Positions 1-43,247 of a stretch of 43,247 nucleotides of DNA are shown here, piece by piece. The stretch lies in the IMG/VR virus record IMGVR_UViG_3300038393_002169, positions 1 through 43,247 of that record; one strand, 5' to 3'. Position 1 is the stretch's first letter, and each line of letters begins with the position of its first letter. The stretch is from a virus (Duplodnaviria > Caudoviricetes). A program made the translations under genes and the position numbers. Under the pieces are notes generated by a model. The model was not told the origin of the DNA and made no database searches. It worked only from the letters and a program-made list of their open reading frames with translations.

Positions 1-28
1 CGGTGGCCGGAGTGCTGGAGTCTTAACC

Positions 29-517
29 ATGAGCCTAACGCAGCGCTACGCCCGCGCGGTCTCCTCGGGCAACCTGAAAAACGATCTGCTGCATTTCGAC
101 GCCGACGTGCTGGCGGCGGTCGCGCTGTCGTCCGGCTATGGCGGCCTGCTGTTCCGCGTGAAGTACCAGAACGATCCGGCCAGCTACCACAAGCTGCTGC
201 ACCACTGGACCTGGATCGTGTCGTGCAAGGCGTTGCGCCGCAACTGGCCCGAGCACATCCCGATCAACAAGGTGGCGCTCCTGTCGCTCAACAGGTGGAT
301 CAACAGCGTATGCCCGGCCTGCACCGGGCGCCGGCATGAAGTGGTGTTCAACACGCCGTCGCTGTCGGCCAGGGTGTGCCGGTTGTGCGAGGGCAGTGGC
401 GAGGCGCCGCTGCGCGTCGACCAGCGCTGGCGCGACTACGTGCTCGACATGATCGAAGAATTGACCGCCGACGAGTACAAGGCGGCGGCGCGGGCCCGCA
501 AGAAGCTGGGGAAGTAA
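29..517 (+). CDS. Q-like late antitermination protein with Zn finger
   Basis: CPACTG...CRLCEGSG motifs, GGAG RBS, lies just upstream of a promoter-leader-terminator unit as lambdoid Q genes do. Confidence 0.65.
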   Translation: MSLTQRYARAVSSGNLKNDLLHFDADVLAAVALSSGYGGLLFRVKYQNDPASYHKLLHHWTWIVSCKALRRNWPEHIPINKVALLSLNRWINSVCPACTGRRHEVVFNTPSLSARVCRLCEGSGEAPLRVDQRWRDYVLDMIEELTADEYKAAARARKKLGK

Positions 518-693
518 TACAATGGGGCAACAAGCGGGCGAGCATTGACGATGATGGTCATTTCAGTGCGCTGCTTGGCGCCCTGCACCGGCTGTCGAAG
601 CAAGCCATCATCGCGTTCGTCAACGACTGGCGAGATCAGGAAGTCCGCGCCGAACTCGATGGTGTGCGAAAAAAACGGCCACCATTAAAAAAC

Positions 694-722
694 TTGCGCC
701 ACGTAATGACGTGGTCTATAGT
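694..722 (+). promoter_or_regulatory. sigma70 late promoter (pR'-like)
   Basis: TTGCGC-17 nt-TATAGT with upstream A-tract; spacer contains the inverted repeat CCACGT-AATG-ACGTGG. Confidence 0.7.
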
Positions 723-867
723 TGTCGAACTGCTGAGTCCATTCAGTTGCCGTGGTAGGTACTGGCTGTTTCGACTCGCATAATTCGGAGCATCATCCCC
801 CGGCGTTGTAAACCGGCCTCGTTCGCCCCGGATTTCTGTTCACTGTACAGATAGTGCAGGAATACCC

Positions 868-899
868 AAAAGCCACCCTCGCGGTGGCTTTTTGCTTTT
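868..899 (+). terminator. intrinsic terminator (tR'-like)
   Basis: AAAAGCCACC-CTCGC-GGTGGCTTTTT hairpin with T tract. Confidence 0.85.
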
Positions 900-920
900 C
901 CAGACCTGTAGGTCCCTAAG

Positions 921-1073
921 ATGACGCAGATCACGCATCCGACCAAGGAGCAGGTGCGCGCCTGGCTGCGCGCCGAGCTGGTCGCCCCGAAGCCACCGCC
1001 GACGCCCGAGCAGATCCGGCGCGAGCTGGGCTGGGACCTGATCCGGGCGGAAGCACGCCATGCGATGCCGTGA
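921..1073 (+). CDS. small protein MTQITHPTKEQVRAWL...KPPPTPEQIRRELGW (50 aa)
   Basis: Translated by hand; paralogue of 8403..8558. Confidence 0.75.
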   Translation: MTQITHPTKEQVRAWLRAELVAPKPPPTPEQIRRELGWDLIRAEARHAMP

Positions 1074-1233
1074 CGGCTACTTTGCCTGGCTCGATAGCCG
1101 CCTGCTGGACTCGATCGTGACGTCGATCGAGGCGGAGCCGCCGCCGACACCGCAGGAGGTATTCGACCAGCTCGACGTGCTGCATTGGTTCCGGTTCATG
1201 CTTGATCTTCCGGGCGACGTCGAGGGATACTGA
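1060..1233 (+). CDS. hypothetical protein (57 aa, EPPPTPQEV motif)
   Basis: Translated by hand; overlaps previous gene and shares its PPPTP motif. Confidence 0.5.
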   Translation: MRCRDGYFAWLDSRLLDSIVTSIEAEPPPTPQEVFDQLDVLHWFRFMLDLPGDVEGY

Positions 1234-1305
1234 TTTGAAGGGGAGCAAGACTGTAAGACCAAACCCCTATAACTGCCCCGGCTGGGGCAACTATAGGAGA
1301 GCAAC

Positions 1306-1554
1306 ATGAGCGATGAGATTACGGCGGTGCGCGCCAAGATGGTATGCAACAACCTCGGCCAGAGCACGCCCGATGGGGCCGTCACCAAGGTGCAGCTCGG
1401 GTGCGTGTACTCGACCACCGGCGAGAATGCCAGCTTTACCAGGTATACGCCGTGGGGTGCGTGCGAAATGGGGATTGATGCCGATGCGCCTGCCGCGAGC
1501 TTCTTCAAGCCGGGCAAGCGCTACTACGTGACGTTCACTGAGGCGCCGGACTAG
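1306..1554 (+). CDS. conserved phage hypothetical protein
   Basis: AGGAG RBS; VRAK...EN..F...TP.G...FKPGKRYYVTF pattern. Confidence 0.8.
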   Translation: MSDEITAVRAKMVCNNLGQSTPDGAVTKVQLGCVYSTTGENASFTRYTPWGACEMGIDADAPAASFFKPGKRYYVTFTEAPD

Positions 1555-1790
1555 GCTGCGCGTGGCAGCACGTGCAGGATCGGGTGTTGATCGGTCAGTA
1601 GCAGGTATAGTTCCCAGGTTTCGCGCTGCATCGGGCGCGCGCCGGTTTCAAACTCGCTCCAGCGCTTGCGGCTCTCTCGGCCTTTGCGGCCAATCGTCCT
1701 GACCGCCTGTTCCTGCGTGTGGCCGGCCTGGAGCCGGGCCCGCTTGACTTCGGCGGGCTCCGGCTTGCGGGTGATGTCAAATGGCGGCAT
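1551..1790 (-). CDS. XRE/KorC-like HTH regulator
   Basis: PAEVKRARLQAGHTQEQA...WSEFETGARPMQRETWELYLL; start placed at MPPF overlapping upstream stop. Confidence 0.7.
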   Translation of the reverse strand: MPPFDITRKPEPAEVKRARLQAGHTQEQAVRTIGRKGRESRKRWSEFETGARPMQRETWELYLLLTDQHPILHVLPRAA

Positions 1791-2139
1791 GCGGGTCGAG
1801 GGTCGCCAGATAGCTAAACAAGTTCGGATGCAGGCACTCGGCCAGCCCCGCGTCGACGCGCACACAGCGCTTGCGCAGGTATTCATCCGTCGGGTTCGCG
1901 TCGTCACCGACTGGCGAATTCTGAAAGTCCCTGAGCGCCGCGATGGCATTCATGCCCATGCGGTCGGTGCGCCAGACCGGGGCGCCGCGATCATCAACCC
2001 GCAGCGCGAGCACGTTGTTGTGGTGGCCGTCGGCCGCCAGCTGTTCTAGGTAGCGGCGGGTGAACGGCTTGCCGCTTTTGCTGCCGGACTTGCTGCCACG
2101 GTCCTCCGGCAGTTGGGCGTAGAATCGGAAGCCTCTCAT
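1777..2139 (-). CDS. hypothetical protein
   Basis: GGAG RBS, coupled to neighbours. Confidence 0.75.
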   Translation of the reverse strand: MRGFRFYAQLPEDRGSKSGSKSGKPFTRRYLEQLAADGHHNNVLALRVDDRGAPVWRTDRMGMNAIAALRDFQNSPVGDDANPTDEYLRKRCVRVDAGLAECLHPNLFSYLATLDPHAAI

Positions 2140-2537
2140 CGTGGTTCTCCAGTTAAGGGTTTTAGTCGCTCGGCGGCGAGCGCCGCGGCCAAGGACTGGT
2201 GATACACCGCAGGCGTCACTTTACTGTAGAAGCTGACCATCAGCTCTTGCAGGTAGGCGGCACAGGCGGCGCGGCCCGGTGTGCAACCGTTGAGTACCAG
2301 TATTTGTTCACCGAACCATTGGCCGAACGGTTGATACACCTCGTAGGCAACGACACCCGGATACTGTCCAGCGATGGACAGGCCGGCAACGTCCAGTGCG
2401 ACGGCATACGGGGCGTAGGCGGTCAGTTGCGTCATCAGTTCGATTTCACCGCCGTCCTTGTAGTGCTCCAGCAGTTCGTGGCTGCTGCTCAGGCCAACGG
2501 CCATGTAAGCGGCGGCAAGCAGGGCATTCTGGATCAT
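2136..2537 (-). CDS. hypothetical protein
   Basis: AAGGA RBS, ATGA overlaps. Confidence 0.75.
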   Translation of the reverse strand: MIQNALLAAAYMAVGLSSSHELLEHYKDGGEIELMTQLTAYAPYAVALDVAGLSIAGQYPGVVAYEVYQPFGQWFGEQILVLNGCTPGRAACAAYLQELMVSFYSKVTPAVYHQSLAAALAAERLKPLTGEPR

Positions 2538-2944
2538 GGTTGGTCCTTTCGTTGGGTTGATGGCGGTGCCCAGCTGAACGAAGCGGGGAATCCGGTGGTA
2601 AACGGCGCTGGCATGGCCGGGATCGGCATCTTGGTCCGCTTGAGTTTCTCGGACACGCAGCGCGCGAGCGGGTTGGGCGAATCGGTCGCGGCCAGGTCCA
2701 CCGCGCTATCGGTCAGCGAGCCGTCCTGCGCGACCCAGCCGGACCATGCGAACGCGCCGCTGCCAGCAGTGCTGGTGGTGCCTTGGCAGGCGACGAGCGC
2801 GCGCTCGTAATGGCCGCGCAGGTCACGCGCATACTCGGCGGAGTCCACCAGGACGCCTTGCAGCGCGGGCCGCTCCGGTGGCGTGATCGTCGCGCAGGCG
2901 GGTAGCAGCAGCATGATTGCGGCGGGTATGGTGTGGCGGGTCAT
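2534..2944 (-). CDS. putative lipoprotein
   Basis: MTRHTIPAAIMLLLPAC lipobox-like signal; ATGA overlaps. Confidence 0.6.
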   Translation of the reverse strand: MTRHTIPAAIMLLLPACATITPPERPALQGVLVDSAEYARDLRGHYERALVACQGTTSTAGSGAFAWSGWVAQDGSLTDSAVDLAATDSPNPLARCVSEKLKRTKMPIPAMPAPFTTGFPASFSWAPPSTQRKDQP

Positions 2945-3291
2945 GCTGGCTCCCCTTCGGGGTTGCCTTGGTCGTCCAGAGGCAGATCGCACCACGTCGT
3001 GGAGTCCAGCGGATCGGCAGCAGGATCGGCAGCAGGCCGCCCAAAGCCAAAGCCAATGTCAAGGTCGTCATTGGCCAGGCCGTGCAAGAGGTGCAGCCTA
3101 CGCAGCTGCTGACGCTGCCGCCAATCGCGCCTGCCGCCCTCGTCCTCGCGCAGGTGGAGGGGAATGAGCGCGTCGATGTCGCCGGCGTCCTCGGTGTGCG
3201 CCGGGGCGCTGCGTGGCTTGTGGCCCCACTGGTGCAGGAGCATGGATACCGCAGCCTCGGTGTCGGAGAATTTCAGGTGATGTACTTTCAT
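2941..3291 (-). CDS. hypothetical protein
   Basis: GAGG RBS, first gene of a coupled minus-strand run. Confidence 0.65.
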   Translation of the reverse strand: MKVHHLKFSDTEAAVSMLLHQWGHKPRSAPAHTEDAGDIDALIPLHLREDEGGRRDWRQRQQLRRLHLLHGLANDDLDIGFGFGRPAADPAADPLDSTTWCDLPLDDQGNPEGEPA

Positions 3292-3420
3292 CGCTGGTTT
3301 CCTCGGTTAAAAGGGTCCGCGTCGTTACGGACTCTGCGGTTAGCATGTGCCGCAAGCGGGGACAGCGCAACGGCTGAGTGTGCTGTGCTGGAGGTGGCTC
3401 AAGTGGGGCGTGCGGCTGGG

Positions 3421-3450
3421 CAAAAAAAAGCCCGCCTTGGGGCGGGGCTT
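3421..3450 (-). terminator. intrinsic terminator
   Basis: Minus strand AAGCCCCGCCCCAAGGCGGGCTTTTTTTT. Confidence 0.75.
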
Positions 3451-3472
3451 GTGCTGAACCTGGCGGTGCCGG

Positions 3473-3829
3473 TCAGTCCAGCGGCACCTCGATATCGTCA
3501 AGCATCGAGTCGGCCGGCACAGCTGTGATCCAGTAGGCGGTGCGGTTGACGAAGCACCAGCCATTGACGATCACGCGCCGTTTGCCGGTATCGAGTTCGG
3601 TCCATACCAGCCGTGCATCCTTCGCCAACGCCGCCTGCACCGCTTCCTCGACCCGGTCCGCCTCGGCTTTCCCGATAAACCCCGACACCCCCTTGATCGG
3701 CAGCCGTCCGCCCGGCTGGTACTTGTCCTTCCACTCGGCAAAGGTCAGCGTTACGAGTGGATTGAGGGTCGCGTCGGGCTCGTACATCGCTTGCGACTTC
3801 GACTGGTTGATTGGTGGAGGAGTGTCCAT
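3473..3829 (-). CDS. phage hypothetical protein
   Basis: AAGGA RBS; VWT...IVNGWCFVNRTAYWIT pattern. Confidence 0.7.
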   Translation of the reverse strand: MDTPPPINQSKSQAMYEPDATLNPLVTLTFAEWKDKYQPGGRLPIKGVSGFIGKAEADRVEEAVQAALAKDARLVWTELDTGKRRVIVNGWCFVNRTAYWITAVPADSMLDDIEVPLD

Positions 3830-3851
3830 TGGTTGTCCTTTCAACTGGTTG

Positions 3852-4397
3852 TTAAATCGTCCGCTTCAGGGTCCGCACTGAGGACGGTGCCCGATCAGCC
3901 GCAAGCGGCGCAGTGACAGGGTCCCACGGCTCCCGCTCTGCCCTTGCCGGGGCAGCGGCAGCATCGCGCAGTTCCCCGTCGGGGCGGATCGCGCCCCAAT
4001 CAATCGGGCCGGGCTTGTTCACGAGAGGCACTTGACCGACCCATTGGGGGGTGGTGTCGCTGGCCAGCCCGAAGTGCGCGCGCCAGCTCCGCGTTGCCAG
4101 TTCGACCGACACGGCCCGCACCAGCAGGTCTTGGTTGACCCCATCCTCGTTGTTCCAGCGGACGTAGTACAAGGGCAGCGGAATCTGTTCGGTAAGGAAG
4201 GCGTCGAGCGCGTCCAGGCTCTTGAAATCGAAGTCGAGGTTTTCCTGATCGCAGAAGTGGCGCAGGTCGATCAGCACGTCGTTAATCACGCTGCTGTAGC
4301 CGGCGCGAGGATCGTTGGTGGCGACTGCGTACAAGTCGAGCGCATGACGGATGCGGGCCAGGCGTGCGGTGTTGCTGAATTCAGTGGATTCGTCCAT
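3852..4397 (-). CDS. hypothetical protein
   Basis: AAGGAG RBS; DVLIDLRHFCD motif typical of mobile-element small proteins. Confidence 0.75.
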   Translation of the reverse strand: MDESTEFSNTARLARIRHALDLYAVATNDPRAGYSSVINDVLIDLRHFCDQENLDFDFKSLDALDAFLTEQIPLPLYYVRWNNEDGVNQDLLVRAVSVELATRSWRAHFGLASDTTPQWVGQVPLVNKPGPIDWGAIRPDGELRDAAAAPARAEREPWDPVTAPLAADRAPSSVRTLKRTI

Positions 4398-4426
4398 GGG
4401 AATCTCCTTGGTTGGTACGAGGGGGG

Positions 4427-5011
4427 TTACTTGCGCGTGCCTTGCCCTTCGGCGTAGCTCTCGAATTCGTCGGCGTCGCTGACTTCCTCGTCAGGCGGCA
4501 GCTCGAACGCGTTTTCGATGGAGTAAGTCAGCCCAAGCTTATTTGCAATCTCGACCGCGTTGTCGAATTCCGCCACGTCGTCGAAGTAAAAGACCGGCTC
4601 GGCGGGGTCGAGATTGAGTTGCAGCGTCTGGTATGGGGCCTTAATCCATATCCAGGCCATCACGTACGCGCCGTTATCGTCGCCTTCCGAAACAATCGTG
4701 GGCACGTCAACTTCGATCTCACCCTCGCGCAGATGGTCACTCTCAAGCGCGGCGGCGACATACGGGTTGCTCTCGTCGCTACCGAGCAGATTCACGACAG
4801 GGCCGAAATCGAGGCCGGTATGATTGAGGTCTTGGCGCAGCCGGTCGATGCCGGCGTAGTCGAGGGGCGTGACCGTGCCGTGCGCATAGGTGGCAGGGCG
4901 GGCGTCGGGGCGGGACGCGAGCATGCCCTGGAGGTGGCCCAGCGCGAGCATGACGGTGGCATGGGCTTCGGGGGTCAGCGCGTAGAGCGCGGGCTTGCTT
5001 GGGGTACTCAT
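4427..5011 (-). CDS. hypothetical protein
   Basis: AAAGGA RBS; EGEIEVD...VSEGDDNGAYVMAWIW module. Confidence 0.75.
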   Translation of the reverse strand: MSTPSKPALYALTPEAHATVMLALGHLQGMLASRPDARPATYAHGTVTPLDYAGIDRLRQDLNHTGLDFGPVVNLLGSDESNPYVAAALESDHLREGEIEVDVPTIVSEGDDNGAYVMAWIWIKAPYQTLQLNLDPAEPVFYFDDVAEFDNAVEIANKLGLTYSIENAFELPPDEEVSDADEFESYAEGQGTRK

Positions 5012-5107
5012 TGTGTGATCCTTTCATGGGTGGTTGGACGGTCGGGACAATCCCCGCGTCAGCGCCCCTAGGTGAGGCGCTGACACTGGCGTAGTCCTAG
5101 CAATAAT

Positions 5108-5147
5108 TGACAGGTACGGTGATACGTATTGGCATGATGACTCCTGT
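5108..5147. repeat. 40-bp direct repeat, copy 1
   Basis: TGACAGGTACGGTGATACGTATTGGCATGATGACTCCTGT; 39/40 identical to 7015..7054. Confidence 0.95.
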
Positions 5148-5166
5148 AAGTAGGGCTGTTGAAAAT

Positions 5167-5415
5167 TTAGGCAAAGCCGCTAATCTGTTCTTTGATGTAG
5201 ATACGCTGGCCGGAAATGCTGCAACCTGCGGACCAGACCGAAAACAGCTTACCCTCGTTGCTTTCGGGTTGCTCTTTGCGAAGAGGGTAGCCGGTTGCGC
5301 CAAGCTGGAAGCAAAACGCGTTGAAAGCATCAAACGGGGTAAGTCCGTTGATCGTTTCGACCGTATGAACAGAATTGTTTTCGCCGTGGTAGAGGGAGCA
5401 GATAAAGGTGCGCAT
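5167..5415 (-). CDS. hypothetical protein (lower GC)
   Basis: 82-aa ORF with AGGA RBS. Confidence 0.55.
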   Translation of the reverse strand: MRTFICSLYHGENNSVHTVETINGLTPFDAFNAFCFQLGATGYPLRKEQPESNEGKLFSVWSAGCSISGQRIYIKEQISGFA

Positions 5416-5432
5416 GCTGTTTCCTATCAGTG

Positions 5433-6188
5433 TTAAACGGCACGATAGTAGCCGACCAACGGCATGGCGGAGACCGCGTTGATCTGCTGTTGGTCTTTTC
5501 CGTCATTACAGGTGAAGTCGTCGGGCGTCTCATAAACCCAAAAGCCGCCGCCCCCGTTGCTACGTTCCCGTGGGTATTCCTCGAACACTTTGGATTCGCC
5601 GCTTGTTTCGCGGGTGGCGATTTCGCAAGCATATTCGGCGCAGCCGGCCTTGCCGACCCACCAGATAATGCCGCTGTCGTTGTCGATCAGGGCAAAGGGG
5701 ATTAAGTCTGGTGCCTCGCCCGCGTTAATCAGGACGGCGCGCGATGCTGCATCAGCCGCATTGCACGGGCCCGCCAGCTGATCGGCCAACGCCTTGCAAT
5801 CGGCCGGGTCGAAGCGCCCCGATTCAAGGCACTCCGAGATCAGCTCGTGCAAGCGCCCATAGGCGCGGCGCGTGGCTTGCAGGGACGCGACCAACGGGCC
5901 ATGTACCGCAACTGCCAAGACGACACCAGGCGGTGCTATAGCGAGCGCCAAGGCCTGCGCGTCGGCAGGGGTAAGTTCCATTGACCCGATCACGCTGGTC
6001 GTCCGGTTCTTGTAGTTCTGCGTTACCTCGAAGACAAGTTGGGCTTCTGCCTTGTCGCTGCGGGTTACGAAACGGGCCGATATTCGGTTGAACTGAGATT
6101 CGTAGTTGCTGCCAGGCCCAGCCAAGCTGTGCGCTTCAAAACGGGTGTAACTGTCGTTGCGATCGGGTGCTTTATTTGCTGTTGTCAT
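5433..6188 (-). CDS. hypothetical multi-module protein
   Basis: 251-aa ORF, GGAG RBS. Confidence 0.75.
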   Translation of the reverse strand: MTTANKAPDRNDSYTRFEAHSLAGPGSNYESQFNRISARFVTRSDKAEAQLVFEVTQNYKNRTTSVIGSMELTPADAQALALAIAPPGVVLAVAVHGPLVASLQATRRAYGRLHELISECLESGRFDPADCKALADQLAGPCNAADAASRAVLINAGEAPDLIPFALIDNDSGIIWWVGKAGCAEYACEIATRETSGESKVFEEYPRERSNGGGGFWVYETPDDFTCNDGKDQQQINAVSAMPLVGYYRAV

Positions 6189-6417
6189 TTAATTCTCCAG
6201 TTATAACTGCGCGAATCTTCCCAAGCAGCTCAATCGTTTGATCGAGATCGCCCAGCATCGACTCGGTGCTGAACATTCCATTGCTGTCGTTGATCGCGTC
6301 GTTCCAGTTGCGCAGCAGCTCGCTTGCCGCCGCGCGTGCGGCGTAGCCGGCCAGTTCGAGCGGTAGCGAATCGCTTACATACTGCTCCACGCGGTCGTAG
6401 GTCTTTGCGGTCGTCAT
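6172..6417 (-). CDS. hypothetical protein
   Basis: 81-aa ORF overlapping next gene. Confidence 0.65.
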   Translation of the reverse strand: MTTAKTYDRVEQYVSDSLPLELAGYAARAAASELLRNWNDAINDSNGMFSTESMLGDLDQTIELLGKIRAVITGELNDNSK

Positions 6418-6526
6418 ATTGGTCGTTAGCCCTTTCAGTCTCCGGGCCGCGCCCCATGCGAGCGGCCCCTCTCAGTGCGAAAGCCCGCTCGTGGCGGGCT
6501 TGTAGTGCAGCTGGGGGCGATGGTCG

Positions 6527-7042
6527 TCAGGTAGTAACGTGGAGCAGCTCCCCGATGCGTGCGGTGGACTTCCTCGCCGCGAACATGCGCGCCTGGTTCT
6601 CGGTCATGGCTCTGGCGCTGACGTTCTCGTCGCCGGCCTTGAACGTCCATAAGGACAGCGCGTTCCTTGCCTCCGCTTGTTCCTTGGTCAACGCGATACC
6701 GGCTTGGGGCAGATGGGCGCGCGCAAAGGCCTTTGCTTTGGCCAGGTCCTCGGTGGCGGACGGATCGTCATCGAGCCAGCTGTTATCGTTGAGCGCGGCG
6801 AGGGCCGATGCCGCAGGGCAGAGATCGCAATGTGTGGTGACGGGAAAGGGAACGTCGAACTTGCATTTTGCGATCAGGCGCGCGGTCTTGGTGTCTTCGA
6901 AGCCGGAGTTTTTTAACGCGTCGCGTGCGTCGTCCTCGGCAACGCCGAGCATCTTGTTGAGCAAGTCGGCGGCGTCGCCCGAGGCGAGGTTGATGTCATC
7001 CGGGAAAATGACGGTGACAGGTACGGTGATACGTTTTGGCAT
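6527..7042 (-). CDS. hypothetical protein
   Basis: AGGAG RBS; RBS and first codons form the 40-bp repeat. Confidence 0.75.
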   Translation of the reverse strand: MPKRITVPVTVIFPDDINLASGDAADLLNKMLGVAEDDARDALKNSGFEDTKTARLIAKCKFDVPFPVTTHCDLCPAASALAALNDNSWLDDDPSATEDLAKAKAFARAHLPQAGIALTKEQAEARNALSLWTFKAGDENVSARAMTENQARMFAARKSTARIGELLHVTT

Positions 7043-7054
7043 GATGACTCCTGT
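7015..7054. repeat. 40-bp direct repeat, copy 2
   Basis: TGACAGGTACGGTGATACGTTTTGGCATGATGACTCCTGT. Confidence 0.95.
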
Positions 7055-7096
7055 TGATGGTGGTTGAAGTAATGCGCCGCAAGCGGCGCGGACGGG

Positions 7097-7825
7097 TTAG
7101 AGCTGGTCATGCTCGGCAAAGGAATGCACCTGTTGGCCGGCGACGATAAAGTGGTCGAGGACGCGCACATTAATTAAGCCCAGCGCCTGTACCAGCGTGG
7201 CGGTCAGGCGAAGGTCTGCTTCGCTCGGGTCGCTAACGCCCGATGGGTGGTTATGGCAAAGTAGCACGCCGGCAGCGTTATGGCGTAACGCGGCCTTGAC
7301 GACTTCGCGCGGATAAATACTGGTATGGGTTAGCGTGCCGCGAAACATTTCTTCGGACTTGATCAGGCGGTTTTTCACGTCGAGGAACAGCACATAAAAA
7401 ACCTCGTGCTGTAGATCGCAGAGCCTGGTGCGCAGATAGTCCTTGGCGACATCCGGCGAAGACACCGCATCGCCAGCCGTGCGTAACCGGCCCTCCAGTA
7501 TCGTCCGGGCCCGTTTGACGACCGCATCATCACTGGCCCGCTCGTACCTGGCGCGGCATTCGCGCAGCTGGCTGTCCTCGCAGAACACATAGACCCACGA
7601 ATAGTGCGATAGCTGCCCTGCGACAAGCGTATCCGCCCCTTGCCAGTTCATTTTCTTGCACAGGGCTTCGGCTGCGGCCCGATGGCGGGGCTCGCCAAAT
7701 GGCAGGTGTTCCGGATAGGGGATCATGACCCGGTTGTTGTCCAGGTCCTTCGCGCTGACGCGTGCGCCAAGGGTCGCGGTGGGCGGATGGTAGCGGGTAA
7801 CGATCGCTTTCTTCGGGGTGGTCAT
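7097..7825 (-). CDS. radC: RadC-like JAB/MPN+ protein with non-canonical N-terminal domain
   Basis: EVFYVLFLD...GTLTHTSIYPREV...HNHPSGVSDPSEAD...VLDHFIV signature. Confidence 0.9.
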   Translation of the reverse strand: MTTPKKAIVTRYHPPTATLGARVSAKDLDNNRVMIPYPEHLPFGEPRHRAAAEALCKKMNWQGADTLVAGQLSHYSWVYVFCEDSQLRECRARYERASDDAVVKRARTILEGRLRTAGDAVSSPDVAKDYLRTRLCDLQHEVFYVLFLDVKNRLIKSEEMFRGTLTHTSIYPREVVKAALRHNAAGVLLCHNHPSGVSDPSEADLRLTATLVQALGLINVRVLDHFIVAGQQVHSFAEHDQL

Positions 7826-7840
7826 GGCGGGCCCCTTGGC

Positions 7841-8380
7841 TCAGCTTTCGCGCGTGACAGTGTGGGCGTCGCCGTAGTCCGGTGCGCGCCACGTCTGGCC
7901 CACGTCGAGCGCCGCAATGGCCTGGATGTCGGCGGCGCTGTAGCAATTTGCTTCGGTGAAAAAGCTTTCGCTGACGGTGCGCGTGCCAGGGTTGTCGAAG
8001 TCGTCGCTCCAGTAGGCATTGAATGTCTTTTCCTTCGGCGCTTCCTTCGCGGCCTTGGCCTTATAAAATTCCGTGACCTCGGCCAGAATCGCGTCAAGCT
8101 TTTTCAGCGCCTCGGCGTGGACCGCATGGACATTGGCCTCGGTACTGCGCGCGATATTGTTGACCATCACGGTCTTGCAGTAGTCACCAAACAGCTCGAA
8201 GCTGAGGAACCTGCCGTTCACCTTGTGAACCGTCGCATTGGTGCTGACGCCCGCAGCGCGGCCCTGGACCGTATGCTTGCTGGTGACGAGCATCAGCACA
8301 CGGGCGCCGCCTTCCAGCTCTACGTTGGTGGTGGCTTTCCAGCCGTTTCGTCCTTTTTCGAGTTTGATCTTGTGTTCCAT
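7841..8380 (-). CDS. hypothetical protein
   Basis: AGGAG RBS before MEHKIKL. Confidence 0.75.
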   Translation of the reverse strand: MEHKIKLEKGRNGWKATTNVELEGGARVLMLVTSKHTVQGRAAGVSTNATVHKVNGRFLSFELFGDYCKTVMVNNIARSTEANVHAVHAEALKKLDAILAEVTEFYKAKAAKEAPKEKTFNAYWSDDFDNPGTRTVSESFFTEANCYSAADIQAIAALDVGQTWRAPDYGDAHTVTRES

Positions 8381-8402
8381 GGTTGGCTCCTGTTGAAGTT
8401 GG

Positions 8403-8558
8403 TTAGCGGGTACGCTCGGTGCTGCCATTTTCCGGGATCATGTTCCAGCCGAGCCGGCGGCGGATTTCCGCAGGTGGCGGCGGCGGTTTTTTCGATCTGA
8501 TGCGTTCTGCGAGGTAATCCCGCACTAACTGCCGGGGCGGGTGCGTGACGGCTGCCAT
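8403..8558 (-). CDS. small protein, paralogue of 921..1073
   Basis: MAAVTHPPRQLVRDYL...KPPPPPAEIRRRLGW; AGGAGG RBS. Confidence 0.75.
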   Translation of the reverse strand: MAAVTHPPRQLVRDYLAERIRSKKPPPPPAEIRRRLGWNMIPENGSTERTR

Positions 8559-8660
8559 TGCATTCCTCCTTGGAATGATGCGCCAACACCGGCGCGGGGG
8601 TCCCTTGTTCAGTATGTACCGCAGAGGGGGACACCAACCGAGCTGGGTAAAGGTGGGTAT

Positions 8661-9230
8661 ATGAGCGAAGTCAACAGTAGCGGAGGTTATCCGTTCGACG
8701 CAGCCGGGCTGGATTGGCTGGGTGGTGGCGTCAGGAGCATGCGCGAGCTGGCACGTAAGCACGGCATCCCCGAGGCAACATTACGCCGCCATGCCAAGGA
8801 GCACGGCTGGACCCGTGGGGCGTCCGATATCAAGCGCGAGATCGTGCGCGAGGCGCTGGCCGGCGAGGATGTTGACGCAGAGGTGACGCAGGATTTGACG
8901 CACGAGGAAGTGCGTCAGCGGCGCGTCAAGGAGGCCCTGCAGGACGTGGCCGACATGACGATGGGCTTGCGGGTGGCGCGCGCCTGCATCGGCAAGCTGC
9001 TGGCCATGGTGGACAGCATCGACAACCCGAACGACATCAAGCGCGTGGTCGAGGCCAACAAGGGCGCGGTGGAGACGATCCGCAAGATCAGGAGCCTGGA
9101 CGACGAGCCGCCGCCGGAGGCCGAAGTGACGGTAACGGTGGGGGATTCCGACCTGGCCGAGCTGCGCGCGGCGTTCAGGAAGCGGCTGGAGGAAATGAAC
9201 GGGGCCGCAGGGGCCCCGGAGGCGCGTTAG
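8661..9230 (+). CDS. terS: terminase small subunit (putative)
   Basis: N-terminal HTH SMRELARKHGIPEATLRRHAKEHGWTR, helical C-terminus, upstream of TerL. Confidence 0.7.
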   Translation: MSEVNSSGGYPFDAAGLDWLGGGVRSMRELARKHGIPEATLRRHAKEHGWTRGASDIKREIVREALAGEDVDAEVTQDLTHEEVRQRRVKEALQDVADMTMGLRVARACIGKLLAMVDSIDNPNDIKRVVEANKGAVETIRKIRSLDDEPPPEAEVTVTVGDSDLAELRAAFRKRLEEMNGAAGAPEAR

Positions 9231-9424
9231 CGCCGGGGCGGGAGGACGATTAACAGTAGCGTGCAGAACAGTAAGAGCTGCACAGCCGCCGCCTGCCTGC
9301 CGCGCAGACACGCGAGCGCGAACAGGCTCGTACAGAACGCAAGCAGCAGATAACCCACGGCGGCCCAGCCCACCGCGTGCCAGTCGATTTGCCGCAGTCG
9401 CTTTAACTTGTTTCGTATGCGCAT
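9227..9424 (-). CDS. small membrane protein
   Basis: Two hydrophobic segments in 65 aa. Confidence 0.45.
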   Translation of the reverse strand: MRIRNKLKRLRQIDWHAVGWAAVGYLLLAFCTSLFALACLRGRQAAAVQLLLFCTLLLIVLPPRR

Positions 9425-9669
9425 TGATGTGCTCCGTGGTTGTGCCGGCTGTGGATTGCCTCCGCGCCTTGGATGAACGCGCCGTCCGCACGCGTGACCA
9501 CGTATTCCTGAGTCTCCTCGACTTGCTCCAACCGTACCCGCTGCTCGCCGGCAAACTGGCGGATCGAGATCGGCGTGCCTACATGCTTGGCATACGTGGC
9601 GGTGTGCGGCTCGATGGTGATCGTGTCCGAGAAGAACAAGATCGGTTTCAGTGAAGTGCCCATTGGCAT
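9403..9669 (-). CDS. hypothetical protein
   Basis: AAAGGAG RBS before MPMGTSLK. Confidence 0.6.
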   Translation of the reverse strand: MPMGTSLKPILFFSDTITIEPHTATYAKHVGTPISIRQFAGEQRVRLEQVEETQEYVVTRADGAFIQGAEAIHSRHNHGAHQCAYETS

Positions 9670-9694
9670 TGCTCCTTTAAATGGGGGGTGGTGG

Positions 9695-9925
9695 CTACTC
9701 GGCAGCGGTTTCCAGCTCGGTTGCGGCATTCTCCAGCGACGTAATTGCGTCCTCCAGGGCCGATACCGCATCGCGCGACTTTTCGCCGTTGGCGGCGTCC
9801 TGCAGGCTTTCCGGCATGTTGTTGAGCGCGTCTTGCTCGTCATCGCGTACCGCTTCAACGCGTGACGCCAGTTCCTCGACCTGGCTTTTGATCGCGGCCA
9901 GCTCCTTGCGGCGCTTATCGTTCAT
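9695..9925 (-). CDS. phage coiled-coil hypothetical protein
   Basis: MNDKRRKEL...EQDALNNMPESLQ pattern. Confidence 0.8.
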   Translation of the reverse strand: MNDKRRKELAAIKSQVEELASRVEAVRDDEQDALNNMPESLQDAANGEKSRDAVSALEDAITSLENAATELETAAE

Positions 9926-10034
9926 GGTCGGCCTCGGTTGACTTGGTAAACTTGGACGGCCACACGCGCGGCAGCACTTTTTCGATGAAAAAGAGCAGCA
10001 CGAGCAGCCCGTTTAGAAAAGCAACGATTGGCAT
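9915..10034 (-). CDS. 39-aa hydrophobic peptide
   Basis: GAAAGGAG RBS; MPIVAFLNGLLVLLFFIEKVLPRVW. Confidence 0.55.
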   Translation of the reverse strand: MPIVAFLNGLLVLLFFIEKVLPRVWPSKFTKSTEADHER

Positions 10035-10159
10035 GGGGTTCTCCTTTCCGTGGGTACGGCCCGACAGTACGCCTGTCCCTGAAACGGGGACAGTGCCCCG
10101 CGCAAGATGGCCAGCATACTGCACCCGGAGCATGACAACGCGCAATGACTGCGCAAAGC

Positions 10160-10182
10160 AAAAGGGCCGCACGAAGCGGCCC
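10160..10182 (-). terminator. intrinsic terminator
   Basis: Minus strand GGGCCGC-TTCGT-GCGGCCC-TTTT. Confidence 0.7.
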
Positions 10183-10203
10183 GCATGGGGTGGCGCCGAA
10201 GGC

Positions 10204-10605
10204 CTAGTTGTCGACCTGGGCCAGCATCGGCGCGGTTGAGGTCAGGACATAGTCGATGTGGATCGGGTGATCCGGGGGCAGCTCGGAATCCTTCGCCCAT
10301 TCGCGCAGGTCGTGCTCGAAGCGCGTGCGCGCGTCTTCGACCGTCATGCCCTCGTACATCAGCAGCCTGTTGTCGTCGCCATCCAAGCGCCCGATCAGGG
10401 CCAGGTGCGGGTGTACCGCGAGCACCTGGCTCGCCGCTGCAAGCAAGTTCACGCCAGCGCGCAGTGCAAGGCCCTGTTGGTCGTCGGCATAGTAAATGCG
10501 TTCGTCGTTGCGCAAGGATGTGTACACACGTTCGGCGTCCTCGCGGGTGCATGCGCTGCCGAGCGCCTCTTGAATCTCGGTCAGCATGGCGTTTCTGTCC
10601 TTCAT
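10204..10605 (-). CDS. hypothetical protein
   Basis: GGAGGAG RBS, 133 aa. Confidence 0.75.
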   Translation of the reverse strand: MKDRNAMLTEIQEALGSACTREDAERVYTSLRNDERIYYADDQQGLALRAGVNLLAAASQVLAVHPHLALIGRLDGDDNRLLMYEGMTVEDARTRFEHDLREWAKDSELPPDHPIHIDYVLTSTAPMLAQVDN

Positions 10606-10706
10606 TGCAATCTCCTCCGGTAAGGTGGTGAGAGGTCAGGGTAGCACGATGATCGAATGGCAACACCAACCGCCGCAAGCCCGCAATGCCGGGATGCGCT
10701 GGCGCA

Positions 10707-12335
10707 ATGACCCAGCTGACCCTGCCTGACGACGTGCGCGCCGCGCTGCAAAGCGCCCCGTTCGCCGCGATCTGCGACCTGTGGGCCTTGATCGAGCGCC
10801 AGTACGGCGACGCCGGGCGCGCCTGGCTGGGGCGCAATGACCGTTTTTACCTATTAACCCGATTGCTGCACCGGCTCGACGCCGTCCATCCGTGGCTGTA
10901 CGCCCGGTGCAGGGAAGTGGAGGAGCGCCCAGACGGTCATCTTGACCTCTGGGCGCGATGTTGAGAACACTATAAATCGACGATCATCACCTTCGCCGGC
11001 ATCATCCAAGAGCTGCTGGTCGATTCCGAGATCACGATCGGCATCTTCAGCCACACCAAGCCCGTCGCGCGCAAGTTCCTGTTGCAGATCAAGCAAGAGC
11101 TGGAGGCGAACAAGACGCTGCAGGCGCTGTACCCCGACGTGCTGTACGCCGATCCGCGCAACGAGTCCTCGAAGTGGAGCGAGGAAAAGGGCATCGTGGT
11201 GCGGCGCCGCAGCAACCCGAAAGAGGCGAGCATCGAGGCGCACGGGCTGGTCGACGGCCAGCCAACCGGCGCGCACTTCCTGCTGCGCGTGTATGACGAC
11301 GTGGTAACGCGCGAGAGCGTATCGACCCCGGATCAGGTGGCCAAGACGACGGCGGCATGGGAGCTGAGCGACAACCTCGGGGCGCGCAACGCCGACGGCC
11401 AGGCGCGCTCGTGGCACGTCGGCACGCGCTATTCCTTTGCCGACACCTACCAGGCGATCATGGACCGGGGCGCGCTGAAGGTGCGCATCTACCCGGCCAC
11501 GGAGAACGGCTTGCCCGACGGGCGTCCGGTGCTGCTGACGGCGGAGGCGTGGGCCGACCGCAAGCTCAAGCAGGGCCCGGCGACGATCGCCTGCCAGATG
11601 CTCCAGAACCCGGCGGCCGGCAACGAAGCGATGTTCAAGAAGGAATGGCTGTCGTTCATTGATATCCGGCCTGCAACACTGAACGTCTACATCATGGTGG
11701 ACCCGGCCCACAGCCGCAAGAAGGGCAGCGACAACACGGCCATGGCGGTGGTCGGGGTGGACGCCAGCGGCAACCGCTTCCTGCTGGACGGCTATCGGCA
11801 CAAGATGGGCCTGCGCGAGCGCTGGGAGGGGCTGCGGGGGCTGCGGCGGGTCTGGATGGCCCAGCCAGGCGTGCAGCTGGTCAAAGTCGGCTACGAGCGC
11901 TACGGCATGCAGGCCGATCTGGAGTATTTCGAGGAACAGATGCAGCGCGAGAAGGACGCGTTCGAGATCATCGAGCTGAACTGGACCAGCGACGGCGCGC
12001 AGGCCAAGGACGACCGCGTGCAACGCCTGCAGCCGGACTTCATCAGCAAGCGCTTCTACCTGGCCGCGGTGACGCAGGGCGAGACCGCGAACCAGCGGCG
12101 CATCCGCGAGCAGGGGCAATCGTTCCGCATCTTCAAGCCGGTCATGCGGCGCGACCACGAGGGCAACCTGTACAGCCTGAACAAGGGGTTCTTGGAGGAA
12201 TTCTTGACCTACCCGTTCAGCGCCAAGAAGGACCTGATCGACGCCGTTTCGCGGCTGTACGACATGGAGCCGGTGCCGCCGATCCTGATCGACGAGCGCG
12301 CGCTCGAGCCGGAACTGTACGCGGACGGGCTATGA
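10707..12335 (+). pseudogene. terL: terminase large subunit interrupted by in-frame TGA at 10962-10964
   Basis: One frame throughout: DLWAR-C-*-EHYKSTIIT (Walker A), LRVYDDVVT (Walker B), VGTRY, IMVDPA...KKGSDNTA nuclease motif, DLIDA; start codon uncertain. Confidence 0.85.
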
Positions 12336-12559
12336 AGACAGTGAGCAACAGCAAGCATACCGAGCCCGACGGCGTGACGATCTACTACCAGTGGCGCCTG
12401 ATCGGCGTGCGCCAGATCGGGGTCGCGGTGGCTGTCAGCCCCGCCGAGCTGCGCTTGGGCCGCGCGGTGGTGGCGCACCGGCTGCGCCGGGCCCGCCGCG
12501 AGCTGGCCGAGCTGGTAGCACTGGCATGGCATGACCAACCCACAAGGAGCGCCCGATGA
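12332..12559 (+). CDS. hypothetical protein
   Basis: ATGA overlap with terL. Confidence 0.55.
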   Translation: MKTVSNSKHTEPDGVTIYYQWRLIGVRQIGVAVAVSPAELRLGRAVVAHRLRRARRELAELVALAWHDQPTRSAR

Positions 12560-12717
12560 AGCCGTACCGCCCCCAAGACCTCGATTGCAGCCACTACGAC
12601 AACACCGACGAGCCGTTCGAGCGCGCCGCCATCCTGATCGGCTTGGCGCTGCTGGTGCTCGCGCTGAGCCCGATCCTGGCCGTGGTCCTGCTGGCCACGA
12701 GCGGCACACTGTTTTAA
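12556..12717 (+). CDS. small membrane protein (53 aa)
   Basis: AAGGAG RBS, ATGA overlap; hand translation gives AAILIGLALLVLALSPILAVVLLA. Confidence 0.55.
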   Translation: MKPYRPQDLDCSHYDNTDEPFERAAILIGLALLVLALSPILAVVLLATSGTLF

Positions 12718-12731
12718 CGACGGAGGAGCCC

Positions 12732-13031
12732 ATGAAGACGATGCCAGTACGCCCGGTGCCCGGTACGGTCACCACCAACCCGGTGCCGCCTGTGGCGCCG
12801 GCCGCCCGCACCCGCAGCGTGCCGCCGCCCCAGCCGAAAGCCGACACCGGCGGCAAGCATGCGGTGGCGACCGGGCGCGGCGTGGTGCCGCAGAAGCCGC
12901 ACAACCCGGACAACCATCTCTCGGCCATGCCGACTGCCGCGCCGAATGGCGGCGCCGTGAAGGGTTATAGCAACGGCGGCATGGTCAAAGGCTACCGCAA
13001 TGGCGGCATGGTCAAGGGCGGTAAGTGCTGA
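12732..13031 (+). CDS. small basic protein with three GG(A/M)VKG repeats
   Basis: GGAGGAG RBS; ends NGGAVKGYSNGGMVKGYRNGGMVKGGKC. Confidence 0.75.
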   Translation: MKTMPVRPVPGTVTTNPVPPVAPAARTRSVPPPQPKADTGGKHAVATGRGVVPQKPHNPDNHLSAMPTAAPNGGAVKGYSNGGMVKGYRNGGMVKGGKC

Positions 13032-13207
13032 TGGACCCGCGCACGATCCCCAGCTTCACGACCCGGCTGTGGTCGGAGGAAGTGGGCCGCGCCGAGGCCA
13101 ACGAAGCCCAGGTGCCGCAGATCGCCTACCGTTTCTCGAACGGGCGCACGTTCGCCGCGATCCCGTACGACCCGCCGGTGCCGCCGCCGGTCGAGGACCC
13201 GCCATGA
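13031..13207 (+). CDS. phage hypothetical protein
   Basis: TGATG coupling; YRFSNGRTF motif. Confidence 0.65.
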   Translation: MDPRTIPSFTTRLWSEEVGRAEANEAQVPQIAYRFSNGRTFAAIPYDPPVPPPVEDPP

Positions 13208-13350
13208 TCGACGGCGCACGGGCCGAGTACGAGGCGCTGCCCGAGGATATCAAGGCGCTGTACAGCTACCAGCAGTACCAATGGCTGTCGGAGGAGGAAA
13301 AGGCCCGCGTCACGCAGGCCGAGACCGAGCCGGAGCAGTACGACAGCTAG
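13204..13350 (+). CDS. phage hypothetical protein
   Basis: ATGA coupling; YEALPEDIKALYSYQQYQWLSEEEK. Confidence 0.7.
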   Translation: MIDGARAEYEALPEDIKALYSYQQYQWLSEEEKARVTQAETEPEQYDS

Positions 13351-13357
13351 GCGCGTT

Positions 13358-13564
13358 CTATTTGAGCAACTTAAACTGGTACTGGACCTGATACCCCAGC
13401 GTTTCGGCCACCGCTTCCAGCGTAGCTGTGCTGATCGGCTGGTTGCCCTTCTCGATGTTCGTGATGCTGGTGCGCTCCAGACCGACGCGCAGCGCCAGTT
13501 CGGCCTGTGTCATCTTGCGCATCTTGCGCAGAGCCTTGATTGTCGGGCCGAGGCTGTTCTTCAT
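13358..13564 (-). CDS. XRE-family HTH regulator
   Basis: IKALRKMRKMTQAELALRVGLERTSITNIEKG. Confidence 0.9.
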   Translation of the reverse strand: MKNSLGPTIKALRKMRKMTQAELALRVGLERTSITNIEKGNQPISTATLEAVAETLGYQVQYQFKLLK

Positions 13565-13821
13565 TAGTCCACAACCCAGCCGTCAGCCAGCAGCGCGCTG
13601 AGCGAGTCGTAGCGGCGCGCCGCCAGTGTGCGTAGCAGTGCCAAGGTCAGCGGCCGAAGTGGGTAGTCGAGCCGGACCACGGTCGGTTCCGCCTCATGGA
13701 TGATGCCCGGTTCCGGCCACTGGCCCGGCGCGCGCCGGCGCTTGACCGGCAGGAGCGGGCGCAGCGGCCAGTCGGCCGGGGTGGACATCATGCGTTCGTC
13801 GTCGGCACGGGTGATGGTCAT
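13564..13821 (-). CDS. hypothetical protein
   Basis: AAAGGA RBS; WPLRPLLPVKR...LLADGWVVD. Confidence 0.75.
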   Translation of the reverse strand: MTITRADDERMMSTPADWPLRPLLPVKRRRAPGQWPEPGIIHEAEPTVVRLDYPLRPLTLALLRTLAARRYDSLSALLADGWVVD

Positions 13822-14093
13822 CGTTGGTTCCTTTCAGGCGTGAGTGCTGGCGGGCAAGTGACGATCCGCGACCACCACGCGGCGGCGCACCAGGCGTCGA
13901 ACTCGTGCCAGTCGTGCGCGCGCACCGACGCGAGCCAGCGGTCGAACGCGGGCCGGCTGAACACGATGTCGTTTGCTGACACACCCCGCTGGTCGAGCGA
14001 CGCGCACCACGCGAGCCAGCCGGTCATGCGCACTCGGCGCGGCCGCGCGTACCAGGCGCCAAATGCCTCGCGCTCGGTCAGTGCCTCGCTCAT
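13818..14093 (-). CDS. hypothetical Trp-rich protein
   Basis: ATGA coupling on both sides. Confidence 0.6.
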   Translation of the reverse strand: MSEALTEREAFGAWYARPRRVRMTGWLAWCASLDQRGVSANDIVFSRPAFDRWLASVRAHDWHEFDAWCAAAWWSRIVTCPPALTPERNQR

Positions 14094-14332
14094 GGCCACA
14101 GCCGCTTGAAGGCCGCGCCGCGCAGGTAGGTACGCGCCGATGCGTCGTAGACCGCGTTGCCCGGTGCCAGCTCCAGGTAGATGCTGATGTCGCGGCTGGC
14201 CTGCGGGCTGGATAAGGCAAAAAAATCCATGATCGTGCTGCGGTTCAGGTGCCCGTAAGCGGCCAGCAGGCATTCGATGAATTGGAGCCGCAGCAGCAGT
14301 GCCGGGCGCAGTGGCGGTATCACGACGCTCAT
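14090..14332 (-). CDS. stand-alone CapW/BrxR-like winged-HTH protein (no WYL domain)
   Basis: RLQFIE..L...G.LNRS.IMDFF.LS.PQASRDIS.YLELAPGNAVYD.SARTY matches the N-terminal wHTH of CapW/BrxR-type WYL regulators. Confidence 0.75.
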   Translation of the reverse strand: MSVVIPPLRPALLLRLQFIECLLAAYGHLNRSTIMDFFALSSPQASRDISIYLELAPGNAVYDASARTYLRGAAFKRLWP

Positions 14333-14340
14333 AGCGGCTG

Positions 14341-14595
14341 TCAGTACGTGCGGATGGTCGCGCCCTTGGCGAACGGGCCAAATCCGGCGCAGACAACGCC
14401 CTCGATCCGCTTGCCGGTCGGCCCCTTGGCGGTGAATCCGGTATGCACTCTGTCATCCTTGCCGCAGCCGGTCCAGGCGTAGCCGGTGGTCTGAATGTCG
14501 GTGTAGCCAGCGTTCTCCAGCGTGCGGCGCGCCTCATTCGCATCGGAGCAGGCGGCCAGCGCGAGCAGCGGCAGGATCAGGAACAGACGGGTCAA
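14341..14595 (-). CDS. phage lipoprotein
   Basis: LALAAC lipobox; AGYTDIQTTGY...C...TGFTAK...GVVC pattern; TTG start with AAGGAG RBS. Confidence 0.8.
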   Translation of the reverse strand: MTRLFLILPLLALAACSDANEARRTLENAGYTDIQTTGYAWTGCGKDDRVHTGFTAKGPTGKRIEGVVCAGFGPFAKGATIRTY

Positions 14596-14617
14596 GGCAA
14601 TCTCCTTCAGGTTGTTG

Positions 14618-14842
14618 TCATGGGTTGTCGCTGGTAATGACGATGTGCTTGCCCTTGTAGCGCTTTAGCTCGGGCAGGCATGTTCTGGCCAACAAGTCTT
14701 CGTACACGCTTCGGGTCAAAAAGATCAGGCTGCGGTCCGGGCCGGCGCGCTCGACGGCGCGATTGGCTGCGGCCTCCCCGTCCAACTCCCCCAAGGCACG
14801 TAGGGCGCGCTTGGCTTCCTTCTGCTGGGCGCGGCTGGCCAT
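14618..14842 (-). CDS. hypothetical protein
   Basis: TAATG coupling. Confidence 0.55.
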   Translation of the reverse strand: MASRAQQKEAKRALRALGELDGEAAANRAVERAGPDRSLIFLTRSVYEDLLARTCLPELKRYKGKHIVITSDNP

Positions 14843-14982
14843 TAGGCCCGCCGCCAGATGACGTGGAGGCCGACCACGGCAAACAGGATGGTGATGCCGC
14901 CCAGGCGGCCGAACACTTCAGCTGCGCCTGCGGCCGCGCATAGCGCCGCGCTGGCGATGGCCTTCGCCGTGTACTCACTCAT
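14842..14982 (-). CDS. small membrane protein (46 aa)
   Basis: GGAGG RBS; hand translation MSEYTAKAIASAAL...ITILFAVVGLHVIWRRA. Confidence 0.55.
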   Translation of the reverse strand: MSEYTAKAIASAALCAAAGAAEVFGRLGGITILFAVVGLHVIWRRA

Positions 14983-15065
14983 GGTTGCCTCCGGTTAAAA
15001 CGCGAATGATACCAGATGCAACTTTTGGTGCCGCAGACGTCATTGATACCTGAAAGAACTACCCT

Positions 15066-15422
15066 ATGAGCCAACTGCTGACCGGCCTCGACGACAGCGC
15101 GATCAACACCGGGGCCAACGACATGATCCTCGCCAAGGAGATCGCCGACGCCCTGAACAGCCACTATCCGGGCCACCTGTGGGCGGTCAACGTGGACGGC
15201 CCCAACGGCGTGGCCAACATCCGCGACCTGCTGCTGTCTGGCCAGATGGGCTATGTGCTCAAGCTGGTCAATATCTTCAGCGCGTCCGACTTCCGGCGCG
15301 ACGTGGTCCGGGCCGGCGGCGAAATCCTTGAACGCTACCGGATGACGCGCGGGCGCCTCGACGAGGGCCAGTACGCGGGGCTAAAGACCAACTTCGCCGG
15401 CGAATTCGCCTTTGACCGATGA
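15066..15422 (+). CDS. conserved phage protein preceding portal
   Basis: LNSHYPGHLWAV...RAGGEILERY pattern; ATGA-coupled to portal. Confidence 0.8.
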   Translation: MSQLLTGLDDSAINTGANDMILAKEIADALNSHYPGHLWAVNVDGPNGVANIRDLLLSGQMGYVLKLVNIFSASDFRRDVVRAGGEILERYRMTRGRLDEGQYAGLKTNFAGEFAFDR

Positions 15423-18100
15423 CTGAACAGGCGCAGGTGACACAGGTTCCGTCGGCTGGGCCGGAAACCGACTGGGTCGGGCTGGCGCGCGACGCCTATC
15501 AGGCGTCGTCGTCGTACTTCGACGCCAACGTGCGCCACCAGATCGAGGCCGACCTGCGCCAGGCGCAGGGCCAGCACCCGACCGGCTCCAAGTATCTGGC
15601 CGACAAGACCCGCTCGCGCCTGTTCCGGCCGAAGACGCGCGCCACGATCCGCAAGAACGAGGCGGCGTGCGCCGAAGCGTTCTTCACCACCAACGACGTG
15701 GTCGCGATCAAGGCCGAGAACGACAACGATCCGGTGCAGCAGGCCAGCGCCGCCGTGATGCGCGAGCTGCTGCAGTACCGCCTGACCAAGACGATCCCGT
15801 GGTATCTGACCCTGGTCGGCGCCTATCAGGACGCGCAGACGGTCGGCATCGCCGCCTCGTACCAGTATTGGGAATATAACGCGGCCAAGGGCATCGACCG
15901 CCCGGCGGTGCGCCTGATCCCGGTCGAGAACCTGCGCTTCGATCCGGGCGCGGCTTGGACCGATCCGGTCGGCACGTCGCCGTACCTGATCGAGCTGATC
16001 CCGATGTATGTCGGCCAGGTCAAGGCCCGGATGCGGGCGGTGGACCCGAAGACCGGGGCGCCGAAGTGGAAAACCTTGCCGGACGCGACGATCCTGACCG
16101 CCACCACCACCTACGGCGACACGATCCGGATGCAGCGCGAGGGCCAGCGCACCGATTCCAAGTACCAGCCGCAGGCCAACAGCAACTTTAACGTGGTGTG
16201 GGTCCACAAGATCATCATCGAGGTGGACGAAGTTGACTACGTGTACTACACGCTCGGCTGCGAACACCTCTTGAGCGACCCGTTGCCGCTGAAGGACGTC
16301 TATTTCCACGGCCGGCGCCCGTACGTGATCGGCACTTCGGTCATCGAGACCCACAAGACCTATCCGGCGTCGTTGCCGAACCTGACGCACGACGTGCAGG
16401 CCGAGATCAACGAGGTGGCCAACCAGCGTATCGACAACGTCAAGCTGGCCCTGAACAAGCGCTATTTCGCGCGCCGGGGCAAGCAGGTGGACCTGCGCTC
16501 GGTGACGCGCAACGTGCCGGGCTCGGTGACCCTGATGCAGGACACCGACGACGTCAAGGTCGTCGAGTTCAACGACGTGACCGGCTCCAGCTACAAGGAG
16601 CAGGAGGTCCTGAATCTGGACTTCGACGACCTGGCCGGCACGTTCTCGGGTAGCTCGGTACAGAGCAACCGCAAGCTGAACGAGACCGTGGGCGGGATGA
16701 ACCTGCTCAACACGAGCGCCAATCAGGTCGCGAACTACCAGCTGCGCACCTTCGTGGAAACGTGGGTCGAGCCGGTCCTGCGCCAACTGGTGTTGCTGGA
16801 GCAGCACTACGAGACCGACGAGGTACTGCTGGCCTTGTGCGGCCAGGCCGCGCAGATGCAGCGGTTCGGCTTCGATGCCGTGACCGACGAGATGCTGCTG
16901 GCCGAGACCAGCCTGAGCGTGAATGTCGGCATGGGCCAGACCAACCCGGCCGAGCAGGCCAAGCAGTTCATCAACGGCATGACGGCGCTGAAGGACCTGC
17001 TGGGCGATGGCGCGCTGGTCAAGATGGGCGTCGAGGTGGGCGAGGTCATCAAGGAGATTTTCGGCAAGCTCGGCTACAAGGACGGCAGCCGCTTCTTCTC
17101 GCAGGAGGCGAAGGACGACCCGGCCCGCCAGCAGATGCAGGCCAGCATCGACCAGTTGCAGCAGGCGCTGCAGGCGAAGATGCCGCCGGAGCTGCTGGAG
17201 GCGACCGTGCGCAAGCTGCTGGCCGAGGCCGACCGCGTGGCGGCCGAGACCAAGTCGGTGCAGGCCGAAGCCGTCAAGCGCGGCGTGGAAGCCTCGTTCA
17301 GCGCGATGCAGGGCGCCGAGGTGATCGCCGCCGTGCCGGGCGTGGCGCCGATCGCCGACGAGCTGATGCGCTCGGCCGGTTACACCGCGCCGACCCCTGC
17401 CGGGGTCGATCCGAATTACCCGCAGCCGGGGGCGCCGGCGGCGGGCCTGGGCATCGAGGCGGTCAAGAACCGCCGCAGCGGGATTGCCTTCATGCCGGGC
17501 GACGCCAGCACCACGGTCTATCCGCCCGAGCCGCCGCAGCCGGCCACGCCAGGCATCGGGGTGCGCCATGGAATCCAGACCCAGCGCCCGGACAGCATCG
17601 CGCAGGCCGCGTTTGCCGATGGCGGCCTGATCGACGACGGCGACGACGACGGCTACGACGACGTGGCCGTCCCCGTCGTCGTCAACAATCAGAACAGCGG
17701 CAGCGGCCAGTACAGCCCGTACGACATCAGCCGCAACCAAGTACCTGACTTGATGCAGGGCGGGCTGGTCCGGATGGCCGACGGCGGCATGATCCGCGGC
17801 GCCGGCACCGGCACCAGCGACTCGATCGCCGCCGCCGCCGCTGGCCAGCCGCTGGCGGTCTCGAACGGCGAATACCGGATTCCGGCGGCGGTGGTGCAGG
17901 CGCTGGGGCAAGACTTCTTCGCGCATCTGGTGGCGCAGTACCACACGCCGGTCGGCAGCGGCAGCGCCGCCGCGCCACAACCCGGCCAGGCGCCGCTCGA
18001 CCTCGACCAAGGCGACTTCATCGTGCCGGCCGACGTGGTGCAGGCGCTGGGGGCGGATTTCTTTGACAAGCTGGTGGAAATGTACGGAGGCATGAATTGA
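15419..18100 (+). CDS. portal protein (P22/podovirus-like) with C-terminal extension
   Basis: 893 aa; RSRLFRPKTR, NLRFDP, QAEINEVANQRIDNVKLALN, NETVGGMNLL, FVETWVEPVLRQLV. Confidence 0.85.
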   Translation: MTEQAQVTQVPSAGPETDWVGLARDAYQASSSYFDANVRHQIEADLRQAQGQHPTGSKYLADKTRSRLFRPKTRATIRKNEAACAEAFFTTNDVVAIKAENDNDPVQQASAAVMRELLQYRLTKTIPWYLTLVGAYQDAQTVGIAASYQYWEYNAAKGIDRPAVRLIPVENLRFDPGAAWTDPVGTSPYLIELIPMYVGQVKARMRAVDPKTGAPKWKTLPDATILTATTTYGDTIRMQREGQRTDSKYQPQANSNFNVVWVHKIIIEVDEVDYVYYTLGCEHLLSDPLPLKDVYFHGRRPYVIGTSVIETHKTYPASLPNLTHDVQAEINEVANQRIDNVKLALNKRYFARRGKQVDLRSVTRNVPGSVTLMQDTDDVKVVEFNDVTGSSYKEQEVLNLDFDDLAGTFSGSSVQSNRKLNETVGGMNLLNTSANQVANYQLRTFVETWVEPVLRQLVLLEQHYETDEVLLALCGQAAQMQRFGFDAVTDEMLLAETSLSVNVGMGQTNPAEQAKQFINGMTALKDLLGDGALVKMGVEVGEVIKEIFGKLGYKDGSRFFSQEAKDDPARQQMQASIDQLQQALQAKMPPELLEATVRKLLAEADRVAAETKSVQAEAVKRGVEASFSAMQGAEVIAAVPGVAPIADELMRSAGYTAPTPAGVDPNYPQPGAPAAGLGIEAVKNRRSGIAFMPGDASTTVYPPEPPQPATPGIGVRHGIQTQRPDSIAQAAFADGGLIDDGDDDGYDDVAVPVVVNNQNSGSGQYSPYDISRNQVPDLMQGGLVRMADGGMIRGAGTGTSDSIAAAAAGQPLAVSNGEYRIPAAVVQALGQDFFAHLVAQYHTPVGSGSAAAPQPGQAPLDLDQGDFIVPADVVQALGADFFDKLVEMYGGMN

Positions 18101-18420
18101 ATAACGAGCGGCAGCAGGGAATGAAGATCGTCGCCGACAACGCCGGTTTGGAGTGGCAGCGGCAAGCCCTTCAGGCGCTGCACGATTACGCGGTTGACAA
18201 CAGCGGGTTCCTGATCCAAGCGGTGCGCGCCTTTGCCGAGCAGCGCGGTGTCCAGGCCCCGCACGACGCGGGTGCGTGGGGCGCCGTCACCAGACAGGCG
18301 GCGCGGCGCGGGTTTATCGCCTGTGAAGGCTACTCCGTCAAGGGCTCCAGTAATGCCAGCCCGAAGCCAGTTTGGAAAAGCCTGATCCGCAAGGCCCCGC
18401 CATCGGAAGGGCTGGCATGA
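18097..18420 (+). CDS. phage hypothetical protein
   Basis: AWGAV...AARRGFI...PVWKSL pattern. Confidence 0.7.
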   Translation: MNNERQQGMKIVADNAGLEWQRQALQALHDYAVDNSGFLIQAVRAFAEQRGVQAPHDAGAWGAVTRQAARRGFIACEGYSVKGSSNASPKPVWKSLIRKAPPSEGLA

Positions 18421-18704
18421 AAAACCGCTATGTGCTGATGCTGGAAACGCTGGCGCAGGGCACGATCCTGGCCGAGCGCGACGGCGAAAACCGGCCGGTG
18501 CTGTACCTGACCGAGTACGAGGCCGAGGCCGAGGTGGCGCGCAGCATGATCGAGCAGTACCGCCAGGTGGTCGACGGCGAGCGCGAGCTGGCCGACGTCG
18601 GCGCTCCGGAGGCGGTCGAGCAGGTGCGGCTGGAGGACAACGGCGACATCGTCAACGCGGCGGGCGCCGTGATCGCCAACGCGCACCGCACGCTGCCCTA
18701 CTGA
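18417..18704 (+). CDS. hypothetical protein
   Basis: ATGA coupling. Confidence 0.65.
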   Translation: MKNRYVLMLETLAQGTILAERDGENRPVLYLTEYEAEAEVARSMIEQYRQVVDGERELADVGAPEAVEQVRLEDNGDIVNAAGAVIANAHRTLPY

Positions 18705-18715
18705 AAAGGTTGCCC

Positions 18716-19021
18716 ATGCGATTCGAGATCGACTATTCCAACTTCACCCAGGACGAGCAGGAGCGCTTGCGCACTGCCGCGTTCGGGGTCGAGGTCGAGC
18801 AGTTCCAATACTCCCTGATCGGGAAATACCTGATCGCGCGGGCCGAGGCCGAGCGCGGCGCGGCGCTGGAGGCGCTGGCCGAGGTGATGCCGACCGATGC
18901 CGAGCGCATCCGCCGCTTGCAGGGGGTCATCCAGCGCTGCGACTCGTTCGGGCACTGGCTGGCCGAGGCGATGGTGGCCGGCGAGAACGCCGAGCTGGAG
19001 CTGCGGGAGATGGGCGCATGA
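18716..19021 (+). CDS. small helical head-module protein
   Basis: F.YSLIGKYLIARA...ALEALAEV.PTD...IRRLQ; type usually seen between portal and scaffold (recalled). Confidence 0.7.
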   Translation: MRFEIDYSNFTQDEQERLRTAAFGVEVEQFQYSLIGKYLIARAEAERGAALEALAEVMPTDAERIRRLQGVIQRCDSFGHWLAEAMVAGENAELELREMGA

Positions 19022-19293
19022 CGCTCGACGAGCTGGAACAGCAGCTGGACGGCAGCGAGGCGCTGTTTCTGGAGCCGCGCGCGGTGTTCGACCGCGCCAT
19101 TGTCGGCCTTGCCGAGCGCGTCGACGGTCTGTGCGTGGTCGCCTACGACAGCGAGCGCGTGCTGCAGGCCCTGATGGACGAGCACGGCTGGGACGAGGAC
19201 GAGGCGCGCGAGTGGTACGACTTCAACACCGCCGGCGCCTATGCCGGCCCCGGCACGCCGGTCTTCATTCAGCTGCGCAACGACGCGGCATAG
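19018..19293 (+). CDS. conserved phage hypothetical protein
   Basis: FDRAIVG...VVAYD...EAREWYDFNTAGAY.G..TPVF. Confidence 0.8.
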   Translation: MTLDELEQQLDGSEALFLEPRAVFDRAIVGLAERVDGLCVVAYDSERVLQALMDEHGWDEDEAREWYDFNTAGAYAGPGTPVFIQLRNDAA

Positions 19294-19302
19294 GAGCGCG
19301 CG

Positions 19303-19665
19303 ATGGCCGTTTCCAAGCTCAAACTAGAGATTAACCAGGGCGCGACCTTCCGGCGCCGCCTGACCTGGCTGACCGGCAGCCCGGCGACGCCGGTCGATCT
19401 GACCGGGTGGACGGCACGCATGCAAATCCGCTCGACCGTGGAGTCGGCCGCCGTGCTACACGAGCTGACCACGGAGAACGGCGGGATCACGCTGGGGGGG
19501 ATCGCCGGCACCATCGACCTGTATATCTCGGCCACCGCCACCGCCGCGTTCGCGTGGCCGTCGGCCGCCGTGTACGACCTCGAATTGGTTGCGCCGGGGG
19601 TCGGCGGCGACGTGTACCGGCTGGTCGGCGGCAGCGTTACCTTGTCACGCGAAGTGACCCGCTGA
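19303..19665 (+). CDS. virion structural protein (BppU-N/Ig-like)
   Basis: IxQGATF...PVDLTGWTARMQIR...VYDLEL...RLVGG.V.LSREVT. Confidence 0.75.
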   Translation: MAVSKLKLEINQGATFRRRLTWLTGSPATPVDLTGWTARMQIRSTVESAAVLHELTTENGGITLGGIAGTIDLYISATATAAFAWPSAAVYDLELVAPGVGGDVYRLVGGSVTLSREVTR

Positions 19666-19669
19666 GCCA

Positions 19670-21376
19670 ATGGCCGACGACGCGCTGATCGTCCGCGAGC
19701 TGGTCGCGGCGGTGGTCGAGGTCAGCAGCCCGCCGGAAACCGTGGTCGTCGACGACGACGCCAGCACCATCGTTTCCGGCGACGACAGCGTCACGCTGGT
19801 GACGGTGGACGACACCGACACCCTGCTGGTCGAGCCGGAACTGGTGCCCGCGCTGTCGATCCTGACCGCCGGCGAACAGGGGCCGCCCGGCGGTGGCGGC
19901 GGGGGCGGGGTCTTCATTTTGGACGTCCAGGGCGTTGGCGGGATCGTCGGCAACAAGGTGTACACGCCGGACACGGTGCCCGCGACCGCCACGCTGCTGT
20001 CGTGCCTGACCGACAAGCCGGACGTGCGCGTAATCGTCGGCGCCGACGGGCCCGGCGACCATTATTCGCCGACCGTGACCCTGAACGGGCTGGCGGTGAC
20101 GCTGGCCGAATCGTCCACCAGGCGCTGGTTCACCGGCAGCGCCGCGCTGACCGTGGGCGCCGGGATCACGACGGTGACCGCGACCAGCGGCGCGGCGCAC
20201 GCCAGCGCCTACATCGAGCTGGCCGGGGCCGGTCCGGACGTGCTAGACATTGCGTTCGGGGCGTTCCCCGGCACGCAGACCGCGCTCAAGGCCGGCGACC
20301 TGCTGCCGGTTACGGTGCATACCGCGCCAGAGGCGGTGTCGGTCACGCTGAGCGGCCCGGCCGCCACCCTGACCTTGCCGGTGGTGGCCGGCGCGGCGAG
20401 CGGCATGCTGGTCATCGGCGCCGGGACTGGGCTGCTGAGCTTTGCGGCAAGCGCCAGGAACGCGTTCGGCACCGATGGCGACCCGCTGCAATCGGCGCCG
20501 GTGCTGCTGGACCAGGTGTACCCGGCCTTCGGCCCGTTCACCGTCACCTACCCGAGCGGGCACGGGGCCTTGAATACCGGCGAATCGGCGCAGGTCAACT
20601 GCATCGTCAGCAACGCCGACAGCGTGACCTACAGCGGGGCCGGGCTGGTGATCGACGCGCCGGCAGTGTACGCGGCGACCAAGACGGCGGGACACACCCT
20701 GATCGGCTACGCGACCCCGGCCTACGTGATCGCGGCGCTGCGCGCGGCCAACGGCGCCACCGCCACCGCCAGCACCACGCTGCGGGTGGCGACCGTCGCG
20801 CCGACGGCGGCAATCACGATCGTGCCTGCCGGCAGGTTGGCCAGCTCGCCGGGCGGCACCGACTACACGGTGCGGATCACGCCCGACCAGCCGCTGGCGG
20901 CAGCACCGACGATGAATGCCAGTATCGGCACCTGGCAGGGCGGCGGCTGGGCCGCATCGAGCGGCGTCAGCTGGACCCGCGTGCTGCGCATCAGCGACGC
21001 CGATCCGCGCGGCACCGGCATCTTCAGTGCGCTGGCGATGCTCGGCCTGACCGCGATTCCAGGCTCGACGATCAGTGCCGGCAGCACCTATACGGTCGGC
21101 GGCTTCAGCCAGCGCGTGGTGGTGTTCCCGGCGTTCTCACGGGTCGCGCCGCTCGGGGTGCAGGTGGCGCAGGCCAGCAGCCTGAGCGCGCAGATCGTCG
21201 GCGGCAACACGCTGACCTTGAGAAGCGACAACGCGGTCGCCAGCGGCGGCTTCTATCCGGCCAGCGCGGACGGCAGCTACAACCCGACTGGCAGTTACAT
21301 CGGCCTGTCCGACAGCGCGCTGGCCGGCGCGAACACCAGCGGCACGCTGTCTGCCAGCGTGACGGAGGCGGCGTAA
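19670..21376 (+). CDS. putative virion structural/fibre protein with Ig-like beta domains
   Basis: 568 aa, Ala/Gly/Thr/Val rich, GEQGPPG linker. Confidence 0.65.
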   Translation: MADDALIVRELVAAVVEVSSPPETVVVDDDASTIVSGDDSVTLVTVDDTDTLLVEPELVPALSILTAGEQGPPGGGGGGGVFILDVQGVGGIVGNKVYTPDTVPATATLLSCLTDKPDVRVIVGADGPGDHYSPTVTLNGLAVTLAESSTRRWFTGSAALTVGAGITTVTATSGAAHASAYIELAGAGPDVLDIAFGAFPGTQTALKAGDLLPVTVHTAPEAVSVTLSGPAATLTLPVVAGAASGMLVIGAGTGLLSFAASARNAFGTDGDPLQSAPVLLDQVYPAFGPFTVTYPSGHGALNTGESAQVNCIVSNADSVTYSGAGLVIDAPAVYAATKTAGHTLIGYATPAYVIAALRAANGATATASTTLRVATVAPTAAITIVPAGRLASSPGGTDYTVRITPDQPLAAAPTMNASIGTWQGGGWAASSGVSWTRVLRISDADPRGTGIFSALAMLGLTAIPGSTISAGSTYTVGGFSQRVVVFPAFSRVAPLGVQVAQASSLSAQIVGGNTLTLRSDNAVASGGFYPASADGSYNPTGSYIGLSDSALAGANTSGTLSASVTEAA

Positions 21377-21892
21377 ATGGCGTTTAACGACTTTGTCGAA
21401 CTGGAGCTGCCCAAGCGCCCGTTCACGGCCGGCGACGGACTGCCCGGCCAGCTGCTGGCGCGCAGCGGCAACCCGCTGGCGCCGCGCGAACTGGTGTGGG
21501 CCTACGCCGCCGACCTGCTCGGCGCGGGCGGGGCCAACGCGGTGCCGAAGGTGGACCTGCCGTGCGTGGTCGCGACCAGCGGCCACCGGGCCATGTGCGG
21601 CACCGGCGACGGCCATGTGCGCTACGCCAGCAGCGCCGACGTGGCCGACGCCAACGCGGTGATCGGCATCTCGCTGCACGCAGCCGACGCCGGGGCGATG
21701 GTCTCGATCCAGTACGCCGGCACGCTGGTGGAGCCGACCTGGAACTGGCTCCCGCAGCTGCCGATCTTCTGCGGCGTCGCCGGCGTGCTGACCCAGACCC
21801 CTCCCGCCGCCGGGTTCTGCCTGATCCTCGGCGTGGCGACCGCGCCGACCGCGATTGCCGTGAGCATCAAGCAGCCAGTCATCATCATTTAG
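21377..21892 (+). CDS. putative decoration/cement-like virion protein
   Basis: VIGISLHAA...WNW...IFCG..G.LTQTPP...LGVA..PT.I.V pattern. Confidence 0.6.
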   Translation: MAFNDFVELELPKRPFTAGDGLPGQLLARSGNPLAPRELVWAYAADLLGAGGANAVPKVDLPCVVATSGHRAMCGTGDGHVRYASSADVADANAVIGISLHAADAGAMVSIQYAGTLVEPTWNWLPQLPIFCGVAGVLTQTPPAAGFCLILGVATAPTAIAVSIKQPVIII

Positions 21893-21903
21893 AGGGGAAC
21901 CGC

Positions 21904-22512
21904 ATGGGGATCGCTTCGACCACCAAGTTTATTAAGAATCTGCTGGGCAACCTGACCGAGGAAGCCGCCTTGACGACGACCGCGGGCGCGGCCGATGCGG
22001 GACGGATTCCGGCGCTCAACGCGGGCGGGGTACTCGACCCGACCCTGCTGAACGCGACGGTGTCCTCGGGCGGCGTCAGCGCGGCCGGGAAGTTGGCCCA
22101 GCTGGACGGCGCGGGCCGCCTCGACACGACCGTGCTGCCGGTCGGGATCGGCCCCGACACCGCCGCGATCACCGCCTCCGAGGCGCTCAACGCGGGCGAC
22201 CTGATCAACATTTGGGACAACGGCGGTGCCGCCGGCATCCGCAAGGCCGACGCCAGCGCGCTCGGCAAGGAGGCGCACGGGTTCGTGCTGGCCTCGGTCG
22301 CCAGCGGCGCGACCGGCACCGTGTATTTCGAGGGCACCAACAATCAGCTGAGCGGCCTGACGCCGGGCGTGCAGTTCCTGTCGGCCAGTACGCCCGGCCA
22401 CGTCAATACGGTCGCGCCGACCGGCGCGGGCAAGGTGGTGCAGCGGGTCGGCTTCGCCACCGACGCCAGCAGCATGAATTTCCAGGCCCACGTACCGATC
22501 GTGCTGGCCTGA
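21904..22512 (+). CDS. putative decoration/cement-like virion protein
   Basis: ASEALNAGDLINIW...RKADA...EAHGFVL...VYFEGTN...VVQRVGFA. Confidence 0.65.
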   Translation: MGIASTTKFIKNLLGNLTEEAALTTTAGAADAGRIPALNAGGVLDPTLLNATVSSGGVSAAGKLAQLDGAGRLDTTVLPVGIGPDTAAITASEALNAGDLINIWDNGGAAGIRKADASALGKEAHGFVLASVASGATGTVYFEGTNNQLSGLTPGVQFLSASTPGHVNTVAPTGAGKVVQRVGFATDASSMNFQAHVPIVLA

Positions 22513-22516
22513 CCCG

Positions 22517-22702
22517 ATGGCGACGACGAGACGCCCGCTGGTGCTGATCGCAGGGATGGTGCGGGAGCTGCCCGCCGGCGACCTGGTGGCCGGCGCCCCG
22601 GCGACCGATGGCTCCGGCATGGAGCCCGAACGCGAGCCGCTGATGTATGCGGACGGCACGCTGGTGGTGGTGAGCAACGGTGACCTCTTGATGGCGAGGT
22701 AA
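22517..22702 (+). CDS. small virion-associated protein
   Basis: RRPLVL..G.VRELPAGD motif. Confidence 0.6.
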   Translation: MATTRRPLVLIAGMVRELPAGDLVAGAPATDGSGMEPEREPLMYADGTLVVVSNGDLLMAR

Positions 22703-22705
22703 GGC

Positions 22706-23335
22706 ATGCTGCACAAGAATGTCGGACTGGGCGAAAACCACATCCTGCACAACTGGGAGGTGGCCAATGCCGCCGCGCTGGCGGCGCTGGTGGTCACTGC
22801 GAACGACTGCGGCAAGCTGGCGTGGCAGCGGGACACCAACGGGTTTTTCTTTCTGGCCTCGGCCGACCCGGTCGTGTGGCTACCCACGCTCGGGATTCAG
22901 GGGCCACAAGGGCCACAAGGGGCGACCGGCGCCACCGGCCCGGCAGGAGCCACCGGCGCCACCGGCCCGGCAGGCCCTGCCGGGCCGGCAGGACCGCAAG
23001 GCCCGCAAGGGCCCGCAGGCAGCACGGGCGGCGGCAGTAATAGCCTGCTGGGCGCGTTCCCAGGGCCGACCGAGCTGCAGGTCGGGACCATGCGTTATTA
23101 CCCGCGCACCACGATGGCGATCACGGCGCTGGTCGGATGGCTGAGCGCGCCGGCGATCAACCCCGTGGTGGCGGCCTTGCGTCAGAACGGGACGGCAGTG
23201 GCCACGCTGACCATCCCGGCGGGAGCGCTCAGCGCTTCGCAGGCCGTGACCATCAGCGTCACGCCGACCGATTACCTGACGATGGACATTCAGAGCGGGA
23301 CCGGCTTCGACTTGACAATCAGACTGGATTACTGA
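22706..23335 (+). CDS. collagen-like fibre protein
   Basis: About 15 consecutive G-X-Y triplets. Confidence 0.8.
22892..23026 (+). repeat. collagen G-X-Y coding repeat
   Basis: GIQ(GPQ)2(GAT)2GPA(GAT)2(GPA)3(GPQ)2GPAGST; DNA duplication ACCGGCGCCACCGGCCCGGCAGG. Confidence 0.9.
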
Positions 23336-23336
23336 C

Positions 23337-24236
23337 ATGCACGCAAAATACGTTTCCACGACCGGCGCGACGCTGGCTCAGATCCTTGCCGACTTCGCCG
23401 CCCTGCTGGGGGGGGCGAGCATCGCCGCGCTCAGCGCCTCCTGCGACAAGCCGAACAGCACACTGGTCAGCACGGTGGCGCCTGGGTGGACCCTGGTCGA
23501 CGCCGCCGCCGCCAACTCCGGGCAAGTGGTGTCGTCGTCCGACGCGAACGGGCTGACGACCAAGTACGTGCGCCTGTTCGCTCCCGGCGCGAACACGATC
23601 GACCTGGCCTGCTACGAATCGTGGAACGCCGGCACCCACATCGGCGTCAATGCCTCGGCTGCCAGCGGCAAGATCCTGTCGTTCAGCGCCGGCGCCGTCA
23701 ACACCTACTGGCTGTTCGCAACGCCACGGGGGGTGTATATCGCAGTGGCGGGGGCGACAAATTGCGGCCTGGGCGCGCTGGAGATCAGCCGCGATGCGGC
23801 CTACCTGGCGGGCAGCACCTACCCGTGCGTAGCCAGCGTGTCATACGACGCCCTCACGACAACGACTGCGACACCGGCGCTGTCGCGCACAAAGAGGACA
23901 GCGGCGACGGGCGACAGCACCGGATCGGCTGCTTCCACCGTGCTCGCCTCCTGCGTACTGACCGGCCGCACCTCCACCGCCGCCCCCGCTGTTCCAAGCG
24001 GCACAGTGCGGGATGGCAGCGAGGTCGCCTACTGGGAAGTGGCGCCGATCTGGATCGGCGTCACTGGCGATGTCGGCACCCTCCCGGCCCGGCCGATGAT
24101 TCTCGGGAAGTGCTATGACGTGCTCGAAATTGCCGCCGCCGCCGGGAACCAGTTCGACACGTTCTCCGATGGCGTCGACACCTACATGATTGTCTTCGTC
24201 GGCGCAATATCCGCGCTGGCATTCAAGGTGGCCTGA
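23337..24236 (+). CDS. putative virion structural/receptor-binding protein
   Basis: 299 aa beta-rich, in fibre cluster. Confidence 0.6.
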   Translation: MHAKYVSTTGATLAQILADFAALLGGASIAALSASCDKPNSTLVSTVAPGWTLVDAAAANSGQVVSSSDANGLTTKYVRLFAPGANTIDLACYESWNAGTHIGVNASAASGKILSFSAGAVNTYWLFATPRGVYIAVAGATNCGLGALEISRDAAYLAGSTYPCVASVSYDALTTTTATPALSRTKRTAATGDSTGSAASTVLASCVLTGRTSTAAPAVPSGTVRDGSEVAYWEVAPIWIGVTGDVGTLPARPMILGKCYDVLEIAAAAGNQFDTFSDGVDTYMIVFVGAISALAFKVA

Positions 24237-24237
24237 C

Positions 24238-24468
24238 ATGCCCGCCATCGCGAGCCCAGGCCGGCTGCTGTCAACAAACTCGGGCGTCCGCCAGCTGCGC
24301 GCGGGAAGCCGTCGCTACGGGAAGGCACTCGTGAACCCCGGCCGGGTACTGCCGACCGCCAGCGCGGCGCTGGTCCAGCTGCCGGATGCCACCCATGCGT
24401 ATGGCCGCCCGCTGCTCAATCGGGGCAAGGTTTTGTTCAAGACGACTAACCGTTTCTTCTGGAGGTGA
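24238..24468 (+). CDS. small protein with internal repeat
   Basis: PGR(L/V)L...QL...YG(K/R).L.N repeated. Confidence 0.55.
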   Translation: MPAIASPGRLLSTNSGVRQLRAGSRRYGKALVNPGRVLPTASAALVQLPDATHAYGRPLLNRGKVLFKTTNRFFWR

Positions 24469-24471
24469 CGC

Positions 24472-24666
24472 ATGACTTACACGTACGAGGAATTGCAACC
24501 CCAGCTGCCCGACGCCCAGCATATCTACGTCGGCTGCACGGTGGCCGATAGCGACAACATGATGCAGGATTTCTGGCGTGTTTCCGACGGTGGCGGCGCC
24601 TACGCGATCGGAACCGTGAACCCGGAGCCTGAATTGGCCGACAAGGAAATCTTCCCGACCCCGTGA
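24472..24666 (+). CDS. hypothetical protein
   Basis: GGAGG RBS, GTGA coupling to MTase. Confidence 0.6.
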   Translation: MTYTYEELQPQLPDAQHIYVGCTVADSDNMMQDFWRVSDGGGAYAIGTVNPEPELADKEIFPTP

Positions 24667-26162
24667 GCGCCCATACCCTGCATCTGGGCGACTGCATCGA
24701 CGTGATGCGCGCCATGCCGGACAACAGCGTCGACGCGATCGTGACCGACCCGCCGTACCACCTGACGACGGGGAAGAAGGACGGGAGTGGTCCGGCCAGC
24801 GACAACCCGGATTCGCCGGCAGGGCGCGCGCGGGTCGGCACCGGCTTCATGGGCATGGCATGGGATGGCGGCGACATCGCCCAAAGCGTGGACATGTGGC
24901 GCGAGGCGCTGCGCGTGCTCAAGCCAGGCGGTCACCTGCTCGCGTTCTCCGGATCGCGCACCTACCACCGGATGGCGTGCGCGATCGAGGACGCCGGGTT
25001 CGAGATCCGCGACCAGATCATGTGGGTGTACGGCTCGGGCTTCCCGAAGTCGCTGGACGTGTCCAAGGCGATCGACAAGGCGGCGGGGGCCGAGCGCGAG
25101 GTGCTTGGTGTAGCTGATTCTCGGGGGAGCTTGAAATCGCCCGCGTTCAATACAAGCTGGCGGGGAGCCGAGGGCCGCGACGACATACGTGATCTGAGCA
25201 AAAAAAATATCACCGCCCCCGCCACCGACGCCGCGCGCCAGTGGGGCGGCTGGGGCACCGCCCTGAAACCCTCGCACGAGCCCATTTGCGTTGCGCGCAA
25301 GCCGCTGGTCGGCACCGTGGCAGTGAATGTGCAGGCCTGGGGCACCGGGGCGTTGAACATCGACGGGTGCCGGGTGCCGGTGACCGACGCGGGCTATGCG
25401 CGCAACTGCGCTGGCGATCGCGGCCACGCCGAGAACCGCAAGCGCGACATGGCATTCGGCATGACGGCCGGTAGCGCCCACGAACAAGGCCGCTGGCCCG
25501 CCAACCTGATCCACGACGGCAGCGACGAGGTGGTGGCGCTGTTTCCGGCCGAGGCTGGCGCCGCAGCGCCCGTCCACAAGCGCGGCGGCGACAAGTTCAG
25601 GAACAGCTACGGCAGCTTCGCCGGCAACATCGACGAGGCGGGCAGCACGTTCCGCGGCGACGCCGGCAGCGCGGCGCGGTTCTTCTACTGCGCCAAGGCG
25701 TCGCGCAAGGACCGCAACGAGGGTTGCGAGGCGATGGCCAAAAAGCCGTTGCTGTGGTCGAGCGGCACGCAGAATCCGGGCTCGTTCCAGGCCGAGGGCA
25801 CCGACAAGAGCAGCCAGAATCACCACCCGACCGTCAAGCCGGTATCCCTTATGCAGTATCTGGTGAGGCTGGTGACGCCGCCGGGCGGCACCGTTTTCGA
25901 TCCCTTCATGGGCTCCGGCTCGACCGGCAAGGCGTGCATGCGCGAGGGCTTCCGCTTCGTCGGCGCCGAGCTGAATCCCGAATACCTGGCGATCGCCGAG
26001 GCGCGCATCGCGCACGCGGCGCAGGCGGCCGCACGCGCCGCGCCACCTGTCGTGTCGCCGCAGATCGACCTGTTCGAGCAAGCCAGCGGCAAGCAGCTCG
26101 ACCTGCTGGGTGAAGTGGACGACATCCACGCCTGTTCCTCGGCATACGGGCTGTGCGAGTGA
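24663..26162 (+). CDS. orphan N6A/N4C DNA methyltransferase (beta class)
   Basis: DAIVTDPPY, HPTVKP, DPFMGSGSTG motifs in beta order. Confidence 0.92.
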   Translation: MSAHTLHLGDCIDVMRAMPDNSVDAIVTDPPYHLTTGKKDGSGPASDNPDSPAGRARVGTGFMGMAWDGGDIAQSVDMWREALRVLKPGGHLLAFSGSRTYHRMACAIEDAGFEIRDQIMWVYGSGFPKSLDVSKAIDKAAGAEREVLGVADSRGSLKSPAFNTSWRGAEGRDDIRDLSKKNITAPATDAARQWGGWGTALKPSHEPICVARKPLVGTVAVNVQAWGTGALNIDGCRVPVTDAGYARNCAGDRGHAENRKRDMAFGMTAGSAHEQGRWPANLIHDGSDEVVALFPAEAGAAAPVHKRGGDKFRNSYGSFAGNIDEAGSTFRGDAGSAARFFYCAKASRKDRNEGCEAMAKKPLLWSSGTQNPGSFQAEGTDKSSQNHHPTVKPVSLMQYLVRLVTPPGGTVFDPFMGSGSTGKACMREGFRFVGAELNPEYLAIAEARIAHAAQAAARAAPPVVSPQIDLFEQASGKQLDLLGEVDDIHACSSAYGLCE

Positions 26163-27868
26163 GCGAGCCGACCCCTGACGACTGGTCGCCCGGCGAGCCG
26201 CTGCCGACGGGCTTCGTCCAGATCGCGCTCAGCGGCGACCGCATTCTGGCGCTGTCGCACCTGCGCGATGCGCGCCGCTTGCTGGGGCATCTGCGCGCGG
26301 TGCATGGCATCGACGCGCGCATCGCAGCTGGCGAAGCCGGTGGGTTCTTCAAGCGCACGGTCAGCCTGACCGACGGCACGCGGGTGACCGTGGCCAGCAA
26401 TGACGGCCAGGATACGGTGCGGATCGACGCGCCCGGCCGGGTCGTCCAGGTGGCGCCAACGGTGACCGGCGCACCGGCTGCGCCGGTCGAGCAGGGGGAA
26501 ACGGCGCTGCCGCGGCCACAGGTCGAGGTCAGCCACCTGCCGCCGGTGGTGCCGGTGGTGCCGCAGCAAACCAGGCAGGAGGATGACACGACGGTGGACG
26601 AGGAAACCGTCGAGTACCGGCCCTACCTGTGGATCGGCGTGCGCATCCTTAACAGGCCTGACGACGCCTCCCATGCGATCCATGCCTGCCTATGGGAGCC
26701 GGCGGCGGAGGCGGGCGGCGACTGGCAAATTCTGTCGAACCGCAACGCCCTCGGATACGGGGGCTTCGACTCTGCCACCTATCCGCTGCGTGCATGGACC
26801 CAGTTCACGTCGGAGGACATCGCCTATACCGACCAGCACCTGTTCATGCTGTTGCCGGAGAACGGCTACCCGATGCGGGTGCCCGACTTCAACCCGGCCA
26901 TCGACGACGATGTCGAATGGGACGTGATCTTTATCAGCGACTCGGAGAACGACCTGCAGCTGATCGCCGATGGCGCGCCGATGATCGGCACCGGCTCCGG
27001 CACCTACTACCTGAAACTGATGGTGACCGGGCCGGACTGCCGGCCCGGAGCCGGCGAACATTACCCGCCGCAGGAAGGCCCGCCATACAGCCCGGTGGAG
27101 GTCGAGATCAAGATCATCACCGGCAAGGACCGATACCGCACCGACGCGCAGCACAAGGTCACGATCAGCGAATTCACCACATGCGCCAGTGGCGTCGTGC
27201 CGTTCGGGTACTTTCCGCCCTCCCGACCTGATGATGACAACTGTTACGGCCCCAATCCGCACGCCCCGCACTGGTGGCAGGGCATGGCGGAGGTACAGCT
27301 CGCGCCGGTGCAGATGGGCGTGCCGGAAGACCAGCTGGCGCGCAGCACGACCCGGTTCAGCCGGGACGGCGAGGTCGAGCTGCCGCCCACCGGGTTCGAG
27401 CCCGGCAGCTGGCCCGACATGTGCGTGTTCCACCCGGCGATCATCTACAAGCAGCCGTTCAGGGGGGCGTCTTGCGATTTCCAATGGGACGACGATCAAA
27501 CCTTCACTGACGACCCCTTCAACGACACCGTTTTTGGGATGCGCCACTATACGATGCGCATGCGCACCTTGAAGAAGACCACGACGGTGACTTTCGACCA
27601 GTATTTTGCGCAGAATTGGGAAAACGGCGGGTACGGCCCACCCCACAAAACCACTACGCAAAATAGCCAGTCCACGGAGAGCGGCTGGGAACTGGTGTTC
27701 GACAACACCATCAACTGGGATTCCGTCACCTTTACGGGCATCGACCTGGACGGCTGGCCGGACTGGGTGATGGAGACATGGCTCGACTGGCTACAGAACT
27801 CGGCGAACTGCCCCGAAGGGACAGAGGCGTTCATGCCGACCGGGCCGATGACGTTGGTCCCTTACTGA
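26159..27868 (+). CDS. putative tail/virion protein
   Basis: About 570 aa; N-terminal L.DGT.V.V....QDTVRIDAP pattern; C-terminus has shifted codon usage. Confidence 0.55.
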   Translation: MSEPTPDDWSPGEPLPTGFVQIALSGDRILALSHLRDARRLLGHLRAVHGIDARIAAGEAGGFFKRTVSLTDGTRVTVASNDGQDTVRIDAPGRVVQVAPTVTGAPAAPVEQGETALPRPQVEVSHLPPVVPVVPQQTRQEDDTTVDEETVEYRPYLWIGVRILNRPDDASHAIHACLWEPAAEAGGDWQILSNRNALGYGGFDSATYPLRAWTQFTSEDIAYTDQHLFMLLPENGYPMRVPDFNPAIDDDVEWDVIFISDSENDLQLIADGAPMIGTGSGTYYLKLMVTGPDCRPGAGEHYPPQEGPPYSPVEVEIKIITGKDRYRTDAQHKVTISEFTTCASGVVPFGYFPPSRPDDDNCYGPNPHAPHWWQGMAEVQLAPVQMGVPEDQLARSTTRFSRDGEVELPPTGFEPGSWPDMCVFHPAIIYKQPFRGASCDFQWDDDQTFTDDPFNDTVFGMRHYTMRMRTLKKTTTVTFDQYFAQNWENGGYGPPHKTTTQNSQSTESGWELVFDNTINWDSVTFTGIDLDGWPDWVMETWLDWLQNSANCPEGTEAFMPTGPMTLVPY

Positions 27869-27889
27869 CCCGCACATAGCTTGCCGCAC

Positions 27890-27960
27890 GCCCGCCACGC
27901 GCGGGCTCTTTCATGCCCGCACGAGCGGGCTCTTTGACGCCCGCCACGCGCGGGCGTTGT
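27890..27960 (+). repeat. three tandem GCCCGC-loop-GCGGGC hairpins
   Basis: Copies start at 27890, 27915 and 27939; first two are followed by TCTTT. Confidence 0.85.
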
Positions 27961-27978
27961 CATTTCAGGAGCTTACCA

Positions 27979-29085
27979 ATGTCTGACAGCGCTATCCATG
28001 AGGACGTGCCCGCAGCAGCAGAACCGCAGGAAACCGTAGCAACCACCCCGGCCGCGGAGCCGGTCGAATCCAAACCGATGAAGTCGGCGCGCGAGATCGC
28101 GCTGGAAGAACTGGAAACCCGCCACCAGCAGCAGCTGCTGGCCGAGAACGGCTACAGCCAGGAGGTGCTGGGCGGGGACGAGCCGCCGGCAGCGGCCGAG
28201 CCGGCACCGGCAACCCCGGCAGCGGCCGCCGAACCGGCGCCAGCCCAGGCCGACGACCAGCTGCAGGCGCAGCTGGCCGCCGGCACGCAGCCCGAGGTGC
28301 CGAGCAAGATCAAGATCAAGGTCGACGGCGTCGAGGCCGAGGTGCCGCTCGACGAAGTGGTCAGGCAGTACCAGAAGAACAGCAGCGCAGACCGGCGCCT
28401 GGCCGAGGCCACCCGCCTGCTGCGCGAAGCGCAGGAAACCGCGGCCCAGCGCCTGCTGCAAGAGCAGCAAGCCGCCGCGGCGGCCGCTCCCGCGGCCGCA
28501 GTAAACCCCGAATCCCCGCCCGCCGCCGATCCCGACCGGGAAGCGACGGGCAAGGAATTCCTCAAGGCCCTGTTCGAGGGCGACGAGGAATCCGCGCTGG
28601 CCAAGCTGAATGAGCTGACCCAGGCAGGACGGCAGCAACCGCCACCGGCGGCCGCACCTACCCTCGACCTGGAACAGATCAGCAGCGCGGTCGCGCAGCA
28701 TGTGCAGCAAAAGCTCGTCGTAGAGAGTGCATTGGCACGGAACCGGCAAGACTATCCCGAGCTGTACGCAGACCCCGACATGGAAGGGCTCGCCCTGGCC
28801 AAGATTCAGCGCATGCGCGAAGAAACCGGAACGGATTTCTTCACGGCGCTTGACTCCGTCAGCCGCGAATTCGCCCACAAGTTCGGCTGGTCCGCAGTGC
28901 AGCAGGGCCGTCAATCTGCCGAGCCCGTCGAAACCACATCCCCCCGCGCAGCAAAGCTGGAACGGAAGGCTGGCATCGACAACGTCACGTCAGTCAACAC
29001 CAAAATCACCACCGCCGAACCGCAGCCCGAGAACCCGAGCGACATCATCGCTCAGATGCGGGCCGCACGCGCCGGAGGTCGGTGA
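27979..29085 (+). CDS. capsid scaffolding protein
   Basis: Acidic Ala/Pro/Gln-rich; KIKVDGVEAEVPLDEV...YQK..SAD.RL motif; precedes capsid gene. Confidence 0.8.
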   Translation: MSDSAIHEDVPAAAEPQETVATTPAAEPVESKPMKSAREIALEELETRHQQQLLAENGYSQEVLGGDEPPAAAEPAPATPAAAAEPAPAQADDQLQAQLAAGTQPEVPSKIKIKVDGVEAEVPLDEVVRQYQKNSSADRRLAEATRLLREAQETAAQRLLQEQQAAAAAAPAAAVNPESPPAADPDREATGKEFLKALFEGDEESALAKLNELTQAGRQQPPPAAAPTLDLEQISSAVAQHVQQKLVVESALARNRQDYPELYADPDMEGLALAKIQRMREETGTDFFTALDSVSREFAHKFGWSAVQQGRQSAEPVETTSPRAAKLERKAGIDNVTSVNTKITTAEPQPENPSDIIAQMRAARAGGR

Positions 29086-29114
29086 ATTCCATCACCAACT
29101 TTTAGGAGTACGCA

Positions 29115-30059
29115 ATGGCCGGACAAGTATGGCTGACCAACAGCCTGGGCGGATACATGTGGTCGCCCAACCTTTCCAAAGTGCTGCGCATGTCTGTGCA
29201 GCCGCTCACCAAGTTCCGCCAGTTCGCCGACGTCAAGGACGCGGCTGTGCAGGGCAAGGGCATGGGCGACGCGTTCCACTGGAACGTCTACAGCGACGTC
29301 GCGACCCAGGGCACCACCCTGACCGAAGGCACCGCGATGCCGACCACCAACTTCATCATCACGCAGGGCACGATGACGATCACGGAGGCCGGTAACAGTG
29401 TGCCGTACACGTCGAAACTGGATGACCTGTCGGAGCAACCCGTCAAGGACATCATCAGCAAGGTGCTGAAGAACGACGCGAAGAAGGCGTTCGACATCAT
29501 GTCGGAAGCCCAATTCCGTCTGACCCCGCTGCGCGTGGTCCCGACCGGCGGCACCTCGACCAACTCGGTCACGCTGACCACCAACGGCACCGCCACCGCG
29601 ACCAACAACGTGGCAATGGGCAAGGACCATGTGAAGGCCATCGTCGACATCATGAAGGAGCGCAACATCCCTCCTTACATCGCCGACGACTACATTTCGC
29701 TGGCCCACCCGACCACGTTCCGCCGCCTGAAGAATGACCTGGAAGCGGTCCACCAGTACGTGGATGCCGGTTTCCAGATGATCCTCAACGGCGAGATCGG
29801 GCGCTACGAGTCGGTGCGCTTCGTCGAGCAGACCAACATCGCGAAAGCGACGTGGGTCAACGGTCTGTCGAACTGGGCGTATTTCTTCGGTAACGACACG
29901 GTGGCCGAGGGCATCGTGATCCCCGAGGAGATGCGCGGCGCGATCCCGAGCGACTACGGTCGCCAGCGCGGCATCGCGTGGTACTACCTGGGCGGCTTCG
30001 GCATCGTCCAGACCCAGGCCGCGCAGGCGCGCATCCTGCGCTGGGACTCGGCCGCGTAA
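29115..30059 (+). CDS. major capsid protein (N4-gp56-like, HK97 fold)
   Basis: KFRQFAD, EAGNSVPYT, HPT, GEIGRYESVRFVE, DYGRQRGIAWY; strong RBS. Confidence 0.88.
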   Translation: MAGQVWLTNSLGGYMWSPNLSKVLRMSVQPLTKFRQFADVKDAAVQGKGMGDAFHWNVYSDVATQGTTLTEGTAMPTTNFIITQGTMTITEAGNSVPYTSKLDDLSEQPVKDIISKVLKNDAKKAFDIMSEAQFRLTPLRVVPTGGTSTNSVTLTTNGTATATNNVAMGKDHVKAIVDIMKERNIPPYIADDYISLAHPTTFRRLKNDLEAVHQYVDAGFQMILNGEIGRYESVRFVEQTNIAKATWVNGLSNWAYFFGNDTVAEGIVIPEEMRGAIPSDYGRQRGIAWYYLGGFGIVQTQAAQARILRWDSAA

Positions 30060-30065
30060 GCGGCA

Positions 30066-30100
30066 AGGGCGGCGGGCAGGTTCGCCTGCCTTGCCGCCCT
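30066..30100 (+). other. strong GC hairpin with TTCG loop after capsid gene (mRNA stabiliser/attenuator)
   Basis: AGGGCGGCGGGCAGG-TTCG-CCTGCCTTGCCGCCCT, no T tract. Confidence 0.6.
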
Positions 30101-30214
30101 GTATCAAACAAGATCAGTCCCTTGATCTTAATTGATCCGATCCGCTGTAACCCGCATGGACACTGGCTTGGCGGGGGCCGCAATTGTGCAAACAGACCTA
30201 AATGGAGGCCACAA

Positions 30215-30451
30215 ATGACCGTCGAAAACAGCGAATTGAACACGAGCGGGCCGTTGCCCGGCTCGAATGCCGGCCTGACCGGCGGCACCGGCGACGGCAA
30301 CCGCCTGCTGGTGGCCGACCTGGCGCGTGGCTACACCGATGTCGGCGGCCAGCACATGGTGCTGCCGTCGTTCTGGCTGCAGGAAGGCATGTCGGCGGTG
30401 CCGGACGAACGCAGCGGCTTTCTGACCCGCCCGGCCGGCTGGGAGCGCTGA
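30215..30451 (+). CDS. small hypothetical protein
   Basis: GGAGG RBS; ends GFLTRPAGWER. Confidence 0.7.
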   Translation: MTVENSELNTSGPLPGSNAGLTGGTGDGNRLLVADLARGYTDVGGQHMVLPSFWLQEGMSAVPDERSGFLTRPAGWER

Positions 30452-30723
30452 TGAATGCGGTGCCGCAGGACGCCGAGCTGGTCGACATGACCGATGCCGT
30501 CAACGACTTGTGCGACGAGATCATGGTCGCGATCGAGGACAGCGCACTGGAGCCGGCGGCGGCGCTGTGCGCCTGCATGCAGGTGATCTTTGACCACATC
30601 AGCGACGAAGTCGGCATGGCTACCGTGCGCGACCTGTTCGCGCAATTCGAGTCCAGCTGGCGCGCCGGGCGTGCCGAAGCCGGCTCCCCGTACTACCAAC
30701 CCCACCAAGGAGTATTGCAATGA
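30451..30723 (+). CDS. hypothetical protein
   Basis: TGATG coupling. Confidence 0.6.
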   Translation: MNAVPQDAELVDMTDAVNDLCDEIMVAIEDSALEPAAALCACMQVIFDHISDEVGMATVRDLFAQFESSWRAGRAEAGSPYYQPHQGVLQ

Positions 30724-30980
30724 GCGACGCGAACTACAAACCAGACGGCACCGGCGTGGTCATGGGCGACCGTAAGCCAATGCCGGACCGCGGCACCGGC
30801 ACCGGCATGACCGGCATCCAGACGGTGACCGACGGCAGGAGCCTGGAGCTGGACGCGGTCAACCGCCTCGGCAGCCTGACCGGCACCGACTCGGACCCGA
30901 TGGACGAGTGCTACCCCGACGATCCGACGTTCGGCCCGGCCAAGGGCGACGCGGCCGAGGACAAGGCGGAGGGCTACTGA
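30720..30980 (+). CDS. hypothetical protein
   Basis: AAGGAG RBS, ATGA coupling. Confidence 0.7.
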   Translation: MSDANYKPDGTGVVMGDRKPMPDRGTGTGMTGIQTVTDGRSLELDAVNRLGSLTGTDSDPMDECYPDDPTFGPAKGDAAEDKAEGY

Positions 30981-31225
30981 TGGCCAATCTCGACCGCAGC
31001 AAACCGTACGCCGTCGTCTATTACGATGAACAGGGCCGCGCGTTCGAGCAGGACGGCCGCTTTTTTGATGGCAGCGGCGCCCCGTGGGTCGAGTCGGCGC
31101 CTGCCGGCGTGACTGCGGAGGCGGCGCCGGCCAAGCCGCCCGCGAAGGCGGCGCCGAAGGCCAAACCGGCAGCGGCGACCCCCGCCGACGAGCAATTGGC
31201 TGCGCAGATGGTGGCGGGTGCATGA
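30980..31225 (+). CDS. hypothetical protein
   Basis: LDRSKPY...FEQDGRFFD..G domain plus Ala/Lys/Pro tail. Confidence 0.7.
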   Translation: MANLDRSKPYAVVYYDEQGRAFEQDGRFFDGSGAPWVESAPAGVTAEAAPAKPPAKAAPKAKPAAATPADEQLAAQMVAGA

Positions 31226-32829
31226 TCTGGCGGGCCACTGACCCTGAAGGGAACGAAGCGGCCAAGGTCAAGTACGAGATCGTCCAGTACACGCGCGGCC
31301 TCGGCCTCGATATCGGCTGCGGCCCGCACAAGGCGTTCCCGCACTTCATCGGGGTCGACAGCAAGAAGGACACCGCGTTGTTCGGCATCGAGATGGAGCC
31401 GGACAACGTGGTGGACGACGCCACCCGCCTGCCGCAGGTGCCCGACGAGCGGCTGGATTTCGTGTTTTCGTCACACCTGCTGGAGCACATCGACGACTAC
31501 CAGGCGGCGCTGGCCGAGTGGTGGCGCGTCATCAGAATGGGCGGCCACCTGGTGCTGTACCTGCCGCACCGCGACCTGTACCCGCGCATCGGCCAGCCCG
31601 GCGCCAACATCGACCACAAGCACGATTTCGCGCCCGAGGACATCACGCAGGCAATGGAACAGGTGGCGCCGTCGGCCGGCACCGGCTGGGACCTGGTGGT
31701 CAACGAGGTGCGCGGCGAGCGCAACGAGTATTCGTTCCTGCAGGTGTACCGCAAGGGGCCGGCGCTGGACGGCATGACCCGCTCGTTCCAGCGGCCGCGG
31801 TTTGACAAGACGGCGTGCATCAGCCGTTTCGGCGGCTTCGGCGACATGATCCAGGCCGCCAACCTGCTGCCGGAACTGAAACGGCAGGGCTACCACGTCA
31901 CGTTCAACACGACCCCGAAGGGACAGGACATCCTGCGCCACGACCCGCATATCGACGCGTGGCTAATTCAGGACGACGACCAGGTGCCGAACCACGAGCT
32001 GCCGCTGTTCTGGGCCGCGCAGGCGCGCCGCTTCACCAAGTTCATCCAGTTGTCGGAGTCGATCGAGGGCACGCTGCTGGCGATGCCGGGCCGCGCCAAC
32101 CACATGTGGCCGCATTCGGTGCGCGCGGTGGAACTGAACAAGAATTATCTGGAGTGGCTCAGCCAGCTGGCCGAGCTGCCGTACACGTCGGAAGCGAAGT
32201 TCTACCCGAGCGAGGACGAGGCGGCCGAGGCACGCGCCTACCTGGGCCGGATCGTCGCCGCGCGCAATCCGGCGCTGCTGATCGGCCAGCGCGCGCAGCC
32301 GGTGTTCACGGTCATGTGGGTGCTGTCGGGGTCGTCCATGCACAAGTTCTATCCGTGGATGGACATGGTCATCGCGCGCGTGCTGCTGGAGATGCCGGAC
32401 GCGGTGTTCATCCTGAACGGCGACGAGGCCTGCGCGCTGCTCGAATGCGGCTGGGAGCTGGAGCCGCGCGTGTGGCGCGAGTCGGGCAAGATCGGGATTC
32501 GCGCCTCGCTGACGCTGGCGCGGCAGGTCGACTGCGTGATCGGGCCCGAGACCGGGGTGCTGAACGCGGTGGCGTTCGAGGACAACGCCAAGGTCGTGTT
32601 CCTGTCGCACTCGTCGCACGAGAACCTGACCAAGCACTGGCGCAACACGACGCCGTTGGAGCCGTGGGGACAGCACTGCTACCCGTGTCACCGGCTCCAC
32701 TATGGCAAGGAGTTTTGCGACGAGCACGAGGATACCGGCGCGGCGATGTGCCAGGTGAAGATTACCCCGGACCGCGCCTACGACGCGATCAAGGCCGCCT
32801 ATGCGGCATGGAAGGAACAGCAGCCATGA
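31222..32829 (+). CDS. class I SAM methyltransferase fused to GT9 (heptosyltransferase-like) glycosyltransferase
   Basis: GLDIGCG, FVFSSHLLEH, EWWRVIRMGGHLVLYLP; then RFGGFGDMIQA, DCVIGPETGVLNAV, CYPCHRLH. Confidence 0.85.
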   Translation: MIWRATDPEGNEAAKVKYEIVQYTRGLGLDIGCGPHKAFPHFIGVDSKKDTALFGIEMEPDNVVDDATRLPQVPDERLDFVFSSHLLEHIDDYQAALAEWWRVIRMGGHLVLYLPHRDLYPRIGQPGANIDHKHDFAPEDITQAMEQVAPSAGTGWDLVVNEVRGERNEYSFLQVYRKGPALDGMTRSFQRPRFDKTACISRFGGFGDMIQAANLLPELKRQGYHVTFNTTPKGQDILRHDPHIDAWLIQDDDQVPNHELPLFWAAQARRFTKFIQLSESIEGTLLAMPGRANHMWPHSVRAVELNKNYLEWLSQLAELPYTSEAKFYPSEDEAAEARAYLGRIVAARNPALLIGQRAQPVFTVMWVLSGSSMHKFYPWMDMVIARVLLEMPDAVFILNGDEACALLECGWELEPRVWRESGKIGIRASLTLARQVDCVIGPETGVLNAVAFEDNAKVVFLSHSSHENLTKHWRNTTPLEPWGQHCYPCHRLHYGKEFCDEHEDTGAAMCQVKITPDRAYDAIKAAYAAWKEQQP

Positions 32830-33482
32830 CCCTGGTCGACCTGATCACGCTGTTTCGCAACGAGGTGGACGACGTCACCCAGCCCTATCTATGGTCGGAC
32901 GACGAGGCGGTCGAATTCGCCAACGACGCCCAGCTCGAAGCGAGCCGGCGCGCCCGGCTGCTGGTTGATTCCAGCACGCCGGCCATCACGCGGCTGGCGG
33001 TCAGCGCCGGCGCGGCGTTGCTGACGCTCGACCCGCGCGTGCTGTTCGTGCGCCGCGCGCGCTTTGCCGGCGCGCTGCCGCTACGCCGGATGAACATGCA
33101 GGACATGGAAGCCTACGACCCGTTCTGGCAGGATGCGGCGCCGGGCACGCCGCGCGCGTTCGTGCCCGACTACGAAACCGGCAAGCTGCTGCTGTGGCCG
33201 ACCCCGGACACCGACGGCAATTTGCAGCTGTCGGTGGTGCGCGACCCGCTGGCCGACATGCAAGCGGACGAGGATAGCCCCGAGATCGCGCCGCGCTACC
33301 ACCGCAGCCTGCGCTTCTGGATGATGGCGCGCGCCTACGGCAAGCAGGATTCGCAGGCCAACGATCCGAAGAAGGAGCTGGCCAGCCTGGCGCTGTTCGA
33401 ACAGGAATTCGGCAAGAAGTCGGCGGCGATCGACGAGGCCTGGATCGCGCGCGAGCAGATGGAAGGCGACGGGACGTTTTAG
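32826..33482 (+). CDS. head-tail adaptor/stabilisation protein
   Basis: FRNEVDD..QPYLWSDDE...ANDAQ, LWPTPD, PEIAPRYH...AYGKQD...FEQEFG. Confidence 0.75.
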   Translation: MTLVDLITLFRNEVDDVTQPYLWSDDEAVEFANDAQLEASRRARLLVDSSTPAITRLAVSAGAALLTLDPRVLFVRRARFAGALPLRRMNMQDMEAYDPFWQDAAPGTPRAFVPDYETGKLLLWPTPDTDGNLQLSVVRDPLADMQADEDSPEIAPRYHRSLRFWMMARAYGKQDSQANDPKKELASLALFEQEFGKKSAAIDEAWIAREQMEGDGTF

Positions 33483-33501
33483 CCCAGTCTCGGTGGCGCG
33501 C

Positions 33502-33696
33502 CTAAGCGCCGTGCTGGCGCAGGCAGCGCGATGCGTGGCAGTGGCCAAGGTGGTCGACGAATGCGGGGCCGCAGCCTTCGCACAGCACATGCGCCCCCAA
33601 CCCCTGCGCCGCTTCGTCCGCGGTGATCAGCCCGGCCAGGTCGCGGAAATCCTCGCCGAACACCTCGACGCTGCACTGCTGGCAAAAATCGGCCAT
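33502..33696 (-). CDS. small Cys/His-rich (Zn-binding) protein
   Basis: FCQQCS...LCEGCG...HCH...C. Confidence 0.7.
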   Translation of the reverse strand: MADFCQQCSVEVFGEDFRDLAGLITADEAAQGLGAHVLCEGCGPAFVDHLGHCHASRCLRQHGA

Positions 33697-33700
33697 GTGG

Positions 33701-33958
33701 CTACTCCAGAGTGGTGGCGGTCGGCTCGATGCCGAGCCTGGTGCGCCAGCGGTGGCAGGCGGGCTGCGGCCCGAACACGAACGAGCAGCCGAGCGCCTCC
33801 GCCAGCAGCATATCGTGTATCCAGCCGCTGGAGCCGTTGGCGCCGCCCCACACCTTGACCAGTGCGGTCAGCTCAGCGACTGGGATCGCGCCTTCGATGA
33901 CGACACAGCCAAACATGTGCGCGATAGTGTAGCGGCTTGTGGTGCTTTGATCGCCCAT
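33701..33958 (-). CDS. hypothetical protein
   Basis: Fills minus-strand run. Confidence 0.55.
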   Translation of the reverse strand: MGDQSTTSRYTIAHMFGCVVIEGAIPVAELTALVKVWGGANGSSGWIHDMLLAEALGCSFVFGPQPACHRWRTRLGIEPTATTLE

Positions 33959-33961
33959 CAG

Positions 33962-34204
33962 TCAGTGCATCCCCCGTCGTATATGGCGGTCGAAGCTGGC
34001 CAGGAACTTACGCATGACCGCGGTCAGCGCCTGCTCGTCGGGGAACTTTGCTCGCAGCAGGGCCAGCATGTCGGCGCGCGACATGTGGTTGAGGCCCATC
34101 GTTGCCTGGCCGACGTGGGTCAGCTCGAACAGGTCGGCCGCGTCGTCGTAGGTTAAGGTGCCCTCGGTCCTGAGCTTGCGTTCCAGTTCGTCGATCCGGT
34201 CCAT
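33962..34204 (-). CDS. hypothetical protein
   Basis: Fills minus-strand run. Confidence 0.6.
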   Translation of the reverse strand: MDRIDELERKLRTEGTLTYDDAADLFELTHVGQATMGLNHMSRADMLALLRAKFPDEQALTAVMRKFLASFDRHIRRGMH

Positions 34205-34207
34205 GGG

Positions 34208-34492
34208 TCACCAGTCGTTGTAGTCGGTCAGGTCGACGGTGGCCTCAAGGTCGGTGCCTTTGCAAAAAACGACCTTCGTCACCATGCCCAAACTGGTGGG
34301 CGTGAACTGGTAGGTAAGGCCACCACCGATCGCCGCCCCCAGATAAGGCTGCTTTTTCCCGCCAACCGTGGTGATGAACTGTGCGACTTCGCTGTCCTGT
34401 TCTTGTTTGGCGACCAACGGGGCGTACTGCGCATCAAGCCATTCGTCCAGGTTCGCCTGCTGCTTGTCATCGAGCTTGAACATGAACGTCAA
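34208..34492 (-). CDS. conserved phage hypothetical protein
   Basis: GAAIGGGLTYQFTPTSLG...DLTDYNDW. Confidence 0.8.
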   Translation of the reverse strand: MTFMFKLDDKQQANLDEWLDAQYAPLVAKQEQDSEVAQFITTVGGKKQPYLGAAIGGGLTYQFTPTSLGMVTKVVFCKGTDLEATVDLTDYNDW

Positions 34493-34680
34493 GCTCCGGC
34501 CAGTCGTGCGCGTGCGCTGCGCACAACTTCCTGCGCTGCGGCCAACACCGCTGGATCGTCGTCCTCGGCGAACTCCGCGAGATAAGCCTGGATCATTTCC
34601 TCCGAATCCAGGTAGTCGGCCGCGTCGAAGACCGGCAGCGCGGCGATGGCGTCGGGGTCAATTTCGGAATCGGTGGCCAT
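34489..34680 (-). CDS. truncated addiction-module antidote-like protein (N-terminal part only)
   Basis: FDAADYLDSEEMIQAYLAE..E.DDPA.L..A...V..AR; ends where the HTH would start. Confidence 0.7.
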   Translation of the reverse strand: MATDSEIDPDAIAALPVFDAADYLDSEEMIQAYLAEFAEDDDPAVLAAAQEVVRSARARLAGA

Positions 34681-34713
34681 GCTCTCGCTCCAAAAATTAG
34701 ATGGAAAGCAACA

Positions 34714-34741
34714 ATTATACTTACAGGGGCTTCAAATGCAA
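34714..34741 (-). promoter_or_regulatory. sigma70 promoter for the 33.5-34.7 kb island
   Basis: Minus strand TTGCAT-16 nt-TATAAT. Confidence 0.7.
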
Positions 34742-34817
34742 GCACGACTCCGACCGAAACGCAACTGCGGCTGCTCGCTGGAAGAGGCGTTTTTCCTGAT
34801 CCTGCTGTGGAACGTCT

Positions 34818-34961
34818 ATGTTCGCGCGCGCGCTTGACCGCCTGCTCGACCTGGTCTGGGACGTGACCGAGCCGGTGTCCGGGCGCTGCCCGGTGTGCGC
34901 GTTCTGGCGCGGCGTGCTGGCCGGCGCGCTGGGCAGCAGTCTGCTCGTCATGATGCGCTGA
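34818..34961 (+). CDS. small protein with CxxC and hydrophobic tail
   Basis: Hand translation MFARALD...CPVCAFWRGVLAGALG; TGATG coupling. Confidence 0.5.
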   Translation: MFARALDRLLDLVWDVTEPVSGRCPVCAFWRGVLAGALGSSLLVMMR

Positions 34962-36175
34962 TGGCAACCAAGAACCTGACGCTCGAACGCTTTGCCGGGA
35001 TTTCCAACCGGCTGCCGCCGGAGCGCATCAACAGCTATCCGGGCCGCGACAACGCCGACATCGACCTGGTGGGCGCACGCAACGTCGACATCGACAATGC
35101 GCGCCGCCTGTCGCGCCGCACCGGCCAGACCATGAAGGTGGCCGGCACCGGCATCCATTCGCTGTGGTCGAACGGTGCGCTGTGCCTGTATGTCAAGGAC
35201 GGCATCATGTACCGGCTCAACAGCGACTTCAGCAGCGACGCGTTGGCGGCCGGGGTGGCGGCCGCGCCGATGTGCTACGTCGAGTTGAACGGCCGCGTCT
35301 ACCACAGCAACGGCGACACCAGCGCAGTCTACGATGACGGGCGGGTGCGCAGCTGGGGCATCGGGATCGGCCAGATCAGCGTGGCGGCCGCCGCCACCGG
35401 CGGCAGCATGCCGGCCGGGGTCTACCAGTTCGCGATGACGCTGCTGCGCGAGGACGGGCAGGAAAGCGGCACCGGGCTGGCCAGCCAAATCGACCTGGGC
35501 GACGCCGGCGGCCTCGCGTTCAGCTGGGAAGTGCCGCCCGATCCGGGCATTACCCACGCCGCGCTGTACCTGACCCAGCCGGACGGCGAAACCCTGCTGC
35601 AGGCGGCGGTGGTCGATGTCGAGCTGGGCCACTACGTCTATACCGGCGGCGCGCGTGCGCTGCCGCTGGCCACCCAATGGCTCGATGCCCCGCCCGTCGG
35701 GCAGGCGCTGGCCTTTCACCGCGGCCGCCTGTACATCGCCGCCGGCGACGTGCTGTATGCCACCGCCGCCCTTGCGTACGAACACTGCGACCTGCGCGAC
35801 TACTGCGCGTTCGACGGCACGCCGATCCAGCTGCTCGCCCCGGTGACCGGCGGGCTGTTCGTCGGCACCAGCGCGGCCGTGTACTTCCTCGGCGGCGACA
35901 CACTGGCCGCGCGCAGCGTGGTGCGCAAGCTCGATACCGGCACGGTGCGCGGCTCGGTCGCCTACGGCGATGGCGAGGCGGTGACCGGGCGCCGCGAACT
36001 GTCGGGGCAAGAGGTGGCGCTGTTCACGACCGCCGACGGCGTCGTGATGGGCCTGCCCGACGGCAGCCTGGTCCAGCTCACCCGCGAGCGCTACAACATG
36101 CGCCAGACCGGCGTGGGCGCCGCCCTGTTCGAGGCCGGTCCGTACAGCCGCTACCTGCTGTCGATGCAGGTTTGA
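34961..36175 (+). CDS. putative tail/nozzle protein (beta-propeller-like)
   Basis: FAGISN, ARNVDID, HSLWS, GRLYIA, GLFVGT patterns; follows adaptor. Confidence 0.65.
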   Translation: MATKNLTLERFAGISNRLPPERINSYPGRDNADIDLVGARNVDIDNARRLSRRTGQTMKVAGTGIHSLWSNGALCLYVKDGIMYRLNSDFSSDALAAGVAAAPMCYVELNGRVYHSNGDTSAVYDDGRVRSWGIGIGQISVAAAATGGSMPAGVYQFAMTLLREDGQESGTGLASQIDLGDAGGLAFSWEVPPDPGITHAALYLTQPDGETLLQAAVVDVELGHYVYTGGARALPLATQWLDAPPVGQALAFHRGRLYIAAGDVLYATAALAYEHCDLRDYCAFDGTPIQLLAPVTGGLFVGTSAAVYFLGGDTLAARSVVRKLDTGTVRGSVAYGDGEAVTGRRELSGQEVALFTTADGVVMGLPDGSLVQLTRERYNMRQTGVGAALFEAGPYSRYLLSMQV

Positions 36176-36193
36176 CCAGATTTGTTCATCACT

Positions 36194-36219
36194 GCCCGCG
36201 TTCGCGCGGGTTTTTTTTT
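36194..36219 (+). terminator. intrinsic terminator
   Basis: GCCCGCG-TTCG-CGCGGG then 9 T. Confidence 0.85.
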
Positions 36220-36282
36220 GCCTGCGCCGTTGGCGTCGGCTGGTTCATTTCCCCGTGAACGGGGCTTATTTGGAGAAAAACC

Positions 36283-37053
36283 ATGACTTTGAGGCTCAGT
36301 ACGGGATTGCGCGACTTCGTCAACCAGCAAGGCGCCATCAAGAAGGTGCTGCAGAACGGGCAAATCCTGATCTATAGCGGCTCGCAGCCGGCCACCGCCG
36401 ACGCCGCGCCGACCGGCACGCTGCTGGCGACCATCACCGCCAACTCGGCCGCACGCACCGCCGAGGTGCTGGCGACCGGCAGCGTCACGCTGGCCGGCAG
36501 CGGTGGCTCGGTGACCAACCTGACGGTCAACGGCGTGTCGATCATCGACAACCCGGTCCCGTTCAACACCAGCCTGACCCAGACCGCAGCCGACCTGGCC
36601 GCCGAAATCAACAACTCGCTGTCGGCGCCGGACTATACCGCCAGCGCGTCGGGCGCGGTGGTGACCATTACCGCCGTGCGCGCCACCGGCGCCTCGGTCA
36701 ATGGCTATGTGGTGGCCACCACCAAGACCGGCATGACCTCGACCGATGTCAATATGTCGGGCGGCGTCACGGCGGTCAACGGTCTGAGGTGGGGCACCTC
36801 CAGTGCCGGCGTGCTGGTCAAGCATCCGGCCCAGACCTGGTCGGGCACGGCGACCACCAGCGGCACGGCAGGCTGGTTCCGTTTCGTCGGTTCGGTCGCC
36901 GACAGCGGCATCAGCGATTCGGTCGGCAGCGAGATCCGCCTGGACGGGTCGATTTCGACCTCGGGTGCGCAGCTGAACATGTCGTCGACGACGATCACGG
37001 CGGGCGCCACCCAGACCATCAGCTCGTTCCCGATCACGCTGCCGACGTCGTAA
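36283..37053 (+). CDS. virion structural protein
   Basis: LRLSTGLR...IYSGSQPATADAA.TGTLL...GTAGWFRF...RLDGSI pattern; GGAG RBS. Confidence 0.75.
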   Translation: MTLRLSTGLRDFVNQQGAIKKVLQNGQILIYSGSQPATADAAPTGTLLATITANSAARTAEVLATGSVTLAGSGGSVTNLTVNGVSIIDNPVPFNTSLTQTAADLAAEINNSLSAPDYTASASGAVVTITAVRATGASVNGYVVATTKTGMTSTDVNMSGGVTAVNGLRWGTSSAGVLVKHPAQTWSGTATTSGTAGWFRFVGSVADSGISDSVGSEIRLDGSISTSGAQLNMSSTTITAGATQTISSFPITLPTS

Positions 37054-37059
37054 TCCCAG

Positions 37060-38499
37060 ATGGCGCTCGACGGCAGCGTTACCCTCTCCCCGCTGAGCGT
37101 CAGCGCGGCGGAGTTGACCGGCGAGGTGTCGGTGTCCACCGTCGTGGTCCCGCTGCGCTTCACGGTTAATGCGGTTGGCGATAGCTGGGACACGTTCAGC
37201 GACGGCGACGAGTTTAACCTGTACCTCGGTTATGTCGCAGTGGACGGGACACTGTCCCCCGGCGCGCTATGCCAGGGCGATTCGTTCTTCCCGGAGCTGG
37301 CCAGCGCCGGCTCGCTGGAGCCGCCGCTGGCGTGGTCGGGGGAGTGGGGGCTGGACGGCGCCGGGTATGCCGGCGGCGTGGGCAACGGCCATGTGGTGGT
37401 CGGCACCACGCTGGCCGTTCGCGGCGGCATCGACGACCCGAAGCTGTTCCCCGAGTTCGCGGTCGACGCGGTTGGCCAGTCCGCAGCGCTAATCACCGGC
37501 GCGGCCACGTTCCCGGCCTGGACCGGGGCGGGGTCGCTGGCACCGGCGCTGGTGCTACCCGAGCTGGCAGCGGCCGGCACGCTGCTGGGCGGCACGCTGG
37601 CCGATGCCAGCATTGCCGTGCCCGCGCTGGTGGTGGCGGCGACGGTCGGGACCTATGGCGATGCCCAGCTGCCGCCGCTGTCGGTGGCCGCACACGGCGT
37701 GGCGGGCAGCGCGGCCACCGGCGCCGCCTTGCTGCCGCGCTGGGAGGTGGCCGCGACCCATGCCCAGGACACGTTCGCGCACGCGAGCGTGACGCTGCGC
37801 GTGCTGGCGGCCGACGCCCGCGGCGAACCGGGAAGCCGGATCGCCGCCATGGTGTCGTTCGTCCGCCCCCACCTCGACGCGGCCGCCGTGGCCGGCCGGG
37901 TCGGCACCGCCACCGCGACCGTGCCGCTGTTGCGGGTGGCCGCGCACGGCCACGCGAACCCGATCGGCACCGCCTGGGTCGAGCTGCCGATGCTGCTGCT
38001 CGATGGCCGCGCCAGCGGGCCCACGGTGCTGCCGAGCCTGACCATCGCGGTCAACACGCAGCTGGCGGCGGTCACCGAATACCAGGCGCTGGCCGCCAAC
38101 AGCTTTGCCCGGTTCGGGGATGTGACACTGGCCGCAACCACGGGCGGGATCGTCGCGTTGGCCGGCGACACCGACCTTGGCGCGCCGATCAGCGCGGAAG
38201 TGGTGGCCGGCGTCAGCGACTACGGCAGCGACAGTGTGAAACGCATCATCGCCGGCTATGTCGGCTACCGGGCCAACGGCGACATCAACCTGACCCTGAT
38301 TAGCGACGACTACGACGAGCATGTGTACCAGCTGGTGCCGCGGCAGTCGGGGAATGCGCTGCACGCCTCGCGCGTGAAGTTCGGGCGCGGCGCGGAAGGC
38401 CGCTACTGGCAGTGGAAGCTGGCCAACCAGGCAGGCGCGGACTTCGCCGTCGACACGATCGGCCTCGACATCGAGCCGTTGAGCAAGAAAATCCGTTAA
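37060..38499 (+). CDS. putative tail protein
   Basis: C-terminal AVTEY...DYG...KR...GRYWQWKL.N..G.DF domain. Confidence 0.65.
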   Translation: MALDGSVTLSPLSVSAAELTGEVSVSTVVVPLRFTVNAVGDSWDTFSDGDEFNLYLGYVAVDGTLSPGALCQGDSFFPELASAGSLEPPLAWSGEWGLDGAGYAGGVGNGHVVVGTTLAVRGGIDDPKLFPEFAVDAVGQSAALITGAATFPAWTGAGSLAPALVLPELAAAGTLLGGTLADASIAVPALVVAATVGTYGDAQLPPLSVAAHGVAGSAATGAALLPRWEVAATHAQDTFAHASVTLRVLAADARGEPGSRIAAMVSFVRPHLDAAAVAGRVGTATATVPLLRVAAHGHANPIGTAWVELPMLLLDGRASGPTVLPSLTIAVNTQLAAVTEYQALAANSFARFGDVTLAATTGGIVALAGDTDLGAPISAEVVAGVSDYGSDSVKRIIAGYVGYRANGDINLTLISDDYDEHVYQLVPRQSGNALHASRVKFGRGAEGRYWQWKLANQAGADFAVDTIGLDIEPLSKKIR

Positions 38500-38511
38500 G
38501 GAGGCTGTGGC

Positions 38512-40839
38512 ATGAGCGAATGCGCGACCATTACCATCCTGACCCCGATGGACGATCTGCCCCCGGTCAGCGTCGCGCCGCTGCCGCCGCTGGCGCCGCC
38601 GCCGATGCTCGAACCGCTCGGGCCATTCGATGGCGATCCGGACATGCCGCCGCTGGAGCCGCTGGAGCCGCTGGAGCCGCCCGAACTGTTCCACCTGACG
38701 CCGCTGTCGCCGCTGCCGTACGCCAGTTCGGCCGCGTCGGGCGTGGTGGGCAACGTGCTGGCCCAGACCGGCGAGCTGGCCGCCAGTTCGCAGGCGCAGG
38801 CCATCGCGAACATCGAGGCGCTGGCGGCCTACGAGCCAAGCTTTACGCCGCTGACCGCGCCGCCGGTGCCTGCCACGGCCCCGATCGAGTTGCCCGACAT
38901 CGGCGAAGTGCCCCAGCCGGGCGACCTGACGCCGAACTTCAGCGCCGCGCCGACGCCGCCGGTACTGGGCAGCCCCGCAGCGCTGGAACTGGCCGATCCG
39001 CCGGTGTTCGATGTCACCGACGTGCCGATCATGGAGATTCCGCTGCCGGACCCGTTCGACGCCCTGTTGCCGGCCGAGCCGCAATTCCAGCCGGCGCCGG
39101 TGGCCGTGGAACCGGACGTGGAGCTGCCGCCGGTGCCAGCCCTGTTCGAGCTGGAATTGCCCGATGCGCCCCAGATCACGCTGCCGCTGTTCGACGCCGA
39201 ACTCGGCGACGCCCCGACCCTGCCCGATGCGACGTTCAGCTATGCGGAAGTCGAGTACGACAGCGCGCTACTGAGCGCGATGCAGGCCCGCCTGGCGCCG
39301 CTGGTGGCCGACATGGCCGCGACCGGGCTGGCCGATGCGGTCGAGCAGGCAATCTGGGACCGCGCCGCCGACCGCGAGGCCTTGCTGACGCACCGCGCGA
39401 CCGGCGAGGCGCTGCGCCTGATGAAAGCGCGCGGCTTCAGGATGCCGGAGGCGGCGCTGGTGCGCATTGTCCAGCAGGCGCTGCAGGGCGGTCTGAAGCG
39501 CACCGCAGGTCTGCGGCGCGACATCGCGATCGAGCAGGCGCGCCTGCGGCAGGCGAACTACCGCTTTGCGCTGGAGACGGCGGTCGTGCTGGAAAGCCGG
39601 ATGATGGACCGCGCCAATGCCGCCCAGGCGCGCGCGCTGGCGGCGGCCAAGGCCAGCGTGCAGACCGAAATTGCGATCTTCAACGCCCGCCTGCGGCTGT
39701 TTTCGGCCGACGTGCAGGCGTTTGCGATGAAGGCCACCGGCTTTCGCGCCCGGCTGGAGGCGGCGCTGGCGGCGATTGCCGTGTACCGGGCTCAACTGGA
39801 GGGACAGCGTGCGGTCGGGGAGATCAATGCGCAAAAGGTGGCGATCTACAAAGCCCAGATCGAGGCGGTCCATTTCATCGTCGACACCTACCGCACCCGC
39901 GTGGAGGCGGCCAAGGCCCAGATCGAGGCGAACCAGGCGTTTGTCGACACGTATCGCGCACGGATCAGCGCGTTTCAGGCGCAAATCGAAGCCAAGAGCG
40001 AGGAGTATGTGACGTATGCGGCCCGCGTCAAGGGGCAGATCGCCAAGGCTGACTTGTTCGAGCAGCAAGTAAAGAGTTACCGGGGGCGCGTGGATGCGTT
40101 TGCCGCGCTGGTCACGGCCAACGTCAGCGCCCAGACGCTGCGCTTCAAGCAGGCCAGCGAGTTCCCGCTGGAGCTGTACAAGGCCCAGATTGACGCCTAC
40201 AAGACCGGCACCGCGGCGACCGTCGAGCAGTTGCGCGCGGTGGCATCGGTGTTCAATGCGCGCGTCAAGGCGTTCGGCGCGCAGGAAGCGACCAAGGCCG
40301 CGCACCTGGACGCGCAGTCCAAGATTGCCGCCGCCAATGCGCAGGCGACGCTGGCGCAGGCCGAAGTGCTGCTTGACACCGGGCGCGCGAACTTGCAGGT
40401 GGTGCAGGGGGCGGTCGAGACGGCGCAGAGCAATCTGCGCAGCGCCGGCCAACTGGCCGGCCAGCTGGCGGCGGCCGCGATCGCCGCCCAGAGCGTGCAT
40501 GCGTCCATTTCCGAAAGCGGTTCGCAGTCGGTGTCGAACTCGGCATCGAGTTCCAGTTCCGACAGCACGTCAACCTCGACCAGCATGTCGACCGCCTCCT
40601 CGGCCTCGACCAATGTGGCGCACAGCGCGACCAAGGGCACCTCGATCAGCAATTCGAAGACCGACACCGAAGGGCGCAGCTATAACCGCGGGATCAGCAG
40701 CGGCTTCTCGACCCGGTTCTCGACCAACAATTCGAGCGGCGTGTCGGCCCACAACTCGTACCTTGGCAGCGTGTCGCGCAGCAGCAGCAGCAACCTGACC
40801 CGCAGCTGCACCGATTCCACCATCGTGGCTGATTCGTAA
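38512..40839 (+). CDS. Pro-rich/coiled-coil/Ser-rich virion protein A
   Basis: AAGGAGG RBS; VEQAIWDRA, ARGF motifs; paralogue of next gene. Confidence 0.7.
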   Translation: MSECATITILTPMDDLPPVSVAPLPPLAPPPMLEPLGPFDGDPDMPPLEPLEPLEPPELFHLTPLSPLPYASSAASGVVGNVLAQTGELAASSQAQAIANIEALAAYEPSFTPLTAPPVPATAPIELPDIGEVPQPGDLTPNFSAAPTPPVLGSPAALELADPPVFDVTDVPIMEIPLPDPFDALLPAEPQFQPAPVAVEPDVELPPVPALFELELPDAPQITLPLFDAELGDAPTLPDATFSYAEVEYDSALLSAMQARLAPLVADMAATGLADAVEQAIWDRAADREALLTHRATGEALRLMKARGFRMPEAALVRIVQQALQGGLKRTAGLRRDIAIEQARLRQANYRFALETAVVLESRMMDRANAAQARALAAAKASVQTEIAIFNARLRLFSADVQAFAMKATGFRARLEAALAAIAVYRAQLEGQRAVGEINAQKVAIYKAQIEAVHFIVDTYRTRVEAAKAQIEANQAFVDTYRARISAFQAQIEAKSEEYVTYAARVKGQIAKADLFEQQVKSYRGRVDAFAALVTANVSAQTLRFKQASEFPLELYKAQIDAYKTGTAATVEQLRAVASVFNARVKAFGAQEATKAAHLDAQSKIAAANAQATLAQAEVLLDTGRANLQVVQGAVETAQSNLRSAGQLAGQLAAAAIAAQSVHASISESGSQSVSNSASSSSSDSTSTSTSMSTASSASTNVAHSATKGTSISNSKTDTEGRSYNRGISSGFSTRFSTNNSSGVSAHNSYLGSVSRSSSSNLTRSCTDSTIVADS

Positions 40840-40851
40840 AGGAAGCGCGCC

Positions 40852-43026
40852 GTGGCAGACTTCAGCATGAATTTCGGGCTCACGGGCAGCCCGCCTGCGC
40901 CAGGGGTGCCGAGCCAGATCGACGATGCCACCGCGCTGGTCGGCGAGGTGCTGACCGAGTCGCGCGGGCTGGCCGCACAGTCGGCCACGCGCGGGCTGGC
41001 CGCCATCGCCGCGCTGGGCAACTTCGACGTCGCCATTCCGGCGCTGGAGCTGCCGACCTTCGACATCCCGGTACTCGATGCGCCAGCGCCCGGCACGCCG
41101 CCGGCCGATCCTGGCGATCTCGGCGTGGTGCTGCCGCCGCTGCCGCCGGCGCCAGCCCAGGGCCCGCTCGGCGTGATCAGCGTCGGCGAGGCGCCCGAGG
41201 CCACGCTGGTGCCGCCGCTGCTGGCCGACATCCCGCTGCCCGACCCGCTGTCGGTGGTGGTCCCGGCCGCGCCGGTGCTGGCCGAGGTCGGCGCGCCAGC
41301 AGAGCCCGATTACGCGCTGCCCGAGGTGCCGCAGTTCGTGGCGCTGAACCTGCCGGATGCGCCGGTGTTCGAGATCGAGCCGTTCGACGAGCCCGATCCG
41401 CAGGCGCCCACCGCCCCCGACGTGCAGTTCGTGTGGAACGAAGTGGCCTACCGCAGCGACGAACTGGCGGCGCTAAATGCGCGCCTGCTCGACCTGGTGG
41501 GCGGCGCGGCCACCGGCCTGGCGCCGGAGGTCGAGAACGCGATCTGGCACAAGGGCTGCGACAGCGAGGCGATGCTGACCTACGCGGCGGTCGACAGTGC
41601 GCTCAACGACAGTGCCGCGCGTGGCTTCTCGATTCCTGGCGGGCAGCTGGTGCGTGTGGTACAGCAGGCGATCGACGATGCGCTGGCCAAGGACGCCGAG
41701 CTGTCGCGCGCCACGATGGTCGAGGCGGTCCGGCTGGAGCAGCAGAACTTCCAGTTCGCGTTCGGCCAGGCGCTCGCGCTGGAGACGCGCCTGATCGAAC
41801 TGTTCAACCAGGTGCAGGAGCGCGCGCTCGATGCCGCCCGCTTCCGCTCCGACGCGATGATCGAGCTGTTCAATGCGCGGGTCAGCCTGTACGAGGCCGA
41901 TGTGCGGGCGTTCGGCGTCAAGGTCGACGTGTTCAAGGCGCGCTTGGAAGCGGCGCTGGCGCGGCTCGACCTGTACAAGGCCGAGCTGGAGGGGGTCAAG
42001 CTGCGCGGCGAGCTGAACGTTCAGCTCGCTCATCAGTACAGCGCCCAGGTGGAGGCGGTCAAGGCCGCCACCGACATATTCAAGGCCCGTGTTGAAGCTG
42101 TGAAACTGAGCGTGTCGACCAATAAAAACCGGACTGAGCTGTATAAGGCCGAGATCGAGGCCTATGCCGCCCTCGTCAAGGGCAATGGGGAGCTGGTCAA
42201 GAGCTACCTCGCCAGGGTACAGGCGGAGCAAGCCAAGGCGCAGGTGTTCGGCCAGCAGGTTGCCGCCTATACCGCGCGCGTGGAAGCCTACCGGGTGCTG
42301 ACCGACGCCAAGCTGGCCGACGTGACGTTCCAGGTGCGCCAGTTGCAGGAATTCCCGATGGAGCTGTACCGGGCGCGGATCGGCGCCTACCAGTCGCAGG
42401 TGGGGGCCGAGGCGGCGCGCCTGGCGGCCACCGCCGACGTGTTCCAGCTGCGGGTCGAGGGGTTCGCCGCGGTCGAGCGCGCCAACGCGCAGTACGGCAC
42501 CGCGCAAGCCGACGCCGCTGCGACCACGACCCGGCTGTACGCGTCGAAGGCGCAGATCGCGCTGCAAGACGGGATGAACAAGATCAAGCTGGCCCAGCTG
42601 CGCTCGGAAACGGCGCAATCGGCGCTGCGCGCGGCCGGCCAGCTGACGACCCAGCTGGCGTCGGCCGCGATGAGCGCACGCAACGTGTCGGCGTCGCTGA
42701 CCGGCTCGACCAGCAACTCGGCCGGGGTGTCGGCATCGGTCAACCAGTCGGTATCGAACAGCGTCAGCAACAGTTCGAGCGCCAGTGTTTCGAAGAACTT
42801 CAGCGCGACCACCGGCATCAACAACAGCGCCAGTGTGGCGATCAGCCATTCGCAGTCCAGCTCGAACAACCAGACCTGGTCCGACAGCGTTGACCAGTCG
42901 GTCAGCAATTCGACCTCGCACTCGGCCAGCAACGAAACGTCGCGCGGCGTGCGCAACAGCACCGATACCTCGGCGCGCATCAGCGACAACGCGACCATTT
43001 CGACCTTGTACCAGCACCGCCGCTAA
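40852..43026 (+). CDS. Pro-rich/coiled-coil/Ser-rich virion protein B
   Basis: VENAIW, ARGF, EFP(L/M)ELY and LR.AGQL shared with A. Confidence 0.7.
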   Translation: MADFSMNFGLTGSPPAPGVPSQIDDATALVGEVLTESRGLAAQSATRGLAAIAALGNFDVAIPALELPTFDIPVLDAPAPGTPPADPGDLGVVLPPLPPAPAQGPLGVISVGEAPEATLVPPLLADIPLPDPLSVVVPAAPVLAEVGAPAEPDYALPEVPQFVALNLPDAPVFEIEPFDEPDPQAPTAPDVQFVWNEVAYRSDELAALNARLLDLVGGAATGLAPEVENAIWHKGCDSEAMLTYAAVDSALNDSAARGFSIPGGQLVRVVQQAIDDALAKDAELSRATMVEAVRLEQQNFQFAFGQALALETRLIELFNQVQERALDAARFRSDAMIELFNARVSLYEADVRAFGVKVDVFKARLEAALARLDLYKAELEGVKLRGELNVQLAHQYSAQVEAVKAATDIFKARVEAVKLSVSTNKNRTELYKAEIEAYAALVKGNGELVKSYLARVQAEQAKAQVFGQQVAAYTARVEAYRVLTDAKLADVTFQVRQLQEFPMELYRARIGAYQSQVGAEAARLAATADVFQLRVEGFAAVERANAQYGTAQADAAATTTRLYASKAQIALQDGMNKIKLAQLRSETAQSALRAAGQLTTQLASAAMSARNVSASLTGSTSNSAGVSASVNQSVSNSVSNSSSASVSKNFSATTGINNSASVAISHSQSSSNNQTWSDSVDQSVSNSTSHSASNETSRGVRNSTDTSARISDNATISTLYQHRR

Positions 43027-43107
43027 GCGGCCCGGCGGTTCGCTGCGCGCGATACCCCCAAACATACCCCGCAACCACCGCCCCTATCCGCCTTGGGAGC
43101 CTGACCC

Positions 43108-43247
43108 ATGTCCAAAATCGAAGACCTCGCCAACCTGCCGGGTTCCGAGCCAGTGCGGGTTCCCGCGCCTGGCTCCGCCTTGCCGCCACTGCATGCCGGT
43201 GTCGAGCCGCCATTGCTGACCGACCCGGTGCAGCCTGCCGCAACGCG
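43108..43247 (+). CDS. 5' part of next gene (runs off window)
   Basis: GGGAG RBS, MSKIEDLANLPG open to the end. Confidence 0.5.
   Translation, partial: MSKIEDLANLPGSEPVRVPAPGSALPPLHAGVEPPLLTDPVQPAAT

Follow-up and report, generated by a model that had tools for sequence, protein, structure and literature searches.

A recurrent gap of 4 to 7 nucleotides in the Walker A motif of phage large terminase genes is probably bypassed by translating ribosomes

The window analyzed here is the whole of IMGVR_UViG_3300038393_002169, a linear virus record of 43,247 bases from a soil metagenome, with a completeness estimate of 44%. PHROG matches identify small and large terminase, portal, major head, and tail proteins among its products. 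The terminase small subunit is encoded at 8541 to 9230 on the plus strand (PHROG 1206, E 1e-13), and about 1.5 kb of small opposite-strand ORFs (9227 to 10605) lies between it and the large subunit gene, terL; the spacing is similar in the related locus L001, and the two genes are adjacent in L005 and L026. Elsewhere in the window, a DNA methyltransferase gene (24663 to 26162) sits within the structural gene region, and two tandem large paralogous ORFs (38512 to 40839 and 40852 to 43026) both match PHROG 10969, a family of unknown function.

The terL gene of the window consists of two plus-strand segments. The 5' segment (10707 to 10958, with an alternative ATG at 10686) comprises 84 codons ending in Trp-Ala-Arg and aligns from residue 1 with a gap-free homologue that is 90% identical, while the 3' segment (10965 to 12335) comprises 456 codons running from Glu-His-Tyr-Lys-Ser to the stop codon and encodes the remaining ATPase and the nuclease domain (PHROG 38, E 4.5e-41). 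Between them lies a coding gap of 6 nucleotides, TGTTGA (10959 to 10964, plus strand), recognized from the sequence and from alignment with homologues, so that the letters read TGG GCG CGA (10950 to 10958), TGT TGA, and GAA CAC TAT AAA TCG (10965 to 10979). The TGA is the single in-frame stop between 10707 and 12335, and both flanks share one frame, open for 85 codons from the ATG at 10707 ahead of the interruption and for 456 codons after it. The first-pass annotation was right in describing a Cys-stop pair set into the Walker A motif of an otherwise undecayed gene. A structure model of the gap-free homologue (90% identical) matches solved large terminases and places a strand before Lys-Ser and a helix beginning at Lys-Ser, as expected for a Walker A loop, with pLDDT below 50 at residues 79 to 85, i.e., with low confidence in the loop itself. 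Sequence searches against solved structures returned nothing useful. One terL homologue, 85% identical, comes from a genome bin labelled Telluria; isolated phages gave no DNA match and only distant TerL protein matches (best below 32% identity). There is one terL copy per record in all five records searched, and the gapped gene is the only large terminase gene found in the window record. Scans for Rfam families, tRNAs, promoters, and terminators found nothing at the gap site.

Alignment of homologues at the site, as the first-pass annotation had proposed, identifies the six bases as surplus, since none of the 120 homologues listed has extra residues at the junction. The R-x3-K spacing is kept in 295 of the 377 collected proteins, loop length being fixed in 295/295 matches, and none of the 377 has 1 to 4 extra sense residues before the H-x-K motif.

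The gap recurs. Of 50 related viral loci, 46 span the site and one, L005, also carries TGTTGA; L005 lies on a separate contig, its TerL is 83% identical to that of the window, and dS downstream of the gap is 0.95. A pattern scan that allowed any insert of 1 to 30 bases between the Arg codon and the Glu codon gave 8 matches in viral contigs, 86 in metagenomes, and 67 in GTDB genomes. Among 163 matches (these loci and the window), 18 are terL, with gaps of 4 to 7 nucleotides in 17 and of 1 nucleotide in L141; none of the 67 matches in GTDB genomes is a terL, and none of the 18 terL matches has an insert of 8 to 30 nucleotides. Six gap sequences occur (TGTTGA, AGGT, TGACCGA, TAGGT, ACGT, and TGGT) on about 15 distinct contigs, the window included. 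All follow one Walker A Arg codon, five of the six are out of frame, and every one places a stop no more than two codons after the Arg. Downstream of the site the gapped TerLs are 43 to 86% identical to a gap-free reference (90% for the window). An exact 20-nucleotide pattern gave no match in viral contigs, one further viral scan gave 21 matches (6 known gapped contigs and 15 without terL match or context), and another gave 4 (3 known and 1 unrelated), with no new gapped terL; most scans demanded EHYK codons or WAR and may let other gap types escape. On the minus strand of L141, near 300 to 363, one extra base after the Arg codon CGG produces CGG TGA without a hairpin, which represents either a +1 frameshift site or a sequencing error. 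A tandem 15-nucleotide repeat at a contig end (L297, 2590 to 2696) is a chance match unrelated to terL. An assembly error, which the first-pass annotation had allowed for, is not compatible with a separate contig carrying the same 6 nucleotides and with the recurrence of six gap sequences.

Gapped genes behave as functional genes. L051 and L055, sister rows that share the AGGT gap and are 80% identical, differ with a dN of 0.16 and a dS of 1.54, and L051 and L137, which share the same gap, with a dN of 0.008 and a dS of 0.13; dN/dS is 0.06 to 0.10 across L051/L137 and L055. In a clade with support of 99, L053 (7-nucleotide gap), L057 and L066 (5 nucleotides), and L089 (4 nucleotides) are 63 to 64% identical, their synonymous sites are saturated, and their frames are open for 457 to 478 codons. 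The frames downstream of the gap are thus under purifying selection (dN/dS of about 0.1), also in deep, all-gapped clades. It could be argued that the gene is dead, the phage being defective or a grounded prophage, because an essential motif is interrupted by a stop; in addition, the record of L005 carries a provirus classification, and no phage in culture has a close TerL. We regard this as extremely unlikely, as the downstream frames remain open and selected across gapped sister genes, gap length has changed within the deep gapped clade, and one cluster of short fragments was seen on 61 contigs. The single inactivating hit that had been suggested does not agree with recurrence in six forms, and the window, a linear virus record, gives no sign of being a prophage. 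We conclude that the gap is genuine, recurrent, and under selection.

A quick tree built from the C-terminal parts of 87 TerL proteins shows two clades that are wholly gapped and, overall, an interleaving of gapped and gap-free genes that needs at least five changes of the gap. In a 23-row subset, a single gapped clade was rejected (p-AU 3e-13), as was a clade of the window and L005 (p-AU 3e-10). The nearest tree rows are gap-free, namely, L001 for the window and L026 for L005, yet no exact match shared by the window and the 80-kb genome of L005 is longer than a 59-nucleotide tract that spans the gap (10914 to 10972, plus strand; the next longest is 41 nucleotides), and it has sharp conservation edges among gapped genes. 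This combination suggests that the tract, which we refer to as the cassette, was gained or lost by recombination and likely moves between phages in this way; it has either moved recently or been strongly conserved. At the end of the L005 genome (L301, 7160 to 19816, plus strand) there is an open frame of more than 4,200 codons.

The main feature of the cassette, absent from the first-pass annotation, is a predicted RNA hairpin of 14 bp at 10925 to 10956 (plus strand), recognized by folding and by comparison of site sequences. It lies within coding sequence, in a conserved stretch of 45 nucleotides ahead of the gap, its 3' arm being the Leu-Trp-Ala codons, and is made up of a lower stem of 9 bp, a 1-nucleotide bulge, an upper stem of 5 bp, and a 3-nucleotide loop; the segment from 10915 to 10985 folds at -30.1 kcal/mol (z -4.2). 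Our comparison used 92 distinct site sequences, or cores, in which the window and L005 count as one and L141 is left out of the nine gapped cores, and many of the gap-free rows came from a scan that demanded the upstream codons GARGTGGAG. A 7-bp core stem is complete in all nine distinct cores with gaps of 4 to 7 nucleotides and in 0 of 82 gap-free cores. None of 3,000 synonymous recodings of the window's 15 codons folds equally well, and 182 complete the core stem. Upstream of the stem lies a purine-rich tract (10914 to 10923, plus strand), invariant among gapped cores, with a Shine-Dalgarno-like GGAGG at 10919 to 10923 whose role we infer; its first 9 nucleotides are identical in 9/9 gapped cores versus 1/33 gap-free cores (L001 to L050), and the energy of its pairing to a 16S tail does not set it apart from gap-free genes (-9.3 versus a mean of -9.0 kcal/mol). 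Codon choice agrees between gapped genes in 437 of 546 comparisons (0.80) over the 15 codons that precede the gap, against 0.31 in the 15 codons upstream of those, 0.47 after the gap, and 0.46 between gap-free pairs over the 15 codons before the site. The peptide upstream of the gap is itself conserved for its own function.

Changes within the stem in a 10-row alignment keep pairing: two are one-sided, to G-U or U-G, one replaces a G-C by an A-U pair in two rows, and one replaces a C-G by a U-A pair. This tolerance of wobble pairs points to RNA. Seven of the 14 stem pairs are invariant and hence uninformative, being partly fixed by the protein, and the nine cores are not independent, because the tract may have spread by recombination. 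Protein databases give a further view. Among 123 short homologues, 40 stop 0 to 3 residues past the Arg (15 of these 40 had built the profile); they are known as protein only, and some possibly end at contig edges. Outside the profile, the position at which the stem requires an xGC codon holds S, R, or C in 21 of 25, compared with 14 of 59 homologues that continue normally, an enrichment that is partly circular, because the profile favoured Ser at that position. In a profile search of 1.84 billion representatives, the best 150 matches include 12 that end short and 122 with normal spacing. Two truncated fragments, P0143 and P0203, have Ala-Pro-Asp and Trp-Gly-Arg, residues that would permit a compensatory pair at the stem base.

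The first-pass annotation had instead stressed a dyad in the 24-mer around the gap (GC content of 0.375) and a mini-hairpin within it. The count of 14 symmetric positions in 24 is correct, but its special status is not borne out, as 49 of the 1,605 24-mers of the gene reach 14; the score is 8/24 in L005 and 2 to 10 at other gapped sites, and with no dyad kept in relatives, we rejected dyad and mini-hairpin as a signal. The same annotation saw a possible excision scar or att site. One could imagine, more generally, a switch at the DNA level, in which the bases are inserted or lost through a recombinase or mobile element and part of the population carries an intact gene. A 2-nucleotide repeat (GA) flanks the insert of the window, gapped and gap-free genes interleave on the tree, and the 59-nucleotide tract is exact between two genomes that are otherwise 65 to 80% identical, all of which would fit such a switch. 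The six gap sequences, on the other hand, have no common ends, inserts of 8 to 30 nucleotides are missing from the 18 terL matches, no dyad is conserved, and the stem changes tolerate G-U. Searches for integrase, HNH, GIY-YIG, and LAGLIDADG genes gave no match in the window and L005 records (44% and 80% complete), and no tyrosine integrase was found in any of the five records searched, of which that of the window is 44% complete. On these incomplete records and on scans for inserts of up to 30 nucleotides, a DNA-level switch is, in our judgment, very unlikely.

The Walker A Arg codon (10956 to 10958, plus strand) is CGA in the window, and codon comparison of the cores marks it as the putative take-off site. 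CGA is used in seven of the nine gapped cores and in 2 of 82 gap-free cores; the other two gapped cores have CGC or CGT. Only at these CGC and CGT sites is the next codon a stop, a sense codon following in seven of nine cores, including the window; the first gap codons are TGT, AGG, ACG, TGG, TGA, and TAG. An inosine-containing tRNA-Arg isoacceptor reads CGU, CGC, and CGA, and the pairing of inosine with A on CGA is weak. At the other end of the gap, the last triplet is NG(T/A) in 9/9 cores: CGT or CGA in three, GGT in five, and TGA in the window, where the triplet at 10962 to 10964 is at once the in-frame stop and the putative landing site. The landing triplet would pair with the Arg tRNA at every position in three of nine cores, and at positions 2 and 3 it matches in all nine; GGT mismatches at the first position, and the TGA of the window would form a G-U pair there. 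The distance from the stem to the landing triplet is 5 nucleotides in seven cores, the window among them, and 6 and 7 nucleotides in the two cores with a stop after the Arg codon. The gap of the window is 2 nucleotides longer than the common 4-nucleotide gap, and its stem is 2 bp longer, which amounts to one event.

Because distant relatives carry interruptions of 4 to 7 nucleotides behind the same predicted hairpin, it is likely that ribosomes jump the gap, and all gap lengths are then explained by one event, in which the ribosome leaves the Arg codon and resumes at Glu. We put the probability of this short-gap translational bypass, which would restore the WAREHYKS loop, at about 0.7, judging from comparison of sequences. 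In the mechanism we envisage, the ribosome would arrive with peptidyl-tRNA-Arg (the inosine isoacceptor) on the Arg codon, and release would be triggered by weak pairing on CGA or, at the CGC and CGT sites, by a stop codon in the A site. The 3' arm of the hairpin would at this point be inside the ribosome and would refold as the mRNA exits, pushing the ribosome forward by 4 to 7 nucleotides, while the upstream purine tract possibly anchors the ribosome through 16S rRNA. The tRNA would then re-pair at the NG(U/A) triplet 5 to 7 nucleotides past the stem, and decoding would restart at Glu, so that the WAREHYKS loop has its usual form. At the sites read, ribosomes that fail to jump would stop within 0 to 1 codons and leave an 85-residue fragment, which would lower the output of full-length TerL. 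Evidence that counts against a hop includes the mostly imperfect landing matches and the sense codon in the A site at 7/9 sites, and in the window, TGT at +3 would pair equally to TGA at +6 and lead to termination. Stop-codon hopping had been among the ideas of the first-pass annotation, and it is favoured here in a changed form: the signals (hairpin, Shine-Dalgarno-like tract, and Arg codon) lie 5' of the insert, and take-off is likely from the Arg codon.

Readthrough, selenocysteine insertion, a small frameshift, or a hop over the stop from the last sense codon would each give a TerL with one or two extra residues. The gap of the window is in frame, every gap puts a stop within two codons, and a +1 shift at the stop would reach the correct frame for the 4-nucleotide gaps. 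Such readings are improbable, as gaps of 4, 5, 6, and 7 nucleotides would need four different events with one common 5' signal, a tRNA on ACG could not re-pair at CGT after a +1 shift, and the products would lengthen a loop whose length is fixed, extra residues being absent from all 377 proteins and R-x3-K spacing being kept in 295. The combination expected of selenocysteine or readthrough, an in-frame UGA with conserved 3' structure, was not found: the gapped cores have neither a conserved 3' hairpin nor conserved pairing across the gap, there is no Rfam match near the site, and neither the window nor the L005 genome contains a tRNA gene. Readthrough and selenocysteine, both raised in the first-pass annotation, are also unfit for gaps of 4, 5, and 7 nucleotides.

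The conserved RNA hairpin beside the site could alternatively be a binding signal for a protein or an RNA, and the 4 to 7 nucleotides might be cut from the mRNA as a micro-intron, either by a trans-acting ribozyme or by a nuclease-ligase pair that recognizes the hairpin. Each gap can be rewritten as an insert that lies between CG and (T/A)GAR and ends in G, like group I introns, and at one gapped locus, a polynucleotide kinase-phosphatase-like gene lies directly upstream of terL (L089, 2759 to 3148, minus strand). However, inserts of this size are too small for a ribozyme fold, the last base of the 5' exon would be G where group I splicing requires U, no Rfam family was found at the site, and the CGA bias and the restriction of stops to CGC and CGT sites would be left unexplained. 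We consider mRNA excision unlikely. A search with the RNA model found no second copy in any of five records. A Shine-Dalgarno-like tract followed by a hairpin and a start codon is also a known layout for initiation, and ATG or GTG triplets overlap several gaps, which might suggest a TerL of two chains, with translation of the second starting anew past the hairpin, aided by the purine tract. These triplets lie in frames other than that of TerL, the first start in frame in the window comes only at 11082, 39 codons past the Walker A lysine, and the split would cut the P-loop, all of which makes two chains hardly credible.

TerL P-loops are known intein sites (PMC5050341), and as far as the accessible part of that source goes, the gapped genes share with these inteins the same hotspot motif. 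The inteins differ in being in-frame protein inserts of hundreds of residues that lie 12 nucleotides further 3', and the gap is not a remnant at the P-loop intein site; a group I or II intron or an intein at the gap itself was also rejected, the insert being only 6 nucleotides long, with no Rfam match. In three homologues, LAGLIDADG-bearing inserts follow EHYK, 12 nucleotides 3' of the gap position. These inserts (P0069, P0074, and P0118) and others in L048, L214, and L272 are large, come after EHYK or EHFK, and have Met or Ala, not Cys or Ser, as their first residue; they are possibly atypical inteins. A second intein site occurs near TerL residue 292 in P0011 and P0020 (Hint-like match). In the L053/L054 lineage, a GIY-YIG-like ORF (L053, 1717 to 2226, plus strand) overlaps the start of the terL with the 7-nucleotide gap; it is a candidate free-standing homing endonuclease, and the Pfam match, obtained in its sister record G004, is weak (E 5.7e-5, under the cut-off). 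At the other gapped loci checked, the gene upstream of terL encodes the terminase small subunit or another protein.

A bypass in a terminase gene has been described for the Streptomyces phage phiHau3, and the accessible part of the report describes a 10-nucleotide block in terL (7 nucleotides in the S. catenulae prophage StrepC.1), full-length protein in Streptomyces, and proposed signals that comprise an internal Shine-Dalgarno sequence, a hairpin, take-off and landing codons, and a UUA trigger (PMC10732093). A junction peptide detected by mass spectrometry proved the hop in E. coli after UUA was changed to UAA, hopping at the cassette in E. coli depended on a slow codon in the next position, and the signals could not be dissected in the native host (PMC10732093). 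The Hau3 terminase bypass is also mentioned in PMC5009743, again as far as the accessible text goes. Both systems have a short noncoding block at a terL junction of invariant length and a hairpin next to the gap (9/9 gapped versus 0/82 gap-free in the window family). As to the internal Shine-Dalgarno sequence proposed for Hau3, the window family has a candidate tract 5' of the hairpin in 9/9 cores, at a pairing energy equal to that in gap-free genes; the Hau3 g6/g7 junction (GWG/KD) looks like a Walker A loop. On the features described, the window family differs in lacking UUA at the gap start, in its TerL family and hosts, in taking off from Arg where Hau3 uses Gly, in gaps of 4 to 7 nucleotides with six sequences and landing triplets that mostly match at two of three positions, in the sense A-site codon at 7/9 sites, and in many more natural examples, the Hau3 type being found in 3 of 100 genes. 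The working would be Hau3-like, but with the UUA missing and another TerL family involved, the window element differs from the Hau3 type. We found no terminase bypass other than Hau3 in the literature searched, a search whose coverage excluded most subscription journals.

Among other bypass systems, the accessible portions of the sources describe a 50-nucleotide bypass in T4 gene 60, in which refolding of a 5' stem-loop on exit from the ribosome is proposed to push (bioRxiv 2024.12.09.627546, PMC7026636), and protection by the bypass insert against the MobA nuclease (bioRxiv 2022.08.31.505936). Gene 60 and the window family resemble each other in that one protein comes, or in the window family probably comes, from two frames across a stop-containing gap, in the 5' stem-loop, and in a cassette that moves, or in the window family likely moves, between phages. 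In contrast to gaps of 20 to 50 nucleotides with their own take-off hairpin, those of the window family are too short to fold, and its sole hairpin precedes the gap within coding sequence. T4 further has matched GGA codons, a signal in the nascent peptide, and a homing endonuclease; in the window family, an adjacent endonuclease-like gene was seen only in the L053/L054 lineage. A stop directly follows the putative take-off codon in only two of nine cores, and in the window a Cys codon intervenes. The byps of Magnusiomyces mitochondria are likewise mobile, ribosome-skipped inserts with take-off and landing codons but differ in their length of 27 to 55 nucleotides with a hairpin of their own, in their many sites, and in residing in yeast mitochondria, insofar as these sources describe them (bioRxiv 2022.08.31.505936, PMC7026636).

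The benefit of the gap is the least certain step of our proposal; it may throttle TerL or may spoil the target of an intein homing endonuclease. Going beyond the bypass itself, we tentatively speculate, at rather less than even odds, that the element is a portable hop cassette of about 50 nucleotides, written mostly in synonymous positions of a conserved protein motif, that makes bacterial ribosomes skip 4 to 7 nucleotides, works even when the A site holds neither a starved codon nor a stop, and makes do with two-of-three re-pairing, the length of the 5' stem serving as the ruler for landing, and that it spreads between distant phages, throttling TerL or shielding the P-loop from intein homing.

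Few natural genes have an established case of programmed ribosomal bypassing, and relative to what is accessible on Hau3, our findings would add a probable short-gap terminase bypass in another TerL family and without a UUA trigger. The family offers a natural allelic series: its members span four gap lengths and six gap sequences, their landing triplets include full matches and mismatches, the A-site codon is a stop in some and a sense codon in others, and the stem ranges from 7 to 9 bp. Such a series suits direct reporter work in E. coli and bears on the question of whether pairing of the exiting mRNA alone drives the ribosome forward. Annotation splits gapped terL genes into two ORFs or marks them as broken, and the phages that carry them would therefore be misjudged as defective.
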